A stretch of DNA of 64,000 nt, from assembly GCA_965220745.1 (NCBI GenBank), contig CBDCQT010000013.1:800001-864000 (forward strand), given 5' to 3'. A program made the translations under genes and the position numbers. Origin of the DNA: Alphaproteobacteria bacterium. Lineage in GTDB: Bacteria > Pseudomonadota > Alphaproteobacteria > UBA828. Below, piece by piece: positions 1 through 64,000 of the stretch. A model generated the notes under the pieces. That model was not told where the DNA came from, did not search any database, and saw only the letters and a program-made list of their open reading frames with translations. Positions within the stretch are counted from its first letter, which is position 1. The number at the start of each line of letters is the position of its first letter.

Positions 1-435
1 GCCCCCACTTCCGGCAGCCGGTCGGGCTCCTGTTCATCAGGGGTGCGATCTGGCCCCGCGTGAGCTGCGGCTTCTTGCGCACCTCGCGCGAGGTGGCAGG
101 CGCATGAACGACATCGGCACCCTCGCCCCTGGCGTTGGGTCAGCGCCTCGCGGATAGACTGAATCAGGTCTTCCTGGGACATGCTCATGATCTTTGCGGC
201 GCTCATGATCGACGCGACGATGGCTGCCATTGCGCGGCGCGGCAAGGGGCTCAAGTCGGTCCTGGCGGATTTGGCGCAGGCGCGCGGCGCATAGAACAGC
301 ACCCTGTGCGTTCGCACGATGATAGGGAAAATCAATGGCTCGGACACCAGGTATTGGTGGCGACAATTGCGGACCACGAGCGAGCAAGCGTAGAATTTCG
401 ACAGGCTCGAGTCTCTGCAGGAAGTTGTGCGCACC

Positions 436-2958
436 ATGAAATGCATGATTCTGGCGGCCGGCTTGGCGCTTCTCTTGGCGGGCTGCATTCATGATGGAGA
501 CGGTGTCTCCACGTCCGGAGATACAACCGTCCAGCCGGAGCCCCCGAAGTCGGAAGAGGAGCGGCGGCGGGCTTATGCCGCGCACCCCGAGTTCCGCAGC
601 CAGTATGCGCTGGATCAGATCAATGCGCACTTTGCCTATGCCCGCGGCGCGACTGGTAAAGGGGTGACACTTGGCATCGTCGACAGCGGCGTCGATCCAA
701 GTCATCCCAAGTTCGAGGGTAAGCTCGAGTCGAGCAACGTCGAGGGCTACGAGCCCGACTTCGACACCTGCGACAACCCAGCCGCCGACGGCGACTGTCA
801 CAGCCTGGTCGGGCATGGAACGTTCGTCGCGGGCATTATGGCAGCGAACAGGCGGGCGAGCCCGGACGCGAGCACCGGCAGCGCGTCGGCCATCCACGGG
901 GTCGCTTTCGACGCTGATGTGATCTCGGTGGGGTTCCGCGATTTGGGCGAAACCCTCGAGGACATCATCGGCGATAACCCCACGCCCGAGCAGATCCGCG
1001 ACCTTCCCGATCTGCTGCGCGACCTCGAGTCCAACATGGAAGAGCAGTTCGCGTCAGCCTTTGAGCGTCTGAACGGGCGGGTAACTGCGGTCAACGCGAG
1101 CTTCGGGCTGCCCGGAAACATCGAGGACTTCGGCGCCGATGAGTTGCGTGCGCGCTTCCCCAACGTGATCGATGCCATCGCGCAGGTCGATACCCCGGCC
1201 GGCGCACGCACGATCTATGTTTGGGCGGCCGGCAACGCTCGCGGCGAGATCAATCTGGACGGCGCCGTCGAGTCCGGCAGTTCCGTCGAGATCGTGGCTG
1301 GGCTTCCGGTCAGGATCCCGGAGTTGCGGGGTCATTCCCTGGCTGTGGTGGCGACGGACCCACAGGGGAGCATCGCGGGTTTCTCAAATCTTTGCGGCAT
1401 CGCGAAGGAGTTCTGCCTGGCGGCGCCGGGTGTGGACATTACCGGCCCTGTGCCGAGCTTCTATTGCCCGTCCGGCAGCGGGGAGTGCTATCTCACCTTC
1501 GAAGAGGCCGGCACGTCGTCGGCCGCACCGTTCGTGACGGGCGGGATCGGTCTGCTCGCGCAGCATTACCGCAACCAGCTCGGCAACGACGAGATCGTTG
1601 AGCGCATGCTCGCGACCGCCGATCGGACGGGTGAGTATGCCGACTCGGACCTGTATGGCCGGGGCTTCCTCGACCTCGACGCCGCGACGCGTCCGGTGGG
1701 CGAGACGCGGATGCTGACCGGCCGCTTGCTGTCCGGTCCCTCGGCGCCGAGCGCCGCCAGCGTATTCCACCTGGGCGGCGCGTACGGGGATTCGCTCGCG
1801 CGGGGGTTCGCGTCGCGGGAGGTCGCAAGCTTCGACGACCTGGACGCGCCGTTCTTCCGCCCGCTTGGCGACTACCTCGGGCCCAGCCGGTCTTCCATGT
1901 TCGGGCTCGAAGAACGCCTTAGAACACTGGGGCGCGATCCACGCGGCCCAAGGTGGCGCATGAATGACACCGAGTTCCGACTGCGCCTCGATGCTGTGGC
2001 GACGTCTCATGACTTCGGTGGCGTGCAAGGTTCGGACTTCCGCAATAAGGCGGACGCGTCCGGCTCGCTCGGCTCGTTGTCGCTCGCTCAGGAGCTCGGA
2101 GGCGGTCGGCTGCTGTTCGGATACCGCGCCCACCCGGGCTGGCAGTTCGGGCTCCATGCCGGCAACGGCAAGGCGGGTGAAGGATCCGGATCGATCGATC
2201 CGGGCGTGTTCGCCGATGAGGGCGCATTCGCCAATCCGTTCCTTGAGTTTGCCCGCGACGGCGCCAGCATCGGCTACGGGGCGTCCCTCGGCGCGGCTTG
2301 GTTCCGTATCGCGGCTTTCCATGGCAATGCACAGTATGGGGAACTGCGCGACCCCGATGCGGGCCAAGCCACGGGTGCGTTGACCGAGTACCGCTTCGGC
2401 CGGTCCGGCCTCACCGTGCAGGCGGGGTGGCTCTCGGAAGCCGAGGCGGCGGTGGGCGGGCGGTCGAGCGGGGCGTTCGGCGAGATCGCTGCGGACTCCG
2501 TCATCGCGGGGCTCTCGGCGCGTCGTTCACTTGGCGCCGGCTGGACTCTGCTCGCCGGCGCCCATGCGGGCATGAGCCGCGCCGGGATGCAAGGGCATGG
2601 CATGGTACGCGACCCATCGGTGCTGTGGACCGGTTCGTTCGCTCTGGGTCTCGTCGGCGAAAGTATGGATCGTGCCGGAGGACGGTGGGGATTCCGGCTG
2701 TCTCAGCCGCTACGCGTGGAGGCGGGTCATGCGCAGCTGCGGTGGGTGTCGGGCCGCACTCCCGACGGACGGGTCACGGTCGAGCAGGCCACCCTGGACC
2801 TGGAGCCCTCGGGCCGTCAGCTGGATCTGGAACTGATCTACTCCCGTCCGTGGGCAGGCGGACGGGCGCATCTAGCCGCTATCGTCACGCGCGACGCAGG
2901 ACACGTCCAGGGCGAGCACGAAGCCGCACTGCTGATGCGCTACAGCCGCTCCTTCTGA
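436..2958 (+). CDS. S8 (subtilisin-like) serine peptidase, lipoprotein with putative C-terminal beta-barrel
   Basis: Lipobox LLAGC; triad motifs GIVDSG, HGTFVAG, GTSSAAP; oxyanion AAGN; amphipathic beta-rich C-terminus ending YSRSF. Confidence 0.9.
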   Translation: MKCMILAAGLALLLAGCIHDGDGVSTSGDTTVQPEPPKSEEERRRAYAAHPEFRSQYALDQINAHFAYARGATGKGVTLGIVDSGVDPSHPKFEGKLESSNVEGYEPDFDTCDNPAADGDCHSLVGHGTFVAGIMAANRRASPDASTGSASAIHGVAFDADVISVGFRDLGETLEDIIGDNPTPEQIRDLPDLLRDLESNMEEQFASAFERLNGRVTAVNASFGLPGNIEDFGADELRARFPNVIDAIAQVDTPAGARTIYVWAAGNARGEINLDGAVESGSSVEIVAGLPVRIPELRGHSLAVVATDPQGSIAGFSNLCGIAKEFCLAAPGVDITGPVPSFYCPSGSGECYLTFEEAGTSSAAPFVTGGIGLLAQHYRNQLGNDEIVERMLATADRTGEYADSDLYGRGFLDLDAATRPVGETRMLTGRLLSGPSAPSAASVFHLGGAYGDSLARGFASREVASFDDLDAPFFRPLGDYLGPSRSSMFGLEERLRTLGRDPRGPRWRMNDTEFRLRLDAVATSHDFGGVQGSDFRNKADASGSLGSLSLAQELGGGRLLFGYRAHPGWQFGLHAGNGKAGEGSGSIDPGVFADEGAFANPFLEFARDGASIGYGASLGAAWFRIAAFHGNAQYGELRDPDAGQATGALTEYRFGRSGLTVQAGWLSEAEAAVGGRSSGAFGEIAADSVIAGLSARRSLGAGWTLLAGAHAGMSRAGMQGHGMVRDPSVLWTGSFALGLVGESMDRAGGRWGFRLSQPLRVEAGHAQLRWVSGRTPDGRVTVEQATLDLEPSGRQLDLELIYSRPWAGGRAHLAAIVTRDAGHVQGEHEAALLMRYSRSF

Positions 2959-3225
2959 ATCGGCGAGGTACTCAGCCTTCGCGAGGTCCGTGACCGAAGC
3001 GAAGCTTCGGGCGGATGGCATGCCCGACAAAGGGATGCTTGCAGGGCAGACGAGCGCTCCTGTGGCGATGTGCATCGTCGAATCTGCGGCTCGAGGCTTC
3101 TGAAGGGTTGCAGCGGCATGGGTATGCTACGCGGCGAGGGCAGCCCGGACCGGCAAGGCCTTCGCCGACTGAACTCGGCGCCCCGCCGGCCGAGCGAACG
3201 GCAACGCGAGCCACTCTGGCGGCGG

Positions 3226-4269
<1,044 letters not shown>

Positions 4270-4689
4270 CTACGCCTCCCGAACGGCGACGCGTCGCAGA
4301 AGCCGCGTCCGACGCCCACAGGCTCAAGGCTCCTGAGGCCGTATCGCCGTATCCGGGCTCCTAGACCGATTCGCGGCATCCTGGCAAGCAGTGCGTCTCG
4401 CCCGGCGGGCAAGGTGCACCAGGATGCGCATGGAGATGGCATCTCGATGCTGGCGCTGCCGTGGTGTCTGCTGCAACGCAAAGCAGGCGACGATGCCCGC
4501 GACAATTCGCACTTTGGACATTCACAACGAGCACCCGATCTCTCTCTCGCAGCCACCTGCGAACCGGGGGAGGAAGAATGTTCTTGCTTCTGGAGACGGT
4601 AAGCGGCATGGAGGCGCCACCCGGTATCGACTGACGTTTGCGCTATGCCAACGAGCGAGCACCGGTCCATATCCATTAGGAGGATGTTG

Positions 4690-5142
4690 ATGATTTCGAT
4701 GAAGATCAACGGGGTCAGCCGCCAGTTCCACGGCGATCCCGACATGCCGCTCCTCTGGTATGTCCGGGACGAGCTCGGACTGACAGGGACCAAGTTCGGC
4801 TGCGGCGCTGCGCTCTGCGGCGCGTGCACCATGCACGTGGACGGCGAGGCGGTCCGCTCCTGTGTCACGGCGGTATCGGAAGCCGACGGGAGCGAGGTGA
4901 CCACCATCGAGGGTCTCGATGCCGACGGCAACCACCCGGTGCAGCGGGCGTGGCGCGCGCACAACGTGCCGCAGTGCGGCTACTGCCAATCCGGCCAGAT
5001 CATGTCGGCGGCGGCGCTGCTCAACGAAAACCCCGACCCCAGCGACGAAGAGATCGTTGACGGCATGGCCGGCAACATCTGTCGCTGCGGCACCTACCAG
5101 CGGATCTTCTCTGCGGTCCGCACAGCGGCGCAGGAGGTCTGA
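4690..5142 (+). CDS. [2Fe-2S] small subunit of isoquinoline/aldehyde oxidoreductase (IorA-like)
   Basis: [30 protein letters not shown]; GGAGG RBS at 4679-4683. Confidence 0.93.
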
Positions 5143-5144
5143 TC

Positions 5145-7439
5145 ATGCTAGGCGTGCAGAACATCAGCCGGCGCACCTTCCTGAAGTCCGCCGGCGTCAC
5201 GGGTGCGCTCGTGCTCGGCGCCAACGTCGCCACCGGTTCCATGATCGGGACGGCGCGCGGCCAGAGCAACGGCAGCTCGGTCAAGCCCAACCTCTTCGTC
5301 GAGATTGCCGACGACGGGACGGTGACCATCACGTGCAGCCGCTCCGAGATGGGGCAAGGCGTGCGCACCGGCATCCCCATGATCCTGGCGGACGAGATGG
5401 AGGCCGACTGGCAGCGGGTCAAGATCTGGCAGGCGCCGGGCGACGAGACCAAGTACGACCCTGCCGGTAAGGATGCACAGAACACCGACGGCTCGCGCAG
5501 CACCCGCCACCACTTCGACGTGATGCGGCAGCTTGGCGCCGCCGGCCGCTACGTGCTTGAGCAGGCGGCGGCGAAGAAGTGGGGCGTCGACGCGAGCGAG
5601 GTCTATGCCAAGGATCACCGCCTCTACCACACCGGCACGGGCCAGTGGTTCGACTTCGGCGAGGTGGTGGACGCCGCAGCCGACATCGCGGTGCCGACCG
5701 GCGACGCCGCGCCGAAGCTCAAGGACAAGTCGCAGTGGAAGTACATCGGCCGCGACATGCCGGTGGTCGACAACTATGACATGAGCACTGGCGGCGGGAC
5801 CTACGGCGCCGACATCAGCGTGCCCGGCATGAAGATCGCCGTCGTGGCGCGCCCGCCAGTCTATCGCGGCAAGGCGAAGTCCTTCGACGCCAGCGAGGCG
5901 CTCAAGGTTCAGGGCGTCGAGCAGGTGATCGAGATTCCGGCGCTTTCCGACGCCATGCCGGCGCAGTTCCGTGCGCTCGGCGGCATCGCCGTGATCGGCA
6001 CCAACACGTGGTCGGTGATGGAGGGCCGCGACAGGCTCGTCATCGAGTGGGAGGACGGCCCCAACGTCAGGCATGATTCGGGCACCTACAACGAAGAGCT
6101 CATGGCCTCGGCGCGCGCCGGCGGCCTCGTCATCCGTGACCGGGGCAACGTCGACGAGGCGCTCGGCTCGGCCGCCCAAGTGATGGAGGCCGAGTACTTC
6201 GTGCCCTACTTCATCCACACGCCGATGGAGCCGCCGGTTGCCCTGGTAGACGCCACACAGATGCCGGTCAAGATCGTGAGCTCCACGCAGGCACCCAACG
6301 AGACGCGGCAGTATGTTGCGGAGGCGCTCGGCATCGAGAAGACCGACGTGGAATGCCAGGTGACGCTGCTGGGCGGCGGCTTCGGCCGCAAGTCGAAGCC
6401 CGACTTCGCCTGCGAGGCGGCGATCCTTTCCAGCAAGATCGGCGCCCCGGTGCGGGTGCAGTGGACGCGCGAGGACGAGATCCGGCACGGCTACTATCAC
6501 GCGGCATCCGCCCACACGCTGAAGGCGGGGCTCGACGCATCCGGCAACGTCACGGCGTGGCATCACTCGGGTGCGTGGCCCTCGCTCGTCTCACTCTGGA
6601 ACCCGGTACAGCGGACCGGCTTTCCCGTCGAGTTCGGACTCGGCCTCATCGACACACCCTATAACCAAGTGCCGAACATCCGCATCGAGAACGGCGAGAC
6701 CGACGCCATGATCCGGGTCGGCTGGTACCGCTCGGTCAACAACATCCAGCACGCCTTCGCGATGAACTGCTTCGCGAACGAGCTGGCGGAGGCGGCAGGC
6801 CGCGACCCGGTCGAGTTCCTGCTGGAGCTGATCGGCGATGCCGACGTCATGGACCTCACGGCGGACGGCGTGGAAGGCCACTGGAACTATGGCGATTCGA
6901 TCGAGGACTGGCCGATCATGCCGAAGCGGCTTTCCAACGTGCTCCGTGTGGTGGCGGAGAAGTCGGGCTACGGCAAGGCGATGCCGCCAGGCCACGGCTT
7001 AGGCATCGCGTGCCACCGCAGCTTCCACAGCTACGTGGGCACGGCCGTGCACGTCGTGGTGCGGGAGGACGGCTCGCTCCACATCCCGCAGGTTGACATG
7101 GCGATCGACTGCGGCCGCTACGTCAATCCTGAAGGGGTGCGGAAGCAGATGGAGGGTGCGGCCATCTACGGCCACTCGGTCGCGATGCACGGGCAGATCA
7201 CCACCACGCAGGGGGCGGTCGACCAGAGCAACTTCCACGACTACACCGTCACCCGCATGGACGATGCGCCTCTCGATGTGCGCGTGCACATCGTCGAGGA
7301 TTTCACGCATCTGAAGCCCTGCGGGGTGGGCGAGCCCGGCGTGCCGCCCTATACGCCGGCGCTGGTCAACGCGATCTACCAGGCGACCGGCAAGCGCATC
7401 CGCAGGCTGCCGATCGGCGATCAGCTCGAGTCTGCGTAG
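5145..7439 (+). CDS. Molybdopterin-binding large subunit, xanthine dehydrogenase family (IorB-like), Tat-exported
   Basis: Tat motif SRRTFLK; RSEMGQG, LGGGFGRK, QSNFHDY, GVGEPGVPP. Confidence 0.93.
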   Translation: MLGVQNISRRTFLKSAGVTGALVLGANVATGSMIGTARGQSNGSSVKPNLFVEIADDGTVTITCSRSEMGQGVRTGIPMILADEMEADWQRVKIWQAPGDETKYDPAGKDAQNTDGSRSTRHHFDVMRQLGAAGRYVLEQAAAKKWGVDASEVYAKDHRLYHTGTGQWFDFGEVVDAAADIAVPTGDAAPKLKDKSQWKYIGRDMPVVDNYDMSTGGGTYGADISVPGMKIAVVARPPVYRGKAKSFDASEALKVQGVEQVIEIPALSDAMPAQFRALGGIAVIGTNTWSVMEGRDRLVIEWEDGPNVRHDSGTYNEELMASARAGGLVIRDRGNVDEALGSAAQVMEAEYFVPYFIHTPMEPPVALVDATQMPVKIVSSTQAPNETRQYVAEALGIEKTDVECQVTLLGGGFGRKSKPDFACEAAILSSKIGAPVRVQWTREDEIRHGYYHAASAHTLKAGLDASGNVTAWHHSGAWPSLVSLWNPVQRTGFPVEFGLGLIDTPYNQVPNIRIENGETDAMIRVGWYRSVNNIQHAFAMNCFANELAEAAGRDPVEFLLELIGDADVMDLTADGVEGHWNYGDSIEDWPIMPKRLSNVLRVVAEKSGYGKAMPPGHGLGIACHRSFHSYVGTAVHVVVREDGSLHIPQVDMAIDCGRYVNPEGVRKQMEGAAIYGHSVAMHGQITTTQGAVDQSNFHDYTVTRMDDAPLDVRVHIVEDFTHLKPCGVGEPGVPPYTPALVNAIYQATGKRIRRLPIGDQLESA

Positions 7440-7454
7440 CGCCGCGGACGACGG

Positions 7455-7488
7455 GACGGCGAGGGATCCGAGTTCCCTCACCGTCCCC
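7455..7488. terminator. GC hairpin between convergent iorB-like and cytochrome c genes
   Basis: gggacgg-cgaggga / tccctca-ccgtccc imperfect stem; no clear U tract. Confidence 0.4.
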
Positions 7489-7526
7489 GAGCCCGTTCGC
7501 TCAAGCAGGCGGCGGCGTCCGCCGCC

Positions 7527-7916
7527 TCACTCGGCGCCGGTGGCTTCCTTGAGATAGGCGATCAGATCCTGGCGGTCTTTCTCTTTCCTGACGCCCCTGA
7601 ACACCATCTTGTTCTTCGGAACGTAGCCCTTGGGGTCGGCGATGAAGGCGTCCATGGTCTCTTCGTCCCAGACGATCGCCGCGTCTCTCAATGCGTCCGA
7701 GTATTTCCTGAAGCCCTCGGCCGTACCGGAAGTCAGGCCGAAAACGCCGTAGAGGTTCGGGCCGGCCTTGTGCTTCCCGCCTTCCTCGACGGTATGGCAG
7801 GCCTTGCACTTTCGGAAGACCTTCTCGCCGTTCCTGGCATCGGCGGCAATGGCGGACGCGTTCGCCGCCAATATGAAGGTAGCGAGGGCAATGGCGAGAA
7901 CATGTCCTGTGCGCAC
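7527..7916 (-). CDS. Class I cytochrome c (c2-like)
   Basis: GTG start after GGAGGAG; signal peptide; CKACH heme motif; GPNL; axial Met in KNKMVF. Confidence 0.93.
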
Positions 7917-8239
7917 AGTCTCCTCCTCCGGTACCGTCCCGGCCGGGCAGTGAGCGTTTGAACCATACGCCGGATTCGATCCTGCAATCAACGATCCCTG
8001 GCATCCTGGCCGAGTTCTCGTGGGCAGCAGAACACGGACGAGGTGCCCGCGTCTCCCTCCAACATGAATCAGTCGGTTCGGCGTCGGGTTGCTCCTGCCA
8101 GCAAGGCCCGGAAACTTGCCTGCGAGCAAGCGACGGGCGATGCTTGCGCCCGTAGAGGCGACCGTAGCGAATACCGTCGAGGCCGGTCTATTCCGCGCCA
8201 TGCCGTAGGCGCCGCCGACTTGCCGACGAGGTCAGGAGA

Positions 8240-8767
8240 ATGCAGCTTACGCGATACAGCGACTATGCGGTGCGGGTACTCATGTACCTGGCGCTCAACG
8301 GTCACCGCCGCTGTACGACCCGGGAGATCGCCGACGCCTATGGCGTCTCGGAGAGCCACCTCACGAAAGTGATCCATCACTTGGGCGAAAGCGGTTTCAT
8401 CACGACGATCAGAGGCGAGGGCGGTGGCCTGGAGATGGCGAGACCGGCGAGCGGGATCAACCTCGGCGCCATTTACCGCGAGTTCGAGCCCAACTTCGAG
8501 TTGGCAGAGTGCTTCGCAGGCAAAGAAAGGTGCGCCTGTCCGATCGCAGGATTCTGCGAGCTGACGCGCGCGTTGGAATTGGCCCTGCAGGCGTTCCTCG
8601 ACGTCCTGGACCGGCACACGCTGGAGGACCTCCTGAAAGCGGCGCCCGTGCTGAAGGGCATATTGATCGGCAATGAGGAGGACGGGCCCCGGCGCGTCAG
8701 CGCTCGAGGGACGCCAACGCGTCGGCCCGTGTCGGGTGGATCTCCACGACCTTGTCGAATCCGCTGA
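8240..8767 (+). CDS. nsrR: Rrf2 family Fe-S regulator, NsrR-like
   Basis: MQLTRYSDYAVR, RGEGGGL, Cys cluster ECF..CACPIAGFC; C-terminal tail overlaps the convergent STAS gene. Confidence 0.8.
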   Translation: MQLTRYSDYAVRVLMYLALNGHRRCTTREIADAYGVSESHLTKVIHHLGESGFITTIRGEGGGLEMARPASGINLGAIYREFEPNFELAECFAGKERCACPIAGFCELTRALELALQAFLDVLDRHTLEDLLKAAPVLKGILIGNEEDGPRRVSARGTPTRRPVSGGSPRPCRIR

Positions 8768-9035
8768 TCTCGAAGACCTGCCGGACGGCGTTCGACGGCG
8801 CGTATAGCGAGAACGCATCATCCTGTTTTCGGAGGCGCTTGGCTGTCATCAGGACGGCTCGAAGGCCGGCGCTGCCGATATACGAGACCCGCTCGAAGTC
8901 CAGGACCGCCGACCGGTCGTCGGCCCCGGTCGCGGTTTCGATCGCCACGGCGAACTCCGTACTGCTGGCACCGTCGATGCGACCGCTCGCGCGAACACAA
9001 AGCACGCCGTCCTGCCTGTCGGTGTTGATCTCCAT
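8697..9035 (-). CDS. STAS-domain anti-sigma factor antagonist (RsbV/SpoIIAA-like)
   Basis: GRIDG, LDFERVSYIGSAGLR, VFEISGF. Confidence 0.88.
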   Translation of the reverse strand: MEINTDRQDGVLCVRASGRIDGASSTEFAVAIETATGADDRSAVLDFERVSYIGSAGLRAVLMTAKRLRKQDDAFSLYAPSNAVRQVFEISGFDKVVEIHPTRADALASLER

Positions 9036-9197
9036 ACCCAGAGCTCCCCGCCCTCGCGCGTCTCTGCCGCGGGCTCCGTCGAGGAGGCCGCCCTTCAGCG
9101 CCCGACCATCGTGCACGATTAATCGCCGGATGCCCGGCGACGAGCGGCCAGCCGGCGCATGCCGCCGCGTTCATCCGCTTCCCCGGCTTCTAGGCGG

Positions 9198-10151
9198 TCA
9201 CGGTTCGTCCCAACCTCCCGCCCGGTGCTTCGACGCCCCGCCGAAGAAGGCGAGGCATGCCTTTGCCAGGCGTCTCTTCCGCCCCTTGGCCGTGAGCTCT
9301 GCATGAAAGCACAAGCCGGTCTCGATGAAGTCGCCGGCCAGCATGACCAGAGTGCCGGCCTCCACATGCCGCCCGATGAGGTGTCGCCAGCCGAGCACGA
9401 TTCCGCGGCCGGCAACGGCCGCTTCCAGCGCATGGGTGTGGCCCTCTGCCGTCTCGTACCGGGGTCCGCGCACTGGCCGGCCCTTGGCTTCGAACCAGCG
9501 TGCCCAAGTCGCCCCGCCCTCGCCGGAACCCCCAAGTTCGAGGAGGGTCAAATCGGTCCAGCCGGCCACAGGCCCATCCAAGACTTGTGCATGAGCCGCG
9601 GCATAGCCCGGCGAGCAGAAGGCGCCGATCGCCTCCCTGGCAACTACAACGCAGTGTTTGGACGCGACAATCTCCGCATCCCAGGCCAGGGTCACGTCGG
9701 CAGACATCTCGGTCGGCGACGACGTCGCGAGACCGTCGCTATGGGCGAGGATGCGGATCCGGACCTCCTCCCCGAGCGCCGCCCTCAGCGCATCGAACCG
9801 CTGCATTACGAACAGATGCGATACCTCATCCGGGCAGGCGATCGCCACCTCCGGCGGGCCTGTGCCCGAGAGGGCTGCAGCCTCGGCAGCTCCCTCATGA
9901 AGCGCCCTGAGGCCTACAAGGACGGCCTCGTGATAACGCTGCCCCGCATCTGTCAGGCTCACTCCGACGCGGGAGCGATCGAACAGCCGTTCGGACAGAT
10001 GCTTCTCGAGACTCGCGATGTAGCGGCTGATCGCGGACTGCGAAGTGTGCAACTCCCGCGCTGCATGCGAGAAGTTGCCATGCCTCGCAGCGCTCTCGAA
10101 GGCGATCAGGGCGCTCATAGGCGGAATTCGGTAGGGGCCGCGATCGATCAT
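9198..10151 (-). CDS. LysR family transcriptional regulator (GcvA-like)
   Basis: ALIAFESAARHGNFSHAARELHTSQSAISR HTH; AAVAGRGIVLG. Confidence 0.9.
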   Translation of the reverse strand: MIDRGPYRIPPMSALIAFESAARHGNFSHAARELHTSQSAISRYIASLEKHLSERLFDRSRVGVSLTDAGQRYHEAVLVGLRALHEGAAEAAALSGTGPPEVAIACPDEVSHLFVMQRFDALRAALGEEVRIRILAHSDGLATSSPTEMSADVTLAWDAEIVASKHCVVVAREAIGAFCSPGYAAAHAQVLDGPVAGWTDLTLLELGGSGEGGATWARWFEAKGRPVRGPRYETAEGHTHALEAAVAGRGIVLGWRHLIGRHVEAGTLVMLAGDFIETGLCFHAELTAKGRKRRLAKACLAFFGGASKHRAGGWDEP

Positions 10152-10319
10152 GGTCCCGGCGGTGCGCTTACCTTTCATTATCCGGTTCGAGCTCCGTCTC
10201 AAGCGGTGCTGTTCTTACCGTGGCCGTGCGATCCTCCCCGGCGGGCGTTGCCGGCCGCACGCCCGGCCTCGCCGGCAGCTGTGCGGACGGTATGCAGGTC
10301 GCGATCGACGCTCGAGGCC

Positions 10320-10761
10320 TCACACCTGCCTCAGCGCCGCGTGCTTCACCAGCGTTACCACGTTGCGGCCGTTCCCCCGCTGGTACGCCACCGTGTACAT
10401 CGTCTTGCGCACGAGCCAGATGCCGAGGTTGCCTCTGGCGCGCTCCTTCGCCGAAGCGGACAAGTCAGGCTCCGGCGCCTGCAACGGATCGAACGCCTTG
10501 CCGTCGTTGGCGATCTCCACGGTGAGCGTATCGCCTTCGAGGCGGAGGGAGATATCGATCCGGTGCTCGCCGTCGTCGTCGTAGCCGTAGCCGATCGCGT
10601 TGGTTACCAGTTCGTCGACTGCCAGCGTGACGTCGAAGGGAATGCCGCTCGCCAGATCGTGCGCCGCGCAGAACGCATCGATCCTGGCGGCCGCGCTGCT
10701 GATGCCACGCAGATCGTTGGTGACCGAGATCCAGGGTGTCGCCGCTGACCGGCTCGCTCAT
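10320..10761 (-). pseudogene. RsbW-like anti-sigma factor/Ser kinase (HATPase_c_2), frameshifted
   Basis: Body reads ISVTNDLRG..LAVDELVTNAIGYGY..NDGKAFDP..GNLGIWLVRK; start MSEPVSGDTL is in another frame (shift near 10731) and the body frame has TGA upstream. Confidence 0.8.
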
Positions 10762-10829
10762 GACATCGCTGCTGTGTCGGCGACCGCAGGCGGAGCACAC
10801 GGCGGCCGGCGCTCCGACTCGCGCGTCCG

Positions 10830-11108
10830 CTACGGCTTCGCCGGCTCGACGATGATCCGCCCGCGCCCGCGCCTGATCCGGTAGCCCCCGCGCGGGATCG
10901 CGAGCGTGCCCTGCTGCACAAGCGGCCAGAGGGTATCCACGATCATGGTCGCATTCCCGTCCGGTGCCGCTCCTGACGCCGGCTGCGACGCCAGCCACTC
11001 AAGGAAGGCCCGGTTTGCGATCTCGTCGCCGATGGATTTTCGGAGTGCGTTGAGTTTGCGCGCCTGACCCTTGGTCAGGCTGGACTCGTCGATCTCGATC
11101 GCAGCCAT
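10830..11108 (-). CDS. Small hypothetical protein (92 aa)
   Basis: GAGGGAG RBS, ATG start, protein-like composition. Confidence 0.7.
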   Translation of the reverse strand: MAAIEIDESSLTKGQARKLNALRKSIGDEIANRAFLEWLASQPASGAAPDGNATMIVDTLWPLVQQGTLAIPRGGYRIRRGRGRIIVEPAKP

Positions 11109-11240
11109 GGAGCAACTCCCTCGGGTGGTTGGACGTTATTGAGAGCATATACCAGCTTGCGCTGCACGGTGCTGCCGGTGTGGCGCGCCGGATGTGCAGC
11201 ATTTGGGCAGCCGCCGCCGCGCCGCACGCCGACAGAACCC

Positions 11241-12533
11241 TCGGGCGACGGTGACGGCCACCCGGTGCATCGCGTTGTTGAGATAGCCATTGGGGTTCCA
11301 GGCGACCGCGTGGGGCTGGATTATGCCCTTCGAATCCGTCGCCCTGGCCAGATCTCGTAGTAGCCGGGCCCTGGAAACTCGACCATCGCGCCAATTCTGC
11401 CAGGCACCGGGGTTCACCGGCGCATCGAGCGTTGCGCCGCTCCAGGTCGCGCCGAAATCGATGGAGAGCCGGACCGCATCCACCGTCGAATCGCCCAGCC
11501 AGGCATGCCCGCGCACGCCGAGTGTTCGCGCCGCCATTCTGTGTCCGGTGGCCGGGTAGGTAATGAGCGACTTGACCGGCATCGCCTGGATGATGACGAA
11601 GTCCTTCTCGTCGAGCGGCTCCTCCGGTGCTATCGGGCGGCCCGGAACGCGGTAGGAGGTGCCGGTCATCTTCGCTCCGTCGTGAAACCGATCACGCAAC
11701 CAGACACGCGTACGCCATTTTTGGGAGCACGCGCCGGGCCATCCCGGAAACACGAGGCGCAGCGGCGCGTCGTTCGTGGGATGGATAGGCCGGCCGTGCT
11801 GGGTGAAGGCCAGGAGCGTGTTCTGGTCCATGGCCTTCACGATGGGCACCCCGCGCGAGATCGGGTGTCGGTCCGCTGCGCCGGAGGGGTGCGTGTCCGC
11901 GCCCTCGTGCGCGGTGTAGACAACGCCGCCCTTCACGCCTGCCGCCTTGAGCACGTCGGCGAGGCGGACCCGTTCCACGCCGAGCAGGCGACGGCGCCGT
12001 AGGTCCACTGTGCAACATCGGCCGGGGGATCGAAGAAGGCGCGCCCGTTGCCGGTGCATTCCAGCGTCAGCGCGCGGGTGACGACATCGAACCTGCGCTT
12101 CAAGTCGTCGCTGCCGAGCGTCAGCGGAGTCTCCACCAGACCGTCGACGGTGAGCGCCCAGGCAGCTGCATCGACCCTCGCAGGCGGAATGCCGTTGTTG
12201 CGGACGAAGTGCCGCTCGGTCGGCGTGATCGCGTTATCGAGCAGGTGCGCCGGGGTCTCCGCACTCAGTGGCCGGTCGTTGAGCACGATCAGGCCGTCCT
12301 TGCCTACAATGGCGGGCGCGTCTGCGAGCGCGGCGGGGATGAAGTGCGCGGGCATGGTGCGGCGGAAGGGGATGGTCCCACCGACCAGCGTCGCCATGGC
12401 CGCCAGCCCGGCCCCCCTTGAGGAAGCCGCGCCGGTCGGGATGGGTCACGCGGCCGAACAGCAGACGGTCGGCCTTGTCGGGAACCTCCCGATAGAACTC
12501 GTGCAAGCTCCGGCTCGCAGAGGTCTTGTGCAT
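11241..12533 (-). pseudogene. Sulfite oxidase-family molybdoenzyme (SorA/SorT/SoxC-like), several frameshifts
   Basis: Fragments in different frames: Tat DRRGFLKG, HFVRNNG, LECTGNGR, VRLADVL, APLRLVFPGW, SQKW, WNPNGYLNN; CGA where the stop is expected. Confidence 0.88.
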
Positions 12534-12597
12534 GGCTCGCGTCGCGTCGAGCGCCGGTGCATACGATAGCCACAGTGAACAGGAACGAACAGACGGC

Positions 12598-13303
12598 TCA
12601 TTCTGTCCTCGCCGCGTAGTCGGTGAAGGCGCGTTCGAGCCAGTCCCGGATGACATAGGGCGTGTTGAGCACGATGTGCCAGCGGCACAGGCTGTTGGGT
12701 GGTGGAAGCACGCGCACGAACCATATCTGCCCCTCGCTGCCGGCATAGCCAGCCGGTACCGTGCACGAAACGAACTCCCGTGTGGCCGACCTCGCGCAGC
12801 AGGATCCCTTCGCCCTCGCTGCCGCAATGGACGTAGAAGCCCATCCTCGAGTGCTGCATCCGCTCGACGGTGTCGATCAGCCAGGACGGGCAATCGAGCT
12901 CGGGCGCGATCCGCAGGATGCAGCTGCCCATGGTTTCCCGGCTGCTCCCGAACCTCACGTCGAACATCGCCCACATCGTGAAATAGGTGACCGTCAGCGG
13001 GCTCATCGGCGGCCCGGACGGCAGGTATTCGTCCTCGGCGCCGCCGGCGATCCTGACGTAGCCCTTCGCCTCTCTCATCTCGGAAATGGATTCGGCCATG
13101 AGGGAGGCGACGTTCTGCGCCACAACGTAGAGGGCGTGGCAGGGGTCATGGTCCGCGAGCTTCTTGCCCAGCGCCAGACCACCGTCATCGAAGCCGGCTT
13201 GGAGGGCCATCTTCCTGCCCTCCCGCCAACCCGCCAGATCGACGACCTTCGACCCGCGGGACGAGATGATCTTCTTCGCGATCTTGTCGGCAACGGAACT
13301 CAT
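12598..13303 (-). pseudogene. Hypothetical protein, frameshifted and 3'-truncated
   Basis: EDEYLPSGPPMSPLTVTYFTMWAMFD; protein-like text continues in another frame (VPAGYAGSEGQIWFVRVLPPP..NTPYVI) and stops at 12598. Confidence 0.6.
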
Positions 13304-13837
13304 GGTGTGCTTTCGGCAGCGTTCGCTGGTGGAGGGCACTCGCCCGCACGCGAATATAGCGGGCGCGGGCCTTGCATGGCGATGAGCAGACAGGAATTCC
13401 AGGCAGTACCCGGAACCTGTCGCTCCGCACCGACCGTCGCTATCCTGGGCGCGCGGTTGGCGGTGAGCGGTGTCCAGGGAACGCCAGAATCTCCGTCGCG
13501 GGTCGGCAACGAGGCAGGTAGATCGGTGGGGATGCAGAAGGGCGTCTCGGAACGACCCCCTCGGCCCTTGGCCGCAGGAGCGGCACGCGGTCGGCAGGCA
13601 GCGGGCAATTCTCGGGGCGGCCGAGAATTTCGATATTCGGAATAATCGTAGCGAGAATCCTACAAAATAGGCAAATCTTTTATGCAGGAATGCGAATTCT
13701 AGTTGCGCCTATGTAGTACCTAGGCATTTGGTCAATTGGGACACAGTCTTGAGTGTATGACATAACCTACTTAAATCACTCGTATAATTAGTATACACTT
13801 GTGACCGACCCGGTGATGGAAGGGTGTGACGGACGGA

Positions 13838-13900
13838 GTGAGCGCCCGTCGTTGAGGGAAACGAAAAAAGTGCGAGCGCCCGGCGACTGAGGGAACTGAA
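13838..13900 (+). repeat. Two tandem copies of a 29-bp motif also found at 53502-53530
   Basis: gtgagcgcccgtcg-ttgagggaaacgaa and gcgagcgcccggcgactgagggaactgaa. Confidence 0.7.
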
Positions 13901-13934
13901 AGAGTCAAGCCCGGACGGTGCGGGGAGGGGTCGA

Positions 13935-15392
13935 TCAGGCGAGCGGGAGGACCTGGCCGCCGGGGCCGCGGGGATCGATGGGCGTGCCGGCCGCGAGGGG
14001 AATCGCCTCCTCGATCGCAGCCGCCGCCCGCAGCACCGCCGCCTCGCCGCGCGGGGGCCCGAGGATCTGCAGGCCCACCGGCAGCCCCGCCTCGGTGAAG
14101 CCCACCGGCACCGAGGCCGAAGGACACGCGGTCAGCGTCAGCACGAAGGTGAGGCCCAGCCAGTCGACGTAGTTGTCGAAGCGGTGGCCGTCGATCTCGT
14201 CGACCCAGCGCGTGTCCACGTCGAAGGGCGGCACGATCACGCACGGGCACACCAGCACGTCGTGGCGGGCGAAGAAGCGCACGCAGCGCTGGTAGATGCG
14301 GCCGCGCGCACGCTCGGCCCGCGCGATCGTGTCGGCGTCGAGCGCGAGCCCCTTCTCGATGTTCCAGATGACCTCGGGCTTGAGCGCGTCACGGTGGGTC
14401 TCCAGTAGCTCGCCCTTGTCGGCGGCGAAGAGGGCCGCGCGCAGCACCTGGAAGATGTCGAGCGCGCCCGAGAGGTCGGGGCAGGCCTCGGCGACCTCCA
14501 TGCCGGCACCGGCGAGCGTCTCCACTGCGCCCGCGCAGACGGCGGCGACCTCGCGGTCCACCGGCAGCAGGCCCAGGTCCGGGCTGTAGGCGATGCGGCC
14601 GGGCGGCGGCATCGTCGTCAGCGCTTCGGCGAAGCTCTGCGCCGGCGCTTCGATGGAGAGCGGGTCTTCGGTGTGAGCGCCGCTCATGGCATCGAGCATG
14701 AGCGCGCAGTCCCGCGCGTTGCGCGCCATGGGGCCGTCCACCATCAGCCCCTCGAAGGGGAGGTGCTTGGGCCCGTGGGCGACGCGGCCCGGACTTGGCC
14801 GCATGCCGAAGACGCTGCAGAAGCTCGCAGGTATCCGCAGGCTTCCCCCTAAGTCCGAGCCCGTGGCGAGCCAGACCTGGCCGGTGGCAAGCGCCGTGGA
14901 CGAGCCGCCGGAGGAGCCGCCGCAGGTCTTGTCGGTGTTCCAAGGGTTGCGGGTCTTGCCGAAGACCTCGTTGAAGGTGTTGGCGCCGGCGCCGAACTCG
15001 GGCGTGTTGGACTTGCCGATGACGATGGCGCCGCGCGCCTCCAGGGTCTCGACCGCGATGTCCGAGCGCGGCGGCACGTGGTCGGCGTAGATCGGCGAGC
15101 CCCAGGTGGTGCGCACGCCCGCCACCTCCACCAGGTCCTTGACCGCGATGGGCACGCCGCCTAGCCAGCCGCGCGGGCGTTCGGTGTCCGCATCCTCCGC
15201 CATGATCCGCTCGGCATGAGCCCGCGCCCTGTCGATGCAGAGCGTCGGGATCGCGTTGAGATGGCCGTCGGTCGCCGCGATCCGCGCCGCGCTCGCGTCG
15301 ACCAGCTCCAGCGGCGAGACCTCGCGCCTGCGGAGCAGGTCGACGACCTCGGCCGCGGTCAGCCGGCAGAGTTCGCCGCTGGCTGCTGCCAT
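13935..15392 (-). CDS. Amidase signature family protein
   Basis: GVPIAVKDL, GKSNTPEFG, GGSSGGS, GSDLGGSLRIPAS. Confidence 0.93.
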   Translation of the reverse strand: MAAASGELCRLTAAEVVDLLRRREVSPLELVDASAARIAATDGHLNAIPTLCIDRARAHAERIMAEDADTERPRGWLGGVPIAVKDLVEVAGVRTTWGSPIYADHVPPRSDIAVETLEARGAIVIGKSNTPEFGAGANTFNEVFGKTRNPWNTDKTCGGSSGGSSTALATGQVWLATGSDLGGSLRIPASFCSVFGMRPSPGRVAHGPKHLPFEGLMVDGPMARNARDCALMLDAMSGAHTEDPLSIEAPAQSFAEALTTMPPPGRIAYSPDLGLLPVDREVAAVCAGAVETLAGAGMEVAEACPDLSGALDIFQVLRAALFAADKGELLETHRDALKPEVIWNIEKGLALDADTIARAERARGRIYQRCVRFFARHDVLVCPCVIVPPFDVDTRWVDEIDGHRFDNYVDWLGLTFVLTLTACPSASVPVGFTEAGLPVGLQILGPPRGEAAVLRAAAAIEEAIPLAAGTPIDPRGPGGQVLPLA

Positions 15393-15406
15393 GCCGCCGT
15401 CCCCGG

Positions 15407-16804
15407 TCAGGCCGCAGGCGGCGTGCGGCTGTGCCAGTCGGAGTCCTGCTGGTAGGCGTGCCCCGCCTGCAGCAGCCGCTCCTCGCTGAGCTGCGGCCCC
15501 ACGATCTGAAAGCCCAAGGGCAGGCCGTCCTCGTCGAAGCCGCCGGGCAGGCACATCGCGGGCGTCCGTGCCATGTCGTGGGGGGCGGTGAACGAGATCA
15601 GCCGCTCGACCGAGCCCTCCTCGGCGCCCAGGGTATCCATGAAGGCGTTGGTGGGCGTCGGGTAGGGTTGCGAGGGAATGATGATCGCGTCGACATCGGC
15701 GAAGACGGCATTGAGCGCGCCGACGAACTTGTCCCGCTCGATCACGATGCGCGCGTGGTCGACGCCGCTCAGCGCGAGCCCGACCTCGATCAGGCTGCTC
15801 AGCACCGGCCCGTACTTGTCCTTGTTGTCGGCATAATAGGGCTCGTGCGCGATGGCCGTGTCCGCGCCGCAGAAATCGTTCCAGCGGTCGACCATGACCG
15901 TCGCGTCGGGGAAGGCGATGGGCCGGATGTCGGCGCCGCGCCCGCGCAGCACGTCCGCCGCCTGCATCACCATGGCGGTCACGCGCGAATCCACGCCGTC
16001 GGAGCAATAGGCCTCGTCGAGGCCGATGCGCATGCCCTCGATGCCGGCGTCGATGCTGCCGAGGTAGTCCGGCACCGGCGCCTGCACGGTGGTCGGATCG
16101 TCCGGATCGACCCCGGCGATGACGCCGAGGATGGCCGCACAGTCGGCCGCCGAGCGGGCCATCGGCCCGATGTGGTCGAGGGTCTCGGAGAGCGCGAAGG
16201 CGCCTGCCCGGCTCACCCGGCCCCAGGTCGGCTTGAGCCCGGTGACGCCGCAGGCCTGCGAGGGGAAGCGGATCGAGCCGCCCGTATCCGTCCCCAGCGA
16301 GCCGTAGCAGAGCCGGGCCGTGGTGGCGACGCCGGAACCGCTCGACGAGACGCCGGTCCAGTAGTCCGGATGCCACGGGTTGACCGGCGGCTCGATGGTG
16401 GGGTGGTGCACCGCGTAGGCGCCCTCGGTCATCTGCAGCTTGCCGGCGAAGACAGTGCCGGCGTCACGCAGCCGCGCCACGACGGTGCCGTCCGCGCCAG
16501 GGCTCCAGTCGCGCAGCGCCACCGAGCCGACGTGCGTGGGCGCGTCCTTCGTCAAGCAGAGGTCCTTGAGGCCGAAGGGCACGCCGTGCAGCGGCCCCTT
16601 CACCGTGCCGCCCGCGATCTCCGCGTCCGCCTGCGCCGCCTGTTCGGTCGCGACATCGGCCATCACCGTGGCGTAGCTGCGGAGCGTGCCGTCCAGCCGT
16701 TCGATCCGCGCGAGCGTGTGCGCCGTCACCTCGGCAGCGGACACCTCCCGCGACTGAATCTTCGCCGCGACCTCGGTCAGCATCAGCTCGTGCAGATCAG
16801 ACAT
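15407..16804 (-). CDS. Amidase signature family protein
   Basis: HGVPFGLKDL, GVSSSGSG, GTDTGGSIRFPS; GGAG RBS. Confidence 0.93.
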   Translation of the reverse strand: MSDLHELMLTEVAAKIQSREVSAAEVTAHTLARIERLDGTLRSYATVMADVATEQAAQADAEIAGGTVKGPLHGVPFGLKDLCLTKDAPTHVGSVALRDWSPGADGTVVARLRDAGTVFAGKLQMTEGAYAVHHPTIEPPVNPWHPDYWTGVSSSGSGVATTARLCYGSLGTDTGGSIRFPSQACGVTGLKPTWGRVSRAGAFALSETLDHIGPMARSAADCAAILGVIAGVDPDDPTTVQAPVPDYLGSIDAGIEGMRIGLDEAYCSDGVDSRVTAMVMQAADVLRGRGADIRPIAFPDATVMVDRWNDFCGADTAIAHEPYYADNKDKYGPVLSSLIEVGLALSGVDHARIVIERDKFVGALNAVFADVDAIIIPSQPYPTPTNAFMDTLGAEEGSVERLISFTAPHDMARTPAMCLPGGFDEDGLPLGFQIVGPQLSEERLLQAGHAYQQDSDWHSRTPPAA

Positions 16805-16950
16805 CCGAATCTCCCCTCTCCATGGTGGCGGCCGATTGAACGCCAAAGCCGCCGGCCACGCAAAGCCAATCTCTGCTTGCTGCGCGTGGCCGCAACGCTT
16901 AGCGATGACGCCCACACGCCTTGTCGTACCGGTGGCATAATGGCCAAGCA

Positions 16951-17211
16951 ATGATGGTACGCACTCAGATTGTACTGGACCCGGAACGGCATGCTCAGGC
17001 TCGCGCGCGTGCGGCCGCGCTCGGCATATCGCTGGCCGAATATGTGCGCCGCCTCGTCGACCGTGACCTTGCTCAGCACTCGTGCAGGGCGGATCGCTCC
17101 GTCGTCTTCGATCTCGGGACGTCGCGAGGCCCCGATATCGCGTCGGAGAAGGCGCGGATGATCGGCGAGGCAACGGGAGCCGGAAAGCGCCGCCAAGCCG
17201 ATACGCCGTGA
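16951..17211 (+). CDS. Ribbon-helix-helix (CopG/VapB-like) antitoxin
   Basis: MVRTQIVL beta-strand, GISLAEYVRRLVDRDL helix; TGA overlaps the GTG of a PIN-like remnant. Confidence 0.72.
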   Translation: MMVRTQIVLDPERHAQARARAAALGISLAEYVRRLVDRDLAQHSCRADRSVVFDLGTSRGPDIASEKARMIGEATGAGKRRQADTP

Positions 17212-17294
17212 GCACTTTTGTCGACGGCACCGCCATGCACGCAAAGCGAATCTCCTCTGCGCGTGGTGCGATTGCCCGGTCGGGCACGCCGTGA
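17208..17294 (+). pseudogene. Remnant 5' end of a PIN/VapC toxin
   Basis: GTGA coupling; begins MSTFVD like the PIN first strand, then unrelated sequence and a stop after 28 codons. Confidence 0.45.
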
Positions 17295-17337
17295 TATCGA
17301 CTGCGGCCCAAGTGCCGCGCGAGGGCGGGGGGAGACC

Positions 17338-17730
17338 ATGGCGGAGCGTTTTTCGATGACCATCGACGGCCGCACGGTCGTCGCCGAGCTGCTGGGGCAG
17401 AAGGCGCCCAACGTCGTCAAGGCGTTCACGGAGAGCCTGCCCTGCGACAGTTTCTCGGTTCACGCCAAGTTCGCGGGCGACGAGCTGATCGTGATGCTCC
17501 CGTTCTACTGCAACTCCGAGAACGAGATTCTCAACGTGAAGCCCGGCGACATCGGCTTCTATCCGGGGCGCCAGACCGCCTGCATCTTCTATGGCGACAC
17601 CAAGCCGTTCGGGAAGGTCAGCGTGTTCGCCAGGATCGTCGACGGCCTGGAGCACCTGAAGCCCGCGGGTAAGAAGATCCTCGCCAAGGGTCCGCTGCCG
17701 GTCCGGCTCGAACTCGTCGAGGGAGCGTAG
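17338..17730 (+). CDS. DUF3830 family cyclophilin-like protein
   Basis: APNVVKAF..LP, HAKFAGDE, EN, PGDIGFY, IFYG, VFARI; GGAG RBS. Confidence 0.8.
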   Translation: MAERFSMTIDGRTVVAELLGQKAPNVVKAFTESLPCDSFSVHAKFAGDELIVMLPFYCNSENEILNVKPGDIGFYPGRQTACIFYGDTKPFGKVSVFARIVDGLEHLKPAGKKILAKGPLPVRLELVEGA

Positions 17731-17734
17731 CGCC

Positions 17735-18214
17735 ATGGCAGCAACCGAGACGGCCGCCATCGTCGACCGGCTGGAGCGCTTCGGCCGGCGCAACTGGAAA
17801 TCCGAGCCCGGCGACGTCACCCGGCTGCGTGCGCACAGTCTGCCGCCCATGGGCAACACGCCGCCCGTGCTCTACGCCAACTTCAACACCTTCTGGATGG
17901 GCGAGAATATCCAGGTCGTGCGTCAGCTCGCGCTCGACAAGGCGCTGCCGCCGGCGGCGCTCAACGCCATGGCGGCGGCGCTGCTCAACCGCCACGCCGG
18001 ACGCCTCGCCAAGTGGAAGCTCACCGGCACGGTCAGGCTGGTGCGCGAGCTCGCCTCCTACTTTGAGGCGGGCGGCGCCCAGAGCCACGACGACGTGGTG
18101 CAAGTCTGCGAGGCGGCGATGGTCGCCTTCGACCGCATCAACGCCTGGATCGACGCGATGATCCCCTGGGCGCACCTCGACAAGAAGGTCAAGCTCCTGC
18201 CGGCGGCCGGCTGA
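17735..18214 (+). CDS. Helical-bundle protein resembling the cucumopine synthase/McbB C-terminal domain
   Basis: Helical pattern; W..EP near the N-terminus, INAWIDAMIPW at the C-terminus; 4 bp after the DUF3830 gene. Confidence 0.6.
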   Translation: MAATETAAIVDRLERFGRRNWKSEPGDVTRLRAHSLPPMGNTPPVLYANFNTFWMGENIQVVRQLALDKALPPAALNAMAAALLNRHAGRLAKWKLTGTVRLVRELASYFEAGGAQSHDDVVQVCEAAMVAFDRINAWIDAMIPWAHLDKKVKLLPAAG

Positions 18215-18238
18215 CGGCGCCGCGGGCGAGCGAAACCC

Positions 18239-19144
18239 ATGTGCGGCCTCGGCGGCGTCTTCTTCAAGACCACGGAGCACCATCGCCGGACCGGCGAGAT
18301 CGCCTACCGCGTGCTGGACGGCATCTTCCGGCGCGGCCCGGATTCGACCGGGCTCGCCCTGGTCCAGCCGGCCAGCGAGGATCGCCTCTACGTCGGCATC
18401 AATTGCGAGGAGCCCGGCGGCGGCGGGCGGGCGCTCGCGCTGCTCGACGAGCTCGGCCGGGTCGAGAGAGCGACCGACGGCGAGGGCTTCATCAGGACCG
18501 CGATCCGCTACAGCGGCGACGATGAGGCGCTGGTGGACGCGGTCGACGCGTTGGGCCCCGCCTATACCGTCGCCAGCATCGGCCGACACATCGAAGTGGT
18601 GAAGCACCTGGGGGGCGTGGAAACCCTCGAGGAGAACTTCGCGATCACGAATTACGACGGGCCGCTCGCCATGGGGCTCACGCGCTTCGCCACCGAGAGC
18701 ATCATCGACTTCACCCACGGCCAACCGCTTTCCGCCAGGCTGCACCGCGATCTCGCCATCATGCACAACGGCCACATCACGAACTTCCACCACCTGCGCT
18801 ACCACTTCGAGCGCGCGGGCTACACCTTCACCACCGGCAACGATTCCGAGGTGATCGCCGTCGCCATCGTCGACGAGATGGGCAAGGGCGCGAGCTTCCA
18901 CGAGGCGCTGGAGCGCTCGGTGACGATCCTCGACGGCTGCTTCACCTATATCGCCGTGACCAAGGACGAGGTGGGCGTGGTCAAGGATCCCTACGCGGCC
19001 AAGCCCCTGGTGGTGGGGGAGACAGACCGGCTGGTGGCGGTCTCGTCCGATTGCTGGGCGCTGCGCGACGGCATCGATGAGGACATCGAAGTGTGGGAGC
19101 CTGGGGCCGGCGAGGTGGTGACGTGGCGAATTCCGCTGCACTGA
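18239..19144 (+). CDS. glxB: Class II glutamine amidotransferase-like subunit (GlxB/MgsA-like)
   Basis: N-terminal MCG, RGPDSTG, TRFATES, HNGHITN, NDSEV. Confidence 0.85.
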   Translation: MCGLGGVFFKTTEHHRRTGEIAYRVLDGIFRRGPDSTGLALVQPASEDRLYVGINCEEPGGGGRALALLDELGRVERATDGEGFIRTAIRYSGDDEALVDAVDALGPAYTVASIGRHIEVVKHLGGVETLEENFAITNYDGPLAMGLTRFATESIIDFTHGQPLSARLHRDLAIMHNGHITNFHHLRYHFERAGYTFTTGNDSEVIAVAIVDEMGKGASFHEALERSVTILDGCFTYIAVTKDEVGVVKDPYAAKPLVVGETDRLVAVSSDCWALRDGIDEDIEVWEPGAGEVVTWRIPLH

Positions 19145-19827
19145 CCATCGACTGCGCCGGCCGGCCGACGCGCGCGATCAACGAGGAGATTCGCCGCGCG
19201 GCGGACGAAGGCGTGCCCGAGGTCGAGCTGCTCAACCCGCAGGCCCGGCACAATCTCGGCGTCTCGGTCCTCAAGCCCATCCACATCGTCTATCGCGGCC
19301 ACGTCGGCTCGTTTACCGCCGGGCTCTGCGACGGCATCACCGCGGAGGTCCACGGCACCTGCGGCTGGGGCGTGGCCGACAACCTGATGAGCGGCGAGGT
19401 GGTCGTGCATGGCAACGCCGCCACCTCGGCGGCGCCCTCGATCCGCGGCGGGCGCGTCGTGGTGCGCGGCGACTCGGGGCCGCGGTCGGGCATGATCCTG
19501 AAGAAGGGCGAGCTCATCGTCGGCGGCAACACCGGCTACATGTCCGGCTTCATGATGCAGAACGGCCGCATGATCGTCTGCGGCGACGCCGATACCGGCC
19601 TCGGCGATTCCATGTATCAGGGCGTGATCTTCCTCGGCGGCACGGCGAAGGAGCTGGGCTCCGGGCTGGAAGAGGTCGATGCCGAGAACGGCGAGCTCGA
19701 CGAGGTGGCGGCGCTGCTCGACCGCTTCGAGATCAAGGCGCCCCCAAAGTTCCGCAAGCTGCAGTCGGACCGCAAGCTGTGGCACTTCAACAAGCATGAC
19801 TTCGCGGCGTGGAAGGACGTGCTATGA
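19123..19827 (+). CDS. glxC: GXGXG-domain glutamate synthase-like subunit (GlxC/MgsB-like)
   Basis: ARHNLGV, GWGVADNLMSG, GYMSGFMMQ, LGDSMYQG. Confidence 0.88.
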   Translation: MANSAALTIDCAGRPTRAINEEIRRAADEGVPEVELLNPQARHNLGVSVLKPIHIVYRGHVGSFTAGLCDGITAEVHGTCGWGVADNLMSGEVVVHGNAATSAAPSIRGGRVVVRGDSGPRSGMILKKGELIVGGNTGYMSGFMMQNGRMIVCGDADTGLGDSMYQGVIFLGGTAKELGSGLEEVDAENGELDEVAALLDRFEIKAPPKFRKLQSDRKLWHFNKHDFAAWKDVL

Positions 19828-21236
19828 GCGAGACCCCCGGCTCACCGCCTCCGGCCCATGCGGGCGATTCCTCGGTCGAGGTTCTGGAGGACGCAGCACC
19901 GGCACCCAACGGCGCCTATCCGCGGCCCGACAGCTTCAGCGGCGTCTGGCCGCCGGAGGTGATCGAGGAGATTCAGGAGAAGGCCTCGCTCGGCCGCTAC
20001 CAGATCCGCGGCCAGGCGACCAAGCGGCGGGGCCTGCCCTCCTTCGACGATCTGGTGTTCGTGCCTGCCGGGCTCTCGCGTATGCCGCTCGAAGGCTATC
20101 GGGAGAAGTGCGACACGCGGGTGGTGATCGGCGAGGGCAACTGCGAGAATCCGCTGGTGCTGGAGCGCCCGATCATGATCGCGGGCATGAGCTTCGGCGC
20201 GCTCTCGGTCCACGCCAAGCGCGCACTCGGCACGGCGGCGAGCCGCTGCGGCATCTCCACCTGCACCGGCGAGGGCGGCATGCACCATGAGGAGCGCCGC
20301 TACTCCGACAAGCTGGTGATGCAGTACCTGCCGAGCCGCTACGGCATGAACCCCTACGACCTCAAGAAGGCCGACATGATCGAGATCGGCGCCGGCCAGG
20401 GTGCGAAGCCCGGCACCGGCGGCGTGCTGCTCGGGCTCAAGATGTCGGACGAGGTGGCGGAGATGCGCGATCTGCCCGAGGGCGTGGACCAGCGCAGCCC
20501 CTGCCGCCATCCCGACTGGATGGGTGCCGACGATCTCTACATGAAGCTCGAGGAGATTCGCGAGGTCACCGAGTACAAGGTGCCGATCTCCATCAAGGTC
20601 GGGGCCGCGCGCATCGCCAACGACGTCCGCATCGCGGCCAAGGCAGGCGTCGATGCCATCGTCTTCGACGGCATGGAGGGCGGCACCGCCGCCTCGCCCA
20701 CGATCCAATTGGATCACGCCGGCATTCCCACCGTCGCCGCCATCGCCGAAGCCTCCGAGGCGCTCGCCGAGATGGGCAAGAAGGACTCCATGAGGCTCAT
20801 CGTCGGCGGCGGCATCCGCAACGGGGCGGACGCGGCGAAGTGCATCGCCCTCGGTGCCGACGTGGTCTATCTCGGCACCGCGCCGATCATCGCCATGGGC
20901 TGCCACAAGCCGATCTATCTGGAGGACTACGCCCGCCTCGGCACCTCGCCCTACGAGTGCCAGCACTGCCACACCGGCCTCTGTCCGGTCGGCATCACCA
21001 CCCAGCTGCCCAAGCTGATGGAGCGCCTCGACGTGGACGAGGCGGCTGACAGCGTGACCAACTACCTCAACGCGCTCACCATGGAGATCCAGCTCTTCGC
21101 CCGCGCCTGCGGCAAGAACCGGGTGAGCGACCTCGACCCCAACGACCTCCGTGCGCTGACCTACGACGTCTCACTCATGACCGGCGTCGACATGGTGGGC
21201 CTCGGCGGCCGCACCCCCTGGTGGAAGAAGTTCTGA
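19824..21236 (+). CDS. glxD: FMN-binding glutamate synthase family subunit (GlxD/MgsC-like)
   Basis: AGMSFGALS, TGEGG, GQGAKPGTGG, DGMEGGT, CHTGLCPVGITTQ; ATGA overlap. Confidence 0.9.
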   Translation: MSETPGSPPPAHAGDSSVEVLEDAAPAPNGAYPRPDSFSGVWPPEVIEEIQEKASLGRYQIRGQATKRRGLPSFDDLVFVPAGLSRMPLEGYREKCDTRVVIGEGNCENPLVLERPIMIAGMSFGALSVHAKRALGTAASRCGISTCTGEGGMHHEERRYSDKLVMQYLPSRYGMNPYDLKKADMIEIGAGQGAKPGTGGVLLGLKMSDEVAEMRDLPEGVDQRSPCRHPDWMGADDLYMKLEEIREVTEYKVPISIKVGAARIANDVRIAAKAGVDAIVFDGMEGGTAASPTIQLDHAGIPTVAAIAEASEALAEMGKKDSMRLIVGGGIRNGADAAKCIALGADVVYLGTAPIIAMGCHKPIYLEDYARLGTSPYECQHCHTGLCPVGITTQLPKLMERLDVDEAADSVTNYLNALTMEIQLFARACGKNRVSDLDPNDLRALTYDVSLMTGVDMVGLGGRTPWWKKF

Positions 21237-21562
21237 GACCCCGGACCATGGTGCGGGCGACTGATGGCGGCGCCGGGTCTAGGGTGAGGGGTGCCGCCAT
21301 GACCGTGGTCCGAGATCGGAGTCGGGTCGATGACTGAGGACCAATTACGATTACAAGCGATTGCGACCAAAACCCCGGTGACACCATCGACCAGACGGCC
21401 CACATGGCGCAGGACATGATCGACAGGCTGCTGCGCTATAGTGACTTGGTGGCCTGGGGACATGGTGTTCTCATGTACCCATATATGGGATAAGCTCACA
21501 CGCTCTCGGAGGCGGCGGACGCACCACCGCCTGCGGGGCGACGCACGGAAAGGAACAGGCCG

Positions 21563-21826
21563 ATGGGCGAACCGCAAGGGCGGTTGCTCGCCGAGGAAAT
21601 CGAATTCTACGAGAAGAACAAGGACCGGTTCATCCGCGAGCACACCAACCGTCATCTACTCATCAAAGGGAGTGAGTTGATTGGAACCTTTCCCACGGCA
21701 GATCAAGCAATTGGAGAGGGCGTGCGCCGCTTTGGTACAGGCCCTTTTTTGGTTAGATTAGCTGGAGAAGACACCCCCACTATAACCGCACCCGCACTTG
21801 TGTTGGGATTGCTGTGCCAATCATAA
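21563..21826 (+). CDS. Small DUF5678-like protein
   Basis: EIEFYEKNKDRFIREH..LLIKGSELIG..AIGEG..FG..PFLVR; AAAGGA RBS. Confidence 0.7.
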   Translation: MGEPQGRLLAEEIEFYEKNKDRFIREHTNRHLLIKGSELIGTFPTADQAIGEGVRRFGTGPFLVRLAGEDTPTITAPALVLGLLCQS

Positions 21827-22287
21827 ACTTGAGGGCTGAGAGCAGGAACGAAAAGGGCGAAGTAAGACCGGCGCCTGAAGCCCTCGCCCTTAGCGGCCCC
21901 ATCCTTCCTGTAACACTAACACTTTCAGATGCGAGTCAAAGAGCCTATAGCGAGCAGGGAAAACCGCTGCCGGAAACTGTCAGCGGACTTGCGATGATTG
22001 ACACAGGCGCAACCTCTACATGTTTCGACCAGGACTCAGCACGGGCTGCTGGTCTTCCCGTAGTTGGTACGGCGAAAATGTCTTCTACGACGCACGCAGA
22101 TCAAGAAATGCCTGTGTTTGCGGGTAAGATGATGATCGCAGGACAAATTGTAATTGATGTAGATAGGGGAATGGGAGCTAACCTTTCGTCATTTGACGGT
22201 TTAGTGGCCTTGATCGGGCGGGACCTACTGTCGTCGGCTGTATTCACTTATAATGGGCCAGATGGTTCTATTTGTATAGCAATTTGA
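21814..22287 (+). CDS. Retropepsin-like (clan AA) aspartyl protease
   Basis: AMIDTGA catalytic motif; ALIGRDLL; overlaps the upstream gene by 13 nt; AT-richer than flanks. Confidence 0.82.
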   Translation: MPIINLRAESRNEKGEVRPAPEALALSGPILPVTLTLSDASQRAYSEQGKPLPETVSGLAMIDTGATSTCFDQDSARAAGLPVVGTAKMSSTTHADQEMPVFAGKMMIAGQIVIDVDRGMGANLSSFDGLVALIGRDLLSSAVFTYNGPDGSICIAI

Positions 22288-22408
22288 CGGTAACAATTTC
22301 AATTGATGTATGCATATTTTAGAAGAGGTATTGGCTAAAGGTTAGCGGATAGAACGAATACAGTTTCGCATAACTCACTGTTGTAAAGTGTAGATTACCC
22401 AATATTTC

Positions 22409-23407
22409 TTACACTGGGGCGGGCTCCAACCAGGCGCTGAAGGTCTCGCGGATCCTCGCGTCGTCTGCGCCTCCCATCAACAGGAGTGTAAGCAGCAGGC
22501 GGGCCTTGAGCCCGTCGAGCCAGCCGGCGCTGATCAGCCCGCGCGCCAGCAGGTCGATCTCCGAGCCCTTGAAGTCGTAAGTCTGGCGCAGCATCTCGCC
22601 CGCCCCGGTGCGGGATGCCATGACCACCGGCACTTGCGCGGCCGCGTCAGCGAGCTTGTCGGCGACCCACGCCGCAGCGTGACCCCCGCCGGTGCATTCC
22701 ATCACGATCCCCCGGTAGCCCGCCTCCAGCGCGCGCTCGATCAACCGGCCGTCGTCGCCGAGCGTCACGGTAAGCAGCGCCACCGGCACGACCTCGGCGT
22801 CCCGCGCCACCGCGACGGTGCGGCGCGGGCCCGGCCGGCCGGCGAGCCGGGGCGCGCCCTCCGCGAACCAGCCGAGCGCCCCGGCCGGCATCGAGCGGAA
22901 GGCGGCCGGGTTCGAGGTCACGCCCTTCTGCACGTAGCGCGCGGCGTGGATTTCGTCGTTCATCACCACCATGACGCCGAGGCCGCGCGCGGGCTCGTGC
23001 ACGGCGAGGCGCACGCTGTTCAGCAGGTTCGCCGGCCCGTCCGGCCCGGCGAGCGTCGGGTTGCGCATCGCGCCGGTCAGCACCACCGGCGCATCCAGCG
23101 CCAGGACGCGGTCGAGCACGAAGGCCGATTCCTCCATCGTGTCGGTGCCGTGGGTGACCACCACGCCGCGGGCGCCGTCGGCCACGGCCTGCTCGATGGC
23201 ATCGGCCAGCGCGAACAGGTCGGGGATCGTGACCTCCGGGCTCGGCAGCAGGCGGAAGGTCTCGGCCTCGATGGACGCGACCTCGGCAAGCTGCGGCACC
23301 GCCTCCACCAGCGCGTCGGCGCCCAGGGAGGGTTTGACACCGTGTTCCCCACGCTCGGCCATGGCGATGGTCCCGCCCATGGCGAAGATCGCGACCCTGG
23401 GAAGCAT
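22409..23407 (-). CDS. L-asparaginase family protein
   Basis: MGGTIAM, VVTHGTDTMEE, LTGAMR, DGPANL. Confidence 0.93.
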   Translation of the reverse strand: MLPRVAIFAMGGTIAMAERGEHGVKPSLGADALVEAVPQLAEVASIEAETFRLLPSPEVTIPDLFALADAIEQAVADGARGVVVTHGTDTMEESAFVLDRVLALDAPVVLTGAMRNPTLAGPDGPANLLNSVRLAVHEPARGLGVMVVMNDEIHAARYVQKGVTSNPAAFRSMPAGALGWFAEGAPRLAGRPGPRRTVAVARDAEVVPVALLTVTLGDDGRLIERALEAGYRGIVMECTGGGHAAAWVADKLADAAAQVPVVMASRTGAGEMLRQTYDFKGSEIDLLARGLISAGWLDGLKARLLLTLLLMGGADDARIRETFSAWLEPAPV

Positions 23408-23417
23408 GGCGTGCGCC

Positions 23418-23993
23418 TCAGCCGCGCAGCCAGGTCTCGGACCAGGCCAGGCAGCAGGAGCTCGATGGACGCCCGAACATGACGTTCTCGTAAGCCCCAC
23501 CCTGCGCGCGCGTTCCCGCGACCTCCAGTGTCGCGGTCCGGCACGGCACGAGGCAGCTATAGACCGCCCACGGCCCCGTGTCGTCGTTGTTAGGCGGCAA
23601 CGTGAGCATGAAGGGCTCGCCCATGTCGGACCAACTCAGCTCGATGCGGCCATCGGCCGAGTCGACGATCTCACGATAGGTGGAGCGGAAGGCGCCCTCG
23701 CGCGAAAACGCCGCTTCGGCGATCGGCATGGCGGTGTCGGCGAAGGGCGGGTTCAGGATCGACTCCAGCTCGCCCTGAAGCCACCGCGCCATGCCGACAT
23801 TGTCCGCATAGAGCCTGACTTCGCCGCCGGTGGCGTCGGAGCGGAGGAAGAGGCAGGTGCCGGGACCGGCCGGCGAGATCAACGTGCGCCAGTGGGCGCA
23901 GACGGTGGTCTCCGGCCCATCGGCCTCGGTCTTGAGCCGCAGGAAGGAATTCTCCCCCGTGAAGTGCACCGTGTTCGGATCGATGGCTGGCAT
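23418..23993 (-). CDS. Hypothetical beta-rich protein
   Basis: AGGAGGAG RBS; coding-like codon use; FTGENSF, SCCLAWSETW. Confidence 0.75.
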   Translation of the reverse strand: MPAIDPNTVHFTGENSFLRLKTEADGPETTVCAHWRTLISPAGPGTCLFLRSDATGGEVRLYADNVGMARWLQGELESILNPPFADTAMPIAEAAFSREGAFRSTYREIVDSADGRIELSWSDMGEPFMLTLPPNNDDTGPWAVYSCLVPCRTATLEVAGTRAQGGAYENVMFGRPSSSCCLAWSETWLRG

Positions 23994-24032
23994 TGCGGTC
24001 GTCTCCTCCTTGATGCGTTTCCCAGAGCTTAA

Positions 24033-24077
24033 CCCGCAATTCTCACCGCAGACCATGACCGTCGTTAGAAATGCGGG
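24033..24077. repeat. Internally deleted copy of the palindromic element at 49298-49403
   Basis: cccgcaattctcac|cgcagaccatgaccgtcgttagaaatgcggg. Confidence 0.6.
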
Positions 24078-24103
24078 CCAGGATCGGCTACTCTGACCGG
24101 GCG

Positions 24104-24739
24104 ATGAACCGCTCCGTCACGCGCCGATTGGCACTGGCCGGGCTGGCCGCCGCCGGAGGCGCTGCTGCGGCGCCCTTCGTCGCCCGCACCGGCTGGGCCT
24201 CCTTGGGCTACACGTTCAAGGGCCCGGCAGCCGATCGCGGCCTCGGGCTTGCGCCGCCTGCGGCTTGCACGCCCGGCACGCGCGCACGGAGAGCGGGGCC
24301 GTTCTACACGCCGCAGACGCCGCGGCGGACCACACTGCGCGAGCCGGACACGCGCGGAGAGACGCTCATCTTTGAAGGGCTGGTGCTCTCGCACGATTGC
24401 CGCCCCTTGGCCGGTGCCGTGATCGACATCTGGCATTGCGATGAGGACGGCCGCTACGACAATCGAGGCTTCCGCTATCGCGGGCATCAGTTCACCGATG
24501 AGGCGGGCGCATTCCGGTTCGAGACCATCCGGCCCGTGCGCTATTCCGGCCGCACACAGCATATCCACGTGAAGGCGCAGGGCGAGCGGACCGACGTCTT
24601 CACCACCCAGGTCTTCTTTCCGGACTTGCAGGAGGCGAACGCCCGCGACCGAATTTTTCGGGACGACCTCGTGATGCACCTCGACCGTGCCGGAGACACG
24701 TGGCGCGGGCGCTTCGACTTCGTGCTCCCGCCGGCCTGA
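24104..24739 (+). CDS. Intradiol ring-cleavage dioxygenase-like protein, Tat-type signal
   Basis: TRRLALAG; GPFY, DIWHCDEDGRY, YSGRTQHIHVK. Confidence 0.88.
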   Translation: MNRSVTRRLALAGLAAAGGAAAAPFVARTGWASLGYTFKGPAADRGLGLAPPAACTPGTRARRAGPFYTPQTPRRTTLREPDTRGETLIFEGLVLSHDCRPLAGAVIDIWHCDEDGRYDNRGFRYRGHQFTDEAGAFRFETIRPVRYSGRTQHIHVKAQGERTDVFTTQVFFPDLQEANARDRIFRDDLVMHLDRAGDTWRGRFDFVLPPA

Positions 24740-24963
24740 GACCGCGCCATCGAGCTTTCGATTGTTGCGGCCCGGACGCGGGAGTACACTGATTCGCGCA
24801 GCCGGGGTGTACGGGAAGGACTTCGGTTGAATCGGCTGGTAGGTGCGGGCTCGCGTTCGTCGCACGGGTGGCGACGCGAGCATGACGGAGCGCCGGCGCA
24901 ACAATAACAAGAAGAGCCAGGCGCGCTCCCTTCGCCGGCAGCCGAGCGGGCAAGGGGGCGACC

Positions 24964-26277
24964 ATGACTCAGACGCTGTTCACCAACATCTCAATCTTCG
25001 ACGGCTCCGGCAAGAAGTCCTACCGGGGCGAAGTTCTGGTCCAGGGCAACCGCATCAAACAGGTGGTCAAGGGCAAGAAGCGCATCGAACGGAACGGCTC
25101 GGACGTGGTGGACGGCGGCGGCGCGACGCTCATGCCGGGCCTGATCAACGGTCACTCCCACATCGGCTATTCAGAAGAGGGGACGTCACTCTACTCCCTC
25201 GGCGATACGCCGCCCGAGGAGAACACGCTGATCACGATGCAGCACGCCCAGATCCTGTACGACCACGGCTTCACGGCCCTGGTCTGCGCCGCGACGGGCA
25301 AGACCCGCATGGACATCGTGATTCGCAACGCGGTCAACGCCGGTCAGATCGAGGGGCCGCGCATCCTCGCCGCCTCGCCCGAGCTCACGGTCACCGGCGG
25401 CCTGGGCGATGCGCGCCAGCTCCACATGTACCACGGGGCATTCTCGATCATCTGCGACGGCGAGGAGCAGTTCCGCCAGACCGCGCGGATGCTCTGCCGC
25501 GAAGGCGTCGACATCCTCAAGATCATGCCGTCGAGCGACGAGTTCGTTTACCCCTATGGCAGGGGCGACACGACCGTGATGACCGAAGAGGAGGTCGCCG
25601 CGGTCTGCCAGGTCGCCAGGCAGCGCAACCGGCGCGTCTGCGCCCACGCGCGGACCTCGGAGGCGGTCCAGTTCTGCCTGAAGTACGGCGTTCACATCAT
25701 CCACCACGCGACCTACGCCGACGACGAGACCATCGACATGCTGGTGGCGGCCAAGGACGAGGTCTTCGTCGTGCCGGCGATCGGCATCACCCACAACACG
25801 GCCTACGAGTCCGCGGAATTCGGCATGCCGCCGGAGTCCGAGATCGCGCTCAGGCACCACCACGAGCTCGCCATCGTCAGCGAAACCGTCAAGAAGCTGC
25901 ACGCCCGCGGCGTCCGCGTGCTGCCCTTCGGCGACTATGCCTTCGCCTGGGTGCCGCACGGCACGGACGCGCGCGACTTCGAGCACTTCGTGAACTACTT
26001 CGACTTCACCCCCGCCGAAGTGCTGCACGCCGCCACCAAGCTCGGCGGCGAGCTCTACGCCCACGCCAACGCGCAGGGCAGCGGTATCCCCGAGATGGGC
26101 GAGGTCAAGGAGGGCTATCTCGCCGATCTCATCATGATCGACGGCGACCCGCTGGCGGACCTCACGCTGTTCCAAGACAAAAACAACATCCTGATGATCA
26201 TGAAGGACGGCGCGTACCACAAGCCGCCCCAGCCGCGGCGCGGTGCGGCTCGCCGGGTGGCCGCCGCGGCGGAGTAA
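24964..26277 (+). CDS. Metal-dependent amidohydrolase (prolidase-like)
   Basis: LMPGLINGHSH, ILK, AHA, IHHA, GDY, GYLADLI. Confidence 0.9.
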   Translation: MTQTLFTNISIFDGSGKKSYRGEVLVQGNRIKQVVKGKKRIERNGSDVVDGGGATLMPGLINGHSHIGYSEEGTSLYSLGDTPPEENTLITMQHAQILYDHGFTALVCAATGKTRMDIVIRNAVNAGQIEGPRILAASPELTVTGGLGDARQLHMYHGAFSIICDGEEQFRQTARMLCREGVDILKIMPSSDEFVYPYGRGDTTVMTEEEVAAVCQVARQRNRRVCAHARTSEAVQFCLKYGVHIIHHATYADDETIDMLVAAKDEVFVVPAIGITHNTAYESAEFGMPPESEIALRHHHELAIVSETVKKLHARGVRVLPFGDYAFAWVPHGTDARDFEHFVNYFDFTPAEVLHAATKLGGELYAHANAQGSGIPEMGEVKEGYLADLIMIDGDPLADLTLFQDKNNILMIMKDGAYHKPPQPRRGAARRVAAAAE

Positions 26278-26427
26278 AGCGCCAGAGCGCGTCCGACTTT
26301 GACGGACGCGCGATAGGCCGCGACCGCGGCCCGCCGCGAATGCGGCGCCCTCGCGGAGGCGCCGGCCGTCGCGCCGACAGGCGCGCGGAATCGCAAGACG
26401 GCCGGCTGCCGTGAGCGATAAAGGCGA

Positions 26428-26456
26428 GAGCGTTTCCGTGCGCGACGGAAACGCTC
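26428..26456. terminator. Perfect hairpin between convergent genes
   Basis: gagcgtttccgt-gcgcg-acggaaacgctc, 12-bp stem. Confidence 0.6.
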
Positions 26457-27334
26457 AAGCCGAAGCAATGTCGCGGCGCTCGATCCCCCGGTGGAGGTAG
26501 AGCAGCCCCACGATAGCGACGCTCACGGCGCCGAGGAGCCCTAGGCCCGCGTCGAACCCGCTTGTCAGGTCCCACATCGCGCCGATCACGAGCGGCCCCA
26601 GCACGCCGCCGATCTCCGCCGCCGAGAAGAACAGGCCGACCGCCGCCCCGGTGTTGCGGGGATCGACGCCGCGCGTCTCCATCAGGACCAGGATCAGGAC
26701 CGCGATCAGCGAGCCGCGGCCGATGCCCTGCAGCACCATCGCCACCACCAGCGCCGGCACGCCTGTGGCCAGCAGCAGCAGCGCGCCCGCGCCGGTGCAA
26801 AGCGCGAGCGCGATGAGGATCGCGAAGCGCCTGGGCGGCGTCGAGAGCCTCGGGATCATCAACGCACCGGCGATGCCGACGGCCGTCGGCAGGGCCGACC
26901 AGATACCGGCCTCATCCGGCGCCATGCCGCCCGTGCGCAGCATCTCCGGCAGCCAGTTGGCGAGCGCGTGATGCAGAAAGAAGGCGCCGATGCTCATCGC
27001 CAGGATGACCTGAATGTTCGGCAGGCGTAGCAGCGCACCGAAGACGGCCATCTGGCCCGCGATGGTCTCGCGGCGGAGCCCGGCCTGCTCGACCACGCGG
27101 TTGATCGGGTGGCTTCCGAGCAGGAACCAGGCGATTCCGCAGGCGAGGATGAAGCCGGAATAGATCAGCAGGACCAGGCGCCAATCCCCGTCGAGGAACG
27201 GCATCAGGACGCTGTTGGTCAGCGCCAGCGCGAGGATGTGGCCTAAGAAGGGGCCCGTGATATAGACGCCCATGGCGAAGCCGCGCTCGGCACCCTCGAA
27301 CCATTGCGCGATCGCCTTGGGTGCGCCGATCGAG

Positions 27335-28304
27335 CCAGCCGTGCCAGGAGCGGGCCTCGCAGTGATCGAGGCCGAGGTCGTCCTTGGCCCGCTGAAAGCA
27401 TTCCTCGATGGTCCAGCGCAGACCGGCGGCGCCTGCCAGCTCGGCAAGGCTCGTGGCGACGGGACAGAAGACAAGATAGTAGGCCCGCTTCTCCGGGTCT
27501 TTCCGGGAGCGGCGGATCAGGAGCCAGCGTTGCCAGCCCGAGGGGCAGTCCCAGGGCAGAGCGAACCGCGCCCAGTGGTAGAGCCGCAGACCCTTGCTGC
27601 CCTCGCCGGCGGCATGGGCCGACCAGGCGTCGTGGTCAAGACCGTCGGCGATCTGAGCAGGGGGTCGTTTCAATCAAGCCCGCGGCGTCGATGAAGCGCA
27701 GATGATGGTTGCTGCGTATCGCCAGCACGTAGGCCTGTCCTCGCTCCTCCAGCATGGAGCGCAGGCCGAAGTCCGACCCGTAGACCGCATCGGCCAGGAC
27801 CCACGCACAGGGAACGCCCGCATCCAGCGCGCGATCTCCCGTGCCAGCGCGGGCTTGGTGGCGAAGGTCAGGTCGGCCGGGACATCCGAGGCCCAATCCT
27901 TCGGCAAGTACAGGCGCCGGTCGATCAGGGCCTGGCCGAAACGGCCGGAGGCGAGAAAGACACCGACCTGGCTGTTCTCGATGCGGCCGCAGTCCCCGTG
28001 TACTGGCGTGCGACCCCGACCGAGTGACGCCCCTTCTTCAGAAAGCCTGTCTCGTCCACCACCAGGACGCCGTCCTCGCAACCGAGCGCTTCCACGACAT
28101 AGGCACGCACCTCGTCGCGCAGCGCGTCAGCATCCCACAGGAGGCCCTGGATCCGCCAGGGACGTTCAAAGCCCGCGTGCTCCGACAGCATCCATCCGGT
28201 CTTGCGCGCAATCCCCGACGCCATCCAGAAACGCGCTTCCCGTCTCGCGAAGCTCGCGCCGGCCGAAGAGGCCAAGACGCGCAGCGACGACAGCGAGGGA
28301 ACCG
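27335..28304 (-). mobile_element. IS701 family transposase, truncated and multiply frameshifted
   Basis: RKTGW, WDADALRD, VVDETGFLKKG.HSVGVARQY, RRLYLP, FATKP, ADAVYG, RWTIEECFQRAK..LGLDHCEARSWHGW. Confidence 0.9.
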
Positions 28305-28348
28305 GCCACGATATAGACCAGCGGCCAGGCGCCCAGAATGGCGCCCAT
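28305..28348. repeat. 44-bp perfect direct duplication of MFS sequence 28526-28569
   Basis: gccacgatatagaccagcggccaggcgcccagaatggcgcccat at both positions. Confidence 0.9.
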
Positions 28349-28883
28349 GGGTGCGCCGTCGAGACAAGCGGGCCGCCGATGCCGAAAAGCCCGACCGCCA
28401 CGAACATGGTGACGGCGTCGACGGCGACGACGCGCAAGCCGCCCGAGGCGGTGATGATGAGCGCGGCCAGAAACAATGACCACTTGAGCCCGACACGGTC
28501 GACGAAGGCGCCGCAGGGCGCGGCCGCCACGATATAGACCAGCGGCCAGGCGCCCAGAATGGCGCCCATTGTCGTATAGCTGAGGCCGAGATCGCGGCTG
28601 ATGGGGTCGACCAGCGGCGCCATCGCCAGCGACAGCAGGCCGAAGCCGAAATAGATCAGCCACACCCCGCCCAGCATGGCCCAGCGATAGCCATGCTCGT
28701 GGGGCGGTACAGTGGGTGAGGGGGGAGCGACTGGCGGCACGGGGCGCGACCATAGCGACTGGGACGCGCAAGGCATAGACAGGCGCCCGGGACGCTACGC
28801 AGGGCGGCTCAACTGGGGCTGTAGCCGGCACCGGCTCGGTGGCATCATTGCTGTGCGACACGCGCGGACAGAAGGAGGGCGGC

Positions 28884-29924
28884 ATGTCGGGCAATCACGT
28901 CGATCTCAGGAGCGACACGGTCACGCGGCCCACAGCGGCCATGCGCCAGGCCATGGCCGAGGCAGAGGTCGGCGACGAGCAGCGCGGCGAGGACCCCACG
29001 GTCAACGCGCTCCAGGCGCGCGTGGCCGCGATGCTGGGCAAGGAGGCGGGGGTCTTCCTCCCCTCCGGCTCCATGTGCAACGAGATCGCGCTGCTGGTGC
29101 ACTGCCGCCCTGGCGAGGAGGTGATCTGCGATCGCACGGCCCACATCATCACGTCGGAAGGCGGTGGCCCGGCGGCGCTCGCCGGCGCCATGGTGCGCCC
29201 GCTCGACGGCGAGGCCGGCGTCTATTCGCCGGAGCAGCTTGCCGATGCGGTCCGTTCCGTGACCCGCTATTCGCCGCGCTCGCGGCTCGCCGTGGTCGAG
29301 CAGACCTCGAACCAGGGCGGCGGCACGATCTGGCCGCTGGAGACCATCGAGGCGGTGGGAGAGACGGCCAAGGCGCACGGGCTGCTACTGCACATGGATG
29401 GCGCGCGGCTTCTCAACGCGGTGGTCGAAACCGGCGTGGACGCGGCCCGCTACGCCGCCCCCTTCGATTCCGTCTGGGTGGACTTCAGCAAGGGGCTCGG
29501 CTGCCCGGTCGGTGCCGTGCTCGCCGGCTCAACCGAGTTCATCGAGGCCGCCTGGCAGTGGAAGCAGCGCCTCGGCGGCTCCATGCGCCAATCCGGCATC
29601 CTCGCCGCCGCCGGGCTCTATGCGCTCGACCATCATGTCGCGCGCCTCGCCGAGGATCACGCCAATGCCCGCAGCCTCGCCGACAAGGTGCGCACGCTGT
29701 CGCAGCTCAGCCTCGACCAGCGGCGGGTCGACAGCAATCTGGTCTTCTTCGATTGCACCGAAACGGGGCTGAGTGCGTCCGATCTCTCGGAGGCGCTACG
29801 GGCCAAGGGCGTGCTGATCGGCGCCGTGGGCCGCCACCGCCTGCGAGCGGTCACGCACCTCGATGTCGATGCGGCGGCGGTGGATGCGGCGGGCGAGGTG
29901 CTCGAGGCGGTGGTCGGAGGGTAG
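28884..29924 (+). CDS. ltaE: Low-specificity L-threonine aldolase
   Basis: [33 protein letters not shown]. Confidence 0.92.
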
Positions 29925-29955
29925 GGGAAGGGGCCTGCAACGCCCCCGTCGGGTA

Positions 29956-30588
29956 TCAGCGCAGATAGAGCCCCAGGTACTGCCGGATCGCCTTCTCCTG
30001 GCTGGCGTTGTAGTCGTGAAGTAGCGCCCGCACGACCTCGTCGTAAGTCCGCTCGCGCTCCGCGAGCGTGATGCCTTCCAGCAGCGTGCGGGAGCGCCGG
30101 GCATCCGCCGTGGCACTGCCGTTCACCTGGCCGCTCCCGTCGATCGCCTCGATGGTCACGCGCAGCCGCACGTCGAGCCGCTCGGCTTGTTCCTCCGTGA
30201 ACAGGCCCTTGAGGTCGGTATTGGTCGCGAGCGGCGTGATCCTGGCGCTGGCTTCCTCGATCGTTACCCGCAGCAAGCCGACATGCCCGCTCGTCCGCAG
30301 CCGGTCCTCCGCCCAGAGCCGCGCGGCGACAGCCGGCGGGGTCGAGAAGAGGTGATCGACATCGGAGGGGTGCGGCGTGGACCTGCGCTCGACGACCTCG
30401 ATCCCGCCCAGGTCGAACACCAGCGGCGGCAGTGCCGCGAGGGAGAGGGGCTCGCTCTCATAGCTCGGCGGCGGCTGGCAGGCGGCGACGATCGCCGTCA
30501 CCGCAAGCATCGCGGCACCGGCAAGACCCGCCCGCACGAGACCGCGCCGCGATGGCGGAAGACGTTTTCCCAACCTCTTGCCGTTCAC
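29956..30588 (-). CDS. Hypothetical lipoprotein
   Basis: AGGAGG RBS, GTG start, hydrophobic stretch, VAAC lipobox. Confidence 0.75.
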   Translation of the reverse strand: MNGKRLGKRLPPSRRGLVRAGLAGAAMLAVTAIVAACQPPPSYESEPLSLAALPPLVFDLGGIEVVERRSTPHPSDVDHLFSTPPAVAARLWAEDRLRTSGHVGLLRVTIEEASARITPLATNTDLKGLFTEEQAERLDVRLRVTIEAIDGSGQVNGSATADARRSRTLLEGITLAERERTYDEVVRALLHDYNASQEKAIRQYLGLYLR

Positions 30589-30770
30589 ACTGTGCCTCCT
30601 CTGACGGCGGCCATTTTCATGCCTGACCGCGAATCGACCCATGACGTTGCCGCCATAGGTGCGCACCGGCGCCCCGCAATTCAAGTCGGGTCGAGAGAGG
30701 AGAGGCACGAGGAATGGCCCGCACGGCGCGCGCTGCGCTACACTCGGCCGCGGCGACGGAGAGGCGCCCC

Positions 30771-31574
30771 ATGATGCCGACACAAGCCGAGATCGAGGCC
30801 TATCGCACCGACGGGGTGGTGTGCCTGCGCGGGGTGATCGACCAGGACTGGATCGAGCGGCTGCGCGAGGGCGTCGCCGCCGACATGGCGGAACCCGGCC
30901 CCCATGTCGAGATCTACACCGAGGACTCCGACCCCGGCCTCTTCTTCAACGACTTCGACCTCTGGCGCCATGTGCCGCAGATGAAGGCGTTCGCCCTGGA
31001 GGGGCCGTGCGCCGGGATCGCCGCCGCGCTCTCTGGCGCGTCCACCATCACCTTCTTCTACGACCAGGTGTTCGTGAAGGAGCCCGGCACCGAAGGCCTC
31101 ACCCAGTGGCACCAGGACCAGCCCTACATGGCGGTGGACGGCCAGCAGTTCTGCTCCAACTGGATCCCGCTCGATCCGATCACGCCGGAGACCACTCTGG
31201 AGTTCGTGAGGGGCTCCCACCTCTGGGGGCGCTGGTTCGCGCCCTTCGACAGCATGCTGGACGGCGTCCGTCATCCCGGCACCGCGTTCGAGCGCTGCCC
31301 GGATATCGAAGGCGCGCGCGAGGACTACGACATCGTCTCGTGGGACCTGGAACCGGGAGACTGCATCTTCTTCCAGGGGCTGATCGTGCACCAGGGCCGC
31401 AACAACCCCACGCGCGATACTCGACGCCGCACCCTGACCCACCGCTGGCTCGGCGACGACATCCGCTTCATTCTGCGCGAGCCGCCGGCCGAGTTTCCCA
31501 AGCATCCCACCGCGCTCCGCACCGGCCAGCCCTTCCACGAAGATCCGCAGTACCCGGTCGTCTGGCGGGCGTAA
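30771..31574 (+). CDS. Phytanoyl-CoA dioxygenase family Fe(II)/2OG enzyme
   Basis: YRTDGVV, WHQD, WIPLD, GSH, PGDCIFF, VH, RR. Confidence 0.9.
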   Translation: MMPTQAEIEAYRTDGVVCLRGVIDQDWIERLREGVAADMAEPGPHVEIYTEDSDPGLFFNDFDLWRHVPQMKAFALEGPCAGIAAALSGASTITFFYDQVFVKEPGTEGLTQWHQDQPYMAVDGQQFCSNWIPLDPITPETTLEFVRGSHLWGRWFAPFDSMLDGVRHPGTAFERCPDIEGAREDYDIVSWDLEPGDCIFFQGLIVHQGRNNPTRDTRRRTLTHRWLGDDIRFILREPPAEFPKHPTALRTGQPFHEDPQYPVVWRA

Positions 31575-31611
31575 GCCTGGCCGGCCCGCTTTCCCGTTCC
31601 CGCGCCATCTG

Positions 31612-31771
31612 CTAGAGCACGATCCGATCGAACCGGATCGCGTCGGCTCGGGCGACACCCACCTCTTCCTGTCCCTCTCCCCCCCTCAAGGGCGGAGAGG
31701 GAACGCAGGCGGGACCGGCCTTCTCTCCCTCTCCTCCCCGCCGGGGAGGAGAGGGCCGGGGAGAGGAGGGG
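31612..31771. repeat. Cluster of alphaproteobacterial REP/RIME-like palindromes
   Basis: ctagagcacgatccg..cggatcg; ccctctcccccc..gcggagaggg; ccctctcctccccgccggggaggagaggg. Confidence 0.65.
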
Positions 31772-31842
31772 GCCGGACCGTCGCGATCCCGTAAGGTCCG
31801 GGATTTCTCTGGGCACGGCGCACGGTCACAAAGGAGCAGGCG

Positions 31843-32511
31843 ATGGGCGGCGGAACCGGCGAGTTGGTCATGGTCCACACGGTGGCGGGGCTGATCGATC
31901 TGTTCGATGGGCTGCGTGCAGAGATCGACCCCGACGTTCCGGTGCGCCATGTGGTTCAGGCAGCGCTGCTGACCGACGCAATCGACGCGGGCGGGCTGAC
32001 CGACGAGATCAGGGCACGCACACGCGACGCGCTGCTGGAGGCGACCGAGGGCGCCGCGCTCGTGCTCTGTACCTGCTCCACGGTCGGCCCCGGCGCCGAC
32101 GATGCCGCGGCGCACGCGGGCGTGCCGATCCTCCGGGTGGACCGGCCCATGGCCGAGGCGGCGGTGGCGGCCGGCCGGCGCATCACGGTTGCGGCGACGC
32201 TCGCCACCACCATCGGGCCCACCGCCGATCTGGTCGCCGACGCCGCGCGCCGCGCCGGCAAGGGGGTCGAGATCGACTCCGTCGTCTTCGCCGAGGCCCG
32301 CGCCCGGCTGGTGGCGGGCGATGCCGAAGGCCACGAGCGGATCATCGCCGACGGCCTGCACGAGGCCGCCTCTTCGGCCGACGCCATCGTGCTCGCTCAG
32401 GCCTCCATGACCCCGGCGCTCGCCCGCTGCGCCGACATCCGGGTGCCGCTCCTGACCAGCCCGCGCTCAGGGCTGGAAGCCGCCATCGCGCGCTACCGCG
32501 CGGCGGCATAG
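31843..32511 (+). CDS. Asp/Glu/hydantoin racemase family protein
   Basis: VHT, LCTCSTVG, RVDRPMA, IVLAQASM; AAGGAG RBS. Confidence 0.82.
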   Translation: MGGGTGELVMVHTVAGLIDLFDGLRAEIDPDVPVRHVVQAALLTDAIDAGGLTDEIRARTRDALLEATEGAALVLCTCSTVGPGADDAAAHAGVPILRVDRPMAEAAVAAGRRITVAATLATTIGPTADLVADAARRAGKGVEIDSVVFAEARARLVAGDAEGHERIIADGLHEAASSADAIVLAQASMTPALARCADIRVPLLTSPRSGLEAAIARYRAAA

Positions 32512-32544
32512 CGGCGCGGCGGGGCGCGAGAGGGAAGGGGGCTC

Positions 32545-33018
32545 ATGCCCGCGGCCAGGACACTCTATCTGGCGAACCCTTACGGCTTCTCCGCCCAGCA
32601 GAAGGACGGGCCGCTGCAGGCTCTGGTCGCGGCGCTGGAGGTGCTCGGCGCGGAGGTGTGGGAGCCCTTCGCCCGCAACAACCAGATCGACAAGGCCACC
32701 GCCGGCTGGGCCTACCGCATCGGCCAGGCCGACCTGCGCGACGTGCGCGATGCCGACGGCATCTTCGCCGTGATCAACGGCTGCCCGCCGGACGAAGGCG
32801 TGATGGTGGAGCTCGGCATGGCCATCGCCTGGGAGAAGGCGGTGTTCCTGTTCCGCGACGATTTTCGGCGCTGCACTGACAGCGAGGCCTATCCGCTCAA
32901 CCTGATGGTCTTCACCGGCCTGCCCGAGGTCGGCTGGGAGGATTACTGGTACGCCTCGGTGGACGAGATCGCCGACCCCGACAAGGCCCTCGCCCGCTGG
33001 CTTAAAGGCGCCGCTTAG
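32545..33018 (+). CDS. Nucleoside 2-deoxyribosyltransferase family protein
   Basis: YLANPYGFS, PDEGVMVELG, LNLM. Confidence 0.88.
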   Translation: MPAARTLYLANPYGFSAQQKDGPLQALVAALEVLGAEVWEPFARNNQIDKATAGWAYRIGQADLRDVRDADGIFAVINGCPPDEGVMVELGMAIAWEKAVFLFRDDFRRCTDSEAYPLNLMVFTGLPEVGWEDYWYASVDEIADPDKALARWLKGAA

Positions 33019-33039
33019 CCGGCCTGAGCCGGCGCGAGA

Positions 33040-33483
33040 TTACTCGACGCGGGTCCAGGTCTCGGTCTTGCAGACGAACCAGATGCAGCCGCTCATCTTG
33101 ACCGTGTTCGCATCGACGACCTCGAGCTCCGCGTCGTAGGTGTCGCCGTCCCTGGCATTGTAGACCTCGCCGTCTTCCCACTGGCCGCCGCCCTGGTCCT
33201 CCAGGTCAAACAGCACCTGGATGCCCAACATCGGCCGGTCGCGGAGGGATTCGTCGTCGTTCTTGACGTCCCGCCGCGGCTTGCCGTCGTCGCCCAGGGG
33301 ACGCTTGAGCCACACGATCTGGCCGCACAGCTCGTCCTTGTTGCAGGAATAGAGTTTGACGTGCGCATCCTGCCGCTCGTTGAGCCAGATGCCGTAGGGA
33401 TCTGCCGCGAGCGCACCGCCCGAAAAGCCGCCAACGATCAGCGCACCCGCCAGCGCGCCGCATACTAAGCTCCCTGTCCTCAT
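33040..33483 (-). CDS. DUF2147 secreted protein
   Basis: Signal peptide; G.W, CGQIVW, RDVKN, GEVYNARDGDTY, C..ETWTRV. Confidence 0.88.
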   Translation of the reverse strand: MRTGSLVCGALAGALIVGGFSGGALAADPYGIWLNERQDAHVKLYSCNKDELCGQIVWLKRPLGDDGKPRRDVKNDDESLRDRPMLGIQVLFDLEDQGGGQWEDGEVYNARDGDTYDAELEVVDANTVKMSGCIWFVCKTETWTRVE

Positions 33484-34585
33484 GGTCAGCCTCCACCGTC
33501 GCGTGCCGGCCGCTTATCGGTGATTGTCGAATGGCCGGCTTGGGTGACGCTGGCACCCACACGCCCGGACTGTCAAGGCGACCCGAGAGATAACGCGGTC
33601 ATCGTTGCCCCTCGGACGCGGGCGGTTTGGCCCATGTCCGCTTGCCGGCCGCTTCTTGTGGCGCGAGCCAAACTGCAACCTACTTCAATCAGCTGCGGCG
33701 ACATGCCGTTCCAATTGCTTAGGACGCAGTTACTCGCGCTTGATTGAGGCGACGCGCTCCTGACAATCGCCAGGTTGGCCGGTGCAGGATGCGGAGACTC
33801 TCCATGCGCCCGACATCGTCCCCCGTTGCCTCATTACTACCTGCGGGGCAGGGCACGCCGACAAGGGGCGGTTGTGCGGGACGCGCGGAGAGACGCACTG
33901 CCGTTCAGGTGACGACGGCCTTTACCAAAGCGTCGTTCTCCAGCAACCGACCCGGCCTAGGGCGGGACTGCGAGTGTAGCGAATATGGTGAATTCGTAAA
34001 CTTGGCGGACCTTGAGATCGGCGGCCACTCTCTGCACGGCGCTGCTCGCATTCGGCTGAAGTCGGCTCACTAACAGCTGAGATCGTAACCGCAAGTGCGA
34101 CTTGATCATCAGCTCAGAAGATAATGCTTTTATCAATATCCGTTATTTGCTATATCATCTTCAGGCATATGGAGTGTCAGGCAGTGCTGACGGCGGCGAC
34201 ATATATGCGTCCGCGGGGAAATTGTGCTTCGCAAGTCAAAGGGCATTGGCAAGCCGTGGGACGCTCAGCAAGGCAAAGGTCGACCGGTTCACCCACCCCG
34301 GGTCGGTATGTCTCGTTGCAGCGTCGGTGTGCGGCACATATCGACAGAGCAACAGCTCGGTCGTGTGCTTTCACTTTTGGCCCCTCGGCCGTTTCGGCGA
34401 AATTCGGCACTCCAAGCTAGGACATAGAACCTCAACAACTCTCGGAGCACAATATGAACTCTAGGCTTTCATCCCTCCTCCGCAAGACCAAAGTACCTCC
34501 CATTGAGACTCGGCAGCAGCCGTCCGCCAGCGTGTGCCGAGCAATAGATGTGCTCTTGCTTAGAAGAAATAATAGATTTAGGTTG

Positions 34586-35899
34586 ATGCGAGTTTCCTTA
34601 TTTCTATGCATCTTCATCTTTACTCCAATCTCGAGTCACGCGCAACAAGACGTGTTGCTCGTCTCAGGCACTGTTGCTCAAGTAGTAGAGAATTTGAAGG
34701 ATACCATTCACAGCACAATTTCAGCAACAGACGCAGCTTACAGCAATAGCGCGTTTCGCACGCGGCAGCATCTTCAAATACTGCTTGATCAACTTGAAAC
34801 CATTTCGAAGAATGTATCAGAGGCCACGTTTTCTGATTTAACTGATGTGGAGAAAAAGTTCTTTACTGACCTAGCTGTTCAGATCGATTCTCTGAGAACC
34901 CTCGAAAAAGTAACGGCGGATGACGCCGAAAAAATTACGAGGAACATGGCTTCAGCAATCAGCAATCTGCCATTTGCAGATGCTGTACCTATTGTCTTTC
35001 ATTATGATCCACTGTATGTTGTTGGCAAAAGTGAGGATAGTAACTTGGATATTGCTGTTAAGATAACTGGCGCTTTGTTGTCTACCGGAGAACCCTCCCT
35101 AACACTCGATGGTGAGAAGTGCCGAAGAGATGGGAAAATACATACGTCTTTGACATTCGTTTGCATGAACAGGCGGCCCACAGTTGGTGGCTCCGCAGCA
35201 GCGCTAAAGGGAACGCTCAGACTTTACGAAGAGAAAAGCATTTGGGATCATATATTCTTTCGTGACCAGAAGGAGTATACATATGATGTTGTTGTATCGG
35301 TGCTGCCGAGGCAACTAGGAACAGTTTTGACGAATATTACTTTTGAGAAGGAGGTTTTGAGGAAAGAGAAACGCTCACAAGATTTCAGTGAGTGGAATAA
35401 TCACTGTGCTGGCGCTAGAGATTATCTATTCGACTTCAACGCCAGGAATAGTTGGACGATCGACGTTGATTCGATCAATGTCGTTAGGTGCAGCGGAGGA
35501 AGGAAATCCCGCTGTAATGGTCTGCGCCATGTCTCCAAACACTCATTTGCGTATTCGTGCCACCTCGAAAACTACGGAAGATGCGTTGATTTGATTTTTG
35601 GAAAAGCGCTGGATGCCAGAGGTCATTGCGGCGGTAAAGTTGAATGGTACGAAGTAACGACGGAGACTGTTGAGCGGCACGAAGTCCTTACTGAAGAGAA
35701 TGTCTTTTGGGGACAAGATGTGTTAATTCCATTGAAAGAGAGTACTAAGAGCGTGGAAGTGTCATTGAAGAGAGCCGATGGGGAGCAGCGGATTTTCACA
35801 GGAAATGATGAATCGGACTCTTGGGTGAGCGTGATAATCGATTTAGACGGTCGACGGGCGATCATAAGTCCAAAGCATTTGGACATTGCCATGGAATAG
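34586..35899 (+). CDS. Hypothetical secreted protein on an AT-rich islet
   Basis: 437-aa ORF in AT-richer DNA; signal peptide ending SHA; Cys-rich C-terminal half. Confidence 0.8.
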   Translation: MRVSLFLCIFIFTPISSHAQQDVLLVSGTVAQVVENLKDTIHSTISATDAAYSNSAFRTRQHLQILLDQLETISKNVSEATFSDLTDVEKKFFTDLAVQIDSLRTLEKVTADDAEKITRNMASAISNLPFADAVPIVFHYDPLYVVGKSEDSNLDIAVKITGALLSTGEPSLTLDGEKCRRDGKIHTSLTFVCMNRRPTVGGSAAALKGTLRLYEEKSIWDHIFFRDQKEYTYDVVVSVLPRQLGTVLTNITFEKEVLRKEKRSQDFSEWNNHCAGARDYLFDFNARNSWTIDVDSINVVRCSGGRKSRCNGLRHVSKHSFAYSCHLENYGRCVDLIFGKALDARGHCGGKVEWYEVTTETVERHEVLTEENVFWGQDVLIPLKESTKSVEVSLKRADGEQRIFTGNDESDSWVSVIIDLDGRRAIISPKHLDIAME

Positions 35900-36236
35900 G
35901 GCTGGCACAGATATGGGACCTAAAGTTAGGCACAGGAGAGTGGCAAACCCGCGGCGCGAAGTGGGGAAAGTTGTTTAGTGTGAGGTGATGGCGTTCATCT
36001 GACGCTGAGCTCAGCTAACCATACTTTGTGTTAGCGAGGACTGATAAGGCGGCGACTCGTAGTGCGCCGCGACTTTTGTTGGGGGGGGGCGAGAATGACA
36101 TTCTGCCGTTCGTGCTACAACTTGATGTGGGCGCGGGCGTTGGTGGACGTAGGTGGATAAGCTCCTGGCGAACACTGTCCGTATTGAAGCCATGGTTCTA
36201 AGGTGACGCATTCAGCTCCGTTACAGAAGTAATTAA

Positions 36237-37849
36237 CCCGACCTATTCATGGACTGCCTTGCACTTGAGTTTCGATTGACGGGTCGCGTCGGGGCCTGAC
36301 GCGGTTTGGCGCCGGGATCTGAGGTTGTTCGCTGCTGGGTTGAGGGTTTATGGAGCCTGGGTGATCGGGGCACGCCGCCCCGTCGCTCAGGGGCCTGCTG
36401 CGGCGAGGCGACCTGCGAGCAGGCGGAAGAGAGCGGCGTCGGGACAGGCCGAGGCGAAGTGGATGCGGACGCGGGTGGCCTTCTCGATGACGCGGGCGCC
36501 GATCTTGAGGAGGCGCAGCCTGAGGGTTGCGAACTCTGCGCGGGCGAGGGGCGCGGTGCGGGGGATGGCGTCGCGCAGCGCGAGCATGAGCCAGTAGGCT
36601 GCGGTGTGCAGGACCAGCCTGAGCTGGTTGGCGAGCGGGCTCTGGCAGGAGGTGCGGTCCGAGGCGAGCTGGCCCTTGTGCATCTTGATCAGGTTTTCGG
36701 CCTGGCCGCGGGCGCAGTAGATGTCTTCGTAGAGGTGGCGGGGCTCGCCCTTGAGCGAGGTGACGACATAGCGGGCATCGAAGCCGCGCGTACTCGCCTC
36801 CAGCCGGGCCACGACCCGGCGTTCGCGGTCCCAGGAGCGGGCGGCGTAGGCGAAGGCGGCGAAGCTGCGCATCCTGTCCGCGCCGGCCTCGGCGCGGCGC
36901 ACCCGGACGTCGTCGGCCACCTCGTAGGCGAGAGCGTGGAGCGCGCGATTGCCGGCGAGGCCGAAGATGTAGTCGACCCCGTTCTCCTCGCACCAGGCCA
37001 TGGCTTGCGGGCGGCCATAGTGGCTGTCTCCCCGGAAGACGATCCGGGTGTGCGGCCAGTGGCGGCGGATACGGCCGACCAGATGCTTGATGAGGGTGCG
37101 GACCTCGGGCCCCGACGGCGTCTTGCCCGGACGCAGGAGAACCGCCACCGGCTTGCCGCTCTCCACATGATAGACGTGGACGGGGAGGAAGCAGCGCGTG
37201 TCGTAGTAGGCGTGGAAGAGCGAGAGCTGCTGGTGACCGTGCACCGGATCGCAGGTGTCGTCGATATCGAGGGTGATGGCGGCAGGTGGGGCTGAGAAGG
37301 AGCGGCAGAAGAGATCGACCAGCGCCGCCGTCATGCGCGCCACCTCGATGCGAGAGGGCGCGTTCTCCAGGCGGCTCATGGTGGGCTGGGAACAGAGGTC
37401 ACGGCCGTTCTCCGGCGCCTTCCCTGAGGCCAGCTTGAACAGCGGGTCCGTGCGCAGCGCGTCGCAGTCGTCGGCATCTTCGTAGCCACACGCAATGGCG
37501 AACATGCGGAAGCGCAGCATGGCCGAGAGCGAGTGGACCACCTGCGCCTGCTTGCGCCGGTCGCGGATGCAGCCCGCCAGGGTCTCGGCGAGACCTAAGC
37601 CGCGTTCCGCTTCGCGCAGCAGGACGAGGCCGCCGTCCGACGAGATCAGGCCGCCGTCGAAGGCGGCGCTCACCTTCTTGCGCGCGACGGCTGGCAGATC
37701 GAAGGGGAGAAGGCTATCGTCGGTCATGGCGGGCGTGGCATTTTCGTTACTCGGAGAGGAAGACGCCTCGACAACGAATTCCTATCCGATGGCAACGGCT
37801 TACGCTACGTCCGCCACCCCAAAACCAGACCCGCCACGAATAATCCGGG
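36237..37849 (-). mobile_element. IS1380 family element, complete
   Basis: Imperfect IRs cccgacctattcat / cccggattattcgt; TTAA at 36233-36236 and 37850-37853. Confidence 0.92.
36387..37727 (-). CDS. IS1380 transposase
   Basis: SSDGGL, GYEDADD, SQPTMSRLEN, LDIDDT, RGDSHY, YCARGQAENLIK. Confidence 0.95.
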   Translation of the reverse strand: MTDDSLLPFDLPAVARKKVSAAFDGGLISSDGGLVLLREAERGLGLAETLAGCIRDRRKQAQVVHSLSAMLRFRMFAIACGYEDADDCDALRTDPLFKLASGKAPENGRDLCSQPTMSRLENAPSRIEVARMTAALVDLFCRSFSAPPAAITLDIDDTCDPVHGHQQLSLFHAYYDTRCFLPVHVYHVESGKPVAVLLRPGKTPSGPEVRTLIKHLVGRIRRHWPHTRIVFRGDSHYGRPQAMAWCEENGVDYIFGLAGNRALHALAYEVADDVRVRRAEAGADRMRSFAAFAYAARSWDRERRVVARLEASTRGFDARYVVTSLKGEPRHLYEDIYCARGQAENLIKMHKGQLASDRTSCQSPLANQLRLVLHTAAYWLMLALRDAIPRTAPLARAEFATLRLRLLKIGARVIEKATRVRIHFASACPDAALFRLLAGRLAAAGP

Positions 37850-37971
37850 TTAAGTCTGCGACGGCGGGAGCCACGCGTCGTCCTAGGCCTAAAAATCTAA
37901 AAGACGGGCGGGCATGGCGTTTGGCCCGCAAGACGCGGTACCGTGGCCTCGCGATGGTGTCGGAGGGTCCA

Positions 37972-39279
37972 ATGGCGCGGGACGTGCTGACGGCGGATTT
38001 CAAGGCCACGCCTTATTGGTGGGACCTGGCGCCGCGGCCGGATGTCACCGACGAGACGCCGCCCAAGGAGGCCGAGGTGGTGATCGTGGGCGCGGGCAAC
38101 GTGGGGCTTTCCGCCGCGCTCACACTCGCGCGCCGGGGCACGGACGCGGTGGTGCTCGATGCCGAGGCCGCAGGCCATGGCGCCAGCACCCGCAACGCCG
38201 GCTACCTCGGCCGCCAAGTCTGGCACAAATACGGCGACATGGTGCCGAAGCTCGGGCGCGAGCGGGCGGCGGAGGTCTGCCGCGCAGCCATTGCCGCTCA
38301 CGACTACGCGGCCTCCCTGATCGAGCGAGAGCAGATCGCCTGCTTCTACCGCAACACCGGCCGCTTCATCGCGGCGCCCTCCAAGCGCGTGTTCGACGGC
38401 CTCGCGCGCGACCTCGCCATGATGCGGGAGGACGGCGTGCCGGTCGACGCAGAGATGGTCGAGCCCGACGAGGCACCGCCAGCCTACAGAAAAGGACACT
38501 ATCACGGCGGCCAGATCCTGCACGGCAACGGCACGATCCACGCGGGCCTCTACCACGCGGGCCTGCTGGAGCGGGCCGCGCGAGACGGCTCGCGCATCAT
38601 CAGCCACTGCCCGGTGCAGGCCATTGAGCGCTCAGGCAACGGCTTCCGCGTATCCACGCCCCGCGGCACGGTCCGGGCGGGTCACGTGATCGTGGCCACC
38701 AACGGCTACACGCCCAAGGCCGCTCAATGGCTGCGGCGCCGCGTGGTGCCGGTCGACGCCTTCATGATCGCGACCGAGCCCTTGCCCGCGGATCGTGTCG
38801 AGCACATCGCACCCGGCGGCAAGCCGATGGTCGAGCACCGCTACTCCCCTTGCTGGATCAGGCCCAACGAGGACGGCACGCGCATTCTCTTCGGCGGGCT
38901 CAGCGCCGAGCCGCCGGCCGACCTCACGCAGAAGGCGCGCATCCTGCGCGATGCCATGGTGCAAGTCGTCCCCTCACTGGAAGGCGTGAAGATCAGCCAT
39001 TGCTGGACCGGCAAGACCGCCTTCACCTTCGACATGATGCCGCACACCGGCAGCCACGGCGGCGTCGAATACGCCATGGGCTGGTGCGGCTCCGGCGTGC
39101 CCATGGGCACCTACCTTGGCCACAAGACGGCGCTCCGGGTGCTGGGGGACCCCGAGGCTGCGAGCCCTTTCGACGGCCGGCCCTTCCCGACCTGGCCGTT
39201 CTACACCGGCCGCCCCTGGTTCCTGCCGCTCGCGGTGGCGTGGAACAAGCGCAAAGACCGCAAGCTGTTTAGGGGGTAG
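37972..39279 (+). CDS. FAD-dependent oxidoreductase (DAO / PuuB-like)
   Basis: GAGNVG, GASTRNAG, ATNGY, WTG, GSGV; GGAGG RBS. Confidence 0.9.
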   Translation: MARDVLTADFKATPYWWDLAPRPDVTDETPPKEAEVVIVGAGNVGLSAALTLARRGTDAVVLDAEAAGHGASTRNAGYLGRQVWHKYGDMVPKLGRERAAEVCRAAIAAHDYAASLIEREQIACFYRNTGRFIAAPSKRVFDGLARDLAMMREDGVPVDAEMVEPDEAPPAYRKGHYHGGQILHGNGTIHAGLYHAGLLERAARDGSRIISHCPVQAIERSGNGFRVSTPRGTVRAGHVIVATNGYTPKAAQWLRRRVVPVDAFMIATEPLPADRVEHIAPGGKPMVEHRYSPCWIRPNEDGTRILFGGLSAEPPADLTQKARILRDAMVQVVPSLEGVKISHCWTGKTAFTFDMMPHTGSHGGVEYAMGWCGSGVPMGTYLGHKTALRVLGDPEAASPFDGRPFPTWPFYTGRPWFLPLAVAWNKRKDRKLFRG

Positions 39280-39340
39280 ACTCCGGCTCCCACCATCCGC
39301 GCGCGGGCCGCAGCTCCGGGGCCGTTCACACGTATCCGAC

Positions 39341-39970
39341 ATGACCGACGACAGCGCCACGCCTGCGGCGAGAGGGCAGCGCCATCTCCTCCGCCGGCTC
39401 TACGACTGGGCGATCGAGAGCGCCGGCGCGCGCCGCGCCGTCTGGGTGCTGGCGGGCCTCTGCTACCTGCAGAGCCTGTTCCTGCCGGTGCCGCCGGACC
39501 TGCTGCTCATCCCCATGGTGCTGGCGAAGCGCGCCAAGGCGTGGCTCTTCGCCGGCATCGCCACGGTCTCGTCGGTCGGCGGCGGCCTCACCGGCTACCT
39601 GATCGGCTACTTTCTCTATGACTGGCTGGGCGAGCCTCTTCTCGCAATCTCCGGCCACGCCGGCGACCTGGAGACGTTCTACGAGTACCGCGACAAGTGG
39701 GGCGCCTGGTTCGTCGCCGCCGGCGCGCTGACGCCGCTGCCCTACAAGCTGGTGGCCGTAGCCAGCGGCGCCGCCAATCTCAACGTGGGCGCCTTCATCG
39801 CGGCATCGCTCGTCGCCCGCGGCATGCGCTTCTATGTTGAGGCGGCGATACTCTGGTATCTGGGACCCAAGGCCCGGCGGATCCTGGAGCACCGCTACGG
39901 CGCGGCGGCGGCGATCGGGCTCGCCATCCTCACCCTCGGCATCATGGTGCTGATCCCGTTCGTCACCTGA
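39341..39970 (+). CDS. YqaA/DedA (VTT) membrane protein
   Basis: PVPPDLLLIPM, SVGGG..GYLIG, TPLPYK, RGMRF. Confidence 0.88.
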   Translation: MTDDSATPAARGQRHLLRRLYDWAIESAGARRAVWVLAGLCYLQSLFLPVPPDLLLIPMVLAKRAKAWLFAGIATVSSVGGGLTGYLIGYFLYDWLGEPLLAISGHAGDLETFYEYRDKWGAWFVAAGALTPLPYKLVAVASGAANLNVGAFIAASLVARGMRFYVEAAILWYLGPKARRILEHRYGAAAAIGLAILTLGIMVLIPFVT

Positions 39971-40002
39971 GCGGGGGAGGGACCGCGCAAGCGCCGGCGC
40001 AG

Positions 40003-40959
40003 TCAGTTCTCACCCGGCATCGCCCTGAGCAGTGCCTTGACCACCGCCGCCGCATTGCCGGCCGCGAGACCCAGGAAGACCTCCATCTGGTTCGCACCTT
40101 CGCCGCCGCCGGCGAGGTCCGCGAGGCTGCGGACGGCGATGAAGGGCACGTCGTTGGCGTAGGCCACGTGGGCGACGGGGGCGCTCTCCATGTCCAGCAC
40201 GCGCGCGCCGAAGGTCTCGAAGGCCCAGGTGCGGAAGGCCGCGTTGTCGATGAAGGCGCCGCCCGAAACCCCGGAGCCGCCGACGACGATTCGGGGCGCC
40301 TGGTCCAGGCAGCGGTCCTCGGCCGTGCAGTGGGCGAGCGTCACGTCGCTTGCCGCGCTGCCGGCGCTGGCGAGCAGCGCCTCGTCCACGGGGAACCAGA
40401 AGCGGGTCTCGGGCGCCTCGGCACCGGGGCTGAGCACGGTGACCGAGCGCGGGAACATCATGCCGAAGTTCGCGTAGGGGTACTCGAAGAAGGGCATCGT
40501 CATCCAGCCGTCGTCGACTTCGCGGGCGAAGAGCATCTCCAGGTACTGCCCCCAGCGGTCCGCGATCACGACATCGCCGATGTTCAGTCCGGGGTCCACG
40601 CCGCCGGCGATGCCCGAGAACACGATGCGCTCGATGGCGAAGTGGTCGAGGGCGAGTTGCACCGTCATTGCCGCGTTGACCACGCTGATCCCGCTCAGGA
40701 ACAGCACCACGTCGTGCCCCTCCAGAGTGCCGGTGGTGAAGGCCACGCCATTGACCGACTGCGCCGACGCGCCTTCCAGCTCCGCTTGCAGGATCGCGAG
40801 CTCCGGCGCGAAGGCGGAGACCACCGCAGTGCGCGGGATCTCGTCGCGGATGCCGTGCGCATCCGCCGGCGCGGGCGAGACGGCTGCGAGCAAAATCGCG
40901 ATGGCGAGCCCGGCGAGCAGGGTCCGTACCCTGCGGGGCGCAAACGTGAGAAGAGTCAT
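40003..40959 (-). CDS. MTA/SAH nucleosidase-like protein with signal peptide
   Basis: SGISVVNAA, FSGIAGG, LDMESA, RSLADLAG. Confidence 0.88.
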   Translation of the reverse strand: MTLLTFAPRRVRTLLAGLAIAILLAAVSPAPADAHGIRDEIPRTAVVSAFAPELAILQAELEGASAQSVNGVAFTTGTLEGHDVVLFLSGISVVNAAMTVQLALDHFAIERIVFSGIAGGVDPGLNIGDVVIADRWGQYLEMLFAREVDDGWMTMPFFEYPYANFGMMFPRSVTVLSPGAEAPETRFWFPVDEALLASAGSAASDVTLAHCTAEDRCLDQAPRIVVGGSGVSGGAFIDNAAFRTWAFETFGARVLDMESAPVAHVAYANDVPFIAVRSLADLAGGGEGANQMEVFLGLAAGNAAAVVKALLRAMPGEN

Positions 40960-41067
40960 GGTCGCCTGCTCCTCGTTGGGGTGGAGTTCGTCGTGGGCGT
41001 GTTGGGTGCGGCGACCGTGGCGCGAATCGGGGCGCTCCGCAATCCCGTCGTGCAGTCCCGATACGCC

Positions 41068-42618
41068 TCAGTCCTTGCGGATGATCCGCCCCTCGATCTT
41101 CGGCGCGACACTGCCGGCCGCGATGATGTGGTCGATGAGCTGCCCCGCCATGAGCTCGCCGGACGCAGAATCGATCAACACCTCGCCGACCTTGAACACG
41201 CGATAGTCGTCGCCGCCGTTCGCGAGGAAGCTGTTGGTGGCAAGCGTGTAGGCCTTGCCGTCTTCCAGCGGCACCCCGCCCACCGTGACGCTCGTCACCC
41301 GTTCGCCCGGCGGCCGGCGCGCATCGAAGGCGAAGGCGAGGCCCGAGACCTGCGGGAACCGGCCCGAGGGGTTCTCGGCCCGGCTCACGCCATTCTCCAG
41401 CGCCTCCCGCACCTGGGCACCGGTCAGGCGGAGCACCACGGTCTTGTTGCCGAAGGGAAGCTCCGTCAGCACCATCTTGCGAGTAAGCTTGGTGCCGGGC
41501 GGATAGTCCGTGTCGCCGCGAATGCCGCCGCCGTTGGTGAGCGCGATATCGGCGCCGGTCGCCTGCCGCATGGCGTCGGCCAACAGATTGCCGAAGGCGG
41601 TCTCGGCCGATCCGTGCTGGAACCCGCGTGTGCTGAGCTCCACCGCGGTCTCGCCGATCACCACGTCCAGGGTCTCGTCGAGGTTTGCCTGATAGTCGCG
41701 AACCTTGGCGGCGAGTGTGGCATCGCCTTCGGTGTCAGCAGTCGAGCGGAGGCGGAACTCCGGGGTCCAGATCACTTTGGGCGCCCCACCACGCCCCTCG
41801 ACCCGGTCGATCGTGAGCGTCAGCACGCCGACATGGCGGCCTTGGGAACCCGCCTTCATCACCGCCCGGCGGCCGTCATGGTGGGCGAGGAGGAGATGAT
41901 CGTGGCCGCCGAGCACCACGTCGATTCCCTCGACTTGGCGCAGCAGCTCCAGGTCCGCGCCGAGCCCCTGATGAGTCAGCGCGACCACGATGTCGGCGCC
42001 CTCCGCCCTCAACTCTTCGGCCAGCGCGGCGCCCGCTTGCGCCACAGGAGCGAAGGCGACATCGGGGCCGGGACTTGAGATCACGGGTGTTTCCGTCGTG
42101 ACCAGGCCGAGGAAGCCGATGCGGTAGCCGTCCCTCTCCACCATCGTCGTGGCTTCGGCGCCGGGGAAGGCACCGCCCGCGATCGTCACATTGCCCGCGA
42201 GCCAGATGGTTTCGGACTCCGCGAGCCGCTCCTGCAGCACCTCCGGGCCGAAATCGAACTCGTGGTTGCCGAGCACCGCCACGCCGAAGCCGATGGCGTT
42301 GGCGAGGTCGATCATGTGCGCGCCGCCGTCGATCCCGGAGAGGACGGAGGGCGAGATCATGTCGCCGCCGAAGGTGACCAGCGCCAGGCCGCCCTCGGCC
42401 TCGGCCCGCGCGTGCTCTTCCGCCACGACGGCGGCGATCTTCGCAGCCCCGCCTGCGCCGCCGACTCCCGCCATCTGGTCCCAATCGTTAACGTGGACGA
42501 GGGTGAGGCGGAGCGGTGTGGCGAGAGCGGCAGGCGCCATTGCGCCCAGCAAGACGACCAATGCTGCGGCGACTGGTATGGCGCGCGCGAACTCTCTCAG
42601 ACGGCGGCATGTGTGCAT
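41068..42618 (-). CDS. Secreted 5'-nucleotidase / UDP-sugar hydrolase
   Basis: HVND, GGD, GNHEFD, TH, GGHDH, NGGGIR, PFGN, QVSG. Confidence 0.92.
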   Translation of the reverse strand: MHTCRRLREFARAIPVAAALVVLLGAMAPAALATPLRLTLVHVNDWDQMAGVGGAGGAAKIAAVVAEEHARAEAEGGLALVTFGGDMISPSVLSGIDGGAHMIDLANAIGFGVAVLGNHEFDFGPEVLQERLAESETIWLAGNVTIAGGAFPGAEATTMVERDGYRIGFLGLVTTETPVISSPGPDVAFAPVAQAGAALAEELRAEGADIVVALTHQGLGADLELLRQVEGIDVVLGGHDHLLLAHHDGRRAVMKAGSQGRHVGVLTLTIDRVEGRGGAPKVIWTPEFRLRSTADTEGDATLAAKVRDYQANLDETLDVVIGETAVELSTRGFQHGSAETAFGNLLADAMRQATGADIALTNGGGIRGDTDYPPGTKLTRKMVLTELPFGNKTVVLRLTGAQVREALENGVSRAENPSGRFPQVSGLAFAFDARRPPGERVTSVTVGGVPLEDGKAYTLATNSFLANGGDDYRVFKVGEVLIDSASGELMAGQLIDHIIAAGSVAPKIEGRIIRKD

Positions 42619-43601
42619 GGGTCGCTCTCGCATATACCGCTGACGGCGTGAGCCCAGGGTGACGGACCGCCGCGCCGCTGTCACGCTGTCGCCGGTAATC
42701 ATCGCAACAGAGGCCGCAATGCCTCTCTTCCACACCCACATCGTCGTCGACTGGTCGGCGCGGTCGAAGCCGAGTCCCAAGCGGAAGAGCCGGGACTCGA
42801 TCTGGTGGGCCGTTGCTCGTATTGCCCATGGCATCCAGGTGGGGGAGCCGGAATACGTCCGCACCCGCCACGACGCGCTCGACGGGCTCGCCGGTTTGAT
42901 CGCCAGCGAGCTGGACGCTGGCCGGCGGGTGCTGGTGGGCTTCGACTTTCCGTTCGGTTATCCGGCGGGTGTCGCGAAACACTTGGCGGGCGAGGAGTCC
43001 GGCTTGGCCCTTTGGGACTGGCTCGCGGAGCGCATCAAGGACGGTCCCGACAACGCCAACAACCGCTTTGGCGTTGCTGCGTCGATCAACGACACGTGTC
43101 CGGGCCTGGGTCCGTTCTGGGGCCGTCCTGGCACCTGGGATTACCCGACGATTCCGGTGCGGGCATCTGAGCGCACGGAGCAGAAGGCGCACCCGCCGGA
43201 GCGCCGCATCTGCGATGTCCGCGCGAAAGGCGCCAAGACTGTCTGGCAACTGGCCTATTCCGGGTCAGTTGGTTCGCAAATCCTCCTGGGACTGCCAGCG
43301 CTCAAGCGCTTGGTGGAGGACTCGCGCATCCGCGGCCGTGCCGCGATCTGGCCGTTCCAGACCGGCTTGCGGACGCCCGACGCGCCGGCGGTGATCGCCG
43401 AGGTCTATCCCTCGCTTCTCAGGGATGAGGTCCACGCCCTCAGGCGCGATAACGAAATTCCCGACAGCGCCCAATATCGCGACCTCGCAGATATGGCGAG
43501 GACGGGGCGACAGCCCACAGAGCGCCTCCTCTGGCGGCTGGATCGCTCAACATATTTCTGGCCTCCTCTCTTGGCTTCGCCAAGAAAAGAGGAGAGCCAT
43601 C

Positions 43602-45158
43602 ATGTCATCAACAACAACGCGCCTGTCCGGGTCTCAGCTCACGCCTGAACCGCATCCCGAGGTATTCGACGAGTATCGCGATCACTTGAGGGGCCTCGGA
43701 TTCACGGAAACGAGCGTCCGGGACCACGGTCGTTTCGTACGGCATTTCCTGATCTGGCTGGACGCAGACGACATTACACTGGATTCGATCGACGGCAATG
43801 TTGTGTCGAGCTTCTTTCGTCACGATTGCGGCTGCGATCTACCCTTCTCCAAGGCAATCCCGTCCGACTCCGGATATTCGGTAGGGCCAGTCACTCGGTT
43901 TGTGCGCTTTCTTGAGGAGACTGGGCGAACCTTCCATCTCGAGGAACTGGACCAAAACCTCGGTCTACTGGATCAGTTTCTACAGCAGTCCCGAGAAAAC
44001 GGATACAGCCACAGGGCACTTAACGTCTTTCGGTCGACAAGCCGCCACTTCATCGTCTGGCTGCACCATTTCCGTATCCCGCTCGGGCAGCTGGACAGTT
44101 CTACTCTGGAGTGCTTTTTCGAACACGACTGCTATTGCGGTCTCCCGGGAATATACACCGGTTGGCGCAAGAAGGAACGTGCCGTCTACCAACCGTCAGG
44201 CCTCACTCGGTTTATCGAGTTCTTGATTGACCGCGGCGAGGTCTCGGACGTCTTTCCATCGCCCACGGTAGCCGACGACGGCCTTGACGAGTTCCGTTCC
44301 TGGCTCCGGCAAAACCGCAACATTGGTGAGAAGACCATACGGCACTACACCGGAACAATAACCTCTCTCCGCCCAGACCTTGCAGAGAATCCCGATCAGT
44401 TTGACGTAACACAGATCCGGAACGCTCTAATGGACAAGCTCGAGAGCGCCTCTATCCGCCAAGCGAAACGAGTAACGTCCACGCTGCGCATGTACCTGCG
44501 GTTTATGGCCTCCACAGGTCGCTGCTCCGCGAGACTGGTGGGTGCTGTTCCGACCGTCGCAGAATGGAGTCAAACCACACTGCCTCGTTACTTGGCGCCT
44601 GAGATAATTGAACGGGCGATAGATTCTTGCGACCGAGCAACAGCGAAGGGGGTGCGCAACCGAGCAATAGTGCTCTTGCTCGCCAGGCTGGGCCTGCGTG
44701 CTGGAGAAGTTTCTCGCTTACGGTTGTGCGATATCGACTGGGAGAACGCACAGCTCCGGATCTGTGGAAAATCGGACAAGGAAACGGCCATTCCACTTCC
44801 GCAGGAGGTTGGAGATGCGTTGCTTGACTATATCACCAATGCCCGACCTCGCGCAGATGAGGAAAGGGTCTTTCTGTCGGTGCTGGCACCGCACCGGCCG
44901 TTCAAGGAATCAAGCGGGATCACCTACGTCGCGCGCGTTGCGCTCGAACGCGCCGGTGTCGATCGCGCCAAGTTCCGGGGCGCACATGTCTTTCGACACA
45001 GCGCGGCTACCAATCTGCTGCGATCCGGCGCATCTCTCCGCTTCGTCGGCTCCTTGCTTCGGCACGAGTCCCTGAAGACCACCGCGCTATACGCAAAAGT
45101 CGATGCGCAGATGCTTCAAGAACTCGCGCAACCATGGATCGGGGGGAATACGAAATGA
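43602..45158 (+). CDS. Tyrosine recombinase RitA-like, extended N-terminus
   Basis: LGLRAGEV, GK, HVFRH, LRH, TALYAK; GAGGAG RBS. Confidence 0.92.
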   Translation: MSSTTTRLSGSQLTPEPHPEVFDEYRDHLRGLGFTETSVRDHGRFVRHFLIWLDADDITLDSIDGNVVSSFFRHDCGCDLPFSKAIPSDSGYSVGPVTRFVRFLEETGRTFHLEELDQNLGLLDQFLQQSRENGYSHRALNVFRSTSRHFIVWLHHFRIPLGQLDSSTLECFFEHDCYCGLPGIYTGWRKKERAVYQPSGLTRFIEFLIDRGEVSDVFPSPTVADDGLDEFRSWLRQNRNIGEKTIRHYTGTITSLRPDLAENPDQFDVTQIRNALMDKLESASIRQAKRVTSTLRMYLRFMASTGRCSARLVGAVPTVAEWSQTTLPRYLAPEIIERAIDSCDRATAKGVRNRAIVLLLARLGLRAGEVSRLRLCDIDWENAQLRICGKSDKETAIPLPQEVGDALLDYITNARPRADEERVFLSVLAPHRPFKESSGITYVARVALERAGVDRAKFRGAHVFRHSAATNLLRSGASLRFVGSLLRHESLKTTALYAKVDAQMLQELAQPWIGGNTK

Positions 45159-46072
45159 CCCTCAAGACGCATGTGGAACGCTACATCGAACTCAAACGGC
45201 GCCTTGGCTACAAGTACGACGAAGCGGAAAAGCTGCTGCTCGACTACGCGAACTTTGCAGCGAAACGGAACGAGGACCTCATGCGGGTCGGAACAATGGT
45301 CGATTGGGCGGCCAAAGCGAGTTCACGCAACAGGTCGTGCACCAAGTTGGACGTCGTTCGCATTTTTGCGACGTTCCTACACGGAGAAGACCAACGTCAT
45401 GAGGTTCCGCCGCGCGATGTCTTCGGAAGGAAGACAAAGACAAGACCCCGACCGCATCTGCTGAGTGAAGGTGAGATTCGGCTCGTGATGGACGCCGCGT
45501 TGACACTGCGGCCGTTGGGATCGATCACGCCGCACACTTGGCACTACATGATCGGGCTGATCGCCGTGACGGGTCTACGGGCGTCGGAGGCCCTAAACCT
45601 GCGACTTGCCGATGTTGCTGCGGACAGCCTAACCGTGCAGCAGACAAAGTTCGGGAAGAGCCGGAAGGTTCCGCTGCATGAGGAGACTCGTGCAGCGCTC
45701 GACAACTATCTCGACATGAGAAAACGACTAGGAGGAGTGTACGATCATCTCTTCGTACGGGCGGACGGCAAGCCGCCGACGTATGCCGTCGCGCGCTATG
45801 TGTTCCTCAAACTTCTTCGTCAAACCGGTCTTCGCGCTGGTGGCAACGTGCCGGGCCCGAGCTTGCACAGCTTGCGCCATTCCTTCGCCGTGAGATCGCT
45901 CGAAAACATACCTGATGGCGCCGATCATAGCAGGCACATGCTTGCCCTTTCGGTCTCCCTTGGTCATGCCCAGGTGACCCACACCTACTGGTACATGGAG
46001 GCAACTCCGACCCTGCTCAATCAGATCGCGGAAAAAACAGAAAGTGGATACATAGGGAGGATGAAAAAATGA
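45155..46072 (+). CDS. Tyrosine recombinase RitB-like
   Basis: TGLRASEA, TKFGKSR, HSLRH, LGH, TYWY; ATGA overlap. Confidence 0.92.
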   Translation: MTLKTHVERYIELKRRLGYKYDEAEKLLLDYANFAAKRNEDLMRVGTMVDWAAKASSRNRSCTKLDVVRIFATFLHGEDQRHEVPPRDVFGRKTKTRPRPHLLSEGEIRLVMDAALTLRPLGSITPHTWHYMIGLIAVTGLRASEALNLRLADVAADSLTVQQTKFGKSRKVPLHEETRAALDNYLDMRKRLGGVYDHLFVRADGKPPTYAVARYVFLKLLRQTGLRAGGNVPGPSLHSLRHSFAVRSLENIPDGADHSRHMLALSVSLGHAQVTHTYWYMEATPTLLNQIAEKTESGYIGRMKK

Positions 46073-47070
46073 CAGCGCTGGCGACACATCTGAGTGAGTT
46101 CTTGCACCAGCACTTACCGAGAGACAGGCGGGCAAGCAAACATACAGCATCAAGCTATACCGCCACCTTCCGGCTACTAAACAGGTACATTAAGGACCAA
46201 CTCGACGAGGAAGCCTGCTTAGTAGAAATCGAGCAACTTAGCCCACAAACTATCCTGGAGTTCCTTGACTTCCTCGAGCAAGAACGGGGAAGTGGAGTAC
46301 GCACGCGCAATGCAAGGCTCGTCGCTATCAAGTCATTCTTCCGCTACCTGGAATACAAGGCTCCAGCCTGTCTGGAGCAATGCCGGCAGGTTCGTGCAAT
46401 CCCCGAAAAGCGCGCTGACGAGAAGCTGATAGATTGGTTGACCGGTGAAGAAATGGAGGTGCTTCTCGCGGTGCCGGACGTCAATACAATCTCTGGGCTT
46501 CGCGATCGAGCGATGTTGCTACTTGCGTATACGGCTGGCCTGCGCGTCTCTGAGCTCGTGTCGCTAAGGCTCGATGATCTCGATCAGCCTGATCTTGACA
46601 TCGTGCATGTGATGGGAAAGGGACGTCGTGAGCGGATTCTTCCACTCTGGAAGATTACCAAAGAAGCCTTGGCCAGCTGGCTCGACGTCCGAGAGACCGG
46701 TAAAACCGATCACGTTTTTATCAATGCTCGTGGTCGCCCGATAACCCGCCACGGCTTCGCTCATCGCCTGGCGGTACATACCAAGACTGCTCAGCAGCGG
46801 ATGCCGTCGATAGGGAGAAAGAATGTAACTCCGCACTCGCTTCGGCACAGTTGCGCGGTCCTCATACTCGAGGAGACGGACAATATCGGCTTTGTGTCGC
46901 TCTGGCTGGGTCATGCCAGCGCACAGAGCACAGCTATCTATCTGCGAGTGAATCCCAAGAAGGCGTTCGATGGGGTGGCAGGAGACTTGCCGTCAGAGAT
47001 CAGGAAGGGCTCGTTCAAGGGCGCTCGCGATCAACTGGAGCAGATTCTCAAGCACGTACCCTGTCCCTGA
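46069..47070 (+). CDS. Tyrosine recombinase RitC-like
   Basis: RTRNARL, GLRVSE, GKGRRER, PHSLRH, WLGH, TAIY; ATGA overlap. Confidence 0.92.
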   Translation: MTALATHLSEFLHQHLPRDRRASKHTASSYTATFRLLNRYIKDQLDEEACLVEIEQLSPQTILEFLDFLEQERGSGVRTRNARLVAIKSFFRYLEYKAPACLEQCRQVRAIPEKRADEKLIDWLTGEEMEVLLAVPDVNTISGLRDRAMLLLAYTAGLRVSELVSLRLDDLDQPDLDIVHVMGKGRRERILPLWKITKEALASWLDVRETGKTDHVFINARGRPITRHGFAHRLAVHTKTAQQRMPSIGRKNVTPHSLRHSCAVLILEETDNIGFVSLWLGHASAQSTAIYLRVNPKKAFDGVAGDLPSEIRKGSFKGARDQLEQILKHVPCP

Positions 47071-47151
47071 ATATGTTGAGCGATTCAGCCTCCGGAGCAG
47101 GCGCTCCGGGGGCCGTCGCCCCGTCCTCGCCATATCTGCGAGGTCGCGATA

Positions 47152-47185
47152 TTGGGAGCTATGTTGAGCTCAACATAGCTCCCAA
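47152..47185. repeat. Perfect 34-bp palindrome at the RIT right end
   Basis: ttgggagctatgttgag|ctcaacatagctcccaa. Confidence 0.95.
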
Positions 47186-47387
47186 GTGCGGGTGAACGCG
47201 AAGGCCTTCGCCCGGCTCGATGCCGCCGGCGGGCTCGCGCCCCTCTTCGCCGGCGCTCCCGGCCTCTCTACCGACGAACGCCGCCTCATCCAGACCGAAG
47301 AAGCCTGGATACTCGGCCTCGGCCACGAGGACGCTTTGAAGGGGGCCGTTGACCCGCCATAGAGGGCGGAACCGACCGAGCCGCGCC

Positions 47388-48563
47388 CTAACTCCACAGC
47401 CGGCTGCTGGCGAGGTCCGCACCGGCGCGCAGCGCGCGGAACTTCGCCCAGCAAATGTCCTCCGTCATCATCGCGTTGTCAGTGAAGACGGCGAAGCCGC
47501 AGTCCACGCCGGCGATCACGCGTTCGCGCTCTCCCACCGCGTTTACCGCACGCTGGATGCGCTCGGCCACCACCTCCGGATGCTCCAGGTGCTTGGTCAT
47601 GTTGTCGATCACGCCGGGGATCAGCACCATCGAGTCGGGCGGCGGGTTCTTGCGCACCGTCTCGTACTCGTGCTGATGGCCGGGGTTGGCGAAGGGGATG
47701 TTGAGCGCGCCCACCTTGGCCTCGTAGAGGCGGGGCAGGAGGGGCGCGAGCGGCGTGTCGTCGGCATGCGGCCCGTCCCAGGTGCCCCAGCACACGTGCA
47801 GGCGCACACGCTCGCGCGGCACATCGGCGAGCGCCACGTTGAGCGCCTCGATGTGGTCCTCGACGCTGGCGAGGAAGGCCGCATCCGACGCGTCGCGGAA
47901 GTAGAGATAGCGTTCCATGGCGAGGTCCGGCGCGTCGATCTGCAGCAGGTGACCACGCGAGACGATGAACTCGTATTCCGTCTTCAGCTCCCGCGCGAGC
48001 GCGAAGAGGTAGTCGCGGTCCGACGCATAGTGGGCGTTGTGCATGATGGTCAGAACGCAGCCGGGCGACGCCGCGGTCACGAAGGTCTCGGCGAAGTCCG
48101 CCTCCTGCCCAGCGAGAGCATCGTCGAAGGCATCGCACTCCGCGCGCACGCCGGCGCAGTCGGGATCGTAGCTCAGCTCCGCGATCGCTTGCGGCGCGTT
48201 GACGATGCGCGTGCGTTCCTCCGGGTTGGTGCGGAAGGCCTCGCGGTAGGCCTCCGCGTAGAGGGGGAACTTCTCGAAGTCGAGCAGGTCGTTGCGGCTG
48301 GAGCTCCCGCCGAAGCCGCTCATGCGCTGGGCCGGATAGGTCGAATAGCCGGCGCGGGCCTGCTCGCCGTCCCCGCCGATGTCGATGCCGCTCTCAAGCT
48401 GGCGCGCGACGACGTGCCGGGTGCGCGTGCGGATCGCGGCGTCGAGCACCGCAGGATCGACCGGCTTGCCGTGGTCCTGCCTGATCAGCAGGGCGCTAAG
48501 CTCCGGGTTACGCGCCAGGCTGCCGGCGTGGGTGGTGAGGATCCTAGAGTCGCTGCAACGCAT
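47388..48563 (-). CDS. Cobalamin-independent methionine synthase II family (MetE C-terminal / epoxyalkane:CoM transferase-like)
   Basis: TTHAGSL, DGE, QIDAPDL, LHVCWG, PGVID, EHPE, DCGF. Confidence 0.88.
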   Translation of the reverse strand: MRCSDSRILTTHAGSLARNPELSALLIRQDHGKPVDPAVLDAAIRTRTRHVVARQLESGIDIGGDGEQARAGYSTYPAQRMSGFGGSSSRNDLLDFEKFPLYAEAYREAFRTNPEERTRIVNAPQAIAELSYDPDCAGVRAECDAFDDALAGQEADFAETFVTAASPGCVLTIMHNAHYASDRDYLFALARELKTEYEFIVSRGHLLQIDAPDLAMERYLYFRDASDAAFLASVEDHIEALNVALADVPRERVRLHVCWGTWDGPHADDTPLAPLLPRLYEAKVGALNIPFANPGHQHEYETVRKNPPPDSMVLIPGVIDNMTKHLEHPEVVAERIQRAVNAVGERERVIAGVDCGFAVFTDNAMMTEDICWAKFRALRAGADLASSRLWS

Positions 48564-49297
48564 GGCACCGGCCCTCCCCGAGGCTCTTGCGCTCTGCCCC
48601 CAATGGTAATCGACCAGTTGCCCCGTCTCCACCACGCCCCGAGTCGCATACGTGGCATGGAAGGTCGGGCCGGTTTTCCCTCTAGAATCAAGACTATTAG
48701 GTGATGAAATTCCCGTGAAATCTTATAGTGTTCCCAAGAGATTACGCTGTAACATGGTTGATATGCCATGATGGCATGCGCTCTTGTTGAAAAGAGAGCA
48801 TTGGTCTTTCCACTTCATATCAATTTAGCATTGGTCGGGCCATTTTCTAAGATGTAATATACATACTAATTTATTTTATACAGTTATTACAACGTGTTAT
48901 ATCGTTATATATGTCAATATTGATATAGTTCAAGATCAGCAAAATATATTGATTCGGTGTGCGTTTCTTGCCATTTTGTGCCTGCTTTCGCTCTATCCAG
49001 TGATCCCAGTCTCCGTCGACTTTGACACTGCGATGCTGACGCGCGGTCTCGATTCTCGAGAACGGCACCGGTTGTGAGGTGAGAAGCCCATGAGTGAGTT
49101 CGGAGTACCCGTCTCGTTTAGGCGGAGCAAATGGCTGATTGCAACGGCAATTATCCGCTTCTGCCGTGAGGAGCCGCCTCGATGATATGGACGTATTCCG
49201 TATTCGCGGCTTGGCTCACGGGCGTGTGCCTCATTCTCGCGGCGCTCCTTCTCTCGACGGCGGGAGCATAGGCCGCGTGATGCCCTCGACCCGTACT

Positions 49298-49403
49298 TCT
49301 CACCACGGTCATGGTCTGCGCCCCTCCCTGGCGTTCGACCCGCTGCCCGCCTGTCCCTCCCTGCAGGCCGGGCAGCGCCGCGCAGACCATGACCGTGGTG
49401 AGA
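49298..49403. repeat. 106-bp palindromic element with perfect 24-bp arms (REP/MITE-like)
   Basis: tctcaccacggtcatggtctgcgc ... gcgcagaccatgaccgtggtgaga. Confidence 0.85.
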
Positions 49404-49487
49404 CATTCCCGCCAAGAACGACAGTGCAGATGTCCACCCAGTTGGTTCGGGCGAGACAACGTAAGCCGATGGAGGACGGCTGGGCGC

Positions 49488-52400
49488 CTACCCTTGCCCG
49501 AACCGGTTGACGCTACGCGGCGGCACCGCGCCGCCGGCTAATGCGGCGCGGTGCTCCGCGGTGCCGGACTCGTCGACGGCGAGCGTGCCCTCTTCCGCTC
49601 GCCCGGTGAGCCTCACGCCATACACTGCCTCTGCATGGTCTACGGTCACATAGCCCTCGACCACGTCCTCCAGCACGCGCCCGGGCTCGCGGGTGAGCGG
49701 GTCGCCGTAGCCGCTGCCGCCGTTATCCACCGAGCGCACGAACTCGCCCGGCGCCAGCGCCAGCATCACCCCATTCGGCACCGAGTCCTCGGAACCGTCG
49801 GCGTGCAAGTGGCCGTGGTAGGCGTGGTTGGCGTCGCTGCCACCGCGCACGCCTCTGGGCGGGTTGATCGTACCGCCGCCCATGATGCTCACGGTCATCT
49901 GGTCGCGGCGCGGGCCGAAGATCACCTCGGTCGCAGGCCCGCCCCGTCTGCGCCCCGCGCCGCCCGAATCGGGGAGGAGGCGCTGCGAGCGAATCAGCAT
50001 GGGGAAGCGCTGCTCGTCGAACTCGATGCTGTCCCGATGCAGCAATCCGCAGCCCCCCGGCGTCAGCAGGTAGATCATGCCGTCGTGCTCGGGCAGCGCC
50101 GGTCCGCCGCCGCCCATCAGATAGACCTGGTTGATGTACTCGGCCCCGCCGCGCCGCCAGTCCCTGCCCGAGACCACGCCCATGCCGGCCGAAAAGCAGA
50201 GATTGCCCTGGGCGAGCCCGTGGCCGTCCCCGAGCTGGGTGAAGGCCGATTGCACGAGGTTCACCACCACGTCCGCCATGTTGGTGGTCGCCAGCGAGCA
50301 GCTGTGCGGGAAGCGCGGGATGCCCACGACGCAGCCTTCCCGCAGCTTCACCTCCAGGCGGCGGAAGCTGCCGGCGTTGGGCGGGATATCGGACTCCAGG
50401 TTCTCGAACACGCCCTGGATGCAGTTGGCGGTCGCGCAGGCCTCGGTGAGGTTGAGGCCGGCGTCGATGCAATCCGGGTTGTCGCGGAGGTCGACGGTGA
50501 TGCGGCCTTCATCGGGGTCGATCCCGACCTTGACCGTGATCTCCAGGCTCTCGGGCAGGAAGGGCTGCACCGGGTCGTGCATTCCCTTGTTGACCAGCGT
50601 GCCCCTGGGCAGCCTGCGGATAGCGTGGTCGGCGCGGCGCTCCGCATAGTCGAACCAGGCCTCGATGAAGCGCCGCATCTGATCCACGCCGTGCTTCGCG
50701 GCAAACGCCTTGAGCCGCCGCTCGCCAATGCGCGCCGCGCCGAGCTGCGAGAGATAGTCGCCGTACCACTGGTCCGGCACCCGGATGCGCCGGCGGCACA
50801 TGCGCACGATGTCTTCGTTGTCCCGGAAATCCCGCTGCACCCGCACGCAGGGGAAGATCAGCGCGCCTTCCTCGTACACGTCGCGGGCGCGCGGCGTGTA
50901 GGTGGTGGGGATGCTGTCGCCGCAGTCGGCCTGGTGCCCCTTTACGGTGACGTTGAACAGGTGCTCGCCGTCGCAGAAGACCGGCACGATGATCGACCAG
51001 TCGGCGGCGTGACTGTTGCCGTCGTAGGGATCGTTATGGAGGTAGGCGTCACCTTCGCGGAAGTCCGGATGCACCCGGCACATGGTCCTGGTCTGCAGAT
51101 GGGCACCGTAGATGTGAGCCGGGATGCCCTCGGCGGCGGCCAGCAGCTCGTTGTCGGCGGTGACGATGGCGCAGGAGAAGTCGCGTGACTGGCCGATCAC
51201 GGCCGAGCGCGCGGTACGCATCACCACGCCGGTCATCTCGCGCAGGATCGCGTCGATCCGATTCGCCATGATCGCAACCTGCACCGGGTCGAGCTCTTCT
51301 GCGCCCTCCGCCGGTGCCCGCGCCGTCTCTTCCGCCGGTTCCAGAATGTAGTTGCCGCCGGGCGAGACCCGCGCCCGCGTCCGGGGGTAGACCACCACCG
51401 TGGTGGTCGGCTCCTCGATGATGGCGGGGCCGGCGATCGCATCGCCCGCAGCAAGCGTCGCGCCTTCGTAGACCGGCGTCTCCAGGAATCCCGCCTCACC
51501 GAAGAAGGCTCGCGTCGTGCGGCGTGGTACAGGCGGCCCGCCGCGCACGGTGTACTCGGCAGCCACCGCAGGCTGGGGCCGGTCGAGAAAGGCCGTGAGC
51601 CGGCCCTTCCAGTTCAAGCATTCGAGCAGCCCATTCTCTTCCTTCACGCCGTAGAGCCGGTCGTGCACCTCGTGGAAGTGCCCGATGAGCGCGTTGACAG
51701 CGCCGCGGCCCGCGAAGCGCGGGGCCGGCATCGCGATTTCGGTTTCCCATTGCTGGTTGAGGTAGCGCGCGTCGACGAAGTGGTCCTTGCGGAAGCGCGC
51801 GATTCCCCGCGCCCGCAAGCCGTCGGCGAACGCCTCCATGCGCGCGTCGATGTCGCCGAGGGTGTCGTTGACGGCGGCTTCGTCCCAGTGGTCGGTGCGG
51901 ACGTAGTGGCTCGCGCTGAACTCGGCGACGATGTCGGAATACTGCGCACCGCAGGCACTGAGCGCGCCCGCCGTCTTGGGCAGCAGCACCTGTTCGCAGC
52001 CGAGCGCTGCGGCGATCGGCAGGATGTTCAGGCCGGCGGCCCCGCCGCCCGCCACGAGCACGCTCTCGCGCGGATTGACCCCCTCGTTGACCGTGATCTC
52101 TTCGATCGCCTTGATCATGGTCTCGCTGGCGAGGGTGAGGATTGCCGCCGACGTCTCCTCGACCGTCATGTCGAGCTGCTCAGCCAGCGCTTCGACGGCG
52201 CGCCGGGCGGCGGCCACGTCGAGCTTCATGCGCCCGCCGAGGAAGGCGTCCGGGTCGATGTAGCCGAGCACCACCGCGGCGTCGGTCACGGTCGCCGCAT
52301 CGCCGCCCCGGCCGTAGCAGGCGGGGCCGGGGTCGGCGCCGGCGCTCTCGGGCCCCACGCGCATGAGCCCGCCGGGGTCGATCCAGGCGATGGAGCCACC

Positions 52401-53411
52401 GCCCGCACCCACACTCCGCACGTCGACCGAGGAGAGCCCGAGGTTGTGGCCGGAGAAGAGGCCGCCCAGCCACGTCTCGCGGGTGTACTTGACTGCGCCG
52501 TCGCGCACCATGCTCACGTCGAATGTGGTGCCGCCGGCATCCACCACCAGCACGTCGCGCCCGAGCCCCTCGGCTTCCGCATAGGCGATGCCGGCGAGCG
52601 GCGCCATCGCCGGGCCCGACTTGACCATGAAGATCGGCCGGTCGGCGACGTCCTCCACGTGCATCAGGCCGCCGGAGACCGTGCTGACCAGGAGCTCGCC
52701 GGCGAACCCGGCGGCGCCGAGGTCGTCGCTGAGCGCGCGCAGATGGCGCTGCATCAGCGGCTTCAGCGATGCGTCGATGGCGGCCGAGGAGGCGCGCGGG
52801 TACTCGCGCAGGATCGGATTAAGCTGGTGCGAGAGCGTGTAGGGGACGCCCGGCATCGTCTCCTCGATCAAGGCGCCCAGCCGCTCCTCGTGCGTGGGGT
52901 TCTTGATCGACCAGAGCAGGCAGACCGCGACCGCCTCGACGCCCTGCCGGGCGAGCCGGGTCAGCACCGCGTGCGCCGCGTCCTCGTCGAGCGCCCGTTC
53001 CACCTCGCCTTCGGCCGTCACCCGCTCGGGGATATCGGCGGTGAGCCGGCGCGGCACGTAGGGCTTGAGCGGATCGATGTGGAGCTCGAAAGGGTGCAGC
53101 TTGCCGCCCTGGCGATAGACCAGAATGTCGGGAAAGCCCTCGGTCACCAGTATGGCGGTCTTTGCCGTACTGCCGGTGACGATGGCGTTGGTGGCCCAGG
53201 TCGTGCCGTAGATCAGCACGTCCGCCTCCCCGATCAAGGCTTCGACCGGGATGCCCATGGCCCGTGCCGCATCGGCGAGGCCCGCCTTGACCCCATCCGC
53301 GCTACGAGAGGGCGTAGACGGCGCCTTGCCGACGGTGAGCGTGCCGCCGGGTGCTGCGACGACGACATCGGTGAAGGTGCCGCCGGTATCGACGGCGATT
53401 CGATAGGGCAT
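49488..53411 (-). CDS. Fused hydantoinase A/B (5-oxoprolinase / N-methylhydantoinase family)
   Basis: VDTGGTFTD, SGPA, DAGGTTFD, GAGGGS, HNDPY..H..D, GGSGYGDP. Confidence 0.92.
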   Translation of the reverse strand: MPYRIAVDTGGTFTDVVVAAPGGTLTVGKAPSTPSRSADGVKAGLADAARAMGIPVEALIGEADVLIYGTTWATNAIVTGSTAKTAILVTEGFPDILVYRQGGKLHPFELHIDPLKPYVPRRLTADIPERVTAEGEVERALDEDAAHAVLTRLARQGVEAVAVCLLWSIKNPTHEERLGALIEETMPGVPYTLSHQLNPILREYPRASSAAIDASLKPLMQRHLRALSDDLGAAGFAGELLVSTVSGGLMHVEDVADRPIFMVKSGPAMAPLAGIAYAEAEGLGRDVLVVDAGGTTFDVSMVRDGAVKYTRETWLGGLFSGHNLGLSSVDVRSVGAGGGSIAWIDPGGLMRVGPESAGADPGPACYGRGGDAATVTDAAVVLGYIDPDAFLGGRMKLDVAAARRAVEALAEQLDMTVEETSAAILTLASETMIKAIEEITVNEGVNPRESVLVAGGGAAGLNILPIAAALGCEQVLLPKTAGALSACGAQYSDIVAEFSASHYVRTDHWDEAAVNDTLGDIDARMEAFADGLRARGIARFRKDHFVDARYLNQQWETEIAMPAPRFAGRGAVNALIGHFHEVHDRLYGVKEENGLLECLNWKGRLTAFLDRPQPAVAAEYTVRGGPPVPRRTTRAFFGEAGFLETPVYEGATLAAGDAIAGPAIIEEPTTTVVVYPRTRARVSPGGNYILEPAEETARAPAEGAEELDPVQVAIMANRIDAILREMTGVVMRTARSAVIGQSRDFSCAIVTADNELLAAAEGIPAHIYGAHLQTRTMCRVHPDFREGDAYLHNDPYDGNSHAADWSIIVPVFCDGEHLFNVTVKGHQADCGDSIPTTYTPRARDVYEEGALIFPCVRVQRDFRDNEDIVRMCRRRIRVPDQWYGDYLSQLGAARIGERRLKAFAAKHGVDQMRRFIEAWFDYAERRADHAIRRLPRGTLVNKGMHDPVQPFLPESLEITVKVGIDPDEGRITVDLRDNPDCIDAGLNLTEACATANCIQGVFENLESDIPPNAGSFRRLEVKLREGCVVGIPRFPHSCSLATTNMADVVVNLVQSAFTQLGDGHGLAQGNLCFSAGMGVVSGRDWRRGGAEYINQVYLMGGGGPALPEHDGMIYLLTPGGCGLLHRDSIEFDEQRFPMLIRSQRLLPDSGGAGRRRGGPATEVIFGPRRDQMTVSIMGGGTINPPRGVRGGSDANHAYHGHLHADGSEDSVPNGVMLALAPGEFVRSVDNGGSGYGDPLTREPGRVLEDVVEGYVTVDHAEAVYGVRLTGRAEEGTLAVDESGTAEHRAALAGGAVPPRSVNRFGQG

Positions 53412-53501
53412 GGCGGGGCTCCGCGGCGCGAACGAAGCGCGCATTCTACAGGCTCCGCCGTCACGCTGCCCGCGCGAGCGAGGCACACGATCAAAATTGG
53501 A

Positions 53502-53530
53502 GCGAGCGCCCGGCGCCTGAGGGAAATGAA
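53502..53530 (+). repeat. Third copy of the 29-bp motif, upstream of rph
   Basis: gcgagcgcccggcgcctgagggaaatgaa, 27/29 identical to 13872-13900. Confidence 0.7.
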
Positions 53531-53591
53531 TACTGTGGACGCTCTTAGGGCCCCGCGATAGTGTCGCGCCGCCAGCGGGGGAGGGCCCTTG

Positions 53592-54314
53592 ATGCGACCA
53601 TCCGGCCGCAGACAGGACGAAATGCGCGAGGTCAAGCTCGAGCCGGGCGTGAACAAGCACGCCGAGGGCTCCTGCCTGGTGCGCTTCGGCGACACGCACG
53701 TGCTGTGTACGGCGAGCGTGGAGGATCGCGTGCCGCCCTTCCTCCGAAACAAGGGGCGAGGCTGGGTCACCGGGGAATACGGCATGCTGCCGCGCTCCAC
53801 CGGCTCCCGCTCGGCGCGCGAGGCGGCGCGCGGGCGCCAGGGCGGGCGCACCCAGGAGATCCAGCGCTTGATCGGGCGCTCACTCCGCGCCGTGACCGAT
53901 ATGGAAGCACTGGGGGAGCGTCAGATCACCCTCGACTGCGACGTGATTCAAGCCGACGGTGGCACGCGCACCGCCGCCATCACCGGCGCCTACGTCGCGC
54001 TCCATACGGCGCTTGAAGGCCTTGTGGCGGGCGGTGCGATCGAGCGGCTGCCGCTCTCGGACCAGGTTGCCGCGGTGAGCTGCGGGATCGTCGGCGGGGA
54101 GGCGGTGCTAGACCTCGACTATGCCGAGGACAGCACGGCGGAGGCGGATGCGAACTTCGTGTTCACCGCCGGCGGCGGGATCGTAGAGGTGCAGGGCACG
54201 GCAGAGGGCGATCCCTTCAGCGAGGCGCAGCTGATCGCCATGCTGGGGCTCGCCCGCTCAGGAGCCGAGCGCCTGTTTGCCCTGCAGCGGGACGCCCTCG
54301 CCGGGGCGGGTTAG
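53592..54314 (+). CDS. rph: Ribonuclease PH
   Basis: [39 protein letters not shown]. Confidence 0.96.
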
Positions 54315-54319
54315 ACGGC

Positions 54320-54934
54320 GTGGCCCGTCGTCTCACGGCGGCGCGTCTGATCGTCGCGAGCCATAACGCGGGCAAAGTCCGCGAGATTGCGGCGCTACTG
54401 GACCCCCTCGGCATCGAGGCGATGGGCGCCGCGGCGCTGGGTCTCGCGGAGCCGGAGGAGACCGGCGATACATTCATCGCCAACGCGGTGCTCAAGGCAC
54501 ATGCGGCGGCCGAGGCGAGCGGCGAGCCCGCGCTCGCCGACGATTCCGGTCTCGTAGTGCCCGCCCTCGACGGCGCCCCCGGCATCTATTCCGCCCGCTG
54601 GGCGGGGCCGGGGAAGGATTTTCGCGTGGCGATGGACCGTATCGAGACGGAGCTTGCGGCGCGGGGGGTCGAGACCGTCGGCACGGCGGCCTACTTCGTC
54701 TGCGCGCTTTCGCTGGGCTGGCCCGACGGTCATTTCGAGACCGTCGAGGGCCGCGTCGATGGGACACTCACCTTTCCGCCGCGCGGTCCGCATGGCTTCG
54801 GCTACGACCCCATCTTCGTCCCCGACGGCCACGGGCGCAGCTTCGGCGAGATGCCGCCGGAGGAGAAGCAGCCGCTGACCCATCGGGCGCGGGCCTTCGA
54901 GCAACTGGCGGCCTTCCTGCCGCCCCGGCCGTGA
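54320..54934 (+). CDS. rdgB: dITP/XTP pyrophosphatase
   Basis: [31 protein letters not shown]. Confidence 0.95.
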
Positions 54935-56118
54935 GCGGCGAACCCGAACCCACCTCCACCGGCGCGCCCCCGGCGTTGGCCCTCTATGTCCACTGGCCAT
55001 TCTGCCTCTCCAAGTGCCCCTATTGCGACTTCAACAGCCACGTCAGGGAGAACGTGGATCAGGCCAGGTGGCGGGACGCGCTACTCCGCGAGCTCGACCA
55101 TTTTTCGGCGCTGCTGCCGCGGGCGACGATCACCAGCATTTTCTTCGGTGGAGGCACGCCCTCGCTGATGCCGCCGGAGACTGCTGCGGCCGTCATCGAG
55201 CGGGCGGGGACGCGGTGGGGGCTTGCGGCGGATGCGGAGATCACCCTCGAAGCCAATCCGACCTCGACCGAGGCGGCGCGGCTCGAAGACTTCCGCACGG
55301 CCGGCATCAACCGGGTCTCGCTCGGCGTCCAGGCGCTCGACGACGACGCTCTCGAATTCCTTGGTCGCGGACACGACGCGGCGGAGGCGCGGCAAGCGGT
55401 GGCGCTGGCGCAACGCATCATGCCGCGCAGCTCCTTCGACCTGATCTACGCGAGGCCGGGCCAGGCGGTCGAGGCTTGGCGCAAAGAGCTGAGCGAGGCG
55501 ATGTCGTTCGCCGACAACCACCTCTCGCTCTACCAGCTCACCATCGAGAAAGGCACGCCCTTCTGGCGACAGGAGCGCGACGGTGCGTTCGCGGTGCCCG
55601 ACGACGATACCGGCCGCGCTCTGTACGACTTGACCCAAGAGATCATGGAGGCCGCCGGCTTCGCGGCCTACGAGGTCTCGAACCATGCGCGCGGCGGCAA
55701 TGCCTGCCGCCACAACCTCGCCTACTGGCGCTACGACGACTACGTGGGCATCGGGCCCGGCGCCCACGGTCGCATCCGGCCGGAGCGCAAGGGGCGGCTC
55801 GCGACGCGTCAGCATGCTCGCCCTGAATCCTGGCTTGCCGCCGTCGAGCGCGCGGGCCACGGCACCGCCGAGACGCGCTCCCTCGACCCCGATGAACAGG
55901 CGCGCGAGATGTTGATGATGGGACTCAGGCTTGCAGAAGGGGTATCGGATGCGCGCCTGAAGGAGCGCGCCGGCTGCGACCCCGACCGGGTAATCGACCG
56001 CGGTGGCCTCACACGCCTCGTCGAGGCCGGCTATCTGGAGCGACGGGACGGGCGGCTCCGCGCCACCGCCGCCGGCCGGCCGCTGCTCAACAGCCTGCTG
56101 GTCGAGTTGCTTGTGTAG
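54931..56118 (+). CDS. hemW: Radical SAM heme chaperone HemW
   Basis: [33 protein letters not shown]. Confidence 0.94.
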
Positions 56119-56146
56119 TAGCCGGCGATCGCTCCGGGTCCGCGTG

Positions 56147-56836
56147 CTACGACGGGCTCTGCGGGCCTCCCGCCCGCATGGGGTCCGCTGCGGCGCGGGC
56201 GGCCTCGCGCAGGCGCCGCAATAGCCCGAAGCCGGGTGGGCGGAAGCGGGCGAACTGCCCCCGCGCCGTTTGGATGCGCATGACGTCGGCAATGCGGCGG
56301 TCGAGGAAGCCCCAGGTCGCTTGCGTATCCTCGGAGCCGTCGTTCAGCCAGTAGAGCAGGGTGGAGAGGTAGACGCCGGCGAGCAGGGCGCGCTTGGTGT
56401 AGAAGCCGAAATCCGTCGATTTGTCGCCGACTGCGAACCAGACCGTGTCCACGGTGCGGTAAAGGGACGAGAGCGCGTGCGGGCCATTGGCGGGCTGGGC
56501 CAGGATCGGCAACGCCGCGCGGATCGCCTCGCGGTGTGCCATGTTCTGCTCGAGCCTGAGACGCACGGCATGGACGATGCGCTCCCGCAGCCGCATCTCC
56601 GCCAAATCGGACTCTTTCAGTGCCTCTTCCATGCGCCGGTCGGCGTAGGCCGCGTGATAGGTGACGAGCGCTACGGCCCCGCCGGGAAAGGCCTGGTGCG
56701 CCTCCTCGGTCTCGATACCGAGCTCCGCTGCTGCCGCAGCCAGCGCCTTCTCGGACCAGCCGTCGAAGGGCACGTGGGGGAGCGCTGCAGTCAGCAGCCG
56801 GTCGCGGGTCTCGTCCCCAGGCAGCGCCCGCCACAT
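56147..56836 (-). CDS. COQ9 family ubiquinone biosynthesis protein
   Basis: HVPFDGWS, GDKSTDFGFYTKR, FLDRRIADVM. Confidence 0.92.
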   Translation of the reverse strand: MWRALPGDETRDRLLTAALPHVPFDGWSEKALAAAAAELGIETEEAHQAFPGGAVALVTYHAAYADRRMEEALKESDLAEMRLRERIVHAVRLRLEQNMAHREAIRAALPILAQPANGPHALSSLYRTVDTVWFAVGDKSTDFGFYTKRALLAGVYLSTLLYWLNDGSEDTQATWGFLDRRIADVMRIQTARGQFARFRPPGFGLLRRLREAARAAADPMRAGGPQSPS

Positions 56837-56839
56837 GGC

Positions 56840-57403
56840 TCAGGCCTCCACGGCCGCCGGGCGGCCGAGCTCGCTCGTGAAGCTGAGGGTCGAGAGGTCG
56901 GTCATCCGCATCGGATAAAGGATACCGTCCAGGTGGTCGCACTCATGCTGCACCACGCGCGCGTGGAAGCCCCGCGCCTCGCATTCGTGCTTTCGGCCTT
57001 CGGTGTCCGTCCAGCGATAGAGAATGTGGTCGTGGCGCGGCACGATGCCGGCGAGGCCGGGGAGGGAGAGACACGCTTCCAGGTCCTCCACCATGCGCTC
57101 GCCGATCGGCTCGATTGCGGGGTTGATGAGAACCGTAGGCGACTCCAGCTCCGACGAAGGCGCGGGCTCGCCGTCCGCGCTCTCTTCCCCCGCCGTCTCG
57201 CGGCCGGGCGGCACGCGGAAGAGCACGAGTCGCAGCGGCATGTGCACCTGGGGCGCCGCGAGGCCGGCTCCGTCCGCGTCCTCCAACGTCTCCATCATGT
57301 CCTCGATCAGTCGCGCGATCGCCGGTGCGGTCTGGTCGGCCACCGGCAACGCGGCGCGGCTCAGCACGGGATGGCCCATCCGCGCGATCTTGAGTATCGC
57401 CAT
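56840..57403 (-). CDS. def: Peptide deformylase
   Basis: GAGLAAPQ, EACLS, QHECDHLDG. Confidence 0.94.
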   Translation of the reverse strand: MAILKIARMGHPVLSRAALPVADQTAPAIARLIEDMMETLEDADGAGLAAPQVHMPLRLVLFRVPPGRETAGEESADGEPAPSSELESPTVLINPAIEPIGERMVEDLEACLSLPGLAGIVPRHDHILYRWTDTEGRKHECEARGFHARVVQHECDHLDGILYPMRMTDLSTLSFTSELGRPAAVEA

Positions 57404-57588
57404 GCTCTCTATATGGCCTGCGCCGGGCCCGCCGTAAACTGCTTGGTGCCCGAGTGTCGAAGGAGGGCGCGAAGCACGTTGGGCAGTCGGTGTCGAAATC
57501 GTGATTCGAACCAGCGGGGAGAGGTACTGGCGGCCGGGCATCATTTTGGTTATGCTGCGCCGCCGTCGCCCATAAGCTTCCAGAGGCC

Positions 57589-58125
57589 ATGAACCGACGC
57601 ATCGCCGCGACGCTGGCGCTCCTGTTTTCCGCCGTTCTGTGTGTTTCACTGCTCGCCGGCCCCCAGGGGGCGGACGCGCAGGTGAAGCCTGAGCCCTTGG
57701 CCGAGAACGCAAATTGGAAGGCGCACAGCTACGTCCGGAACGGCAATAAAGTCTGCTACATGCATGCCAAACCGGCGAAGTCCAAGGGCAATTACAAGCG
57801 GCGCGGCGCGCCCAACGTCATGGTGACCCGCCGCCAGGCGGCGAGGACGACCGAGGAAGTCAGCGTAACCTCGGGCTATCCCTATCCGGAGGGAAAGGTC
57901 GTGAAGGTGACCATCGACGGCCGCCAATTCAGCTTCGATCTCACCCACGGAGAGCACGCCTGGGTGAGTGACGAAGAGGCGGACGCCACGGTCGTCAAGG
58001 CTATGATACGCGGCCGCGAGATGAAGGTGCGCGGGGTGTCGCTCAAGAACACCTTTTCCGAAGACAGCTACTCCCTGATCGGCTTTACCAAGATCCACGA
58101 CGCCATCGTCAGGGCGTGCCCGTAG
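57589..58125 (+). CDS. Invasion-associated locus B (IalB) family protein
   Basis: Signal peptide; [20 protein letters not shown], terminal C; upstream of rlmN. Confidence 0.85.
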
Positions 58126-58157
58126 CGGACAGTTCCGCCGCGGGCTCCGGGCCCGTT

Positions 58158-59312
58158 ATGGACGACCACTCAACGAACGAACCGAGCGCTTCGGCGAACG
58201 AGCGCGAGAGCCTGATCGGCCTCACGCGCGACGAATTGGCTGAACGACTGCAGGCCGTGGGCGTGCCGGAAGGCCGCTTGCGCATGCGGGCCAAGCAGCT
58301 CTGGCACTGGGTATACCACCGGGGCGCCGTCGAGTTCGGCGCGATGACCACGATCAGCGGCGCGCTGCGCGCTGTGCTCGCCGAGCGCTATAGCCTGGCG
58401 CGCCCTGAGGTGGCGACGGAGCAACGCGCGTCGGACGGCACGCGGAAGTGGCTGCTGCGCTTCGCCGACGGCCGCGAAGTGGAGACCGTCTACATCCCGG
58501 AGGAGGATCGCGGCGCGCTCTGCATCTCCTCCCAGGTGGGATGCACGCTGTCGTGTACCTTCTGCCACACCGGCACCCAGCGCATGGTGCGTAATCTGGA
58601 AGCCGGCGAGATCGTCGCGCAGTTCCTCACGGCCCGCGATGCCTACGGCGAATGGCCATCGCCGCGCGGCCCGCGCCTGCTGTCCAACATCGTGATGATG
58701 GGCATGGGCGAGCCCCTGTTCAATTACAACAACGTCGCCAAGGCGCTGCGCATCGTCATGGACCCCGAGGGGATCGCGCTCTCGCGCCGGCGAATCACGC
58801 TCTCCACCGCCGGCGTGGTGCCGATGATCGAGCGCTGCGGCGCCGAGCTCGGCGTCGGCCTCGCGGTCTCGCTTCATGCCGTTCGCGACGACTTGCGCGA
58901 CGAGCTGGTCCCGATCAACCGCAAGTATCCGATTGCGGTGCTGCTCGACGCCTGCCGCCGCTACCCCGGCGCCAGCAACGCGCGGCGCATCACCTTCGAG
59001 TACGTGATGCTGAAGGGCGTGAACGATTCCGAGGCCGAAGCCCGCGACCTGGTGCGCCTGATCGCCGGCATTCCCGCCAAGCTGAACCTGATCCCCTTCA
59101 ATCCCTGGCCGGGCGCGCCCTACGAGTGCTCGTCGCCGGAGGCCATCGAGAGGTTCGCCGGGATCGTCAACCGGGCGGGCTACGCCGCTCCGGTACGCGC
59201 ACCGCGCGGCCGCGACATTCAGGCAGCCTGCGGCCAGCTCAAGTCGGCGAGCGTGCCGCGCCCGCGGCGGCGGGGAGCCGACTCCGGAATAGTGAGCGCG
59301 CCGGCGGCTTGA
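58158..59312 (+). CDS. rlmN: 23S rRNA/tRNA m2A methyltransferase RlmN
   Basis: [36 protein letters not shown]. Confidence 0.96.
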
Positions 59313-59333
59313 TCCCGGTGTCCGCGGTGATCC

Positions 59334-61433
59334 TCATGCGACCCGGTCCAAGTCGGCGAAGCTCCTGCCTTCCGCGGCAAGCCGGCCGAGCAGCGGCGCC
59401 GGCTCCCAGTAGTCCTGGCTCTGGTTGAAGCCCGTGATGGTGGCGTGAATGGCGTCGAGGCCAACGTGGTCGGCCCAGTGCATTACGCCGCCCCGCCAGC
59501 GGGGGAAGCCGTAGCCGTTGATCCACACGATGTCGATGTCGCTGCTGCGGAGCGCGATGCCGTCATCGAGCACGCGCGCGCCTTCGTTCACCAGGTGGTA
59601 GAGGCAGCGCTCCACGATCTCGTCTGCGCCAATGGTGCGGCGCGCGATGCCGCTCTCCGCCGCGACTTCGGCGATCAGCGCATCCACCTCGGGGTCCGGT
59701 ATCGGCGTGCGGCTGCCGGGCTCATAGCGGTAGTAGCCGGCGCCGGTCTTCTGGCCGAATCGGCCGCGCTCGCACAACCGGTCGGCCACCGCCGAGTAGC
59801 GCTTGGAGGGATCGCGCAGGTGCGCGTCCGCCTTGCGCTTGCGCCAGCTCACGTCGAGGCCGGCGAGGTCGGCGACGGCGCAGGGTCCCATCGCCATGCC
59901 GAAGCCGGTGAGCGCGGCGTCGATTTCGGTCGGGCTCGCGCCTTCCTCCAGCAGGAAGCGCACCTGTCGGGTGTAGCCTTCCAGCATGCGGTTGCCGATG
60001 AAGCCGTGGCAGACGCCGGCCACGACCGCAATTTTGCCGAGCCGCTGGCTGAGCGCGAGCACCGTTGCCAGCGTCTCAGGCGAGGCCGAATCGGTGCGCA
60101 CCACCTCCAGGAGCCGCATCACCTGCGCTGGGCTGAAGAAGTGCATGCCGAGCACATTGCCCTTGCGGCGGGGCACGATGTCCGCCAGGTGGTTGACGTC
60201 GAGATAGGAGGTGTTGGAGGCGATGATCGCGCCCTCGTCGCACGCCGAATCGAGGGCGCGGAACACGTCCTCCTTCAGCGGCATCTCCTCGAACACTGCC
60301 TCGATGACGAGGTCGGCGCCCGCGACGCCGTCCATGGTCTCGATCGGCTTGATCAGTTTGATACGGGCCTCGGCGTCCGCTTCGCCTAGCCGCCCGCGCG
60401 AGACTCGACGCTCGTAATCGCTGCGGATCGCGGCCAGCGCGCGTTCGAGGGCCTCGGAGTCGGAATCCATCAGGCGCACCGGGATCCCGGCGTTGGCGAA
60501 GCAAGTGGCGATGCCTCTGCCCATGGTGCCGGCCCCGATGATGGCGGCTTGCTCGACCGCGCGGGCCGGCGTGTCCTTGCCGATACCCGGCACCTTGCGC
60601 ACGGCACGCTCGGCGAAGAACACGTGGCGCAGCGCCGCCGATTCCGGCGAGGCCATGCATTCCTCGAAGGTCTCCCGCTCCTTGCGGACCCCCTCGTCGA
60701 AGGGGAGCGTCAGCGCCGCCTCGACGCACTCCAGGCATGCGATCGGGGCCCGCTGGCCGCGTGCCCGCCGTTCAAGGCGCTTGCGCGTGGCCGCGAAGAC
60801 ATCCGGGTCCTTCAACACCGGCTCTCGCTCGCGGGCGAGCGAATGCGGCGGCCCGGCGGCGATGCGCTCCGCCGCGAAGGCGAGCGCGCCTTCCAGCAGG
60901 TCTCCGTCGATCACTCGGTCGATGATCCCGTACTCGGCGGCTTCCGTCGCGGCGACGTGTGTGCCGTCGACGATCATGGCGAGCGCCTTCTCCACGCCTG
61001 AGAGCCGGGGCAGGCGCTGGGTGCCGCCCGCGCCGGGCGGGAAGCCGAGCAAGACTTCCGGTTGGCCGACCTCGGTCTTCCGGCTGGCCACCCGGTAGTG
61101 GCAGGAAAGCGCCAACTCGAGCCCGCCGCCCAGACAATAACCGTTGAGAGCGACGACCACCGGTTTGGCAGAGCGCTCGATCGCCGGGATCAGGTCGCGC
61201 AGAGTGGGTTCCCCCTCGGGCCACGGCTTGCCGAACGAGCGAATGTCGGCGCCAGCGAGCCCGCCCTTGCCCGCGCAGCGCAGCACCACCGCCTCGACCG
61301 CGCTGTCGGCCTGCGCTTCCGCCAGTCGCTCCAGGATCGCGCCCGGTATGCCGGGGCTCATCGCGTTCACCGGCGGGTTGTCGATGGTGATGATGCCGAC
61401 CGCGCCCTCGCGCTCCAAGCTCGCGCCGCTCAT
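59334..61433 (-). CDS. Enoyl-CoA hydratase / 3-hydroxyacyl-CoA dehydrogenase
   Basis: DNPPVNA, GGGLELA, GAGGTQRLPR, GAGTMG, EAVFE, SNTS, HFFSP. Confidence 0.94.
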   Translation of the reverse strand: MSGASLEREGAVGIITIDNPPVNAMSPGIPGAILERLAEAQADSAVEAVVLRCAGKGGLAGADIRSFGKPWPEGEPTLRDLIPAIERSAKPVVVALNGYCLGGGLELALSCHYRVASRKTEVGQPEVLLGFPPGAGGTQRLPRLSGVEKALAMIVDGTHVAATEAAEYGIIDRVIDGDLLEGALAFAAERIAAGPPHSLAREREPVLKDPDVFAATRKRLERRARGQRAPIACLECVEAALTLPFDEGVRKERETFEECMASPESAALRHVFFAERAVRKVPGIGKDTPARAVEQAAIIGAGTMGRGIATCFANAGIPVRLMDSDSEALERALAAIRSDYERRVSRGRLGEADAEARIKLIKPIETMDGVAGADLVIEAVFEEMPLKEDVFRALDSACDEGAIIASNTSYLDVNHLADIVPRRKGNVLGMHFFSPAQVMRLLEVVRTDSASPETLATVLALSQRLGKIAVVAGVCHGFIGNRMLEGYTRQVRFLLEEGASPTEIDAALTGFGMAMGPCAVADLAGLDVSWRKRKADAHLRDPSKRYSAVADRLCERGRFGQKTGAGYYRYEPGSRTPIPDPEVDALIAEVAAESGIARRTIGADEIVERCLYHLVNEGARVLDDGIALRSSDIDIVWINGYGFPRWRGGVMHWADHVGLDAIHATITGFNQSQDYWEPAPLLGRLAAEGRSFADLDRVA

Positions 61434-61454
61434 TCTTCGCGTTCCTTTGTCCTT

Positions 61455-61530
61455 AGTGGAGAAGCTGTCGATAAGCTGTGGATAACGTTGTGAATTTCCT
61501 GTGGATAACCGTTGGAAAACCTGTGAGCGG
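61455..61530. promoter_or_regulatory. Array of co-oriented DnaA boxes
   Basis: Perfect TGTGGATAA at 61477 and 61500; variants at 61455, 61466, 61489, 61511, 61522. Confidence 0.75.
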
Positions 61531-61532
61531 CG

Positions 61533-62702
61533 TCAGGCCGTGCACACCTCGTCGAGCAGGCGGCGCATGAAGGCCTCGCAGGCGCGGACCTCGCTCAGCT
61601 CGATGTACTCGTTGGGCTGGTGCGCCTGGCGGATGCTGCCGGGCCCGCAGATCACGGTCGGAATCCCGGCTTCCTGGAACTGCCCAGCCTCCGTGCCGTA
61701 GGCCACCACCTCGGTGTGATTGGTGCGCGCCAGCGCCATCACGATCGCCTCCGCCGGCGAGCCGTCCTCCGGCACCAGGCCCGGCACGACGGCGCGGGCC
61801 TTCGTGGAGATTCCGGTCGCGGGATCGACCGCACGCATGCGCGGCAGCACGGTCTCCTCGGCGAAACGCTCGAAGCGGTTGCGTATCTCGTCAGGGTCCG
61901 CCCCCGGTACCAGCCGGTATTCCCAGGTGAACTTGCAGTCGAGCGGCACGATATTCTGGGCCGTTCCGCCCTGGATCGTGCCGACATGGACCGTCGTGTA
62001 CGGCGGGTCGAAGCCGCTCTCGGGCTCGGCACGTGCGGCCATCTCGTCGGCAATTTCGGTCAGGAAGTGGACCAACGTCGCGGCGTACTGCACCGCGTTC
62101 ACGCCGAGATGGGTGGCGCTGGAATGGACCTCCAGCCCGCGCACGCGGGTTTCGAAGCTGTAGACACCCTTGTGGGCGTTCACCACCGCCATGTTCGTGG
62201 GCTCGCCCACAATCACGATATGCGGCTTGACGCCCAGCTCGCGGCCAAGCCGGTCGATCATCAGCGGCGCGCCTAAGCAGCCGACCTCCTCGTCGAAGGA
62301 GAGCGCGAAATGAATGGGAGTCTTGAGCGGACGGGCGAGGAACTCCGGCACGAGGGCGAGCGCAATCGCGCTGAAGCTCTTCATGTCCGACGTGCCGCGG
62401 CCGTAGAGCCGGCCGTCTTTCTCTACGACACTGAACGGGTCCGTATCCCAGGGCTGGCCGTCCACCGGTACCACGTCGGTGTGGCCCGAGAGTGCTATTC
62501 CCGGCACATCGCTGGGGCCGACCGTGGCGTAAAGATTCGCCTTGTTTCCCGTTTCGTCGTGAATAAGTGTAGAATCAATGCCGTGTGAGGCGAGATAGTC
62601 GCGCACGAAGTGGATCAACGCGAGGTTCGACTCGCGACTAGTCGTGTCGAAAGACACGAGTCGCTCGATCATTTCGATGGGATCGTAATGAGTGCCGGAC
62701 AT
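61533..62702 (-). CDS. argE: Acetylornithine deacetylase
   Basis: SGHTDVVP, GRGTSDMK, FDEEVGC, GEPT, YGTEAG, AHQPNE. Confidence 0.94.
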   Translation of the reverse strand: MSGTHYDPIEMIERLVSFDTTSRESNLALIHFVRDYLASHGIDSTLIHDETGNKANLYATVGPSDVPGIALSGHTDVVPVDGQPWDTDPFSVVEKDGRLYGRGTSDMKSFSAIALALVPEFLARPLKTPIHFALSFDEEVGCLGAPLMIDRLGRELGVKPHIVIVGEPTNMAVVNAHKGVYSFETRVRGLEVHSSATHLGVNAVQYAATLVHFLTEIADEMAARAEPESGFDPPYTTVHVGTIQGGTAQNIVPLDCKFTWEYRLVPGADPDEIRNRFERFAEETVLPRMRAVDPATGISTKARAVVPGLVPEDGSPAEAIVMALARTNHTEVVAYGTEAGQFQEAGIPTVICGPGSIRQAHQPNEYIELSEVRACEAFMRRLLDEVCTA

Positions 62703-62808
62703 TCGCGTCACCATCCGTGTGGCGGGCGGGGATTGTCGCCGCGGCATGGCGGCGGCACAAGGCCGCCCACCACAGGTTGCCGAGTAGGGGAGTAAGGGGA
62801 GGCCGCAG

Positions 62809-64000
62809 TTGGCCAAACGCCGTCGATTTCGCACGCTGAAGGTCGTGCTGCCGCTGCTCACGCTGGTGTGCGCGGTGTTGGCGGTCGGCTACCTGCAGGC
62901 GACGCGGCCCGAGATCGAGCGCACCGGCCCGGCGGAGCGCGCGCGGCCAATTGCCGCCGCGACCGTCCGCATCGCCGACGTGCAGCCCTCAATCGGCGCC
63001 TACGGCGAGGTGGTGGCGCACCGCGACGTGGAGCTGCGGGCGCTGGTGGCGGGGCCGGTGGTGGCCGTGGGCCGGAACTTCATGAACGGCGGCACGGTGC
63101 GGGCCGGCGAGCTGCTGGTGGAGATCGACCCCTTCGAGTATCGCGCAGCGGTCACGGAGGCGGAGGCGGCACTGGCCGAGGCGCGAGCGCAGCTTTCGGA
63201 GACCGGGGCGGAGCTGGGAGCGGAAGAGGCGGGACTCACGGCAGATCGCACCCAACTGGCGTTGGCGGAGCGCGAGCTGGAACGGCGGGAGGCACTGCTC
63301 GCCAAAGGCACCGCCGCACAGAAGACGGTCGACGATGCCCTGGTGCGCCGGAGCGAGCGGGTGCGGGCACTGGCGGCGACGGAGCGCCGGATTGCGGGCT
63401 TGCGCGCGCGGATCGCGCGGCAGGAGGCGGTGATTGCGCGCAGCACCGTAGCGCTGGAACGGGCCGAACGCGATCTTGCGAACACGTGGCTGGTCGCACC
63501 CTTCGATGGGTATCTGACGTCAATTTCCGCCGCGCTCGGCAAGCGGCTCGGCGTGAACGATCGCGTGGTCCGCTTGTTGGATCAGGCCCAGCTGGACATC
63601 CAAATTCATCTGAGCGACGCGGACTACGGGCGGCTCGTCTCCTCTGCGGCGGGTCTTCGCGGGCGCCCGGTGGAGGTGACGTGGCGTGCGGGGGACCGCA
63701 ACTTCCCCTTCCGCGCGGTGATCCAGCGGGCCGACGGCGAGGTCGACGCGGCGAGCGGCGGGGTTCGTGTGTATGCGCGGATCGAGCATGACGCGGCGGC
63801 GCTGCCGCTCCGCCCCGGCGCCTTCGTGGAGGTTCGCATACCGGACCGCGTGTACCGGGGGGCCACGCAGTTGCCGGAGACGGCGCTGGTCGGCGGCGAT
63901 ACGGTCTACGCGGTCGTGGACGGCCGGCTCGAGCCCCGGCCGGTGGCGCTGCTCGCGCGCGTCGGCAACGACGTCGTGGTATCCGGCGGAATCACCGAGG
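62809..64000 (+). CDS. RND efflux periplasmic adaptor subunit (runs off the window)
   Basis: TTG start after GGGGAGG; N-terminal TM; GELLVEID, coiled hairpin, APFDG, LRPGAFV, LPETAL. Confidence 0.9.
   Translation, partial: MAKRRRFRTLKVVLPLLTLVCAVLAVGYLQATRPEIERTGPAERARPIAAATVRIADVQPSIGAYGEVVAHRDVELRALVAGPVVAVGRNFMNGGTVRAGELLVEIDPFEYRAAVTEAEAALAEARAQLSETGAELGAEEAGLTADRTQLALAERELERREALLAKGTAAQKTVDDALVRRSERVRALAATERRIAGLRARIARQEAVIARSTVALERAERDLANTWLVAPFDGYLTSISAALGKRLGVNDRVVRLLDQAQLDIQIHLSDADYGRLVSSAAGLRGRPVEVTWRAGDRNFPFRAVIQRADGEVDAASGGVRVYARIEHDAAALPLRPGAFVEVRIPDRVYRGATQLPETALVGGDTVYAVVDGRLEPRPVALLARVGNDVVVSGGITE

What the first reader, a model, noticed from the sequence alone, without database searches (positions are those of the whole stretch)
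17338..21236. Split Pictet-Spenglerase-like pair in one operon with a GlxBCD/N-methylglutamate-synthase-like trio
Seen: five co-oriented genes with gaps of 4 and 24 bp and two overlaps. Gene 1 is a DUF3830 cyclophilin-like domain. Gene 2 is helical with W..EP and N.W....PW signatures. Established (recalled, not searched): McbB/StnK2 and cucumopine synthase fuse a cyclophilin-like N-domain to a helical bundle ending N.W....PW and condense an amino acid with an oxo-acid; GlxBCD/MgsABC is a split glutamate-synthase-like amine transferase. Inference: a heterodimeric enzyme working with an amine/2-oxoglutarate transferase in an undescribed pathway making or degrading an N-substituted glutamate or opine-like compound. 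Caveat: the McbB catalytic Glu region reads YGDTKP here, so the chemistry may differ.
Basis: partly seen in the sequence, partly recalled or inferred. Interest (0 to 1): 0.8.

Follow-up and report, generated by a model that had tools for sequence, protein, structure and literature searches.

The report
Split McbB-like pair beside glutamate-synthase-like genes
Two small adjacent genes are the separated halves of a Pictet-Spenglerase-type protein that has lost its catalytic glutamate, and across marine, sponge and soil bacteria they travel with a split glutamate-synthase-like enzyme and a glutamine-synthetase-like ligase, which points to an undescribed step in amine or amide nitrogen metabolism.

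Summary
Five co-oriented genes lie at 17338-21236: g1 (DUF3830, cyclophilin-like), g2 (helical, no Pfam hit), and GlxB-, GlxC- and GlxD-like genes.

g2 is a divergent Cucumopine_C / McbB helical domain:
- Its model matches the McbB C-domain at Z 17.4.
- hhalign against standalone relatives, 38 of 46 of which are Pfam Cucumopine_C, gives 99.9%.

In SAR202 and other bacteria g1 and g2 are one roughly 290-aa protein. Its model overlays whole McbB at Z 30.6.

Linkage is conserved:
- GlxB is present in 27 of 28 genome loci.
- All 19 metagenome loci with enough flank have GlxD and/or a specific GS-like ligase.

The McbB/KslB catalytic Glu aligns with an invariant Pro, and KslB's indole-stacking Phe aligns with an invariant Arg. 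Canonical Pictet-Spengler chemistry is therefore unlikely.

Best reading, by inference: a two-chain McbB-type module that binds an acidic amine / 2-oxoglutarate adduct (iminium) and works with a GS-like plus GlxBCD amine-transfer system. The substrate is unknown. I rate it a new variant of a known kind.

The parts
17338..17730 (+). g1: 130-aa cyclophilin-like beta-barrel (DUF3830). It is the counterpart of the McbB N-domain / KslB C-domain. The catalytic-Glu position is Pro90.
   Evidence: Pfam DUF3830 48.9 bits against a cut-off of 26. PDB sequence hits are TM1367 and 3KOP. Ortholog alignment A4. Residue mapping through the profile alignment to McbB/KslB.
17735..18214 (+). g2: 159-aa helical bundle, a divergent Cucumopine_C-type domain. 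It is the counterpart of the McbB C-domain / KslB N-domain.
   Evidence: No Pfam hit. AF2 model pLDDT 91. McbB 3x27_D Z 17.4, rmsd 2.8, 151 aligned; KslB Z about 15.5; the next unrelated match is Z 11.5. hhalign against A3 gives 99.9%, E 6.7e-33.
18239..19144 (+). g3: GlxB-like class-II (Ntn) glutamine amidotransferase, with N-terminal Met-Cys.
   Evidence: GATase_6 1.2e-17 and GATase_7 9e-16. Translation starts MCGLGG.
19123..19827 (+). g4: GlxC-like GXGXG beta-helix subunit. The start is uncertain: GTG 19123 or GTG 19093.
   Evidence: GXGXG 8.8e-12. Sequence. Ortholog matches begin at residues 10-18 of the long ORF.
19824..21236 (+). g5: GlxD-like FMN-binding glutamate-synthase domain protein.
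   Evidence: Glu_synthase 5.6e-98. ATGA overlap with g4.
13935..16801 (-). Two tandem amidase-signature genes transcribed divergently from the operon (approximate starts). This context is specific to the window's lineage.
   Evidence: Pfam Amidase 1.4e-99 and 3.1e-94. Present next to the cassette in only 6 of 28 genome loci: L001, L002, L004, L006, L007, L014.
22409..23500 (-). Asparaginase/glutaminase gene downstream, convergent. This context is lineage-specific.
   Evidence: Asparaginase 2.7e-57 and Asparaginase_C. Found in 7 of 28 loci.

Best explanation
g1 and g2 are the two halves of a McbB/KslB-type two-domain protein (cyclophilin-like barrel plus helical bundle), encoded as separate genes in this alphaproteobacterial lineage.

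They most likely reassemble into the same barrel-on-bundle unit, probably a dimer of heterodimers as in McbB/KslB.

The unit keeps the family's amino-acid-binding strand (HAKFAGEE). It has lost the general-base Glu that completes the Pictet-Spengler reaction. Where KslB holds the indole ring, it carries invariant Arg/Lys.

I therefore read it as performing only the first half of the family's chemistry. It would bind an amine or amino compound together with 2-oxoglutarate, or 2-iminoglutarate, as an anionic Schiff-base/iminium adduct, and form, exchange or hydrolyse that adduct.

It would do this alongside a dedicated amine-handling system:
- a GS-like ligase that gamma-glutamylates an amine released by varying neighbouring hydrolases;
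- GlxB, which releases and channels the amine;
- the FMN subunit GlxD, which interconverts glutamate, the 2-oxoglutarate iminium and N-substituted glutamate.

Shown: homology, the split and fused forms, loss of the Glu, and conserved linkage with GlxBCD and the GS-like gene.

Inferred: physical assembly, the iminium role, the direction of the pathway, and the substrate.
For: Homology:
- g2 model against the McbB C-domain: Z 17.4, rmsd 2.8 A over 151 residues. KslB helical domain: Z about 15.5. Next unrelated match: Z 11.5.
- The A1 profile search of 1.84e9 representatives gave 124 hits. They include proteins of about 285-325 aa with a DUF3830 N-domain and a g2-like C-domain, and Pfam Cucumopine_C members P0153 and P0131.
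- hhalign A1 against A3: 99.9%.
- A profile of the fused relatives hits McbB over its full length (E 1.7e-16) and KslB as two swapped domains.

Split versus fused:
- One ORF of 286-294 aa in 7 loci (SAR202/Dehalococcoidia, Desulfobacteraceae).
- Two genes in the alphaproteobacterial loci.
- The fused SAR202 model overlays whole McbB: Z 30.6, rmsd 2.6, 285 of 291 residues.

Active site (with the KslB paper PMC12012969, passages seen):
- McbB E97 / KslB E274 (YGP.TE) aligns without indels to P90 of YGDTKPFG, which is invariant in A4.
- KslB F89/Y92 align to R90/K93 of g2, both invariant in A1.

Linkage:
- GlxB in 27 of 28 and GlxD in 26 of 28 genome loci. Gene order is permuted in SAR202: GlxBCD, then the fused gene.
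- Metagenome loci were found with g1 patterns only. 56 of 80 have the GS-like ortholog and/or GlxD. Among the 19 with at least 5 kb upstream and 2 kb downstream, all 19 have one and 14 have both.
- The GS-like ortholog is adjacent in 12 of 28 genome loci. In the window's genome it is present but unlinked, at C11:224773-226149.
- Flavin enzymes recur beside the module. GlxD does in these loci. A DAO-family FAD oxidoreductase lies directly upstream of g1 in 32 of 80 metagenome loci. An OYE FMN reductase lies beside the fused gene in L028.

RNA libraries:
- Contigs of relatives in four metatranscriptome runs cover the cassette.
- One contig spans 17371-18286 (g1/g2/g3 junctions). Another spans 18689-19894 (g3/g4/g5 junctions).
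- Such contigs do not prove a single transcript.
Against: - No biochemical datum exists for any member of this clade.
- The residue mapping rests on HMM alignments. It does not come from superposed coordinates.
- A carboxylate one to three residues away (D87; E in some orthologs) could in principle substitute for the lost Glu. It is not conserved, though: K in L015 and L025, P or H in distant fused forms.
- Close GlxD relatives lack g1/g2: 13 fetched loci, 51-58% identical, 12 of them with a GS-like neighbour. The trio therefore does not need such a partner for its basic reaction.
- In the quick GlxD tree the two g1/g2-linked clades (Alphaproteobacteria, SAR202) do not form one clade (SH-aLRT 87, unresolved). 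A single co-evolving system is therefore not demonstrated.
- Neighbouring hydrolases differ from lineage to lineage, so no substrate can be read from the context.
Confidence: 0.45

Rival explanations
1. g1/g2 is a genuine two-chain Pictet-Spenglerase. It would condense an aromatic amino acid or amine (His, Trp, histamine and the like) with 2-oxoglutarate supplied or regenerated by GlxBCD, giving a cucumopine/kitasetaline-like cyclic product.
For: - Every characterised member of the superfamily is a Pictet-Spenglerase. KslB and cucumopine/mikimopine synthase use 2-oxoglutarate (PMC12012969 passages; PMC12536604 passages).
- The whole-protein fold matches McbB at Z 30.6.
- The amino-acid-binding strand H-A-x-x-(A/S)-G is kept.
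Against: - The catalytic Glu, whose E274Q mutant is inactive in KslB, aligns to an invariant Pro.
- The indole-stacking Phe89 aligns to an invariant Arg.
- The KslB 2-oxoglutarate anchors R256 and K264 align to Gly and Thr.
- The Pfam Cucumopine_C model does not detect g2.
- The context is primary nitrogen metabolism: GS-like, GlxBCD, hydrolases, transporters. It does not resemble a natural-product cluster.
Confidence: 0.12
2. g1/g2 is a non-catalytic subunit of the GlxBCD and/or GS-like enzyme in this subfamily, acting as a scaffold, a gate or an allosteric ligand sensor. It could, for example, fill the place of the central domain that split GlxBCD lacks relative to GltB.
For: - Tight operon coupling: 4-nt and 24-nt gaps, and overlaps.
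- Strict co-occurrence with the trio and the GS-like gene.
- Very high conservation of g2: 48 invariant columns across 26 sequences that go down to 50% identity. This is typical of multi-interface proteins.
- Loss of the catalytic Glu.
Against: - L028 carries the fused gene with no GlxBCD or GS-like gene in the 14-kb stretch.
- Gene order relative to GlxBCD is not fixed, and several kb can intervene.
- The invariant residues are mostly polar or charged (R, K, H, E, N, W), which fits a ligand pocket.
- Close GlxD relatives work without it.
Confidence: 0.2
3. The pair acts independently of GlxBCD on the product of the neighbouring hydrolases, for example as a hydrolase, isomerase or binding protein for an acidic amide or amino acid. 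Under this reading it only shares regulation with a nitrogen-assimilation island.
For: - Hydrolases of five different families flank the module in different lineages: amidase signature, M20, Amidohydro_3, PTE, and DMFase-like/S15.
- L028 lacks GlxBCD.
Against: - The hydrolases vary, while GlxBCD and the GS-like gene stay constant across Alphaproteobacteria, Chloroflexota and the soil metagenome clades.
- Permuted gene orders that still keep the linkage argue for a functional tie.
Confidence: 0.13

Closest known systems
McbB (PDB 3X27), the Marinactinospora thermotolerans Pictet-Spenglerase. Its PDB molecule name is 'Cucumopine synthase'.
   Same: - Same two domains in the same order: cyclophilin-like barrel, then helical bundle ending in the W.....PW motif.
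- The fused SAR202 ortholog overlays it at Z 30.6, rmsd 2.6, 285 residues.
- The g2 model alone: Z 17.4.
- Profile hit E 1.7e-16.
   Different: - Here the domains are two polypeptides.
- Catalytic Glu97 is replaced by Pro.
- Sequence identity is 12-17%.
- The genomic context is GlxBCD / GS-like nitrogen metabolism. That McbB lies in a beta-carboline biosynthetic cluster is recalled, not tested here.
KslB (PDB 9NS6/9NST/9K0A), the Pictet-Spenglerase that joins L-Trp and 2-oxoglutarate.
   Same: - Same two folds: helical domain Z about 15.5, barrel Z about 21, rmsd 1.4.
- It uses 2-oxoglutarate, the metabolite at the centre of GlxD chemistry.
- Its swapped domain order shows that the linker is dispensable in this family (PMC12012969).
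   Different: KslB residues E274, R256, K264 and F89 align to Pro, Gly, Thr and Arg here. KslB is a single chain.
GlnT-GlxBCD / GmaS-MgsABC: gamma-glutamylmethylamide synthetase plus N-methylglutamate synthase.
   Same: - Three separate genes for the Ntn amidotransferase, GXGXG and FMN domains.
- GlxD is 51-58% identical to GlxD of classical GS-like-linked clusters.
- A GS-like gene is a conserved partner.
- SAR11 glxBCD/glnT are proposed as NMG synthase / GMAS homologs (PMC3160333 passages).
   Different: - The classical clusters have no g1/g2: 13 fetched loci, and the g2 profile found only the window's own genome among 401.
- The cassette's GS-like gene is a distinct ortholog group: 48-55% identity between Alphaproteobacteria and SAR202, against 25-32% to the classical GlnT neighbours.
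- The four-subunit N-methylglutamate dehydrogenase genes (mgdABCD) were not searched for and are not among the neighbours annotated. A DAO-family FAD oxidoreductase, the family I recall for the dehydrogenase's beta subunit, does lie upstream of g1 in 32 of 80 metagenome loci.
DUF3830 / TM1367-type stand-alone cyclophilin-like proteins (PDB 3KOP, 1ZX8).
   Same: g1 matches Pfam DUF3830 above its threshold and matches these chains by sequence and fold (Z 17.7-18.7).
   Different: These are single-domain proteins of unknown function. g1 always has a Cucumopine_C-type partner, either fused or adjacent.

Membership tests
McbB/KslB/cucumopine-synthase-type Pictet-Spenglerases (cyclophilin-like barrel + Cucumopine_C bundle) | Two-domain architecture: cyclophilin-like beta-barrel plus helical bundle | tested here: met
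   Both domains are present, on two adjacent genes. Orthologs are fused in 7 genome loci and 19 metagenome loci. The fused model against McbB gives Z 30.6 over 285 residues.
McbB/KslB/cucumopine-synthase-type Pictet-Spenglerases (cyclophilin-like barrel + Cucumopine_C bundle) | Match to Pfam Cucumopine_C (PF18631) above the gathering score | tested here: not met
   g2 has no hit at E<=10, and there is none in the whole genome. Relationship is seen only by profile methods: hhalign 99.9% to A3, of which 38 of 46 members are PF18631.
McbB/KslB/cucumopine-synthase-type Pictet-Spenglerases (cyclophilin-like barrel + Cucumopine_C bundle) | Catalytic glutamate in the barrel loop (McbB E97, KslB E274; E274Q is inactive) | tested here: not met
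   It aligns, without indels between the flanking YG and hydrophobic strand, to Pro90 of YGDTKPFG. This Pro is invariant in 14 of 14 split orthologs and in 7 of 7 sequences of A6.
McbB/KslB/cucumopine-synthase-type Pictet-Spenglerases (cyclophilin-like barrel + Cucumopine_C bundle) | Aromatic substrate pocket (KslB Phe89 stacking on indole) and 2-oxoglutarate anchors (KslB R256, K264) | tested here: not met
   The aligned residues are Arg90 of g2, and Gly73 and Thr80 of g1. The mapping comes from HMM alignment. These residues are known from KslB alone, so they may not define the whole family.
McbB/KslB/cucumopine-synthase-type Pictet-Spenglerases (cyclophilin-like barrel + Cucumopine_C bundle) | Catalyses a Pictet-Spengler condensation; homodimer | not testable with these tools
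   This needs enzyme assays and a solution or crystal structure.
GlxBCD / MgsABC split glutamate-synthase-like trio | Three separate genes: Ntn (class II) amidotransferase with N-terminal Cys, GXGXG domain, FMN Glu_synthase domain | tested here: met
   Pfam hits. g3 begins Met-Cys. Gene order is B-C-D with overlapping ends.
GlxBCD / MgsABC split glutamate-synthase-like trio | Adjacent GS-like (GlnT/GmaS) gene | tested here: not met
   There is none in the window. The ortholog lies on another contig (C11:224773-226149). It is adjacent in 12 of 28 genome loci and 46 of 80 metagenome loci of relatives.
GlxBCD / MgsABC split glutamate-synthase-like trio | N-methylglutamate synthase activity and linkage to N-methylglutamate dehydrogenase genes | not tested
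The position of characterised MgsC in the GlxD tree is unknown, because no reference sequence was available.
DUF3830 (PF12903) | HMM match above the gathering score | tested here: met
   48.9 bits against a cut-off of 26.

The most novel reading that the evidence does not exclude
The McbB-like g1/g2 unit, the GS-like ligase and GlxBCD together form a previously unrecognised flavin-dependent route for making or breaking N-(1,3-dicarboxypropyl)-type (opine-like, N-substituted glutamate) compounds. The Glu-less Pictet-Spenglerase homolog would build or open the amine / 2-oxoglutarate iminium, and the GlxD FMN would reduce or oxidise it. This would be a third enzymatic solution beside the NAD(P)H opine dehydrogenases and the cyclising Pictet-Spenglerases. 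It would serve sponge symbionts, SAR202 and soil bacteria in scavenging organic nitrogen.
Probability: 0.2. Interest if true: 0.8.

Novelty: new variant of a known kind. Interest (0 to 1): 0.62.

Why it matters
Every characterised member of the McbB/KslB/cucumopine-synthase superfamily is a secondary-metabolite or opine Pictet-Spenglerase.

This clade has lost the catalytic glutamate. It is often split into two genes. It is embedded in a conserved nitrogen-metabolism cassette (GS-like ligase plus split glutamate synthase) found in sponge-associated Alphaproteobacteria, marine SAR202 and soil metagenomes.

If the inferred role is right, three things follow:
- It reveals a new function for the fold.
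- It gives a handle on the poorly understood glnT-glxBCD systems.
- It points to an unknown class of organic-nitrogen substrates used by abundant uncultured bacteria.

The proteins are small and soluble-looking, so the hypothesis can be tested directly in vitro.

Tried and rejected
- Complex prediction of g1 with g2: no verdict (runs 0.76, 0.03, 0.09; mark 0.32). It is neither for nor against binding.
- Direct sequence routes for g2 found nothing: Pfam and NCBIfam, the A1 profile against PDB sequences (only chance hits near E 1), and PF18631 against the whole genome.
- Literature searches:
  - 'DUF3830': 0 papers.
  - 'Cucumopine_C/PF18631/PF12903': 1 paper, on fungal opine synthases.
  - KslB/Pictet-Spenglerase, cucumopine/McbB, glxBCD/mgsABC and glxB/glnT listings. 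No title or abstract start in these listings mentions a split form or a GlxBCD link.
  - Supplements (for example the KslB alignment figure S7) could not be seen.
- The careful GlxD tree did not finish, so only the quick tree is reported. It leaves monophyly of the g1/g2-linked GlxDs unresolved.
The context of the stand-alone Cucumopine_C proteins therefore remains unexamined.
- Neighbour leads that did not generalise:
  - The ABC transporter and DMFase-like cluster of L012 sits beside the other, classical GlxBCD cluster in the window's genome.
  - The 2OG-Fe(II) oxygenase next to the unlinked GS-like gene is not near the cassette elsewhere.
  - The 383-aa SAR202 neighbour has no Pfam or PDB match.
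- Promoter and terminator scan: nothing above the shuffled expectation.
- RNA-library contigs left 21308-21600 almost uncovered, with 21469-21600 at zero in all four runs. This is not evidence of transcript ends.
- DNA runs labelled as sponge metagenomes hold 0.30-0.36 of the stretch's words.

Full report
**What is in the window**

On the + strand at 17338-21236 lie five tightly packed genes.
- g1: 17338-17730, 130 aa.
- g2: 17735-18214, 159 aa, 4 nt after g1.
- g3: 18239-19144, 301 aa, 24 nt after g2. It begins Met-Cys.
- g4: ends at 19827. It starts at GTG 19123 (likelier) or GTG 19093. Either start overlaps g3.
- g5: ATG 19824-21236, an ATGA overlap with g4.

Pfam gives DUF3830/Cyclophil_like for g1, GATase_6/7 for g3, GXGXG for g4 and Glu_synthase (5.6e-98) for g5. 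g2 has no Pfam or NCBIfam hit, even at E<=10.

Upstream on the other strand are two amidase-signature genes. Downstream is an asparaginase. The only slip is that the C-terminal motif has five residues between W and PW, not four.

**What g1 and g2 are**

g2 belongs to a small, highly conserved family of roughly 160-aa hypothetical proteins. I found 64 hits and aligned 26; alignment A1 has 48 invariant columns.

Fold evidence for g2:
- Its AlphaFold model (pLDDT 91) finds only bacterial Pictet-Spenglerases at the top of the PDB.
- With VIA-align the McbB C-domain (3x27_D residues 155-311) scores Z 17.4, rmsd 2.8 A, 151 aligned.
- The N-terminal helical domain of KslB scores about 15.5.
- The next, unrelated bundle scores 11.5.

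Sequence evidence for g2:
- An exhaustive profile search reached 124 proteins.
- Many are 285-325 aa with a DUF3830 N-domain and a g2-like C-domain.
- The weaker hits include bona fide Pfam Cucumopine_C proteins P0153 and P0131.
- Of 46 stand-alone 150-168-aa hits (A3), 38 match Cucumopine_C. hhalign of A1 against A3 gives 99.9%, E 6.7e-33. A3 was drawn from A1's own hit list, so this is a transitive link. It is not an independent test.
- A profile of fused relatives (A2) hits McbB over its full length (E 1.7e-16). It hits KslB as two domains in swapped order, which matches the published domain swap (PMC12012969, passages read).

**Split versus fused**

In the Chloroflexota loci (L020-L024, L026) and a Desulfobacteraceae locus (L028), the g1 and g2 equivalents are one ORF of 286-294 aa. 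In the alphaproteobacterial loci they are two genes.

The model of the fused SAR202 protein (pLDDT 91.8) overlays whole McbB at Z 30.6, rmsd 2.6 A over 285 residues.

Among 80 metagenome loci, 19 are fused, 53 are split and 8 show only g1 at a contig end.

The window's pair is thus a natural gene fission of a McbB-type protein. That the two halves reassemble is inferred from the fused orthologs.

**The active site is not that of a Pictet-Spenglerase**

The mapping uses the profile alignments and the residue roles given in the KslB paper.
- The catalytic Glu (McbB E97 in YGPLTEY; KslB E274 in YGPTTET; E274Q is inactive) aligns to Pro90 of g1 (YGDTKPFG). There is no indel between the flanking conserved elements.
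- This Pro is invariant in the split orthologs and in the fused set A6.
- KslB Phe89 and Tyr92, which pack on the indole, align to the invariant Arg90 and Lys93 of g2.
- The KslB 2-oxoglutarate anchors R256 and K264 align to Gly73 and Thr80 of g1, although an invariant Arg78 sits nearby.
- The backbone strand that binds the amino-acid moiety (HAxxSG in KslB/McbB) is kept as HAKFAG.

These mappings come from HMM alignments; I had no superposed coordinates.

**Conserved partners**

Genome loci:
- Of the 28 genome loci that encode a g2 relative, 27 have GlxB and 26 have GlxD in the same stretch.
- The exceptions are a contig end (L025) and L028.
- In SAR202 the order is GlxB-GlxC-GlxD, then the fused gene. 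Linkage therefore survives rearrangement.

Metagenome loci:
- The scan used only g1-domain patterns.
- Of the 80 loci it returned, 56 carry GlxD (at least 60% identical) and/or a specific GS-like gene.
- Among the 19 loci with at least 5 kb upstream and 2 kb downstream, all 19 have one and 14 have both.

The GS-like gene:
- It is its own ortholog group: 48-55% identity between Alphaproteobacteria and SAR202, against 25-32% to the GlnT genes of classical clusters.
- It is adjacent in 12 of 28 genome loci.
- In the window's genome it lies unlinked at C11:224773-226149.

Other neighbours vary by lineage:
- amidases and asparaginase (the window's close relatives only; 6-7 of 28 loci);
- an ABC transporter, a DMFase-like protein, an S15 hydrolase and GntR (L012);
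- a PTE-family protein (L020);
- an M20 peptidase (L055 and L079);
- Amidohydro_3 and an OYE FMN reductase (L028);
- in 32 of 80 metagenome loci, a DAO-family FAD oxidoreductase directly upstream of g1.

**Rarity, and relation to ordinary GlxBCD**

- The g2 profile found only the window's own genome among 401 sampled genomes of the phylum.
- Pfam Cucumopine_C was found in 2 of 401.
- GlxD homologs are common: 325 of 401.
- The 13 closest I fetched (51-58% identical) have no g1/g2 hit in their loci. In 12 of them GlxBCD sits beside a GS-like gene.
- The window's genome has four GlxD paralogs plus GltB, and about 13 GS-like genes.
- A quick maximum-likelihood tree places the Alphaproteobacteria-linked, SAR202-linked and classical GlxD clades together, each well supported. 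It does not resolve whether the two linked clades are one (the careful search was unfinished).
- These tallies include one genome flagged unpublished (G383), counted as one of the 401.

**Expression hint**

Contigs from four metatranscriptome runs, 85-99% like the window, cover the cassette. One contig of 921 nt spans 17371-18286 (g1, g2 and the start of g3). One of 1216 nt spans 18689-19894 (g3, g4, g5). Such contigs belong to relatives, may include DNA carry-over, and do not prove a single transcript.

**Interpretation**

Shown:
- g1/g2 are a split McbB-superfamily protein.
- It lacks the Pictet-Spengler base.
- It co-inherits with a GlxBCD trio and a dedicated GS-like ligase across phyla.

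Inferred:
- The pair reassembles.
- It binds an anionic amine / 2-oxoglutarate adduct and forms, exchanges or hydrolyses the iminium. That iminium is the first intermediate of the family's chemistry, and also the species that GlxD-type FMN domains reduce or oxidise. The N-methylglutamate synthase mechanism I lean on here is recalled from established knowledge.
- Varying hydrolases would supply the amine, and the GS-like enzyme would capture it.

I put this at about 0.45. The rivals:
- a non-catalytic subunit, 0.2;
- an independent enzyme that is merely co-regulated, 0.13;
- a true Pictet-Spenglerase, 0.12.

**Novelty**

No title or abstract start in the search listings describes a split form or a GlxBCD/GS-like association for this superfamily, and 'DUF3830' occurs in no paper of the library. 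Papers outside the library and all supplements were not seen. I rate it a new variant of a known kind, with moderate to high interest, because it is directly testable in vitro.

Noticed in passing
P0038, P0043, P0050-P0056 (g2 orthologs; alignment A1 columns 3-75): Several g2 orthologs carry Lys/Ala-rich N-terminal tails of 10-70 residues. The precomputed Pfam for P0034 and P0056 is PF07382, which I recall as a histone H1-like family. The window's g2 has no such tail.
   Followed up: no
L088:7533-8489 (also P0068, P0072, P0073): In a soil-metagenome clade the g2 domain carries an extra N-terminal region of about 160 aa with a Cys-rich stretch and no Pfam match. Its gene overlaps the g1 stop and is followed directly by the GS-like gene.
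   Followed up: partly
L088:5744-7096 and 31 other metagenome loci: A DAO-family FAD oxidoreductase lies immediately upstream of g1 in 32 of 80 metagenome loci. This recalls the N-methylglutamate dehydrogenase / opine oxidase type of partner. There is no ortholog next to the window's cassette; the best match in the window's genome is 34% identical.
   Followed up: partly
P0110-P0184 (alignment A3): Dozens of stand-alone 150-168-aa Cucumopine_C-type proteins exist (38 of 46 match PF18631). Split forms of this superfamily may therefore be more common than this clade. Their gene neighbourhoods could not be examined.
   Followed up: partly
L028:1703-5807: In a Desulfobacteraceae MAG the fused homolog sits between an Amidohydro_3 hydrolase and an Old-Yellow-Enzyme-type FMN oxidoreductase, with no GlxBCD in the 14-kb stretch.
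   Followed up: partly
G000:C13:214719-215114 (outside the window): A second DUF3830 gene lies in the same genome (46.3 bits, open frame 231 aa). Its context was not examined.
   Followed up: no
G000:C10:485334-502091 (outside the window): A classical GS-like-GlxBCD cluster in the same genome lies next to the ABC-transporter / DMFase-like gene set. In L012 that gene set flanks the g1/g2 cassette instead.
   Followed up: partly
window 21236-22409: There is a drop in G+C (0.60 against about 0.68) between g5 and the asparaginase gene. It holds small ORFs, one of which (21814-22287) has weak sub-threshold matches to retropepsin-like aspartyl protease families.
   Followed up: no
window 11136-12059 (- strand): A molybdopterin oxidoreductase (Oxidored_molyb + Mo-co_dimer; I recall this domain pair from sulfite-oxidase-type enzymes) lies upstream of the amidases.
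   Followed up: no

Follow-up and report, generated by a model that had tools for sequence, protein, structure and literature searches.

We describe here a RIT element that carries a perfect 34-bp palindrome at one end, and we propose, with a probability of roughly three in four, that it contains two back-to-back core sites and can integrate via the 6-bp spacer of either one. The element lies within a 64-kb window (the whole stretch of 64,000 nucleotides that was analyzed) and is one of three copies in the genome, referred to as c1 (the copy in the window), c2, and c3. These copies are 100% identical over 3689 to 3716 bp, and the element is therefore probably active. Now that the boxes, the 6-bp region of exchange, the expected junction, and a natural target of a RIT element are explicit, movement, which according to the portions of published accounts available to us has never been reproduced, becomes testable by a simple two-plasmid experiment with this probably active element.

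Recombinase genes

Three co-oriented genes make up the body of the element.

43602..45158, plus strand: ritA, 518 aa (Pfam Phage_integrase, E 2.5e-28)
45134..46072, plus strand: ritB, 312 aa counted from the first ATG (Pfam Phage_integrase, E 1e-18)
46069..47070, plus strand: ritC, 333 aa (Pfam Phage_integrase, E 9e-32)

All three products retain the catalytic set R-K-H-R-H-Y (R, K, HxxR, H, Y) when aligned, in agreement with the preliminary description of this DNA, which had noted three tyrosine recombinases with intact catalytic motifs. A start of ritB at 45155 is more likely, in which case it overlaps the end of ritA in an ATGA (45155-45158); a second ATGA overlap joins ritB and ritC (46069-46072). 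Pfam matches and an internal repeat (residues 21-110 versus 122-214; E 8e-13) revealed that RitA consists of a tandem N-terminal module, a SAM-like domain, and a catalytic domain. By tblastn, the co-oriented order of a long RitA, RitB, and RitC was found again in seven related genome loci and in dozens of metagenome loci. Gene order, ATGA overlaps, catalytic motifs, the RitA double module, terminal inverted repeats, and identical copies identify the locus as a RIT element. Such elements, named in 2009, are spread over many phyla; plasmids and genomic islands are among their locations. The ritABC elements of Cupriavidus metallidurans CH34, of plasmid pHG1, and of sphingomonads resemble the one described here in A-B-C order, ATGA overlaps, and catalytic residues, as well as in having terminal inverted repeats, several identical copies per genome, and insertions into genes. 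RIT features including the short ATGA overlaps are reported in the accessible parts of PMC2864759 and PMC3414803, and those of PMC8138268 describe a RitA with two sequential core-binding modules and group RitA, RitB, and RitC with the "simple" Xer-like recombinases.

Ends of the element

The features at the two ends are as follows.

43468..43473, plus strand: left boundary spacer CGCCCA, target type at position 2 (the element's own spacer is CTCCCA)
43470..43556, no strand: left inverted arm IRL, 87 nt (inverted-repeat search, BLAST)
43474..43483, plus strand: degenerate box a' (ATATCGCGAC), tip of the left arm (from the nine aligned ends)
43491..43500, plus strand: box b' (ATATGGCGAG), 7 bp inward of a' (anchored alignment)
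43546..43555, plus strand: box c' (CTCAACATAT), innermost box of the left arm, at its inner end (sequence and genome box count)
47070..47156, no strand: right inverted arm IRR, 87 nt (inverted-repeat search, anchored alignment), with boxes c (47071-47080), b (47126-47135), and a (47143-47152)
47153..47158, plus strand: inner spacer TGGGAG (anchored alignment of nine ends)
47159..47178, no strand: box pair B/B' (CTATGTTGAG and CTCAACATAG), abutting and inverted, the center of the 34-bp palindrome
47179..47184, plus strand: outer spacer CTCCCA, the crossover region of the c1 insertion

BLAST and the sequence itself reproduced the 87-bp arms first noted, with 7 mismatches between 43470-43556 and 47070-47156 and identity over the outermost 42 nt, and an inverted-repeat search of the window extended them to 91 nt (43466-43556 and 47070-47160; 91% complementary). 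The palindrome (47152-47168 and 47169-47185; 17 + 17 nt without a spacer) is present at the right end only, and its outer 12 nt are absent from the left end, exactly as had been observed. It is the longest perfect palindrome within the window; from base composition about 2e-5 palindromes with a 17-nt arm are expected, and the longest arm across 20 shuffles was 10 nt. The 4.8-Mb genome contains 14 occurrences of the box TATGTTGAG. Each of the three RIT copies accounts for four of them (12 in total), located where they had originally been named: at the inner end of each arm and twice in the palindrome.

The inserted unit spans 43474-47184 (3711 bp), with its first base opening box a' and its last base closing the outer spacer, and comprises ritA-ritB-ritC, the 87-nt imperfect inverted arms, the 20-bp box pair, and one 6-bp spacer. 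The inner spacer TGGGAG forms, with boxes a and B, a complete core site that is unused in c1 and is the boundary in c2. It had been suggested that the crossover used a CCCAA core. Its location in a short repeat adjoining the palindrome holds, but CCCAA is only part of the spacer (CTCCCA at 47179-47184, CGCCCA at 43468-43473), and the core is the 6-bp spacer between 10-bp boxes.

Three copies and their empty target sites

All three insertions interrupt genes, and removal of the unit in silico returned long open frames at each site.

42659..43473, plus strand: 5' part of the interrupted host gene of c1 (rest at 47185-47363)

The restored c1 host gene is an open frame of 335 codons with weak similarity, below the cutoff, to an unknown domain of PRK14495. 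The other two copies interrupt identical W-E-F codons in two paralogous P-loop ATPase genes (Pfam and NCBIfam give P-loop matches below threshold only), with the element bodies oppositely oriented. The boundary direct repeats of the three copies are CCCAA, CTCCCA, and TGGGAG. While the palindrome is located at the RitC (right) end in c1 and c3, it is located at the RitA (left) end in c2, which is the mirror-image arrangement predicted by the off-centre crossover proposed at the outset.

Comparison with empty sites provided alleles of all three targets, none of which contains any palindrome half. Elsewhere in the genus, 9 of 9 c1 orthologues have no interruption and read GACAGC GCCCA(G/A) GTG. 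Across the genus, 10 of 12 ATPase-gene loci are likewise uninterrupted and read TGGGAG TT(T/C)GTC; among them, L020 reads TGGGAGATGGTC, and the empty allele L013 agrees with the c2 flanks across the bases shown. Of the 12, only G011 and c2 itself are occupied. Occupied sites have the 6-bp spacer at each boundary, whereas empty alleles have it once. Occupied and empty alleles together define a natural target, namely TGGGAG where a P-loop ATPase gene encodes W-E-F, and the W-E-F site of homologous ATPase genes is likewise used by L003 and L004 (94% identity) and L002 (98.6%). The insertions in c2 and G011/L001 may be a single inherited event, and copies in such kin are not independent. As read from the boundaries of the three copies, the target flanks resemble the boxes little, and spacer identity alone cannot account for the repeated choice of one ATPase-family site. 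A search of genome G000 for a third ATPase paralogue that could serve as an internal empty site found none, both paralogues being occupied; the 10-mer CAAACTCCCA at C12:828963 was rejected as an empty site, its surrounding sequence being unrelated.

These comparisons also bear on whether the palindrome belongs to the element at all, or is foreign to it as an assembly fold-back or a preexisting target sequence. De Bruijn assemblies do fold at the palindrome, as seen in a Logan contig of run X15 in which the reverse-complemented c3 flank is joined via the palindrome to the c1 flank, and at least four metagenome orphans (L055, L067, L073, and L121), which lack arm boxes, have two flanks that are inverted homologues. 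However, the palindrome is present at all three genome copies, each time between the halves of one gene, and its 24-mer occurs nowhere else in the genome; it is missing from the 10 of 10 and 9 of 9 uninterrupted alleles; and independent chromosome-level assemblies and a finished plasmid carry it. Because it recurs in independent assemblies, it is not a fold-back artifact of this one, and a foreign origin of either kind is extremely improbable.

Conservation of the layout

Nine ends, drawn from five RIT lineages whose proteins are 40 to 100% identical overall and 40 to 57% identical between lineages, share one layout in an anchored alignment: b, 7 bp, a, 6-bp spacer, B/B', 6-bp spacer, flank. 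The 10-7-10 spacing of boxes a and b is kept in all five lineages, and the layout was also met in RITs down to about 25 to 40% protein identity. It is therefore not limited to a subfamily with a palindromic attP, as had been contemplated. In G005, a single RIT occupies paralogous targets with the palindrome at the RitC end in one (L031) and at the RitA end in the other (L032), and the box variant TATGGTGAG co-varies between palindrome and arms. A complete Paraburkholderia plasmid from pure culture (L174) has the same layout with a different box, TTATGCCGAC. For two of the three plasmid trios analyzed, L172 and L173, no flanking inverted repeat of at least 20 nt was found; in a further plasmid, L171, outside the three analyzed, the trio is rearranged. 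When a class-wide sample of 401 genomes with few close relatives was searched for the 20-nt box pair (at most one mismatch), only G000 matched.

The spacers contain bases of both the target and the element. In c1, TGGGAG stands beside B and TGGGCG beside the flank, position 2 of the left boundary spacer corresponding to position 5 once the spacer is read as TGGGAG. The two spacers of L003 differ by G versus A at position 6, L004 has the target's A in both cores, and L033 has the target-type CATCTC as its outer spacer and CATCTT in its inner core. The source of these bases is consistent with a 6-bp overlap region. Templating of one palindrome half by the other through a hairpin was rejected as an explanation for the symmetric changes in L004 and G005; it is unnecessary, because the arm boxes of G005 share the change and the L004 base is the spacer base of its target.

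In metagenomes, 87 palindrome centers were collected from 80 loci. Arm boxes are present on exactly one side in 66 of these, with 4 more cut by contig ends, on both sides in none of the 87, and on neither side in 17, one of these being truncated on its other side where the contig ends. Of the 87 palindromes, 24 lie at the RitC end and 22 at the RitA end, and 41 have no Rit gene within 900 bp.

Proposed mechanism of integration

XerC/XerD-dif-type cores consist of two inverted sites of about 10 to 11 bp flanking a 6- to 8-bp overlap that is exchanged, and the products of simple tyrosine recombinases can have either partner's bases within the overlap. In the mechanism that we infer, which extends to a putative circle, to predicted cleavage positions, and to candidate protein-to-box assignments, the two ends of the element would be joined, in a circle or a synapse, in the order a, spacer, B/B', spacer', a'. 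The joined ends would thus be two complete cores (10-bp box, 6-bp overlap, and 10-bp box), inverted and back to back. A conservative exchange within one spacer, here TGGGAG, with a target matching 5 to 6 of its 6 bases would insert the element, and the core left unused would persist intact within it, so that the box pair would be found at the RitC end (c1 and c3) or at the RitA end (c2). Viewed from the target, the box pair adjoins one constant flank, and excision between the direct spacer copies would restore the target. RitA, via its duplicated N-terminal module, may span boxes a and b. The system would differ from XerC/XerD-dif in that the two cores share a back-to-back box pair, that each core takes one half-site, a degenerate box, from the tip of a long multi-box arm, and that three different recombinases are encoded.

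The original observation is thus confirmed and its interpretation partly supported. The idea that the unit is circularly permuted, and that its ends would create the palindrome on joining, is retained; no circle or junction was detected among contigs. The nonstandard integration route that had been considered is not needed, since both halves of the junction look like ordinary tyrosine recombinase core sites. The assertion that RIT circles are established is not backed by the literature in the parts of PMC10214605 and PMC5737581 available to us.

It is also conceivable, if quite unlikely, that only one core integrates and that the other arrangement arises by later in-place inversion of the body, the inner core left unused recombining with the boundary at the far end, to which it is inverted. 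Two cores so arranged on a single molecule naturally lend themselves to inversion, the product has the same sequence as that of integration via the other core, and wherever readable the box pair is on the constant target side whatever the direction of the body (c2 versus c3 and L031 versus L032). However, sequence alone does not separate inversion from integration via either core, the metagenome counts of 24 RitC-end and 22 RitA-end palindromes being compatible with both. Inversion would likewise depend on two working cores, so that it modifies the anatomy proposed here instead of replacing it.

Telomere resolvases such as TelK and ResT, which are tyrosine recombinase-like, cut a perfect dyad 6 bp apart across its center to produce hairpins. 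A further alternative, which we consider very unlikely, is that the abutting box pair is a site of this kind, that the mobile form is linear and hairpin ended, and that the one-sided palindrome is a remnant of resolution. In agreement with it, B and B' abut without intervening bases, and every copy read has a perfect dyad; in the part of PMC5737581 (Nielsen et al. 2017) available to us, exonuclease-treated DNA was enriched in RIT regions, hairpin intermediates were proposed, and paired reads yielded no circular junction. The last point is weak evidence, because a long near-palindromic junction would confuse mapping. Perfect dyads are common to both systems, but the boundaries of all copies read here are in spacers 10 to 16 bp from the dyad, not a few bases off its center, and the absence of central bases between the two boxes is a further difference from the telomere resolvase sites. 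Direct spacer repeats, exact empty sites, and mixed target and element bases are predicted by a conservative exchange at cores composed of a, spacer, and B, while cutting at the dyad needs extra steps to produce them.

A route in which both cores are cut with a stagger and then filled in was rejected as the normal one. It predicts a palindrome at both ends, which was found in 0 of 10 copies (c1 to c3, L003, L004, L005, L031, L032, L033, and plasmid L174), and 5 of the 7 assessable double-palindrome loci have inverted homologous flanks.

Relation to other multi-recombinase elements

According to the available parts of PMC10214605, Tn554, SE, and GInt resemble the present element in having several cooperating tyrosine recombinases and a 6-bp core exchange without classical target duplication. 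They differ in lacking long terminal inverted repeats or a palindromic junction, in their fixed orientation, and in a fourth protein (Srap, TnpC, or GinD), and their evolutionary relation to RITs is termed unclear there. The same source gives 34-bp terminal inverted repeats for RITs, compared with the 87- to 91-nt arms found here, and its Table 1 enters RIT target specificity, empty site, and movement mode as not tested. Neither a crossover site nor a target rule nor a junction is given for RITs in the available portions of the published accounts found, and the accessible RIT literature that was searched makes no mention of a one-sided box pair or a double core.

Unusual metagenome loci and search for excised forms

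At least two armless metagenome loci, L089 and L097, contain real 26-bp inserts: B/B' with one copy of the spacer, bordered on either side by the proper target flank. A simple double-core model does not predict them. A more sweeping idea, which we regard as unlikely, is that the double core is a working part of every RIT, as opposed to a leftover, and permits integration in either orientation, flipping in place, and occasional exit without the box pair, which would leave the 26-bp footprints of L089 and L097, the dyad perhaps also being cut to yield hairpin-ended linear forms. Such cutting would explain the survival of RITs during exonuclease treatment without a mappable circle junction.

Two palindromes are present in nine metagenome or viral-collection loci. 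Seven of them have flanks that can be assessed; in five, the two flanks are homologous inverted copies (the exceptions being L091 and L064), and these five may be collapsed-repeat chimeras. The palindrome misleads short-read assemblers, giving fold-back and collapsed-repeat contigs, and RIT ends in metagenomes should therefore be read with caution.

Among the Logan contigs of four runs, neither an exact skip of the element nor an IRR-to-IRL joint (47184/47185 to 43474) was found, and three contig joints (43266>47181, 43257>47279, and 43432>47297) were set aside as inexact. The contig depth in run X15 is 22.2 for the element and 4 to 10 for the flanks; it was set aside as a measure of copy number or of circles. 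The Logan contigs end at the arm tips, where 42 nt are identical.

Structure of the element and its ends

The preliminary description reported a recombinase-in-trio (RIT) element lying between inverted arms, one of which continues into a perfect palindrome, and this account of the region was borne out, as both arms and palindrome were recovered by a repeat search. The features of the element in the window are as follows.

43466-43556 and 47070-47160: inverted arms, 91 nt, 91% complementary
43468-43473: left boundary spacer, CGCCCA
43474-43483: box a', ATATCGCGAC
43491-43500: box b', ATATGGCGAG
43602-45158: ritA, Pfam Phage_integrase
45134-46072: ritB, Pfam Phage_integrase
46069-47070: ritC, Pfam Phage_integrase
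47126-47135: box b, CTCGCCATAT
47143-47152: box a, GTCGCGATAT
47152-47168 and 47169-47185: perfect palindrome, no spacer
47153-47158: inner spacer, TGGGAG
47159-47168: box B, CTATGTTGAG
47169-47178: box B', CTCAACATAG
47179-47184: outer spacer, CTCCCA

The 87-nt arms first described differ by 7 mismatches and are identical over their outer 42 nt. The palindrome is the longest perfect one in the window; from base composition, about 2e-5 palindromes of such arm length are expected, and the longest arm in 20 shuffles was 10. The second-longest, at 3822-3849 (14+14 nt, GGAGCCGATGGCGG abutting CCGCCATCGGCTCC), does not contain the RIT boxes. All three Rit proteins retain the R, K, HxxR, H and Y residues, the rit genes are joined by ATGA overlaps, and the N-terminal module of RitA occurs in tandem (E 8e-13). 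This is a typical and probably active RIT element. Of the 14 occurrences of TATGTTGAG in the 4.8-Mb genome, 12 fall within RIT copies.

The genome contains three such copies, which show 100% identity across 3689-3716 bp. Copy c1 is that of the window, c2 occupies C13:766700-770416 on the opposite strand, and c3 is found at C5:9104-12818. The RitC end carries the 24-nt palindrome centre in c1 and c3, and the RitA end carries it in c2, which has none at its RitC end. A mirror-image copy of this kind was predicted by the earlier proposal that a circle junction had integrated off-centre through CCCAA, and c2, which is invisible from the window alone, fits it. The bases common to both boundaries are CCCAA in c1, CTCCCA in c3 and, as the reverse complement, TGGGAG in c2.

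Nine natural ends were anchored on the dyad. They represent five lineages, namely, the window element, the loci L003/L004 (94% DNA identity), and L005, L031/L032 and L033 (40-57% protein identity). A single layout was found in all nine: box b (10 bp), 7 bp, box a (10 bp), a 6-bp spacer, box B (10 bp) directly abutting box B' (10 bp), a 6-bp spacer and the flank; each arm has one more box at its inner end. Boxes a and b are copies of B' that are degenerate to varying degrees, matching at 7 to 10 of 10 positions in L005 and in another genome, G005. The boxes are conserved between lineages; the spacers vary by lineage (TGGGAG, CTACCG, TTCCAG and CATCTT). In G005 the box variant TATGGTGAG is changed in the palindrome and the arms together, and one RIT of this genome carries its palindrome at the RitC end at one locus (L031) and at the RitA end at another (L032), in paralogous targets.

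Target sites

Excising the unit together with one spacer copy in silico restored long open frames at all three sites. The genes broken by c2 and c3 are paralogues that encode P-loop ATPases. Both insertions lie at the same W-E-F codons, the element body facing one way relative to the gene in c2 and the other way in c3, and no third paralogue was found in this genome. Of the 12 homologous ATPase loci fetched from other genomes of the genus, 10 were uninterrupted, the occupied ones being c2 itself and a locus in the genome G011. The uninterrupted loci read TGGGAG TT(T/C)GTC, with one reading TGGGAGATGGTC, and the locus L013 agrees with the flanks of c2 throughout the bases shown. For the c1 target, all nine orthologues in other genomes were uninterrupted, reading GACAGC GCCCA(G/A) GTG. 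The RIT elements have a strong preference for one site in the ATPase genes; target flanks and RIT boxes showed no likeness to each other. The favoured target is a multicopy gene that belongs to no named family and gives up to 6 matches in a single genome of the genus, and both copies in the source genome are RIT interrupted (C13:770417-771097 and C5:12819-13490).

None of the empty alleles (10 ATPase loci and 9 c1 orthologues) contained a palindrome half, and the palindromic 24-mer was found nowhere else in the source genome. Since this is the case, the palindrome travels with the RIT element. The same two observations refute the explanations that the palindrome is an assembly artefact or was borne by the target.

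A proposed site model

The arrangement box a-spacer-box B is shaped like an ordinary tyrosine-recombinase core site, the basis of the comparison being the sites of Xer-type recombinases. Joining of the two ends would create a back-to-back, inverted pair of such cores, and exchange in either spacer with a matching target would give exactly the arrangements observed. Such exchange would also account for the constant position of the box pair, which, viewed from the target, is always next to the same flank. In six of the seven ATPase insertions (c2, c3, L001, L003, L004 and L030), the pair lies beside the N-terminal part of the gene; in the seventh, L002, the contig breaks on that side, which is consistent. 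Furthermore, where the spacers of target and element differ, the boundary copies are mixed, as is expected of an overlap region: c1 has TGGGAG next to B and TGGGCG next to the flank, L003 has G versus A at spacer position 6, both cores of L004 carry the A of the target, and in L033 the outer spacer is the target-type CATCTC and the inner one CATCTT. RitA, with its tandem N-terminal module, is predicted to span boxes a and b at a 17-bp pitch. Neither a circle nor an excision product appeared in the assembled contigs of public runs.

Inversion of the body in place, by exchange of the inner core with the boundary opposite, would yield the same sequences as exchange in either spacer of joined ends; we consider such inversion improbable. 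We regard as still less probable the hairpin route of movement put forward by Nielsen et al. 2017 (PMC5737581), which leaves the boundary positions unexplained. PMC10214605 states that no RIT transposition has so far been reproduced and counts the target, the empty site and the movement of these elements among the properties not tested. No description of the one-sided box pair, the spacer or the target rule was found in the portions consulted of PMC10214605, PMC5737581, PMC3414803, PMC8138268 and PMC2864759; an earlier description may exist in Ricker et al. 2013 or Van Houdt et al. 2009. The main text of PMC12306157 has no occurrence of the searched term. The value of the element lies in the explicit, testable site model that it provides.

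Two elements nested in a related RIT were also observed in L001. At L001:3263-5868, a 2.6-kb element encoding an IS91-family transposase (Y2_Tnp and Zn_Tnp_IS91), with a 402-amino-acid open reading frame upstream that gave 26-30% identity to RitA/RitC by tblastn, is bordered exactly by the outer spacer CTCCCA on one side and box a' on the other, parting the palindrome from the left arm; the same is found in G011 (L026 and L030). In L029, its end is immediately next to box B' of another RIT type. These positions suggest that the integrase of the 2.6-kb element uses RIT-type sites. A 1.5-kb insertion with 19-nt inverted ends and a DDE_Tnp_1 transposase (L001:9462-10964) closely follows ritC, where the right arm has its inner end.

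Occurrence in metagenomes and plasmids

When metagenome contigs were scanned for the 18-nt box pair, at least 116 stretches matched, and 80 loci with 87 palindrome centres were examined. An arm-type box was one in the a or b position with at least 7 of 10 matches, and the nearest Rit gene was sought within 900 bp of each centre. These RITs are just 25-40% identical to that in the window.

Palindrome centres in metagenome contigs, among the matches listed
Arm boxes on exactly one side: 66 of 87
Arm boxes on one side, other side cut by contig end: 4 of 87
Arm boxes on both sides: 0 of 87
Arm boxes on neither side: 16 of 87
No arm boxes seen, other side cut: 1 of 87
Palindrome at RitC end: 24 of 87
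Palindrome at RitA end: 22 of 87
No Rit gene in reach: 41 of 87

At least four palindromes with no arm (L055, L067, L073 and L121) have inverted-homologue flanks and are taken to be fold-back joins, although such flanks could also come from real recombination between inverted RIT copies. A Logan contig of the public run X15 shows a fold-back join in the source genome itself, at window position 47153. In these four loci and in L086, L095, L111, L163 and L165, the palindrome is a point of fold-back or collapse in the short-read assembly, both flanks of such contigs being inverted homologues of the same target side. Nine loci have two palindromes; the flanks are homologous inverted copies in five of the seven that could be assessed, which are either collapsed-repeat chimeras or recombination products of inverted copies, and are not so in the other two. 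Loci L064 (centres 7004 and 7501) and L095 (751 and 1158) hold gene-less miniature elements of about 400-500 bp, with two RIT-type arms and box pairs at both ends, resembling MITE-style RIT derivatives.

The simple model does not predict the 26-bp solo inserts in L089 (centre 7464) and L097 (centre 12795), which consist of the abutting B and B' boxes plus a second spacer copy, without RIT arms. They lie between proper left and right halves of an IS200/RAYT-like Y1 transposase gene, within the HUH motif (NH before and HYH after the insert), and resemble true footprints or solo sites, which might have been left by excision or be minimal insertions.

RitA-like proteins were found in 445 plasmid records. 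One of the three plasmid trios analysed, on a complete Paraburkholderia plasmid (L174), shares the layout but has another box, its palindrome lying at the RitA end; no flanking inverted repeat was found in the other two, L172 and L173. The closest plasmid RitA (44% identity) is encoded at L171 (NZ_AP023258.1, 255788-263266), a record with four RitA-like places, and this locus is rearranged or nested, since the recombinase genes after RitA sit on the opposite strand.
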